A stretch of DNA of 28,259 bases, from positions 1-28,259 of the IMG/VR virus record IMGVR_UViG_3300020431_000027. One strand, written 5' to 3'. The stretch's first letter is position 1; every line of letters begins with the position of its first letter. The notes below the pieces were generated by a model. That model did no database searches and was not told where the DNA came from. It saw only the letters and a program-made list of their open reading frames with translations. Position numbers and translations under genes: made by a program. This DNA comes from a virus (lineage: Duplodnaviria; Caudoviricetes). Below are positions 1-28,259 of this stretch, piece by piece.

Positions 1-548
1 GATGTGTCTGCTGGTAATGCTGATCCTGCTGGTGGTTCTACTGGTAATGCTGATGCTGGTGGTGTAGGTGTAGGTGTAGGTGAAGGTGTATTGGCTGGAT
101 TTGCTATAACTGCCTGCTTACCGTCATTAGAAATCTTATTTCCAGTTATTGGATCTACTGCTCCTGGGATTTTGAGATTAAAAAACCCTGTTTGCATGGT
201 TTTTATTTGTTCATCAGTTAGACCATCATCAGCATAATTTTTTGGGTTTTTAAAAACAGCTGCTCTTTCGTTATTAAATCCTCTAGCTCCTTGTGGTTCT
301 GAGTAGAATATTTTATTTATTTCAGTATCTGGTAAACTAGATTTTCCTCCTAATTTGCGTATATTGTTCGTACGCTTTGTCAGTTCAGGAAGATTAGTTA
401 TTTTCCAATCATTATTAGCTCCAACTTCTGCTAATTTGGTGGAACCAAAAAGGCCATCAACAAGTAATTCTGCCTTACCATTGATTGTATTAACTTCCAA
501 TCTTACAGGGAGACCATAAAATGATGTTTTAGTTGATATCTTAGCCAT
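1..548 (-). CDS. Partial CDS running off the left edge; virion/baseplate protein, possibly the gp48-like tail tube cap by position
   Basis: ATG at 548 (minus) opens MAKISTKTSFYGLPVRLEVNTINGKAELL... and stays open to the edge, ending in PSPTPTPTPPASALPVEPPAGSALPAD. Late promoter GATAAATA lies at 564-571. The gp48 identity is inferred only from cyanophage gene order. Confidence 0.7.
   Translation of the reverse strand, partial: MAKISTKTSFYGLPVRLEVNTINGKAELLVDGLFGSTKLAEVGANNDWKITNLPELTKRTNNIRKLGGKSSLPDTEINKIFYSEPQGARGFNNERAAVFKNPKNYADDGLTDEQIKTMQTGFFNLKIPGAVDPITGNKISNDGKQAVIANPANTPSPTPTPTPPASALPVEPPAGSALPADT
11..87. repeat. Coding low-complexity repeats (Pro/Thr linker)
   Basis: CTGGTAATGCTGAT occurs at 11-24 and 41-54, and GGTGTA x3 at 61-78. 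They encode SALP x2 and PTPTPTP on the minus strand. Confidence 0.8.
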
Positions 549-558
549 CAGAATATTT

Positions 559-951
559 TTAAGTATTTATCTTGAAATTTTGATATGGAATTGATCTGGT
601 ATCATTTAGTTCAAGTGGGTAGATGACGTGTAGATTGCTTTGAACTTCATCCCATGTATAATTTCTGAATGGGTTTTGACCTGTTGCTGCCCAATGATAG
701 TTGATGCCTTTGAATCCCCACTCTAAGACATCAATACAAGCAATTAAAGGGAACTCATCATATTGAATCCTAGGTGTCTTGGGAGTATAGATGAAGGTAT
801 AATATCTACCAACATCAGGAACAACCTCAACTTCAGGCAGAGCACCTAACAACGCAAGCATCCTATCATCAGGAGTTAGTTCATTGATAATGTCATCAAC
901 CACATACTCTAATCTATTTGTGTCGTTTTTTAGATACTCTTCCTGTTCCAT
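559..951 (-). CDS. gp2: gp2-like DNA end protector protein (short form)
   Basis: GRYYTFIYTPKTPRIQYDEFPLI...GFKGINYHW resembles the T4 gp2 core, and the gene is adjacent to gp4. Confidence 0.65.
   Translation of the reverse strand: MEQEEYLKNDTNRLEYVVDDIINELTPDDRMLALLGALPEVEVVPDVGRYYTFIYTPKTPRIQYDEFPLIACIDVLEWGFKGINYHWAATGQNPFRNYTWDEVQSNLHVIYPLELNDTRSIPYQNFKINT
564..571 (-). promoter_or_regulatory. T4-like late promoter
   Basis: GATAAATA on the minus strand, about 15 nt upstream of the ATG at 548. Confidence 0.6.
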
Positions 952-1396
952 ATGGTTTGATACCCAATTGGTCTTCTGTGATTATCATAAACTCAACACC
1001 ATTATCAAGAGCAAACTCTCTAGCAGCACCCCACTTAGCCTGATTGACTGCATAGGTAGTCACTTCATTGATGTATGTCTTGGTTGTCCTAGAGGGTTTC
1101 TTTGGTTCAAGAGTTTGCCTCTTTGGTTTTACTTCAACGATATACTTTTTAATTTTGCCACTAGTTTCTTTAACTTCAATCAGATAGTCAGGATAATATC
1201 TATGAACCCTTCCATCCTTAGGTGATAGATATGGGATTGAAAACTCTTCACTAGCCCACTTCAAGATATTATCATTATGATCACACCACTTACAAAAGAT
1301 GCGCTCCCAAGAGGAACGGCATACTATATTGTTAGAGTCACCCTGATATTTTTCAGGATAAGTCGGTTTATAGACTGACTTTATAGCTGCCGCCAT
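914..1396 (-). CDS. gp4: Head completion nuclease (TnsA-N-like PD-(D/E)xK)
   Basis: Motifs YKPTYPEKYQGD, RSSWE, WASEE..IPY, HRYYPDY, IVEVKP, NQAKW and FMIITE are typical of T4 gp4. Confidence 0.92.
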   Translation of the reverse strand: MAAAIKSVYKPTYPEKYQGDSNNIVCRSSWERIFCKWCDHNDNILKWASEEFSIPYLSPKDGRVHRYYPDYLIEVKETSGKIKKYIVEVKPKRQTLEPKKPSRTTKTYINEVTTYAVNQAKWGAAREFALDNGVEFMIITEDQLGIKPYGTGRVSKKRHK

Positions 1397-1418
1397 ACAT
1401 AGTAATAGTAATCACGCC

Positions 1419-1426
1419 TATTTATA
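1419..1426 (-). promoter_or_regulatory. T4 late promoter, perfect consensus
   Basis: TATAAATA on the minus strand, 22 nt upstream of the gp4 ATG. Confidence 0.8.
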
Positions 1427-1427
1427 G

Positions 1428-2240
1428 ATGGCAGGACCAAAACCAAATAGTATAGGTACTTCAGAATTGAAGAGCAGGATCATGAATCTTGCTCAAACCT
1501 CAGTCTATCAGGTGAAAATTCAACCACCTAGTGCTGTTGATAAAGCAATGGGAGGTGTGTATCAGAAGTATGGTAGAGATATTGATCTTCTATGCAGTGA
1601 TACAACACTTCCTGGTAGTTCTTTAGCAACTCATGATGTTACTTCAGACTATATGGGTGTGTCTGAGAAGATGGCTTATAGAAGGATATATGATAATAAT
1701 ATAGACATGACGTTCTATGTTGATAAGAATTATAATGTGATAGAATTTTTTGATGGATGGATTGATTTCATCTCTGGTATGGGACAGGGAGGAAGATCTT
1801 ATAATGGTTACAATAATGTTAGTGCTGGATACAGAATGTCGTATCCAAGAAGTTATAAGACAAGTATCTATGTCTCTAAATTTGAGAAGGATGCCTCTAA
1901 TAAGGCATTGTATTATAATTTCATTGATGCATTTCCAATCGCAATGAATGCAATACCAGTTTCTTATTCTGCTAGTGATATACTAAAAGTCAGTGTTTCA
2001 TTTTCTTATGTGAGGTACACATTGACTAAGGCATCTGGTATTAAGAATCCATATGATCCAAACAATTCAACCCCAATACCCTTTGAAACTGGTATAAATA
2101 ATCCTCTCAATATTGCAGAATTTGATGGTTTTGGTTTTAATCAAGATTTTTGGAGGGATCCCATAGCATTTAGTGTTGACTTTAATTCTGGTATTGATCT
2201 GGGACTTGATCTTCCTAGAATTCCTACCTTTCTACAGTAG
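1428..2240 (+). CDS. Tail-tube-fold baseplate protein (gp19/gp54-like)
   Basis: LLCSDTTLPGSSL, MTFYVD..FFDGWID and DAFPIAMNAIPVSY..LKVSVSFSY follow the T4 tube-protein pattern. The gene lies just upstream of gp26. Confidence 0.75.
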   Translation: MAGPKPNSIGTSELKSRIMNLAQTSVYQVKIQPPSAVDKAMGGVYQKYGRDIDLLCSDTTLPGSSLATHDVTSDYMGVSEKMAYRRIYDNNIDMTFYVDKNYNVIEFFDGWIDFISGMGQGGRSYNGYNNVSAGYRMSYPRSYKTSIYVSKFEKDASNKALYYNFIDAFPIAMNAIPVSYSASDILKVSVSFSYVRYTLTKASGIKNPYDPNNSTPIPFETGINNPLNIAEFDGFGFNQDFWRDPIAFSVDFNSGIDLGLDLPRIPTFLQ

Positions 2241-2241
2241 A

Positions 2242-2249
2242 GATAAATA
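2242..2249 (+). promoter_or_regulatory. T4-like late promoter
   Basis: GATAAATA in the intergenic gap, 28 nt before the gp26 ATG. Confidence 0.75.
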
Positions 2250-2277
2250 TTCACACTGAAATAATCATTAGGTTGTT

Positions 2278-2997
2278 ATGCCCTTACCAACAATTGCTAC
2301 TCCAATTTATGAGTTGGAACTGCCTTCTACAAAAAAGTCAATTAAGTATAGGCCATTCCTAGTAAAGGAAGAGAAGTTATTGGTCCTTGCCTTAGAGAGT
2401 GAAGACACAAAACAGATTACAAATGCAATGACTGCAGTAATCAAGAGTTGTATTTTAACTAAGGGGATTAAGGTGGAGACACTTCCCACTTTTGATATTG
2501 AGTATCTCTTTTTAAATATTAGAGGCAAGTCTGTTGGGGAAGAAGTTGAATTGAATATCATTGCACCTGATGATGGCACTACTGAGATTCCAATCAAGAT
2601 TAATCTTGATGATATCAAAGTTATTGAGGATGAAACTCATACAAAACAAATTAAACTTGATGAGACATTGATGATGGAGATGAAATATCCTTCACTAGAT
2701 CAGTTTATTAAAAACAACTTTGACTTTAATAATCAATCAAATGTTGATCAATCATTTGAATTAATTGGTACATGTATTGATAAGATTTATAGTGAGGATG
2801 ATGTTTGGGCAACTGCAGATTTTTCTAAAGAAGAAGTAACAGATTTTCTTGGACAGATGAATTCTCTTCAGTTCAAAGAGATTGAGAAGTTCTTTAACAC
2901 TATGCCTAAACTTTCACATACAGTTAAGGTTACTAACCCCACAACAAAGAAGAAAAGTGAAGTAGTGCTTGAGGGATTATCAAGTTTTTTCGCATAG
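2278..2997 (+). CDS. gp26: Baseplate hub subunit / assembly chaperone
   Basis: MPLPTIATPIYELELPST, YRPFLVKEEKLL, FDIEYLFLNIRGKSVGE, MKYPS, FFNTMPKL and the LEGLSSFF terminus are characteristic of cyanophage gp26. Confidence 0.9.
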   Translation: MPLPTIATPIYELELPSTKKSIKYRPFLVKEEKLLVLALESEDTKQITNAMTAVIKSCILTKGIKVETLPTFDIEYLFLNIRGKSVGEEVELNIIAPDDGTTEIPIKINLDDIKVIEDETHTKQIKLDETLMMEMKYPSLDQFIKNNFDFNNQSNVDQSFELIGTCIDKIYSEDDVWATADFSKEEVTDFLGQMNSLQFKEIEKFFNTMPKLSHTVKVTNPTTKKKSEVVLEGLSSFFA

Positions 2998-3051
2998 GCA
3001 TGATCCATATGGATCTTGAGGGATATTATAAACTCAATTTTGCCCTGATGC
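2985..3051 (+). promoter_or_regulatory. Candidate -1 programmed ribosomal frameshift signal
   Basis: T-TTT-TTC at 2985-2991 is in X-XXY-YYZ phase with gp26. The -1 frame is open into the ATG at 3000. Hairpins form at 3002-3015 and 3016-3037. Confidence 0.65.
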
Positions 3052-3176
3052 AGTACCATAAATATTCATTAACTGAGATTGAAAATCTTATCCCTTGGGA
3101 GAGAGATGTTTATGTAAATCTTCTACAACAACACCTAGAAGATGAAGAGCAAAAAATGAAGGCAAGGAATGGCTAG
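3000..3176 (+). CDS. gp51: gp51-like baseplate hub assembly catalyst (58 aa, not in ORF track); possibly made as a frameshift extension of gp26
   Basis: Manual translation gives MIHMDLEGYYKLNFALMQYHKYSLTEIENLIPWERDVYVNLLQQHLEDEEQKMKARNG. It carries the NFALMQYHKYSL..IE...PWER family motif. Confidence 0.88.
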   Translation: MIHMDLEGYYKLNFALMQYHKYSLTEIENLIPWERDVYVNLLQQHLEDEEQKMKARNG

Positions 3177-5229
3177 GAGAATCCAAAGAAAAGGTCCATC
3201 TGGTAAGAAGGCTGCTGCTGAAAAGCTCATCAAGGAACTTCAAGACGCCAAGAAATCTGAGGATGTTCCAGCAGGTTTAGACGCACTGATTGATTCTATT
3301 CAAAATGCATCCTCTGATGAATCTGGAGATTCTTCTGCCCTTGCACTTATTCCTAAAGTAGATGATACAGAAGAAGAGTTAGTTTCTGAAGAAGTTGATG
3401 AGAGAATACTGACTCTCTTAGGTCAACAAGATGTAAATGATATTGACTATGGTACATATAAAACTCTTTTAAAAGAGAAGATGATGGCTGCTAGGATGGC
3501 AGACAGCAAAATTCCTACAGAAGAAACAGAATTACTGACTGATGAATATAAAAGAGTAAAGACAAAGACTGGTAGATTTAAAGTTAAGAAAAAGAAAGTT
3601 AATAAAGATAGTTTCTTCAATGCTGCTAGTGATATCGCTACCTCACCAGGTAAGAATCTCAAGGCGCTCCCTCCTGGTTTAGATAAGAAAGTGGAGGAAG
3701 GATTAGAAGAGGTAGGAGAAGAAAAGATTGATGAGACAATGGAGTTCATCAAGAATGTTTTAGCGCCAAGTCTTACAACTATTGAAAAGAATCTTGAAGG
3801 AATACTTGAAACTTTATCTAAGCAACTGCAGTTAGAGAAGAAGCAAGCAACTAAAGCAGATAAAGATAAGCAGAAGACAAAGAGAACAGCAAGAGAGGCA
3901 GTACTAGAAGGGGAAGAAAGTAAGTCCTCTAAGATAAAAGGAATGGCTGAGAAGATAATGAAACCAGCAATGGGTATCTTTGATTTCATTAAGAACTTTG
4001 TTATACAAACTCTGATGGGTGGTGCTTTTGTATGGTTACTTAAATTCTTACAAGACCCTGCTGGCAACTTTGATAAGATGTGGAAAGGGTTGATCAATGG
4101 CATCATTGGTCTTCTCAATAGTCTTATCACATTGATATATGATAATGTCATAATGCCTATTAATCAGGCTCTCAATGCTATAAACACAGCTATTGGGGAT
4201 ATGGAGAAGCAAATTAATAATGCTCTTTCTATATTTGGTGGTGGTGGAATTCAACTTCCTAAAATACCACTGATTCCATTGATGCAAATCCAACCTATAC
4301 CACTTGCTGGACAACCTCCCAATCAAGGTGGACCAGTAACTTTCACTGCACCAACTATGGATGGTGGTGGTAAGGTAGAAGGTGATACTGGAATACAAAT
4401 AACAGGTGCTGGACCTGATACGCAACTTGTGGCACTCTCTCCTGGTGAAGTTGTGATGAGCAATAAGGCAGGAGATATGTATGGTAGAGATAATCTACTT
4501 GCTGCTAATGCTGCTGCTGGAGGAACCAACAGACCTAAGATGGGCAAGGTTCAGATGGCATCTGGTGGTGGTCAGATTATGGCTATGCAGAATGGAGGTC
4601 TGGTCACTCAATCTAGTTTACCAGCACTTCCGCCCACTGGGACTGGAGGTAAAAGTTTATCTGCAGCTCAACAATATGGTGCAAAAAGAAGTGGTGGTAG
4701 ATTGCATGCTGGGCAAGATTTTGACGCACCACCCAATGGTATTTTTTACTCAAGAATTGGTGGTAAAGTAATCTATGCTAATAATGCTGGTGGTGGTTAT
4801 GGCAATGTAGTTGATGTTTATAATAAAGAACTTGGTTTTACTGAGAGAGTTGCAGAGGGTGATACTAATTTAGTAAGAGCAGGTGCCACGATTAAACAGG
4901 GGACTCCTCTACAAAAAGGGACAAGACAAACAGGTGTATTTCATTATGAAATAAGAAAGGGAAGGGCTACAGATTCTGGTAGTTTTTCTGGAACTATTAA
5001 TCCACTTCAATTTCTAAAAAAATTAGATGACAAAATTAAAAATATTGGCGCACCATCTGCATCTAATGGAGATGTAAATGTGGTGTTAGTTCCTGCAGAA
5101 CAGGGTAAGGGTGGACAATCATTGTCTAACTCTGGTGCCAATCAATCAAAGGTTCCTGGATTCTCTGCTGTTGATGGAAATAACTTTGAGATGATGGTAG
5201 TTAAATCAATCTATAACATAGTAGGATAA
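3169..5229 (+). CDS. Long virion protein, tape-measure-like, with C-terminal M23 peptidase-like domain
   Basis: Charged coiled-coil N-terminus, hydrophobic helical middle, then GRLHAGQDFD (HxxxD), GGGYGNVV, VFHYEIR and INPLQFL. Confidence 0.78.
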   Translation: MARRIQRKGPSGKKAAAEKLIKELQDAKKSEDVPAGLDALIDSIQNASSDESGDSSALALIPKVDDTEEELVSEEVDERILTLLGQQDVNDIDYGTYKTLLKEKMMAARMADSKIPTEETELLTDEYKRVKTKTGRFKVKKKKVNKDSFFNAASDIATSPGKNLKALPPGLDKKVEEGLEEVGEEKIDETMEFIKNVLAPSLTTIEKNLEGILETLSKQLQLEKKQATKADKDKQKTKRTAREAVLEGEESKSSKIKGMAEKIMKPAMGIFDFIKNFVIQTLMGGAFVWLLKFLQDPAGNFDKMWKGLINGIIGLLNSLITLIYDNVIMPINQALNAINTAIGDMEKQINNALSIFGGGGIQLPKIPLIPLMQIQPIPLAGQPPNQGGPVTFTAPTMDGGGKVEGDTGIQITGAGPDTQLVALSPGEVVMSNKAGDMYGRDNLLAANAAAGGTNRPKMGKVQMASGGGQIMAMQNGGLVTQSSLPALPPTGTGGKSLSAAQQYGAKRSGGRLHAGQDFDAPPNGIFYSRIGGKVIYANNAGGGYGNVVDVYNKELGFTERVAEGDTNLVRAGATIKQGTPLQKGTRQTGVFHYEIRKGRATDSGSFSGTINPLQFLKKLDDKIKNIGAPSASNGDVNVVLVPAEQGKGGQSLSNSGANQSKVPGFSAVDGNNFEMMVVKSIYNIVG

Positions 5230-5232
5230 GAT

Positions 5233-7407
5233 ATGGCTTTACCTCTACTATTAGGTGCAGCAAAAGGTCTGCTCTCAAATACTACAAAGAGCGTAGTAAA
5301 AAAGAAAGCAGCATCAACTGCAAAGGATTTTGTTACTGGCAAAGGTAAGGATAAGAAGAAAGGTGGATCTCTTATAAAGAAAGGATCATCTACAGAGTCT
5401 TCAACTAAAGCAAAAGTAAAACCAACTCAAAAATATGCAGGTGGTGTTTCTTCTTCAGGAGGACCATCAGGTGTACCTAAGGCAGAAGTATCTTCTGGTG
5501 GTAGTAATGTGAGTTATGAAAAATTAACTCAACAACTTGATAATATTATTGGACTTACTTCTTCTTTGGATAAGGCATTCAAAGGGCAATATGATCAAAA
5601 GAAAAAGGAATCTAAAAAGAAGGACAAGGAAGCACAAAAAGCAAAGAGAGAAGGTAGAGAAGCAACTTTAGAAGGTGGTAGTTCTAGGTCTGGTGCTATT
5701 GGCGGATCTATTCTTGGAGCAGCAAAGAAGTTTAATATTTTTAACTTCTTACTTAATACTTTGATGGGTGGTCTTGCTGTACTATTCTTAAAGAATTTTG
5801 AGTCAATCAAGAGTTTCTTTACTGAGTTTGGAGAAGCATTTAATAATAAGATGAATCTCCTTAGGTGGGGATTGATGGCACTTAACAAACCTATATCAGC
5901 AGCAACAAGAACTGTAGCAAAAGTATTCACACCGCTTCTTAAAAAAGTTGGTGGAGGTTTGAAGAAAGGAATTACTGGTATTGGAAAATTTGTTGGTAAG
6001 GGATTAAAGAAGTTGGGTTTAGGCATATTCAACTTTGCCAAGAAAATGCATCAAGCAGTGAAGACTGCTGCTACATCTGGAGCAAAAAGTGCAGCAAAAA
6101 GTGCATCAAAAAGTGCAGCAAAATCAGGAACAAGAGTTGCAACTAATTCTGCAACAAAGAGTGGATTGAGATCTGCTACTAACCCTTCTTTAGCAGCAAT
6201 AAAGAAATTTGGAAAGTCTGGTGCTACAAGATTATCTAAATTCTCAAAAGGTATTAGAGGAATACCATTAGTTGGTTCACTTATTGCTATTGGTATTGAT
6301 TTGGCAATGGGAGAGACACTTGATAGAGCAATTGTTGGTGCCATTGGTGGTTCTCTTGGATTCTCTATTGGTGCAGCAATTGGAACAGGTCTCATTCCTA
6401 TTCCATTTCTTGGCACAGCAATTGGTGGTTTTGTAGGTGCAGGTCTAGGAGACTTCTTTGCTAAAAAACTTTACAGTAATTTTGCATCTAACTTAATAGG
6501 TCAAGGTCTGAGTCCTCTTGGTGATTCAGGGATAACAGAAGAGCAGATGAAACAAAAACTAAAAGAACAACAAGATGCAACTGCTGAGATAATGAAAGAT
6601 GACCCTAGAATGAATCCTGATGCAGTGACTCAAGCAAATGGTACTGGTCCTATTGATATGGGTGCAGATGTTAATGCAAAATTAAAGAAGATGGCAGGGT
6701 ATGCCATGCAAGCAGGATTTACCAAAGAACAAGCAAAAGTTATGGCAGCAATTGCCGGTGGTGAGTCTACTTTTGATAACACAGCACATAATAATGAAGG
6801 TAGAGATAACTCCTATGGTCTGTGGCAGATTAATATGCGGGGCCCATTGGGCCCGGAAAGGAGAAAGCAGTTTGGTATTTCATCTAACGAACAGTTGTTT
6901 GATCCGGTAACCAATGCTAAGGCAGCAAAGGCAATCTTTGACTCTGGCCAAGGATTTAATGCATGGGGTGCATATAAAGATGGTAATGCTGCCAAATATA
7001 TGAACGCAGCAAAGTCACTTGATCTGAGTGGGACTACTTCTGCTCCACAAGTTACTCCTATCAATAAACCATTGACTGTTCCTATGGATCAGATACCAGG
7101 AGAAAATGCACCACAAGCAGAGATAGATGAATACTTTAGAAGATTAGATGCTGGAGAATTGACAGGCACTCAGGTTTCGCCTACAGTATCTCCTACAGCA
7201 CAGTCTTCCTCTGTTGCATCAAGAGCATCTTATGAGGGTGGTGGATCTCAGACAGTGAGTGTTCCATATCCAGTAGGAGGGGGTCAAGAATCTCCTATGA
7301 TGGGTGGTAGTTCTGGTGGTGTTACAGTGATGGGTGGGTCTACCAGATCTTTGGTAAATAGTTATTACAAATCCAAGTTGATGGGATTCCTATACAAGCA
7401 AGGTTAA
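5233..7407 (+). CDS. Long virion protein, tape-measure-like, with lytic transglycosylase/lysozyme-fold domain
   Basis: Lys-rich N-terminus and glycine-zipper hydrophobic segment, then AAIAGGES (catalytic Glu511), SYGLWQIN, LFDPVTNAKAA and FNAWGAY. Confidence 0.8.
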   Translation: MALPLLLGAAKGLLSNTTKSVVKKKAASTAKDFVTGKGKDKKKGGSLIKKGSSTESSTKAKVKPTQKYAGGVSSSGGPSGVPKAEVSSGGSNVSYEKLTQQLDNIIGLTSSLDKAFKGQYDQKKKESKKKDKEAQKAKREGREATLEGGSSRSGAIGGSILGAAKKFNIFNFLLNTLMGGLAVLFLKNFESIKSFFTEFGEAFNNKMNLLRWGLMALNKPISAATRTVAKVFTPLLKKVGGGLKKGITGIGKFVGKGLKKLGLGIFNFAKKMHQAVKTAATSGAKSAAKSASKSAAKSGTRVATNSATKSGLRSATNPSLAAIKKFGKSGATRLSKFSKGIRGIPLVGSLIAIGIDLAMGETLDRAIVGAIGGSLGFSIGAAIGTGLIPIPFLGTAIGGFVGAGLGDFFAKKLYSNFASNLIGQGLSPLGDSGITEEQMKQKLKEQQDATAEIMKDDPRMNPDAVTQANGTGPIDMGADVNAKLKKMAGYAMQAGFTKEQAKVMAAIAGGESTFDNTAHNNEGRDNSYGLWQINMRGPLGPERRKQFGISSNEQLFDPVTNAKAAKAIFDSGQGFNAWGAYKDGNAAKYMNAAKSLDLSGTTSAPQVTPINKPLTVPMDQIPGENAPQAEIDEYFRRLDAGELTGTQVSPTVSPTAQSSSVASRASYEGGGSQTVSVPYPVGGGQESPMMGGSSGGVTVMGGSTRSLVNSYYKSKLMGFLYKQG
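6082..6129 (+). repeat. 12-bp coding tandem repeat (AKSA x4)
   Basis: GCAAAAAGTGCA GCAAAAAGTGCA TCAAAAAGTGCA GCAAAATCAGGA. Confidence 0.85.
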
Positions 7408-8747
7408 TGGCAAAACATAACTCAGCATCAGAACCCGCTAATATTCTACAGTTCTCTATCCAATCTAATGATGGAGAGACTGTAGATATGTCTGCTGCAG
7501 TAACAGAGTTCTCATACTATGAAAGTGTTTTGTCTAATCACGTTACAGCAACTGTTACTGTGGTGGAGACTGGTAATTCAAAGGGTGGTGCTATTGATGG
7601 TCTTTTAGATAACTTACCAATCAGAGGTGGAGAGAGAATTGATATCAAGATGGAAGATAATTATGATAATACTTTAAAATTTGGGGATGGTTTATATGTT
7701 AATAGGGTAAGAAATGCTATACCTGGAACACAAAAGGATGTTTACTTTCTTGATCTAACATCACGTGAATACTTTGCTAATGATCAGGTAAGAGTTGTGA
7801 AGAGATATAAGGAAGCACCTATCTCAACTCATGTATCTTCAATTCTTAAGGATGTTTTGCAAACAGATTCTAAACTTGATATAGATGCCACTAGTCTTAA
7901 CTATAATTTCTTTGGTAATGATAGAAAACCATATTATGTTTGCACTTGGTTAGCATCTAAATCTGTTCCACAAGTATCAGCAAGTGGTGGAAGTGGTGGT
8001 AATACCTTAAATGGTGCAGCAGGTTACCTGTTTTATCAGACACGTGATGCTATTCATTTCAAGTCCATTGATGGTCTATTTAAGCAGAAATCTGAAAAAA
8101 AATATGCATTTAGTGATACTACAGGAGTTCCAGAAGGATATGATGCTAGTATTATAAACTATACTATTGATACTGATATTGATCTAGGACAAAATCTCAC
8201 TCTTGGTACTTATAATAACAGAACTATTTTCTATGATCCTGTATCATTTAATTATAAAGTAACACAGTATGGTATTGAAAATCAGAAAGATAAGATCACA
8301 ACTGCTGGTAAACAGAGTGAAGAGAGTGGTAACTTGGTAGCAAAGCAATTTACAGCATCTCCAACTAGACTATTGAGTGCTGTTAGAGATGTGGGTTATA
8401 ATTCACCTGGAGATACAGCAGAAGAGCAACTTAAAGCATGGAAGGAAGACCCCACTAAAGCAAACTTTGATGCAGAAGGAACAATGGTTCAATCTATTAT
8501 GAGATATAATCAGTTGTTTACTATCCAGACTAATGTTACAATTAAAGGAGACTTTAGTATTAAAGCAGGTGATGTGATAAGATGTGATTTCCCCCAGGTT
8601 AGAGGTAATACTGGTTCAGGTAAGGATATAAATAAGAAAACCAGTGGGGATTATCTAGTGGCACATGTTTGTCATAGAGTAACTCCATCAGATACATTTA
8701 CAAGCCTTGGATTGATTAGAGACTCTTACGGTGTAAAGATTAAATAA
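7407..8747 (+). CDS. Probable baseplate hub protein (gp27/late-control-D-like)
   Basis: 446 aa directly before gp5, with FSYYESVL, LPIRGGE, GYLFYQT..HFKSID and a C-terminal GDFSIKAGDVI...SGDYLVAHVCH pattern typical of hub proteins. Confidence 0.7.
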   Translation: MAKHNSASEPANILQFSIQSNDGETVDMSAAVTEFSYYESVLSNHVTATVTVVETGNSKGGAIDGLLDNLPIRGGERIDIKMEDNYDNTLKFGDGLYVNRVRNAIPGTQKDVYFLDLTSREYFANDQVRVVKRYKEAPISTHVSSILKDVLQTDSKLDIDATSLNYNFFGNDRKPYYVCTWLASKSVPQVSASGGSGGNTLNGAAGYLFYQTRDAIHFKSIDGLFKQKSEKKYAFSDTTGVPEGYDASIINYTIDTDIDLGQNLTLGTYNNRTIFYDPVSFNYKVTQYGIENQKDKITTAGKQSEESGNLVAKQFTASPTRLLSAVRDVGYNSPGDTAEEQLKAWKEDPTKANFDAEGTMVQSIMRYNQLFTIQTNVTIKGDFSIKAGDVIRCDFPQVRGNTGSGKDINKKTSGDYLVAHVCHRVTPSDTFTSLGLIRDSYGVKIK

Positions 8748-11700
8748 ATGATAGAACAAGGACTATTTCAAAATCATTTTGTAGGAAGAGACGGATTCCA
8801 GTGGTGGATTGGTCAGGTTGCTCCTGCTAAAGATTGGGAGATGAATCTCCCAGATACGAATGTGGGGGGAACTGGTAATGAAAAATATAAGGGTTATGGT
8901 GAGAGATATAAAGTTCGCATTATGGGATACCATACTGCTGAAAAAGATGAGTTACCTGATGAGGATTTGCCTTGGGCAACTCTTATGTATCCTGTCACCT
9001 CTGGTGGTGGAGGATCTTTTTCTCAGACATCTAATATAGTACAAGGAACTTTTGTCTATGGTTTCTTTTTAGACGGAGAAGAAGGTCAGCAACCTGTTAT
9101 TATGGGTTGTATTGGACATAATGACTATCAGGAAGTGATGAAGAATGTTCCTTCTTCTGGGTTCATTCCTTTTAGAGGACTGCCACCTAATGTACCTGTT
9201 TCTGCAGGTGCAGCACCATTGACTCAAGGAAAATCTAGTACTGTCAATTCAAAAGAAGCAGGTTCAAAGATAAATGGTAAAGAGAAAACAGGTATTGAAG
9301 ACGTAATAATATCACAGTTAGATGAAGATCAAGCAAAGGAGAATAATGCTGTACTAGCACAACCTAAAACTTGTGAACCTCTTCCTGTTAGTAAGATACA
9401 ACAGTCCATTAGAAATCTTATTAGAGACGTAGAGACAGCAAAGAAAGGACTATACGATTTTGAAAAGGGTGCTCTTCAAGATCTGGCAGATAAAGAAGAA
9501 TGGATCAATAAGAAACTTGAGATGTATGCTGAACAGATTGCAGGTGGTCTTAAGGTAATTTATGCTGAGATTGAAAAGTATGTAGAGAATAAGACAAATC
9601 AAGCACTTAAGTTTGCTTATGACCTTGCATTTCCCAATGAGAGATCTCTCGTAGAGAAAACATCAAGCACTATTCTTGATACTATTGCTTGCTTCTTTAG
9701 GAAGATAATGGGTCAATTGGTTCAATTGATGGTTAAGTTCCTTGGAGATGCTGTTGATAGAATCATCAATGTTTCTAAGTGTTTTGTTGATAACTTTATT
9801 GGTGGAATCTTTGGAGCCCTGGGTGGTATCATTGAAGGAATGTTTGCTGGTCTGTCTAGTATGATCTCTAGCGCTGTTGATATTGGTGAGGGCGCTCTTG
9901 ATTTAGGTGGAGATGTATTAGGAATGATTGATCAACTTATTTCATTCCTGTCTTGTGATGATAGACCAGAGTGCTCAGAAATTAATGATTGGAATATCAT
10001 TTCAGGTGGAAATCAAATTAGTAAAGGAGATTTGACTTCAATTACAGATAGAGCAAAAGACCTGTTCCAAGAGACTCAAAATTTAGGTTTGCAAGCACTT
10101 GACAACTTTGATATGGTCACTGACATTAATTTAGATCAACTGTTTAACTTGGGAGACGATTGCAATACCAGAGAGATACTATGTGGGGCACCTATCTTAG
10201 AGTTCTTTGGTAGTAATGGTACAGGAGCAGCTGGCAATCTAGTGATTGGTGCTGCTGGTGATGTCATTGGAGTTGATATGGTCAGCTTTGGTGTAGGATA
10301 TAATGAAAGTGTTAGAGCAGAAGTTATTGATGGATGTGGTAAAGGCAATGGTACAGTATTAAGACCAGTCTTTGGTAGAATCCCTACTGATGGAACACCT
10401 ATTGGTGGAACTGGAGGAGGAACTCCTGCACTAGCACCACCTAATATTGGTTTAGGTCCATTTAGTCCACAGAACTACCCTTTCCCTGCTAATGGTCCTA
10501 CTTCTTTGTCTCCTGTCCCTCTTGGTCCTGTTGGTGGATCATCACCAATCTATGGTGTAGGTCCTACTGGATTTGGAAATGAACAACCTCCTGAGTGCTT
10601 GGACACAGAGTTTACAGTTACAAGATCTGCTGTTCTTTCTAATACATTTACTTTTAGATTAGTTGATGCTGATCCATCGTTTATTACTGGATGGGATTAC
10701 ACAGGTGATGATGTTAGTGGTGGAGAGAATGATGGGGGAACTAGTTACATTGAATGTGTTGTTCCTGGTAAAGATTATTTGGTCCAAGGATTTTTACCTG
10801 ACGGAACTCCTTGTCCTAACCCATTAAGAATTGATGCTGGTGGATCTACTGTAAGATTGGATGATGCATTTAAAGCAAACGAAACTGTTGATGCAACAGG
10901 TGAGCAGGAGATTCCACCAGGAGGAATTTTCTTAAGAAATGGAAATAGTCTTGTCTATTTGGTAGGTGGAAATGATGTAGTTGAGATTGATTTCTCTTGG
11001 GAATGGGATGATAGGTCTGATATTGCAGGATATACCCGTTCTATAACAATAGCTACAGATGGTGCTCCCATAGTTTTAACAAGATCATCTGGGGATACAA
11101 CTGGTCTTCAATTTGTTACAGGAACATTTAGAGCAGGCAACAGATATCCTGTAACCTTTAGTGGTGATTCTGATAGTTTTGGATTTGTTATTGAGGATAG
11201 TGGTCCACTTCCAACTCAAGTCCAACAGAGAATTAGATATGATGATGATTTTGGTAATGGATTTGATGAAAATGGTGTTTTAAATGCTCTTAATGCAAGA
11301 CAATTATCTGAACCAGTGCCAGTAACTGCACAAGAAACAGAAACTAAGTGGGTATCTGATGGAGACTATCTTGACTTGGTTGTCACTGCAGGCGCAGGTA
11401 AGTTTAGGAATGTAAAAAATAACACTTGTTTGTATAGATTAGATCCAGTAGCACCATCTGATGGTCCTGGTGTTGCAGTTCCTATTCCATCTATTGGTAC
11501 TCCAACTCTTCCTAACATTTTAGTACCTGCACCAGTGCCTACTGGTGATATTGGTATTGTTGATGTGATTGTGGTTCAGTCTGGTGGTGGTTTTATTTCT
11601 GGTCCTGATGGAAGTAAGGGTGGTGATGGTAGAACTTGGTCAGAACCTGGTGATACTATTGTAGTAAAATCAGATGGTAGAATTGAAACACCAATCCCAG

Positions 11701-12212
11701 CAGGTAATTATTTCTGTGTAGAGGCTGGAGACACAGTTGAACTTCCACCAGGAACATTTGTGGTTACTGAAACTAATGATGAACAAGGTGGTGGTGAACG
11801 TATTAATGGTGGATCACCTTATACTGTTAGTAAACCAGGGTGCTTTACTACACCCTATTTGGTAGAAGATGATGGAGCATTTGCTGATGATGCTGTTGCT
11901 TATTCTATTCTTCTTTATCTTTGTGACATTATTGTTGAGTCACCTGGATTTGGATATGAACCAAATGATCCTGTTATCATTACACCAGACAGGGGAGCAG
12001 AAGCAACTCTTAGAGTTGATAAGTTTGGTAGAGTCATTGGTGTCAATGTAATTAAATCTGGTGAAGGATTCAAAGAACTTCCTAGTATTACTATTGATTC
12101 AGACAATGGATATAATGCAGTACTTTTGCCAAAACATTGTATAGATAGGGAGATAGAATTTGAAGATCCTGAGAAGGTAGTTCAAGTCATAGATTGTGTA
12201 GGTAACTTTTAA
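8748..12212 (+). CDS. gp5: gp5-like baseplate hub/central spike protein with N-terminal OB fold; no lysozyme domain recognised
   Basis: GRDGFQWWIGQV, YKVRIMGYH, LPDEDLPWA and VYGFFLDGEEGQQPVIMG match the gp5 N-terminal domain. Confidence 0.85.
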   Translation: MIEQGLFQNHFVGRDGFQWWIGQVAPAKDWEMNLPDTNVGGTGNEKYKGYGERYKVRIMGYHTAEKDELPDEDLPWATLMYPVTSGGGGSFSQTSNIVQGTFVYGFFLDGEEGQQPVIMGCIGHNDYQEVMKNVPSSGFIPFRGLPPNVPVSAGAAPLTQGKSSTVNSKEAGSKINGKEKTGIEDVIISQLDEDQAKENNAVLAQPKTCEPLPVSKIQQSIRNLIRDVETAKKGLYDFEKGALQDLADKEEWINKKLEMYAEQIAGGLKVIYAEIEKYVENKTNQALKFAYDLAFPNERSLVEKTSSTILDTIACFFRKIMGQLVQLMVKFLGDAVDRIINVSKCFVDNFIGGIFGALGGIIEGMFAGLSSMISSAVDIGEGALDLGGDVLGMIDQLISFLSCDDRPECSEINDWNIISGGNQISKGDLTSITDRAKDLFQETQNLGLQALDNFDMVTDINLDQLFNLGDDCNTREILCGAPILEFFGSNGTGAAGNLVIGAAGDVIGVDMVSFGVGYNESVRAEVIDGCGKGNGTVLRPVFGRIPTDGTPIGGTGGGTPALAPPNIGLGPFSPQNYPFPANGPTSLSPVPLGPVGGSSPIYGVGPTGFGNEQPPECLDTEFTVTRSAVLSNTFTFRLVDADPSFITGWDYTGDDVSGGENDGGTSYIECVVPGKDYLVQGFLPDGTPCPNPLRIDAGGSTVRLDDAFKANETVDATGEQEIPPGGIFLRNGNSLVYLVGGNDVVEIDFSWEWDDRSDIAGYTRSITIATDGAPIVLTRSSGDTTGLQFVTGTFRAGNRYPVTFSGDSDSFGFVIEDSGPLPTQVQQRIRYDDDFGNGFDENGVLNALNARQLSEPVPVTAQETETKWVSDGDYLDLVVTAGAGKFRNVKNNTCLYRLDPVAPSDGPGVAVPIPSIGTPTLPNILVPAPVPTGDIGIVDVIVVQSGGGFISGPDGSKGGDGRTWSEPGDTIVVKSDGRIETPIPAGNYFCVEAGDTVELPPGTFVVTETNDEQGGGERINGGSPYTVSKPGCFTTPYLVEDDGAFADDAVAYSILLYLCDIIVESPGFGYEPNDPVIITPDRGAEATLRVDKFGRVIGVNVIKSGEGFKELPSITIDSDNGYNAVLLPKHCIDREIEFEDPEKVVQVIDCVGNF

Positions 12213-12805
12213 TGTCAGATCCAGTCAATCCTTATAGAATTAGATATGGCACAGTAGATGGAGAGATCAAATTTGGCCACATAACATCTGATAGGCAGAT
12301 TGATGCTGTTCTTATCAGAAACTTTAAGAATTGGAAGCATTATATTGAGTTGTGTGCTACAGGGAAGGACCATAGAAAGAATGGAACAATCATCAGAGCA
12401 CCTGGTTCATGTCAAATTAGAGCAGGTGACAATGTTGGTAAAGGTATTCCTGGTGTTTATGTTGAGGCAGTCAGTGGTGACCTGGTATTGAGAGCACCAA
12501 GTGGTAAGGTAAGAATTGAAGGTCTTGATGTTGAAATTACTGCTACTGGTGGATCTAATACTAGAGGTAATGTGAACGTCACAGCAACTGAAAAGATTAT
12601 TCTTAATTCTGACCAGATGATAGATATTAATGCACCAGTTCAAGTGAAGATTGTATCAGAAAAAACTGTAGATGTCACTGGAAAAACTGTGCTAAATCTA
12701 TATGGGGGTTTCATGTCTTGCGCTGACGCTGCAGCCACTGCAAAAACAAGTCTTGGTCCCAAGGGTGGATCTAGTCATGTAGAAAGAATTAAAGCAGAAC
12801 TTTAG
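12212..12805 (+). CDS. Spike-associated protein with beta-strand repeats (gp5 C-terminal-like)
   Basis: Coupled to gp5 by a TAATG overlap. It has about 8-residue beta-strand periodicity (GDLVLRAPSGKVRIEGLDVEITA...GNVNVTATEKIILNS). Confidence 0.6.
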   Translation: MSDPVNPYRIRYGTVDGEIKFGHITSDRQIDAVLIRNFKNWKHYIELCATGKDHRKNGTIIRAPGSCQIRAGDNVGKGIPGVYVEAVSGDLVLRAPSGKVRIEGLDVEITATGGSNTRGNVNVTATEKIILNSDQMIDINAPVQVKIVSEKTVDVTGKTVLNLYGGFMSCADAAATAKTSLGPKGGSSHVERIKAEL

Positions 12806-12814
12806 AGGAGAATT

Positions 12815-13495
12815 ATGAACGCAACAGATGTAACAGCAGGAGGACAATTCCAATGTGGTGGAGGAAAGCCTGATATCTTAGGTCGTGGTCCCACAAAGGT
12901 CAGAGGATCTGCATATATCCAAGGTCCAGAGTTAGTTGGAGATCCTTCACAGTTTCCTGGTGCTGCTGGCAAAGGCAACCCATTTGAGATGGGGTCAGTG
13001 ATGGTTGGTCAGACTGGTAATCCAGAGATGTTGCCACCACCATTTTATGCATTATTTGCTACAACATTTGCTAGAATAAAATCATTCTTGAAAGTTGATT
13101 TGCTCTTGACAGTTAAGGTAATTAAGAGTAAAGTAATATACACAGAAGTACTTATGGCAAAAGTTAAAAACTTTGCTATACCACACCCAACACTACCAAA
13201 CACAAATTTAATTTATGCTTGTCTGGAAGGACCAGAAAATGCAGTCTATGTTAGAGGTGTTCTTAGAAATAATGATACTATAAAATTGCCAGATGTGTGG
13301 AGAGAGTTGGTAGATCCCAGAACAATTACAGTATCACTGACACCAGTTGGTTCTGAACAGGGTCTTGTACTGAAGAGAGCAACAAATAATGAAGTAGTTG
13401 TCCAGGCAAAACCTGGTATGCCAATTCACTGTCATTATCATGTGTTTGCAGAAAGAAAAGACGTAGAGAAACTAATAACAGAGGTTAATGTTTGA
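12815..13495 (+). CDS. Virion protein with C-terminal F.IPHP...LEGPE domain
   Basis: AGGAG Shine-Dalgarno upstream. C-terminal KNFAIPHP..LIYACLEGPENAVYVRG...ITVSLTP...YHVFAERKD. Confidence 0.8.
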   Translation: MNATDVTAGGQFQCGGGKPDILGRGPTKVRGSAYIQGPELVGDPSQFPGAAGKGNPFEMGSVMVGQTGNPEMLPPPFYALFATTFARIKSFLKVDLLLTVKVIKSKVIYTEVLMAKVKNFAIPHPTLPNTNLIYACLEGPENAVYVRGVLRNNDTIKLPDVWRELVDPRTITVSLTPVGSEQGLVLKRATNNEVVVQAKPGMPIHCHYHVFAERKDVEKLITEVNV

Positions 13496-14388
13496 TGTTA
13501 GATTTTACAAATTGGAAGGGTTTATTTACTTATCCAGAGGGAGGCAAAGAAGGATCATTGCCTTTTAAGTTTGAAAACTTTGGAACTTTTGCTGGTCCTC
13601 AGTACGCATCTGAGAATTATAACTATGAAACTGCTGCTCTAGAGGGGGCATGGCATACTACTGTTCCTGGTGACTATAGTTTTAAGAACCTTGACTTGGG
13701 TGTTTACCTTTTTAATAATCAGGCAAACTATGTGGGGTTTCATTGTGATGGTGTGTCCACAGCAATGATGACTCTTGAAGCATCATATGGCAATATTCCA
13801 GAGTTTAATGTACTTGCAACCACTACAAATGTTCTGGGTAATGTTAATGTTGTTGGCAATATTGTTTCAACAGGAAGTATTGTGGCAACTGGTGATATAG
13901 TTGCAAATAGTACATTTGTAATTAATGGAACTCTTGCTCTGACAGGAGTAGGTGACATGGCGTCATATGTGACAGAGACTAGGTCGATTGCTAGCTCTAA
14001 GAAAGGATTTGACATCCCACACCCTTCAAAAGAGGGTCATAGACTCAGATACATTTGTCTTGAAGGTCCTGATGCTGAGGTTTATGTAAGAGGTAAACTT
14101 AAAGGCAATAATATTATTGATCTTCCTGAAGTATGGAGGAGTTTGGTAGATCTAGAAACTGTTGGAGTTACTCTCACTCCTGTTGGGTTGTATCAAGAGT
14201 TATTTGTTGAATCAATTACGTGGGGCACTAGGATTACTATTAAAAATAATCTAGGTGGACCTATTAATTGTCACTACACAGTTTATGGTACTAGGAAGGA
14301 TGGAGAAAGAAACATTCCAGAGTATGAGGGATTGACAATTAATGACTATCCAGGTGATAATAGTGAATATAATATCAATAGTCTTTGA
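13495..14388 (+). CDS. Virion protein with beta-helical repeats and the same C-terminal IPHP/LEGP domain
   Basis: The TGATG overlap places the ATG at 13495. GNVNVVGNIVSTGSIVATGDIVA 6-residue repeats precede KGFDIPHP..LRYICLEGPDAEVYVRG. Confidence 0.8.
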   Translation: MLDFTNWKGLFTYPEGGKEGSLPFKFENFGTFAGPQYASENYNYETAALEGAWHTTVPGDYSFKNLDLGVYLFNNQANYVGFHCDGVSTAMMTLEASYGNIPEFNVLATTTNVLGNVNVVGNIVSTGSIVATGDIVANSTFVINGTLALTGVGDMASYVTETRSIASSKKGFDIPHPSKEGHRLRYICLEGPDAEVYVRGKLKGNNIIDLPEVWRSLVDLETVGVTLTPVGLYQELFVESITWGTRITIKNNLGGPINCHYTVYGTRKDGERNIPEYEGLTINDYPGDNSEYNINSL

Positions 14389-15050
14389 TGGCAATAACTC
14401 ATAAGATATTTCCTTTAGTAATATATCAAGGAGAAGTCAGAGGACATAAAGAGTTTAAGGACAATAATCTTGAATCTTTAAGAGATTATTGGTTTAATGG
14501 ATATAAAAATGAAAGTCCAGAGAACTCTGGAAGAATATTTGTGCATAAAAAATATTCATCACTCTTTAAATCAATTAAAAGAAATGTTGATGAGTATTTT
14601 GATATATTGAATGTTAATCATAAAAATCTTTCATATCATGTAGTCAAATCATGGGTTGGACTTCATGATAAAGAGACACCTGAACTTAATCCTCACAATC
14701 ACAATGCATCAGACATAAGTTTTGTCTACTATTTGAAAAGTGATGATGCATCAGACAAATTCTGTGCTATACAGAAAGATAATCCTAATGAAGTAGTGGA
14801 GGGATTGTTTCAAACAGGTCAGGAAAATCTCATCAAAGGATTCAATAACTTTAACTGTAATTATTACACACTCACTCCTAAAGAAGGAACTATTATTATT
14901 TTTCCTAGTGGAATGTTGCATAAGACATTAAAGTTTACTGAAAGGATGGATGAAAGAATTGTGATAGCAGGTGACATTACAATCACCTTAAAGAATGATC
15001 TTCCATATCATCAAGCATCTACTCACCCATCTCAATGGTTGGAGATTTAG
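14388..15050 (+). CDS. 2OG-Fe(II) oxygenase (TIGR02466-like)
   Basis: SWV, PHNH, ISFVYYL, PKEGTIIIFPSGMLH and ERIVIA motifs. The TGATG overlap places the ATG at 14388. Confidence 0.85.
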   Translation: MAITHKIFPLVIYQGEVRGHKEFKDNNLESLRDYWFNGYKNESPENSGRIFVHKKYSSLFKSIKRNVDEYFDILNVNHKNLSYHVVKSWVGLHDKETPELNPHNHNASDISFVYYLKSDDASDKFCAIQKDNPNEVVEGLFQTGQENLIKGFNNFNCNYYTLTPKEGTIIIFPSGMLHKTLKFTERMDERIVIAGDITITLKNDLPYHQASTHPSQWLEI

Positions 15051-15052
15051 TC

Positions 15053-15060
15053 AATAAATA
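15053..15060 (+). promoter_or_regulatory. T4-like late promoter
   Basis: Intergenic AATAAATA followed by an AGGAG ribosome-binding site and the ATG at 15085. Confidence 0.75.
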
Positions 15061-15084
15061 TAAAAACAGGAGAAAAAGTATAAA

Positions 15085-16122
15085 ATGTCTTTTGGAGTAA
15101 CTACATACAGTAATGGCGCTCAAGGTATTTTGAAAGCTAATATTGAATCTTTGGACCAAAGTATAGCAGGTCAGAGTTCAAACAATACACGTGATATTCA
15201 GCAATATAGGTATGATTTGTTTCAATCATCTAGTGGCAAATTAGATCAGAAAATTCTTGATTCACTTGGACCCTCTAACACTAAAAAGGGTGAGGTCAAC
15301 TCAATAGGTTCTATATCAAATTTTCTTTCTTGTCCAATATATTATCCATCTGAGAGTGATGCTGAAAATGCAGCTCAAAGTATATTTGGAACAGCAGCAG
15401 AAGCAGGATCTACTGGATTACTTTCTAATGTAACAACTTATTTTGCTGTTGGTGTTACTACAACTACTACTTTAAATCTCAGTGAAGGTGCAACAGTAAC
15501 TGCAGGTGGTGTTAATTTTGGAATAAATGCATGGGATGCAACTATTACTGGTAGTGGAATATATGCAGTTAAGAATTGGGATAAGGGTGCTTCTGTTAGT
15601 GTGGGATCTACACTTATTGTAGGATCTACTTCTACTACTGTGACTTCTATTCAATATGTTGGTGTAGGTGAAATCTATCAAGATATGATTGCTGTTTCAG
15701 CATATCCAAACCTAGAACCACCTAATCCAGGTTCTAGTTCACCATTTACAGGATCTCAAACACAAACATTATCTGCAGGAAATTTAGGAAATGGTATAGG
15801 AAATACATCTTATCCCAATGGTATTATAGATGGAACTTTTGGTAATTTGGCAGATGTTCAAGGTGGTATTCCTAAGATAGGAGATGTTCTTGCTTTTGAT
15901 ACATCTTCTTGTTCTACACAGGCAGGAAATATTAGTGCATCTAGGGGTGAGATTGGTGGTTTAAGAGGTGAAATTCAATCTTCTACTAATTCTACTAATG
16001 TAATTAAAGATCTTAAGAAACAATATGCAGTCAATGTCTGGTCTCTAGACAAGAGTGTTGTTGATAATGATGCAAGAAAATCTCAATTGCAGTCTGCCAT
16101 TGGCATTTTGGACACTCTATGA
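15085..16122 (+). CDS. Hypothetical virion structural protein
   Basis: 345-aa Ser/Thr/Gly-rich ORF with helical termini, its own late promoter and an RBS. Confidence 0.75.
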   Translation: MSFGVTTYSNGAQGILKANIESLDQSIAGQSSNNTRDIQQYRYDLFQSSSGKLDQKILDSLGPSNTKKGEVNSIGSISNFLSCPIYYPSESDAENAAQSIFGTAAEAGSTGLLSNVTTYFAVGVTTTTTLNLSEGATVTAGGVNFGINAWDATITGSGIYAVKNWDKGASVSVGSTLIVGSTSTTVTSIQYVGVGEIYQDMIAVSAYPNLEPPNPGSSSPFTGSQTQTLSAGNLGNGIGNTSYPNGIIDGTFGNLADVQGGIPKIGDVLAFDTSSCSTQAGNISASRGEIGGLRGEIQSSTNSTNVIKDLKKQYAVNVWSLDKSVVDNDARKSQLQSAIGILDTL

Positions 16123-16166
16123 TCTGTCCACTACTCATTGACACAGACAATTAAATGATCTATAGT
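16109..16166 (+). promoter_or_regulatory. Sigma70-type (early) promoter with upstream palindrome
   Basis: TTGACA (16138-16143)-N17-TATAGT (16161-16166), with TGGACA-N10-TGTCCA at 16109-16130. Confidence 0.8.
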
Positions 16167-16189
16167 ATCAATGCAATCAACATAGAACT

Positions 16190-16420
16190 ATGTCTGACTT
16201 CAACCCATCTGACTTTGCTATAAGTAATGAAAATGAAGATTACCTAACTAGGGTTGTGATTGATACCAATTCACGTAAGGTTTATCTTTACTCTAGTGAA
16301 GGTGATAGTAAGACTGTTGAATGTGAAACAGTAGATCAGTTTATGAGTGTACTTGAACTTATAAGGATTGTGATTGATGATGACATGGTAGCATACTGTG
16401 AACCAGTCACTATCTCCTGA
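16190..16420 (+). CDS. Small acidic hypothetical protein (cyanophage-type)
   Basis: 76-aa ORF directly downstream of the sigma70 promoter; YLTRVVID..RKVYLYSSEGD..VEC.TVDQFMSVL. Confidence 0.8.
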   Translation: MSDFNPSDFAISNENEDYLTRVVIDTNSRKVYLYSSEGDSKTVECETVDQFMSVLELIRIVIDDDMVAYCEPVTIS

Positions 16421-16492
16421 TGGAAATTGAACTTTTAGTTTCAAAAAGAGAGTAAAATTATCCCAGCAATTTTTTTGCCCCTATTAGTTTTT

Positions 16493-16660
16493 ATGAACAA
16501 GTATTCTTCTGATTTCTATAAAGAAATTTTAATCTGTTACAACTATGAGAAAAGAAACACGTCAGTCTATGGAAATGCTATTTGCAGCGAAGTGGAATTT
16601 GCCCAAAGCAGCAAAGAATGCCAATTTGACACACAAAGAGATGAAAATTACATTCAATGA
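16493..16660 (+). CDS. Possible overlapping small ORF (55 aa from ATG 16493)
   Basis: MNKYSSDFYKEILICYNYEKRN... overlaps 16545-16703 in another frame and may be a shadow ORF. Confidence 0.3.
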   Translation: MNKYSSDFYKEILICYNYEKRNTSVYGNAICSEVEFAQSSKECQFDTQRDENYIQ

Positions 16661-16703
16661 GTACTGTGTTCTTCATCCAGCAAATTGGACTGACGAAGAT
16701 TGA
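16545..16703 (+). CDS. Small hypothetical protein (52 aa, not in ORF track), HTH-like
   Basis: Manual translation gives MRKETRQSMEMLFAAKWNLPKAAKNANLTHKEMKITFNEYCVLHPANWTDED. WNLPKAAKNANLT resembles a Fis-type HTH start. Confidence 0.7.
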   Translation: MRKETRQSMEMLFAAKWNLPKAAKNANLTHKEMKITFNEYCVLHPANWTDED

Positions 16704-16728
16704 TTAAATAGATTAAAGTAATGCTCAC

Positions 16729-16860
16729 ATGAAGGATTATATCTGTATCATAACATGGGACCCTATGTTTGAATGTATACGTTATCATTGGGTTCACAAG
16801 TCAGAAAAAGATCCTGTGGCATTCGTAAATAATCTTAACCCAGAAGAGGTGTATCTTTGA
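16729..16860 (+). CDS. Small hypothetical protein (43 aa, not in ORF track)
   Basis: MKDYICIITWDPMFECIRYHWVHKSEKDPVAFVNNLNPEEVYL. Its stop overlaps the TTG start of the next gene (TTGA). Confidence 0.65.
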   Translation: MKDYICIITWDPMFECIRYHWVHKSEKDPVAFVNNLNPEEVYL

Positions 16861-17150
16861 AACAACTCTTTGTGGTGGAAACTGGTGACAACTCCTGCGT
16901 TACACATGATGGATATATTCAGATTGGTATCTTCAGTCATTCTGTAGAGAAGCATCTTGAGATGAATCCTTTGATTGATTGGCAAGTAACTTATTGGATG
17001 CCTGATCCATTTTGTATCAGATACAAGAGAATTAACTACCAGCATACAATGAAGGCGAATGAAGGTTCTCCTAAAACTGATAATGCTGGTGATAGTCGTC
17101 CTAGAGACTTCCCAGACCAAGCAACAAATAGACTGGAGAGAACCTTATGA
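16857..17150 (+). CDS. Hypothetical protein
   Basis: 97-aa ORF with a TTG start, an upstream GAGG Shine-Dalgarno and 4-nt overlaps with both neighbours. Confidence 0.75.
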   Translation: MKQLFVVETGDNSCVTHDGYIQIGIFSHSVEKHLEMNPLIDWQVTYWMPDPFCIRYKRINYQHTMKANEGSPKTDNAGDSRPRDFPDQATNRLERTL

Positions 17151-17326
17151 AAATTAATCTCTGGTACAGCAAATCAATGGAACAGTGGCGTTGGACACTG
17201 GTAGAAGAATGGAGAAATGGAGAAGTCCATACTGAGCAACATTCTGGTCAGCAACCAGAACTTCGTATTGCAATGAATGATGTAGCAAATACAGTAGAAT
17301 ATATACTTGACACCCAAAAAAAATAA
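17147..17326 (+). CDS. Small hypothetical protein (59 aa, not in ORF track)
   Basis: ATGA overlap and upstream GGAG. Translation: MKINLWYSKSMEQWRWTLVEEWRNGEVHTEQHSGQQPELRIAMNDVANTVEYILDTQKK. Confidence 0.75.
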   Translation: MKINLWYSKSMEQWRWTLVEEWRNGEVHTEQHSGQQPELRIAMNDVANTVEYILDTQKK

Positions 17327-17335
17327 TATTATGAT
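17307..17335 (+). promoter_or_regulatory. Sigma70-type promoter
   Basis: TTGACA (17307-17312)-N17-TATGAT (17330-17335). Confidence 0.65.
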
Positions 17336-17340
17336 AATTT

Positions 17341-17391
17341 GGTGTGAAGGAAGTCGTTAATTAACAACCCCCTAACTTGGGGGGTTTTTTT
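17341..17391 (+). ncRNA. Candidate small RNA of about 50 nt
   Basis: Lies between the sigma70 promoter and an intrinsic terminator with no credible ORF. Sequence: GGUGUGAAGGAAGUCGUUAAUUAACAACCCCCUAACUUGGGGGGUUUUUUU. Confidence 0.5.
17366..17391 (+). terminator. Rho-independent terminator
   Basis: AACCCCCTA-ACT-TGGGGGGTT stem-loop running into a T7 tract. Confidence 0.88.
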
Positions 17392-17394
17392 GTG

Positions 17395-17402
17395 GATAAA
17401 TA
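17395..17402 (+). promoter_or_regulatory. T4-like late promoter
   Basis: GATAAATA just after the terminator and 29 nt before the ATG at 17432. Confidence 0.75.
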
Positions 17403-17431
17403 TATCATAATAGATATCGTATGCGAGAAAG

Positions 17432-20400
17432 ATGCCGCTATCAAGACTTGATAACTTCCTCAAGAATGTACGTGGAAATATTCTGTATGTAAGTCCCAAT
17501 GACCTAGATTCTACTGATGATATTGATAATCAGGGAAACTCATTAGGGCGTCCATTTAAGACAATCCAAAGAGCACTCATTGAGGCATCAAGATTTTCTT
17601 ATCAAAAGGGTCTTGATAATGATAGATTTGGTAAGACTACCATTGTATTATATCCTGGTGATCATGTTGTTGACAACAGACCTGGGTGGATTCCACTTAC
17701 TGGACCAGTTTATAGATTGAGAGATGGAAGTACCTCTAATGAATTTCCTCCATTTAATACTTTATCTAACTTTGATGTAGATTCTCCAACAAATCAACTA
17801 TACAAATTAAATAGTGTTCATGGTGGTGTAATTATTCCACGTGGTGTGTCCATTGTGGGTATGGATCTACGTAAAACTAAGATTCGTCCTAAGTATGTTC
17901 CAAATCCTGAAAATAGCAATATTGAAAGAACTGCTATTTTTAGAGTAACTGGTGGTTCTTACTTTTGGCAGTTTACTATTTTTGATGGAAATCCAAATGG
18001 AAAGGTATATAAAGATTATTCAACAGCAGAATTTGTACCTAACTTCTCTCATCATAAAGTAACTGCTTTTGAATATGCAGATGGAGTTAATGATGTATAC
18101 ATTAATGACGCCTTTATTTCTAATACACAATATTCAAGAACTGATCTTGAGATGTATTATGAGAAAGTAGGACTTGCTTATGGACCTGCTTCTGGTAGAG
18201 CAATTGAACCAGATTATCCTTCATCTGGTCTTGATATTGAAGCAAAAATTGATGAGTATCGTATTGTTGGTCCTCAGGGTGGTGCAGTTGGTATTACTAG
18301 CATCAGAGCAGGTGATGGAGTCACAGCAACTACAAGTATTACTGTTGAATTAGAATCGCCTGGATTAGAAGGTTTAAATGTAGATACAGCATTCCAGATT
18401 AATGATTGTATTGATCCAGCATATAATGGTTCATTCCTTGTAGATAGTGTACTAACTAGAGATTCTTCTACTGGGAGAACCACCAAGTTTGTCTATAATG
18501 TAGGAAATGCTCCTACAGATGCTCTAGAGACTCCAGCATCTGCAAGTGTTGAATTGGATAATGATACCGTAACATCAGCATCACCTTACATATTTAACAT
18601 CTCATTGAGATCTGTTTACGGTATGTGTGGTATGCATGCTGATGGATCTAAGGCAACTGGATTCAAATCTATGGTTGTTGCTCAGTTTACTGGAGTATCA
18701 CTGCAGAAAGATGATAATGCATTCCTGAAATATGATAAGACAACAGGCACATTCCTGTATGCTAATAATGTTTCTAATATCCACAGTGATCCAGATGCAA
18801 AATATAGACCAGAATACACTAACTTCCATATTAAAGCATCAAATAATGCTATTTGTCAGTTAGTATCTATTTTTGCTATTGGTTATTCGCAGCAGTTTAT
18901 TACTGAAAGTGGTGGTGACTTTTCAGTTACTAACTCTAACTCTAACTTTGGAGAAATTGCTCTTAATTCAATTGGATTCAGAGAACAGGCGTTTTTGCAG
19001 GATGACGTTGGATATATTACACATATAATTCCTCCTCAAGAGATTCAAAGCTCTGATTTCAACCTTGAATATGATGCAATTGATGTGACCAATACTATTG
19101 GTATTTCATCTACAAATAGACTATATCTTTACAATAAAGTCAATGAATCAGTTCCTCCAAAAGGAGTTCTTCAAGGTCACAGAATTGGCGCAAAGATAAA
19201 TGATACTTTGAATGTTGGTATCACTAGTGATGGAACTCTGAAGACAAAGAGTGCTCGTATTGTGATGCAAGGTACTGAGAACACCACTAATCAGGTAACC
19301 TCAGTAAAGGCAAATATTGTTGGCAGAACTTCTAGTGGAATCAACAGTATCACAGCAAATGTAATTACTCTTGTTAAAAATCATCAGTTATTAAATGGTG
19401 AATCTATCAGATTTATTTCTGACACATCAAGATTGCCTGATGGTCTGATTAATAATAAGGTATATTATGCTGTAACTGATGGATTGAATGCCAATCAACT
19501 TAAAGTTGCATCTTCATTCAGTGAGGCATCAACAGGTCAATCAATCCCCATCAATAATAAGGGTGGAACAATCAAGATTGAAAGTAGAGTTAGTGATAAG
19601 ATTCCTGGTGGGGTAGGACACCCTATTCAGTTTGATACTAGTAATAATCAATGGTATATCAATGTAGGAACTGGATCCACAGATAATGATATCTACTCTA
19701 CATTAGTTGGTGTTGGAGTAAGCATATTAGGAACAGCAACATCCAGATCTTATATTGTGAGAAGGTCTGATGATAGGTCATTAAGTGATAAGATCTACAA
19801 ACTCAGATATGTTATTCCGTCTGGTGTTGGTATTACATCAGCAAGACCACCTAGAACTTCATTTGTTCTTCAAGAATCTAATGATGTAACAGGTTCTACA
19901 AATACTGAGGTTGCGCTTCAATACAATCCAAACTCAGTGACTATGAGCAATTCTGCTCAGATGAGAAACTTTAGATATATTTCTAATGCAGAATATTCTG
20001 GTGGCAACCTTAATTTTACAACTGAGATTCCACATGGTCTTAAGTCTGGGTCAAAAGTTAAGATTAATAATGTAACATGTACAGTTAATACTGTTGGACT
20101 AGCTAATTCTGGTTATAATGGTACATATACTGTAGTTAATGTATCAAATTCTAATAAGTTTGCTGTAACTTCACCTCCTACCAATCCAGGAACATTTACT
20201 AACAACACTTCACAGAGAACTACTTCACTGCCTAGTTATCAAAAAGTCCAGGCAGTAAATAACTACTTTGTTTATGATATAGACACAGTAAGAGAATATC
20301 AAAATGGTACTCAAGATGGTGTTTACTATCTAACTATTATTGATGCAAGCAATACACCAGATATTGCACCATTCAATGATTCAGAAAAATATTCATTCCC

Positions 20401-23293
20401 ACAATCAGTTAAAGATCTCTATCCTCAGTATGATAGGGACAATCCTTCCTCTGATCCAAAATCTGCAATTTCATATGCTTCTGCTGATACCTTAGGTTTG
20501 GTTGATGTTGATGATGTTAAGAATAGTCTCACAAAGACTGCTGTTGATAATATAGGGAATGATCTTGCTGTTGGTGTTGCTATCACAGACATCAGATCTA
20601 ATAGTGCTGGAACTGCACATACAATTTATACCAGTGTTGAGCATGGTCTAAACAGAATTGTCTCACTTCAAATTGTAAATGGTGGATCTGGATATGGTAA
20701 TGGAACAGGTGCTGTAGAGAGTTTCTATAATGCTTCATTTACTGGTGCTGGTGTTACAGGAAGGCAGGCAACTAGTAGAATTACAGTAAATGGTTCAGGA
20801 ACTATTACTGATATTGAGATGATGGATCCTGGATCTAACTATCAGGTTGGAGACAACCTGACTGTTGTTGGTGTTGCAGTAACAACTGGACATGTTGCTG
20901 CTTCTGTTGCTGTCACATCAATCTATAATAACATTGGAGACACATTTAGAATTAGTGGTATTACCTCTTTCGCATATGAAGGATATAATCAACTATACAC
21001 TATCAGTGGTTTTTCATCTACAACAGAGATTAATGTAAAGTCTTTAAATCCTGTTGAGTCATCTTCATCAAATGGAGTTGGTTTTGATAATACAACTAAT
21101 GCTTCACTTAGATTGACAGGACCAACTATTGATGTTTCTACACTTTCTTATGATAATGTAACTGGTTTAGCCACAGTTACCACATCCACTAATCATGGAT
21201 TCGGAGCAAGTAGTGCAGTCACATTATCTGGTGCTACCAATGGTCTATACAATGGCAATTTCTCTGTAAGCAGAGTTGTAAGTCTAACTTCATTCATTGC
21301 TAATATTGGAATTTCAACCAATAATCCTGCCACAACAGGTTCAATTAAGGCACATAATTCTGGACAGACAGCACAACCTGGTCTCATTTCAATATATGAT
21401 GAGAACTTTGGTGGTAGAGTTCTGAATATCTATGATGGAATTACTGCACAACTTTTAGCACAGGTTCCCAATACATCTGTTGATGAAATTTCCATTGATA
21501 ATTTCACAGCATATGACTTTAAGATTGGAGATTATCTGAAAATTGATGATGAGATTGTAAGAATCAAGACTACTGTTTCTTCTAACCCAATCAAAGTATT
21601 CAGAGGTCTGTTTGGAACACAACCATCAATTCATGCATTGGGGTCTATTGTTAGGAGAGTTAAGATTAGTCCTCTTGAACTCAGAAGACCATCTATTATG
21701 CGCGCCTCTGGGCATACATTTGAATATGTTGGTTATGGACCTGGCAACTATTCTACTGCTCTTCCTGAGAAACAAGCAAGACAGTTAACTATTAAAGAGC
21801 AACTTGTTTCTCAATCATTTAATAGTTCTGGTGGAGTTACAGTATTCACTGGTATGAATGATAGAGGTGACTTCTTTGTTGGTAACAGGAAGATTACATC
21901 TAGCACTGGTAAGGAAGAGGTGTTTGATACACCAATTCCTACTGTTACAGGTGAAGATGTATTTTCCCTTGGACCTGACACTGGAACAGATATCATCAAT
22001 CCTTCTGATATTACTGTCTCTAGAACTCTTAAAGTTGAAGGTGGTGGGCTTGGCGATCTCCTTTCACAGTTTGATGGACCTACACTTTTTTCCAAAAAAC
22101 TTACATCAACATCACCTGATGGTATTGAAGCAAATACCTTATTTTTGCAAGGCAATGCTCCTGTTTCTAGGAAACTTACAGTTTCAACATCAAAACCAAC
22201 ATTAGCAGGAACACCTGGTGACATTGCTCTGTATTCTGATGTTGATACTGCTGAGATTACTAATGTTGGTTGGGTATTCACTAAGCAGGGAACCTGGAAT
22301 CAATTTGGTGCTGTCAGTGTAGATAGTGGTTCTAATGTACCTACATTTGATGGTGTAGGAATTGGAACCACAACACCTGGAGAATGTACCTTAAAGGTTG
22401 GTTCTGGTTCTTCAATGTTCTGTGTAGATGGAGACGGCGTTGGTATTGGAACTACTGCTAATGGTGTTAAACTCAGAGTTCATGGAACAATTTTCTCTGA
22501 TGCATATGCTGGTGATGGATCACAATTAATTAATCTTGCCAATGATAGCCTCTTTGAAGCAGTTGGTACTGGTGGAACAGGTATTACACCACTTGGAAAT
22601 CTGAATGTTGGTATTGGAACAACAATTCCATCAGGTGAATTTGCATTACAAGTTGGAAGTCCAGGTATTGCTGGTACTAATCTATATGTCGCTAATGCAT
22701 CTAGATTTATTGGAACTGCTGATTTTGGTGATGTGGTCATTAGTGGCAAATTCACTTCTACTGACTACAACTTGAACTCCACATCAGGGTCAATAGTTGC
22801 TGGCATTATTACTGCAACTTCAATGGATGTAGGAGTTGGTTCTACAATCTTTACTATTACTTCAAATGGTGTAGGCATTGGATCTGCAATCCCACAAGCA
22901 TCTCTTGATGTTGTATCACCCACAAGACTTCAGTCATATTATGAGTTTGCAGAGACAGTCGTAAGTTCTAGTGGTGCAGCAACTCTTGACCTTTCTAAGG
23001 GACAAACATTCTTAAATACCACAACTGAGAATATTAGTAAGTTTATTCTTTCAAATCCTATTCCCAACTCAAGTTCTTCATTCTCACTTAGAATTACACA
23101 GGGAGCAATAGCAAGAACAGTTGCTATTGATGTATTTGAGACTTCAAGTGGTGTATCAATCCCAGTCTATTGGTCAGGTGGTGTTGCACCAATAGTGACA
23201 CCATCTGCAAATAAGACAGACATATATTCATTCATCACATTTGATGGTGGTGCTTCATTGTATGGCGTAACAGGAGGACAGAACTTCTCATGA
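17432..23293 (+). CDS. Large virion structural protein (1953 aa), fibre/baseplate-associated
   Basis: N-terminus MPLSRLDNFLKN...RPFKTIQRALIE..PRGVSIVGMDLRKTKIRP is beta-helix-like. It has repeated beta-barrel modules (HGL..G..V.I...YNG.Y.V), GVGIGTT fibre repeats and a C-terminal WSGGVAP..T...DIYSF domain. Confidence 0.85.
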   Translation: MPLSRLDNFLKNVRGNILYVSPNDLDSTDDIDNQGNSLGRPFKTIQRALIEASRFSYQKGLDNDRFGKTTIVLYPGDHVVDNRPGWIPLTGPVYRLRDGSTSNEFPPFNTLSNFDVDSPTNQLYKLNSVHGGVIIPRGVSIVGMDLRKTKIRPKYVPNPENSNIERTAIFRVTGGSYFWQFTIFDGNPNGKVYKDYSTAEFVPNFSHHKVTAFEYADGVNDVYINDAFISNTQYSRTDLEMYYEKVGLAYGPASGRAIEPDYPSSGLDIEAKIDEYRIVGPQGGAVGITSIRAGDGVTATTSITVELESPGLEGLNVDTAFQINDCIDPAYNGSFLVDSVLTRDSSTGRTTKFVYNVGNAPTDALETPASASVELDNDTVTSASPYIFNISLRSVYGMCGMHADGSKATGFKSMVVAQFTGVSLQKDDNAFLKYDKTTGTFLYANNVSNIHSDPDAKYRPEYTNFHIKASNNAICQLVSIFAIGYSQQFITESGGDFSVTNSNSNFGEIALNSIGFREQAFLQDDVGYITHIIPPQEIQSSDFNLEYDAIDVTNTIGISSTNRLYLYNKVNESVPPKGVLQGHRIGAKINDTLNVGITSDGTLKTKSARIVMQGTENTTNQVTSVKANIVGRTSSGINSITANVITLVKNHQLLNGESIRFISDTSRLPDGLINNKVYYAVTDGLNANQLKVASSFSEASTGQSIPINNKGGTIKIESRVSDKIPGGVGHPIQFDTSNNQWYINVGTGSTDNDIYSTLVGVGVSILGTATSRSYIVRRSDDRSLSDKIYKLRYVIPSGVGITSARPPRTSFVLQESNDVTGSTNTEVALQYNPNSVTMSNSAQMRNFRYISNAEYSGGNLNFTTEIPHGLKSGSKVKINNVTCTVNTVGLANSGYNGTYTVVNVSNSNKFAVTSPPTNPGTFTNNTSQRTTSLPSYQKVQAVNNYFVYDIDTVREYQNGTQDGVYYLTIIDASNTPDIAPFNDSEKYSFPQSVKDLYPQYDRDNPSSDPKSAISYASADTLGLVDVDDVKNSLTKTAVDNIGNDLAVGVAITDIRSNSAGTAHTIYTSVEHGLNRIVSLQIVNGGSGYGNGTGAVESFYNASFTGAGVTGRQATSRITVNGSGTITDIEMMDPGSNYQVGDNLTVVGVAVTTGHVAASVAVTSIYNNIGDTFRISGITSFAYEGYNQLYTISGFSSTTEINVKSLNPVESSSSNGVGFDNTTNASLRLTGPTIDVSTLSYDNVTGLATVTTSTNHGFGASSAVTLSGATNGLYNGNFSVSRVVSLTSFIANIGISTNNPATTGSIKAHNSGQTAQPGLISIYDENFGGRVLNIYDGITAQLLAQVPNTSVDEISIDNFTAYDFKIGDYLKIDDEIVRIKTTVSSNPIKVFRGLFGTQPSIHALGSIVRRVKISPLELRRPSIMRASGHTFEYVGYGPGNYSTALPEKQARQLTIKEQLVSQSFNSSGGVTVFTGMNDRGDFFVGNRKITSSTGKEEVFDTPIPTVTGEDVFSLGPDTGTDIINPSDITVSRTLKVEGGGLGDLLSQFDGPTLFSKKLTSTSPDGIEANTLFLQGNAPVSRKLTVSTSKPTLAGTPGDIALYSDVDTAEITNVGWVFTKQGTWNQFGAVSVDSGSNVPTFDGVGIGTTTPGECTLKVGSGSSMFCVDGDGVGIGTTANGVKLRVHGTIFSDAYAGDGSQLINLANDSLFEAVGTGGTGITPLGNLNVGIGTTIPSGEFALQVGSPGIAGTNLYVANASRFIGTADFGDVVISGKFTSTDYNLNSTSGSIVAGIITATSMDVGVGSTIFTITSNGVGIGSAIPQASLDVVSPTRLQSYYEFAETVVSSSGAATLDLSKGQTFLNTTTENISKFILSNPIPNSSSSFSLRITQGAIARTVAIDVFETSSGVSIPVYWSGGVAPIVTPSANKTDIYSFITFDGGASLYGVTGGQNFS

Positions 23294-25980
23294 GTCCATT
23301 ATCTTTTAATTTAAATAGGTCCATTCCAACAAATCTAAAGTTGAATGGGCCTGCAATAAGTTACTTAACTCAACCATCAACTACTACGTCTAGTTCACTA
23401 GGCATTGCTACATTTACTGGAATTGTTACTGCTACTTATCCAGCAGGTCAAGGAGACATTGTTGAAGGTAGTTTTGATTTTCATTGGTATCTTAACGATG
23501 TCGAACTTTTTAATTCTGCTAATATCAATATTTTTAGTACGGATAATGTATCTACATGTACATTCTTAAGTGCTGAAAGATCTGATAATGGAAAGATAGT
23601 ACATGTTGTTGCTGATTATATTCCTGCAACAAACGAGGCAAATGCTTATAATGATAATTTAAGTTCAGACAAATCCGCCATTTTAGTAAATCGATTTATT
23701 GAAATTGCTACTCAACCTGTGAGCACAACAATTGCTAGAGGTAGTTTTGGAACTTATACAGTAGATGCTAATCCTAAGGATCAATTAACATACCAATGGT
23801 ACGTCAATGGTGAAGCAGTAACTGATGGTCTTAAATCTTCTGGATATACATTTAGTGGGTCTAAAACTAGCGATCTTACAATTGATGTTGGATCTCAAGT
23901 TGTATTTCCTAGTGGTGCAATTTGTATTAGTGTAATTGATGAGTGTTCTAGAACACCAGAAACTATTCAGAATAGTTGGAATACCTTTAAAGAGAATCAT
24001 CCAACTAGATCTTTCTGGTTACTACAACCAACTGGATATGAACCAGATAGATTGAAGATTCCAAATAATTACTATAGCGATCCTCTTGCAAATTCTCCAA
24101 TCACAGTAAACAGAGATGACGGCGTTGCCACTAATACTAGTGATTGGTTTGAACTTTGTCAACTTAATACAGTTGCTTCTGGAACCAATATTTCTATATC
24201 TATTGATAACTCTGGCAGTACGACAACTGCTGAAGTCCAAGCATCTTTTGATTTGTTTAAAACAAAGTGTAGTGATGCAGGATTGATTGTCAAACTCGTT
24301 GATATGGGGTCAGAGGAAAACTGGGTAGCACCTCATGATGTAGCACTTAATGAAAACCTTATTCCAGCACAACAAAATGTTTATGTTGAATTGTCACACC
24401 CTGCTTGTTACAATGCTCCATTAAATAGTGATACAGTTAAGCTTAATCTTACAGAACCAAGAACAATAGTAAATTTTGAAGGATATAAAACAAACCAATC
24501 TGCTTTTTATAAATCAATAGGCAAAATTCTTAATTCAGAAATATCGACAGACTCAATTTCAATTACTAAAGATTCTTTTGGATCTGACTACGACTTAATT
24601 CAATTCTACTCTCCAGAAAAAGATATTCCTGTTCTAGTTAGAATGTATGGAGGTAATGGTGGCAATAATGCTTCAAATGTAGGAGGAAAAGGTGGATATT
24701 CTGCATTGAGATTTATCATGAGAAAAAATGAAGAATATACCATTCTTGGTATATCAAATAGTTCTGCATTATATCTTTATGAAAAAGCACAATTGATAGC
24801 AGTTGTGGGTCAGGGTGGTCAGGCTGGTATTAATGGTAATGGTGGTAATGGTGGTGGGACTATATCTCCAGGAAATTCTGGCATACATGCCACACTTGGA
24901 GATATTGCTGGTGGTGGTAATGCAGCAGGTCAACCAGGATTTACTGATTTATCTCTTAATGGTATTTTTGGATCCCTTTATCAAGAGAGCAATGTAAATA
25001 CCCAAAATGGAGACACTGTTGCATCTGGCACACAAGGAGGCAAAACTATCACCTGTACAAAAGGTAGTCATTTTATAAATCAAGGATTTGCACCTTGTGC
25101 TGATATCAATAGTTCTGCTTCTCCATCTAGACTCACACATGCTGACGGAACTCTTATGACACAAGGTTCAAATCTCATCAGAGGTTATAAGGCAGGATAC
25201 AATATTGTTGAAACTGAAGGTCTATCACCTAATGGTGGTATTGGAGGAAGAGGCGCTGAAGGAGGTAGTGGTGGAACTCAAGGGTCTGGTGGTGGAGGAG
25301 GTTCTGGTTGGTTTAGAAAAGGAACTGTATCTGTATCAGAAAGTCAAGTTGGCGGCAATGATGGCGAAGATTCTAAGATTACTATATTTTCTGTTGCTGG
25401 AAATAACATACCATTCCATGCAAATGCCCTAGTTGATGATACATTTAGTGGAGCTACAGGAACTGGTACTAGAATAGGTTTGACAAATGGAGATGCGCAG
25501 GGGCATTCAAATGGATTTAGGTATAGTGCAATAGGTGGCGACTATTATATGGAAGTCAGACTTACTACAACTACCTGGAATTGTAGTCATGGATTCATAG
25601 GACCTGTTGCCGGTGCTGCTTGGAGAGATCTTGGTTGGACTAGCAAATCTGGTGCAAGAATGATGTATTATCTCTGTAATAATTTCTCATATGGAGAACA
25701 GTCAGGATCATCAATTATATATTATTCAGAAGGCCATCAGCGCTCTGGTGCATTTGATGAGGGGAACATTATGGGATTTGCTATGAATTCATCTGCTGGT
25801 GCTGTTAATGTTTATCATCAAGGAGAACTTCTTGCTACTATAAGTAATCCAAAAGCTGTAAATGCAGGATTGAATGTAGCAGTTTCTGATTGGTATTATG
25901 GTCAAAAACTTGGGTGTGAGTCTTTATCACAACCATCACCATATAGCATATTCTATCAATTGCCTTCTGAAGGACTCTGA
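23290..25980 (+). CDS. Multi-domain fibre/adhesin-like protein (Ig-like, vWA-like, Gly-rich, SPRY-like)
   Basis: Ig-like TQP...FHWY and TQP...LTYQWYVNG, DNSGS motif, Gly-rich GGKGG/GGGGGSG region, and C-terminal YYMEV...GNIMGFAMN..G.V.VYHQG. Confidence 0.75.
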   Translation: MSPLSFNLNRSIPTNLKLNGPAISYLTQPSTTTSSSLGIATFTGIVTATYPAGQGDIVEGSFDFHWYLNDVELFNSANINIFSTDNVSTCTFLSAERSDNGKIVHVVADYIPATNEANAYNDNLSSDKSAILVNRFIEIATQPVSTTIARGSFGTYTVDANPKDQLTYQWYVNGEAVTDGLKSSGYTFSGSKTSDLTIDVGSQVVFPSGAICISVIDECSRTPETIQNSWNTFKENHPTRSFWLLQPTGYEPDRLKIPNNYYSDPLANSPITVNRDDGVATNTSDWFELCQLNTVASGTNISISIDNSGSTTTAEVQASFDLFKTKCSDAGLIVKLVDMGSEENWVAPHDVALNENLIPAQQNVYVELSHPACYNAPLNSDTVKLNLTEPRTIVNFEGYKTNQSAFYKSIGKILNSEISTDSISITKDSFGSDYDLIQFYSPEKDIPVLVRMYGGNGGNNASNVGGKGGYSALRFIMRKNEEYTILGISNSSALYLYEKAQLIAVVGQGGQAGINGNGGNGGGTISPGNSGIHATLGDIAGGGNAAGQPGFTDLSLNGIFGSLYQESNVNTQNGDTVASGTQGGKTITCTKGSHFINQGFAPCADINSSASPSRLTHADGTLMTQGSNLIRGYKAGYNIVETEGLSPNGGIGGRGAEGGSGGTQGSGGGGGSGWFRKGTVSVSESQVGGNDGEDSKITIFSVAGNNIPFHANALVDDTFSGATGTGTRIGLTNGDAQGHSNGFRYSAIGGDYYMEVRLTTTTWNCSHGFIGPVAGAAWRDLGWTSKSGARMMYYLCNNFSYGEQSGSSIIYYSEGHQRSGAFDEGNIMGFAMNSSAGAVNVYHQGELLATISNPKAVNAGLNVAVSDWYYGQKLGCESLSQPSPYSIFYQLPSEGL

Positions 25981-26004
25981 TTGGTTAACTGCGGTTTTAA
26001 GTTG

Positions 26005-26012
26005 TCTAAATA
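26005..26012 (+). promoter_or_regulatory. T4-like late promoter variant
   Basis: Intergenic TCTAAATA upstream of the ATG at 26049. Confidence 0.6.
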
Positions 26013-26048
26013 ATAAAAACTGAGGGGATAGTGAACCTCTGAGAACTT

Positions 26049-26888
26049 ATGGCTGTAAACAAGAATTTTGTAGTCAAGAACGGAATAGAGATTGCTGTAA
26101 ATTTAATTTATGGTGATACTGACCTACAGAAAGTTGGCATTGGTTCCACTACTCCACGCAGTTTGCTAGATGTCCATGGGGACTTTATAGCAGAAAAAGG
26201 TGCTTACATCACAGGCATTGCTACTGCTGTTGATGAACTAAATGTTGGACTAGGCGGCACTGCACTTACTGTTCTTAACTCTAATGGATTTAGTGGTTTT
26301 AATATCACAGATCCAGTATACAATGTAGATGTTAGGAGAAGAGCAGGAGCTGGAGATACAGCAGCATACTTCCATGGTCAAGTCAATGTAAATGGGACCC
26401 TGGTTCCAAATAACCTTAGAGTTGCTGGATTATCCACTCTCTCTAATGTGAATATTGATGATGGCGAAGTTGAAATTGCTAAATTAGAAGTAACTGGTAT
26501 TTCCACATTTGCTGATATTGAATATGATGAAGCAACAGGAAGGAATATCAACATCACTGGTGTTGGCACAATTTCCAACTTCAATGCAACAAATGCCTAT
26601 GTGTCTGGCATTACAACACTTGGAACAGTTGAAGTTTCAAATGGTCAGATTCAAGCAACTACTGGAATTGTAACTTATATTGGTGATGGATCACAACTTG
26701 TAGATCTACCAGTAGCAACAATTGGTCTAGGATCTGAGGGCCAGTTCATTGGTGCTGGTGTTACTCAAATTAACTTTAACTCAACTAGTGGATCTGCAAT
26801 TGCTGTTAATGCTGCAACAGCAGGCATTGCAACAGTTACTCTTACCCCAGGAGTATCAATTGGTCTTGCAATTGCTCTTGGATCTTGA
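26049..26888 (+). CDS. Tail fibre-like structural protein
   Basis: MAVNKNFVVKNG start, VGIGSTTP...LDV motif, repeated VTGISTF/ITGVGTI/VSGITTL, GDGSQL and a GLAIALG terminus. Confidence 0.8.
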   Translation: MAVNKNFVVKNGIEIAVNLIYGDTDLQKVGIGSTTPRSLLDVHGDFIAEKGAYITGIATAVDELNVGLGGTALTVLNSNGFSGFNITDPVYNVDVRRRAGAGDTAAYFHGQVNVNGTLVPNNLRVAGLSTLSNVNIDDGEVEIAKLEVTGISTFADIEYDEATGRNINITGVGTISNFNATNAYVSGITTLGTVEVSNGQIQATTGIVTYIGDGSQLVDLPVATIGLGSEGQFIGAGVTQINFNSTSGSAIAVNAATAGIATVTLTPGVSIGLAIALGS

Positions 26889-26914
26889 TACATATCTCTA
26901 ACACATAAGGAAAA

Positions 26915-27451
26915 ATGGCAGAAGTCTTTACAAACGCACTAAAAAAGTCAGCTGGTATTGTAACAACCAGTAGTGCTGCAACCATTGGCGCTAATGCAAC
27001 TACTATTACTGGCATTTCTACTATTGGTGTCAATGTTGGCGATATAGTAGATAATCAACATTTTAGAGGTAGTTGTAAGGTTACTTCTATCAACAGTCCT
27101 ACACAAGTGACAGTTGATAGCACATCTACTAACACAGCAAATGCTGCAGTACAGACTGTAAGATTCTTAGGACCTACTACTGCATATTCCTCACCATCAG
27201 GCACTAAGTCCATTTTAATTGGTGGAACTTTTTCTAATCTTACTAATAGTAGTGTTAATATTATTATAGAGGTAAGTTCAGGATCTACAGCAACAAGTAT
27301 TGCTAATGGAATTCCTGTACCATATGGAAGTTCGTTTGTTATTAGTGATGCAGGAAAGACAATTCTTCTTCCTAATGATGTAATTAAAATTTATTGTGAT
27401 ACTGAAAATGCTATTGATGCAACACTAGGTATTCTTCAAGGAGTTAACTAA
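26915..27451 (+). CDS. Hypothetical virion structural protein
   Basis: 178-aa Thr/Ser-rich beta protein with an AAGGA Shine-Dalgarno, lying between fibre genes. Confidence 0.75.
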   Translation: MAEVFTNALKKSAGIVTTSSAATIGANATTITGISTIGVNVGDIVDNQHFRGSCKVTSINSPTQVTVDSTSTNTANAAVQTVRFLGPTTAYSSPSGTKSILIGGTFSNLTNSSVNIIIEVSSGSTATSIANGIPVPYGSSFVISDAGKTILLPNDVIKIYCDTENAIDATLGILQGVN

Positions 27452-28259
27452 TGGCAGATAGAAGCGGTTATATAGGAAGAGCACCAAGTGACTCATCAAT
27501 CACTATAGCAAGACAGACTTTTAGACCTACTGGCATTCAGACGTCATTTGTCTTTACTTCAGCGTATACACCAAATCACTTGGATGTATATATTAATGGA
27601 AGTAGATTGATTGATATTAGTGATTATAGTGCAACTGATGGAAAAACTATCAGTTTAATTGTACCTGCTACTTCTGGCGATATTATTGAATGTGTAGCAT
27701 ATAAGGCATTTAACGTAGCATCTAATAACATATATAATGCTCCTTTTGATTTTACAGTAGGTCAAAATCTTACAGTAGGTGGTTATATATCTGCTGGTGG
27801 TTCTATTACAGGCGCTGAATTTTATGGAGATGGTTCTAATCTTGAAGGTGTAGCAAGTGCAGGACTAGGTACTGCTCTATCTGATATTGCACCACTTGAT
27901 GTAATTTATTACACAAATAATATATTAAGTATTGGAGCAACCATAACAATTGATCCTCCTGCAACTACAAATGTAGCATATACACAATATGCAGACATTG
28001 CTATTGAACAAGATTGTGATCTGATTATTGAAGATGGTGATGACTTCATTCCTGATATTTTAGGATTATCAACAGCAGGTGCAACACCACTTTCAGGAGC
28101 TGGTGGTAGAGTAAGAGCAGATAATTTTACTAATAAGGCAGGAAATGGGGCACCTAATTTTCCTTCTGGACTAACAGGCACCACAGGAACATTTAGTGGT
28201 GCTATATCTGGTACTACAGGAACATTTAGTGGCAATGTTTCTGTTGGTGGTACATTAAC
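27451..28259 (+). CDS. Partial tail fibre-like protein running off the right edge
   Basis: TAATG overlap opens MADRSGYIGRAPSDSSITIARQTF...LDVYINGSRL..DYSATDG, with FYGDGSNLEGV and GTTGTFSG repeats. No stop was seen before the edge. Confidence 0.85.
   Translation, partial: MADRSGYIGRAPSDSSITIARQTFRPTGIQTSFVFTSAYTPNHLDVYINGSRLIDISDYSATDGKTISLIVPATSGDIIECVAYKAFNVASNNIYNAPFDFTVGQNLTVGGYISAGGSITGAEFYGDGSNLEGVASAGLGTALSDIAPLDVIYYTNNILSIGATITIDPPATTNVAYTQYADIAIEQDCDLIIEDGDDFIPDILGLSTAGATPLSGAGGRVRADNFTNKAGNGAPNFPSGLTGTTGTFSGAISGTTGTFSGNVSVGGTL

Follow-up and report, generated by a model that had tools for sequence, protein, structure and literature searches.

A family of predicted cyanophage RNAs complementary to the anticodon arm of host tRNA-Val(CAC)

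The locus upstream of the tail fibre gene

The window (the whole stretch of DNA analysed, 28,259 nt) is part of a T4-like cyanophage genome. It carries genes for head closure, tail tube, baseplate hub and tail fibre proteins, as assigned by PHROGs, and its nearest DNA matches are Synechococcus phages. Between a run of small genes and a tail fibre gene lies a compact element with its own predicted promoter and terminator. The element and its neighbours are arranged as follows.

16138..16166, plus strand: second sigma70-type promoter (predicted), upstream of the small-gene run
17147..17326, plus strand: phrog_2818 gene, 59 aa, function unknown; last of the small-gene run, its 3' end overlapping the -35 box
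17307..17312, plus strand: -35 box TTGACA of a predicted sigma70-type (early) promoter; spacing to the head constant across the family
17330..17335, plus strand: -10 box TATGAT (predicted), after a 17-nt spacer; transcription start inferred at 17341 or 17342
17342..17354, plus strand: conserved single-stranded head GTGTGAAGGAAGT, exact complement of positions 26-38 of host tRNA-Val(CAC); also pairs with the Yfr1 motif if two bases bulge
17355..17365, plus strand: unpaired linker, in which a second tRNA-complementary block is reduced
17366..17391, plus strand: intrinsic terminator, a 9-pair G+C hairpin (17366-17386, 3-nt loop) with a T run to 17391
17396..17402, plus strand: ATAAATA preceding the tail fibre gene, which we take to be its T4-like late-promoter motif; such a motif follows 33 of 43 terminator-class copies
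17432..23293, plus strand: tail fibre gene, phrog_529, 1953 aa; downstream neighbour, outside the RNA

The promoter (TTGACA-N17-TATGAT, 17307-17335) agrees with the consensus at 11 of 12 positions and is one of four sites at that score between 10000 and 28259. Promoter-like sites alone are no more frequent in the window than expected by chance (65 found vs 68.5 in shuffles). With the start inferred 6 nt beyond the -10 box, 130 of 175 family members would begin with G or A. The predicted RNA would be 50-51 nt long with its 5' half unpaired, and its fold is not unusual (z -0.56); GGTGTGAAGGAAGT, at 17341-17354, is the head plus one preceding base. No plus-strand ORF lies between promoter and terminator. 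The sole ORF that spans the element is a 56-aa frame on the minus strand (17329-17499, TTG start) with no PHROG match, and a close relative has a 1-nt insertion in this frame (one contig, depth 5). When four metagenome DNA runs were compared with the window, one contig crossed the element, with two small changes, both outside the head. An earlier sequence-only reading of this DNA had described the same anatomy, namely the promoter, a predicted start at about 17341-17342, a terminator ending at 17391 and the lack of a credible ORF between them, and the sequence bears it out. The terminator may also end the upstream small-gene transcript, and the promoter at 16138..16166 is a possible source of read-through into the element.

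The window contains no tRNA gene (ARAGORN found 0 genes and no cloverleaf on either strand, and Rfam no tRNA). The Rfam search that the sequence-only reading had proposed gave no family match: nothing in the window came near a gathering score, and models for T-boxes and for cyanophage RNAs were unmatched both there and in 20 related loci. The phrog_1134 gene just upstream (16905-17150) is represented by many contigs, 85-95% alike, from four metagenomes, and is far more widespread than its flanks. Two adjacent paralogous genes at 12815-14388 (226 and 298 aa) both match phrog_17490 and phrog_28536, of unknown function, and a 345-aa ORF at 15085-16122 has no PHROG match.

Distribution of the element among phages and their hosts

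A search of the viral collection with the pattern TTGAC-N24-36-GTGTGAAGGAAG (17 of 64 parts scanned) matched 120 loci, from which about 480 stretches are estimated for the whole collection. Of the 13 gaps between -35 box and head that the pattern allows, just four, of 30, 31, 33 or 34 nt, account for 106 of the 120 loci, and they form two clusters, 30-31 nt (78 loci) and 33-34 nt (28 loci). The unit precedes a tail fibre gene in phages S-SM2 and S-B43 also, the same place as in the window. Because both the spacing from promoter to head and the position before the tail fibre gene are conserved, the element is considered real beyond chance. After removal of duplicates and filtering on a downstream hairpin and on likeness to the head, 173 of 187 members were kept. 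Their heads are followed by tRNA-Gly(TCC) (74 copies), tRNA-Leu (13), a terminator (43), or other or cut sequence (43). A second class lies behind ATAAATA, where 45 of 88 unique matches have a hairpin and T run, 31 of these at one spacing. Since many of these copies, and the phages that carry them, are related to each other, counts of copies are not counts of independent events.

Linkers and hairpins vary freely, while the head keeps a fixed distance behind two types of promoter and in unrelated gene contexts. That the head stays constant while promoter, body and neighbours change suggests an RNA that acts in trans. The window copy has the features of the unit: a promoter at the fixed spacing, a head complementary to the anticodon arm and a 3' hairpin. 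The search for the head flanked by promoter and terminator, as the sequence-only reading had advised, turned up a large conserved family, and its idea of an early, self-contained phage sRNA survives in this form: judged by comparison among family members, the RNA appears self-contained, conserved and probably early, with a start site that is predicted. The linker of some syntenic relatives (S-B43, L041 and L050) holds a second block, complementary to tRNA nt 5-14. In the window copy this block is reduced and not significant (p 0.9), and family-wide it does not rise above controls (12 of 175 members, vs up to 19 for other tRNA windows); it is seen in a subfamily only.

Two inserts found behind the head are worth recording. 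Insert A (L1042:138-190 and 73 more, L1042-L1115) is a structured stretch of about 50 nt that includes a hairpin capped by GAAA and what looks by eye like a kink-turn. In 64 of 74 viral matches it follows the anti-Val head immediately, and in several others it occurs alone between tRNA genes; it has no Rfam match. A resemblance to the 23S L1 stalk was rejected, the best alignment lying elsewhere and 62 of 500 shuffles scoring as well. Insert B (69 nt behind the head; L428, L433, L455, L469, L485, L497, L514) can be folded into four cloverleaf-like stems with a closing stem of 7 pairs; the three such loci that were scanned had no Rfam match to it. Insert B is possibly a tRNA mimic fused to the anti-tRNA head.

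The unit occurs in 6 of 14 phages isolated on Synechococcus (S-SM2, S-B43, S-SKS1, Syn9, S-SM1 and SynMITS9220M01) and was found in 0 of 9 isolated on Prochlorococcus and in 0 of 1 single-cell virus. These 24 phage records were searched allowing two mismatches, by which heads with insertions could be missed. The split between Synechococcus and Prochlorococcus phages gives p 0.03, or p 0.08 if the two phages of MIT9303, a Prochlorococcus that presumably has tRNA-Val(CAC), are moved to the tRNA-bearing side. Among host-family genomes, the tRNA-Val(CAC) pattern is present in 121 of 123 of at least 2.0 Mb vs 3 of 38 smaller ones; the small, low-G+C genomes are taken as Prochlorococcus from their size and composition. 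The host of the phage in the window may be of either kind: its closer relatives include P-TIM68, a phage of Prochlorococcus that lacks the unit, and one of its tail proteins finds its best match there. An apparent match in Syn1 was rejected as an element, being the opposite strand of that phage's own tRNA-Val(TAC).

Predicted pairing of the head with tRNA-Val(CAC) and with Yfr1

Positions 26-38 of tRNA-Val(CAC) comprise the 5' strand of the anticodon stem and the loop. The complementary 18-mer is the anticodon arm of this tRNA in 111 of 119 genome matches. Each of 5 picocyanobacterial genomes contains the exact 13-mer a single time; in WH7803 this copy is part of the tRNA-Val(CAC) gene, and in the other four it falls at tRNA-arm loci. 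As for possible mRNA targets, the 5 host genomes hold no further exact 13-mer and 4 one-mismatch sites in all. Compared with the 39 tRNAs of WH7803, the window RNA pairs with tRNA-Val(CAC) in a run of 13 at -14.6 kcal/mol, while all others reach runs of at most 7 and at best -5.4 kcal/mol. A fixed 13-mer would turn up by chance in a tRNA set of this kind with a probability of about 4e-5. The window copy mismatches the tRNA at 17341 and 17355, just outside the 13-mer.

Conservation beyond the head follows the tRNA as well. In 94 unique copies with a -10 box (of 105), the bases after the head, which lie outside the search pattern, agree with the tRNA complement at +1 (T, 83 of 94), +2 (G, 72) and +3 (C, 53), and of these only the third separates the tRNA from Yfr1 (C in 53 copies, T in 23). 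Ahead of the head, CC is found in 27 of 27 long-gap copies and in 39 of 45 late-promoter copies; this favours the tRNA, because CC pairs with its G39-G40, whereas Yfr1 needs GG. If four spellings are allowed behind the promoter, the 114 unique heads comprise 81 of tRNA type and 15 of Yfr2 type, the latter close to the 11 and 7 of the two control spellings. Heads with the CC extension have lost the AAG tail in 23 of 34 cases, vs 7 of 47 without it.

The anticodon arm varies little among hosts: of the 124 genomes with tRNA-Val(CAC), 117 of the arms listed are canonical; a compensated stem change is found in 6, and a different change in 1. A phage variant of the head, GATG, mirrors both sides of the host stem change and forms up to 18 contiguous pairs, and ATCC precedes the head in 10 of 17 GATG copies vs 2 of 34 GAAG copies. 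The two changes of this variant also preserve a hairpin within the phage RNA, and the variant may be one lineage. The trade-off between CC and AAG, together with the host-matched variant, argues for selection on pairing, and from these sequence comparisons the family has very probably been selected to pair with tRNA-Val(CAC). As a separate observation, seven host genomes (G009, G068, G044, G030, G101, G126 and G114; loci L537-L543) have a divergent tRNA-Val(CAC) with changed anticodon stems. The stem in G030 is matched by no phage head seen, and is a possible escape allele.

The sequence-only reading had proposed that the RNA is a sponge for the host sRNA Yfr1. Its underlying observation, that the head is nearly complementary to the Yfr1 motif if two A residues bulge, is real, and the binding is chemically plausible. 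Host Yfr2 offers a precedent: it pairs with Yfr1 and neutralises it (PMC2518516) and relieves repression of a porin reporter (PMC6778093), with relief by Yfr2 described in Nostoc also (PMC6974561). The predicted binding of the window RNA to five Yfr1 sequences (-12.9 to -16.2 kcal/mol) is as strong as that of two host Yfr2 RNAs, which, as the positive control, give only -11.1 and -13.3 kcal/mol with Yfr1. A phage RNA of this kind would act like Yfr2 on Yfr1/Yfr10, whether this is its principal function or Yfr1 is a second target for short copies such as the one in the window, and porin and cell-wall mRNAs would be released from repression by Yfr1. Being unpaired, the Yfr1 motif is more accessible than a tRNA arm. 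With Synechococcus Yfr1 one further pair is gained through G17341, and the base at -1 of the short copies, where G would make this extra pair, is G in 31 of 67 and C in 0 of 67. Cofolding of the window copy gives -14.6 to -16.0 kcal/mol for tRNA-Val(CAC), vs the range quoted above for Yfr1, depending on start site and host, and so does not separate the two partners, in a model that ignores tRNA tertiary structure and modifications, the inclusion of which would favour Yfr1. Predicted energy is better with the tRNA in 158 of 175 family members, a tally that is partly so by construction because members were filtered on likeness to the head. Yet the Yfr1 reading is outmatched, because the head pairs with 13 contiguous bases of the tRNA arm and in perfect runs of only 6-7 with Yfr1, so that the sequence-only reading's own ground for giving up Yfr1, a better match elsewhere, is what was found. 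The A residues that would bulge are kept family-wide, the CC extensions and the GATG variant fit the tRNA only, and the unit was not found in the 9 Prochlorococcus phages though small host genomes keep Yfr1 (4 of 5 tested). Heads complementary to Yfr1 with no bulge are rare behind a promoter, with 27 stretches in the whole viral collection, 14 of them unique, and a single credible clade of 4. On balance a Yfr1 sponge, as main function or as second target, is unlikely, though binding of Yfr1 by the window copy is plausible.

Two further alternatives concern what pairing with the tRNA is for, and whether there is an RNA at all. The head could serve counter-defence, by masking or removing tRNA-Val(CAC), or a cleavage product of it, that is sensed or cut by an anti-phage system. 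All of the complementarity evidence applies here equally, tRNA-cutting defence systems are common, and such a role would explain both why a single tRNA is targeted, no other unit being seen in 8 genomes, and the lack of any special avoidance of GTG. On the other side, the analysis identified no defence system directed at this tRNA, and translation would lose a tRNA held in a duplex just as it loses one that is cut. The pairing of long copies extends to either side of the anticodon, a better fit to an intact arm than to half of one. We rate counter-defence as improbable, to about the same degree as the sponge. Far less probable is that the stretch has no RNA function, being the terminator of the upstream operon plus a DNA-level motif or the relic of an inverted tRNA gene. 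Consistent with such an origin, the -35 box lies inside the coding end of the upstream gene, an upstream promoter is present at 16138, and some syntenic relatives resemble the antisense of tRNA nt 5-40, as an inverted copy would. What speaks against it is that the head is held at its distance behind either promoter type while linkers and hairpins change, and that the compensating changes noted above point to pairing as what is selected. A role as an integration site was dropped by argument, as the identity stops short of the tRNA 3' end and no integrase is among the 23 proteins scanned.

A different locus deserves mention in connection with Yfr1. The sequence GTGTGTGAGGAG (L809:1501-1519, also L685, L690, L695 and L710) is a Yfr1-type complement with no bulge, with a promoter and terminator. 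It belongs to a different phage clade (70-kb record, about 50% G+C at the locus), where it lies between two ribonucleotide reductase genes on the opposite strand. It is the better candidate for a true phage Yfr1 sponge, and could also be a feature of the opposite strand.

Proposed action and relation to known systems

In the preferred reading, this conserved locus is the gene of a predicted 50-nt RNA that would bind host tRNA-Val(CAC) and take it out of use during infection. This is probable, though held less firmly than selection on pairing, because the presumed purpose, slowing the translation of GUG-rich host messages, is weaker than the pairing claim. Early in infection, host RNA polymerase would start at 17341 or 17342. 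Pairing would begin at the 7-nt anticodon loop, from where the head would invade the 5-pair stem and displace the 3' strand of the stem, giving a 13-bp duplex in which the tRNA should be unable to decode. The 3' hairpin would both end and protect the RNA; in other copies, a downstream tRNA gene might release it through tRNA processing. Most speculatively, loss of the GUG-only reader would slow host genes, with tRNA-Val(UAC) still able to read GUG. Most carrier phages themselves encode tRNA-Val(UAC), in a form that should escape their own RNA.

Codon usage bears on this last step. GTG makes up about 10% of Val codons in the phage (61 of 616 in the window) and about 47% in the host (206 of 441 in host loci, from crude ORF calls). 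It is not specially avoided in the window, since other G-ending codons of four-codon boxes are rarer still (2.9%), and its genome-wide fraction is no different in four carriers (0.089-0.108) and four non-carriers (0.076-0.118). A comparison of specific GTG avoidance in 4 vs 18 partial regions gives p 0.26. The 2.9% refers to the Ala, Pro, Thr and Gly boxes and lies between the values for P-TIM68 (1.6%) and for Synechococcus phages (4-7% genome-wide), which would be compatible with either kind of host. From a reading of the matches, a tRNA-Val(TAC)-like gene is present in 5 of 6 carriers vs 4 of 18 non-carriers, and in the 4 carriers checked it pairs with the head over only 4-5 bases.

No other anti-tRNA unit with promoter and terminator was found among matches of at least 12 nt to the 39 host arms in 8 phage genomes, one of which was covered for 200 of 229 kb. 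In S-PM2 (L773:1547), and also in L816, L826, L838, L857 and L901, a late 5' leader carries a 12-14-nt complement of the anticodon arm of tRNA-Gly(CCC). The distance of these leaders from ATAAATA is similar to that in the late anti-Val class, and they run into a start codon with no terminator. The complement may be a coincidence of the ribosome-binding site. Two scans for an anti-Gly(CCC) unit gave a hairpin and T run in 1 of 85 and 1 of 91 unique matches, neither convincing.

Taken at its widest, the proposal is that a widespread, trans-acting antisense RNA lets T4-like cyanophages put one host tRNA isoacceptor out of action through invasion of its anticodon arm. The RNA would co-evolve with the sequence of that tRNA and spare the phage's own tRNA-Val(UAC), and short copies such as the one in the window may also sponge Yfr1. 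Whether the whole of this translation takeover by RNA only is correct we regard as evenly balanced.

Of known RNAs, Yfr2 (Cyano-1, RF01701) is closest in appearance. Both are short, with an unpaired 5' head (GUGUG...AGGA) that can pair with the Yfr1 motif, in the phage RNA with two bulged bases, and Yfr2 genes too lie at unconserved loci and are sometimes fused to a downstream gene, according to PMC2662882. In Yfr2, the same source adds, a long stem bulged at -4 carries a conserved central loop, and the phage RNA has no such structure: host copies have a GAAAC(A/G)AGG loop motif, and the window RNA only the 3-nt-loop hairpin of its terminator. The phage head differs also by two extra A residues (GTGTGAAGGAAG vs GTGAGGA in host copies) and pairs perfectly with tRNA-Val(CAC), to which host Yfr2 is predicted to bind weakly (-5.5 and -8.1 kcal/mol). 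Membership of the Yfr2 family was rejected when covariance-model and central-loop tests failed, and on this evidence the phage RNA would also act differently from Yfr2; the RF01701 model, which finds host copies in 5 of 5 picocyanobacteria, gave no match in the window (E up to 5) or in 20 family loci (E up to 1). The cyanophage RNAs in Rfam (wcaG, manA, glnA, PhotoRC-II and abiF) are likewise non-coding, from T4-like cyanophages and often near tRNA clusters, but they do not match the window or the 20 related loci, nor are they described as antisense to tRNA in what is available of PMC10665884 and PMC9964418. In those parts of the open-licence literature available, neither a phage RNA antisense to a host tRNA nor a cyanophage Yfr1 sponge was found. 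With no Rfam entry and no counterpart there, the anti-tRNA-Val(CAC) RNA would be new.

In T-even phages, infection induces the loss of a host-preferred tRNA-Leu. The T-box riboswitch recognises a tRNA anticodon through base pairs, as a long cis-acting leader with a 3-nt codon contact and an antiterminator; the phage RNA, in contrast, has an antisense head of 13-18 nt on a unit of 30-65 nt, occurs in varied contexts and has no Rfam T-box match. PrrC, PARIS and retron Eco7 resemble the proposed system in that the anticodon arm of one tRNA is targeted and a phage isoacceptor escapes (PMC4810235). These are host proteins that cut tRNA, whereas here a phage RNA would act by base pairing. Known conflicts between phage and host over tRNA are fought with nucleases, repair enzymes and spare tRNAs; if the preferred reading is true, a new mechanism of host takeover or counter-defence would be at work in abundant ocean viruses, and would bear on why cyanophages carry tRNAs.
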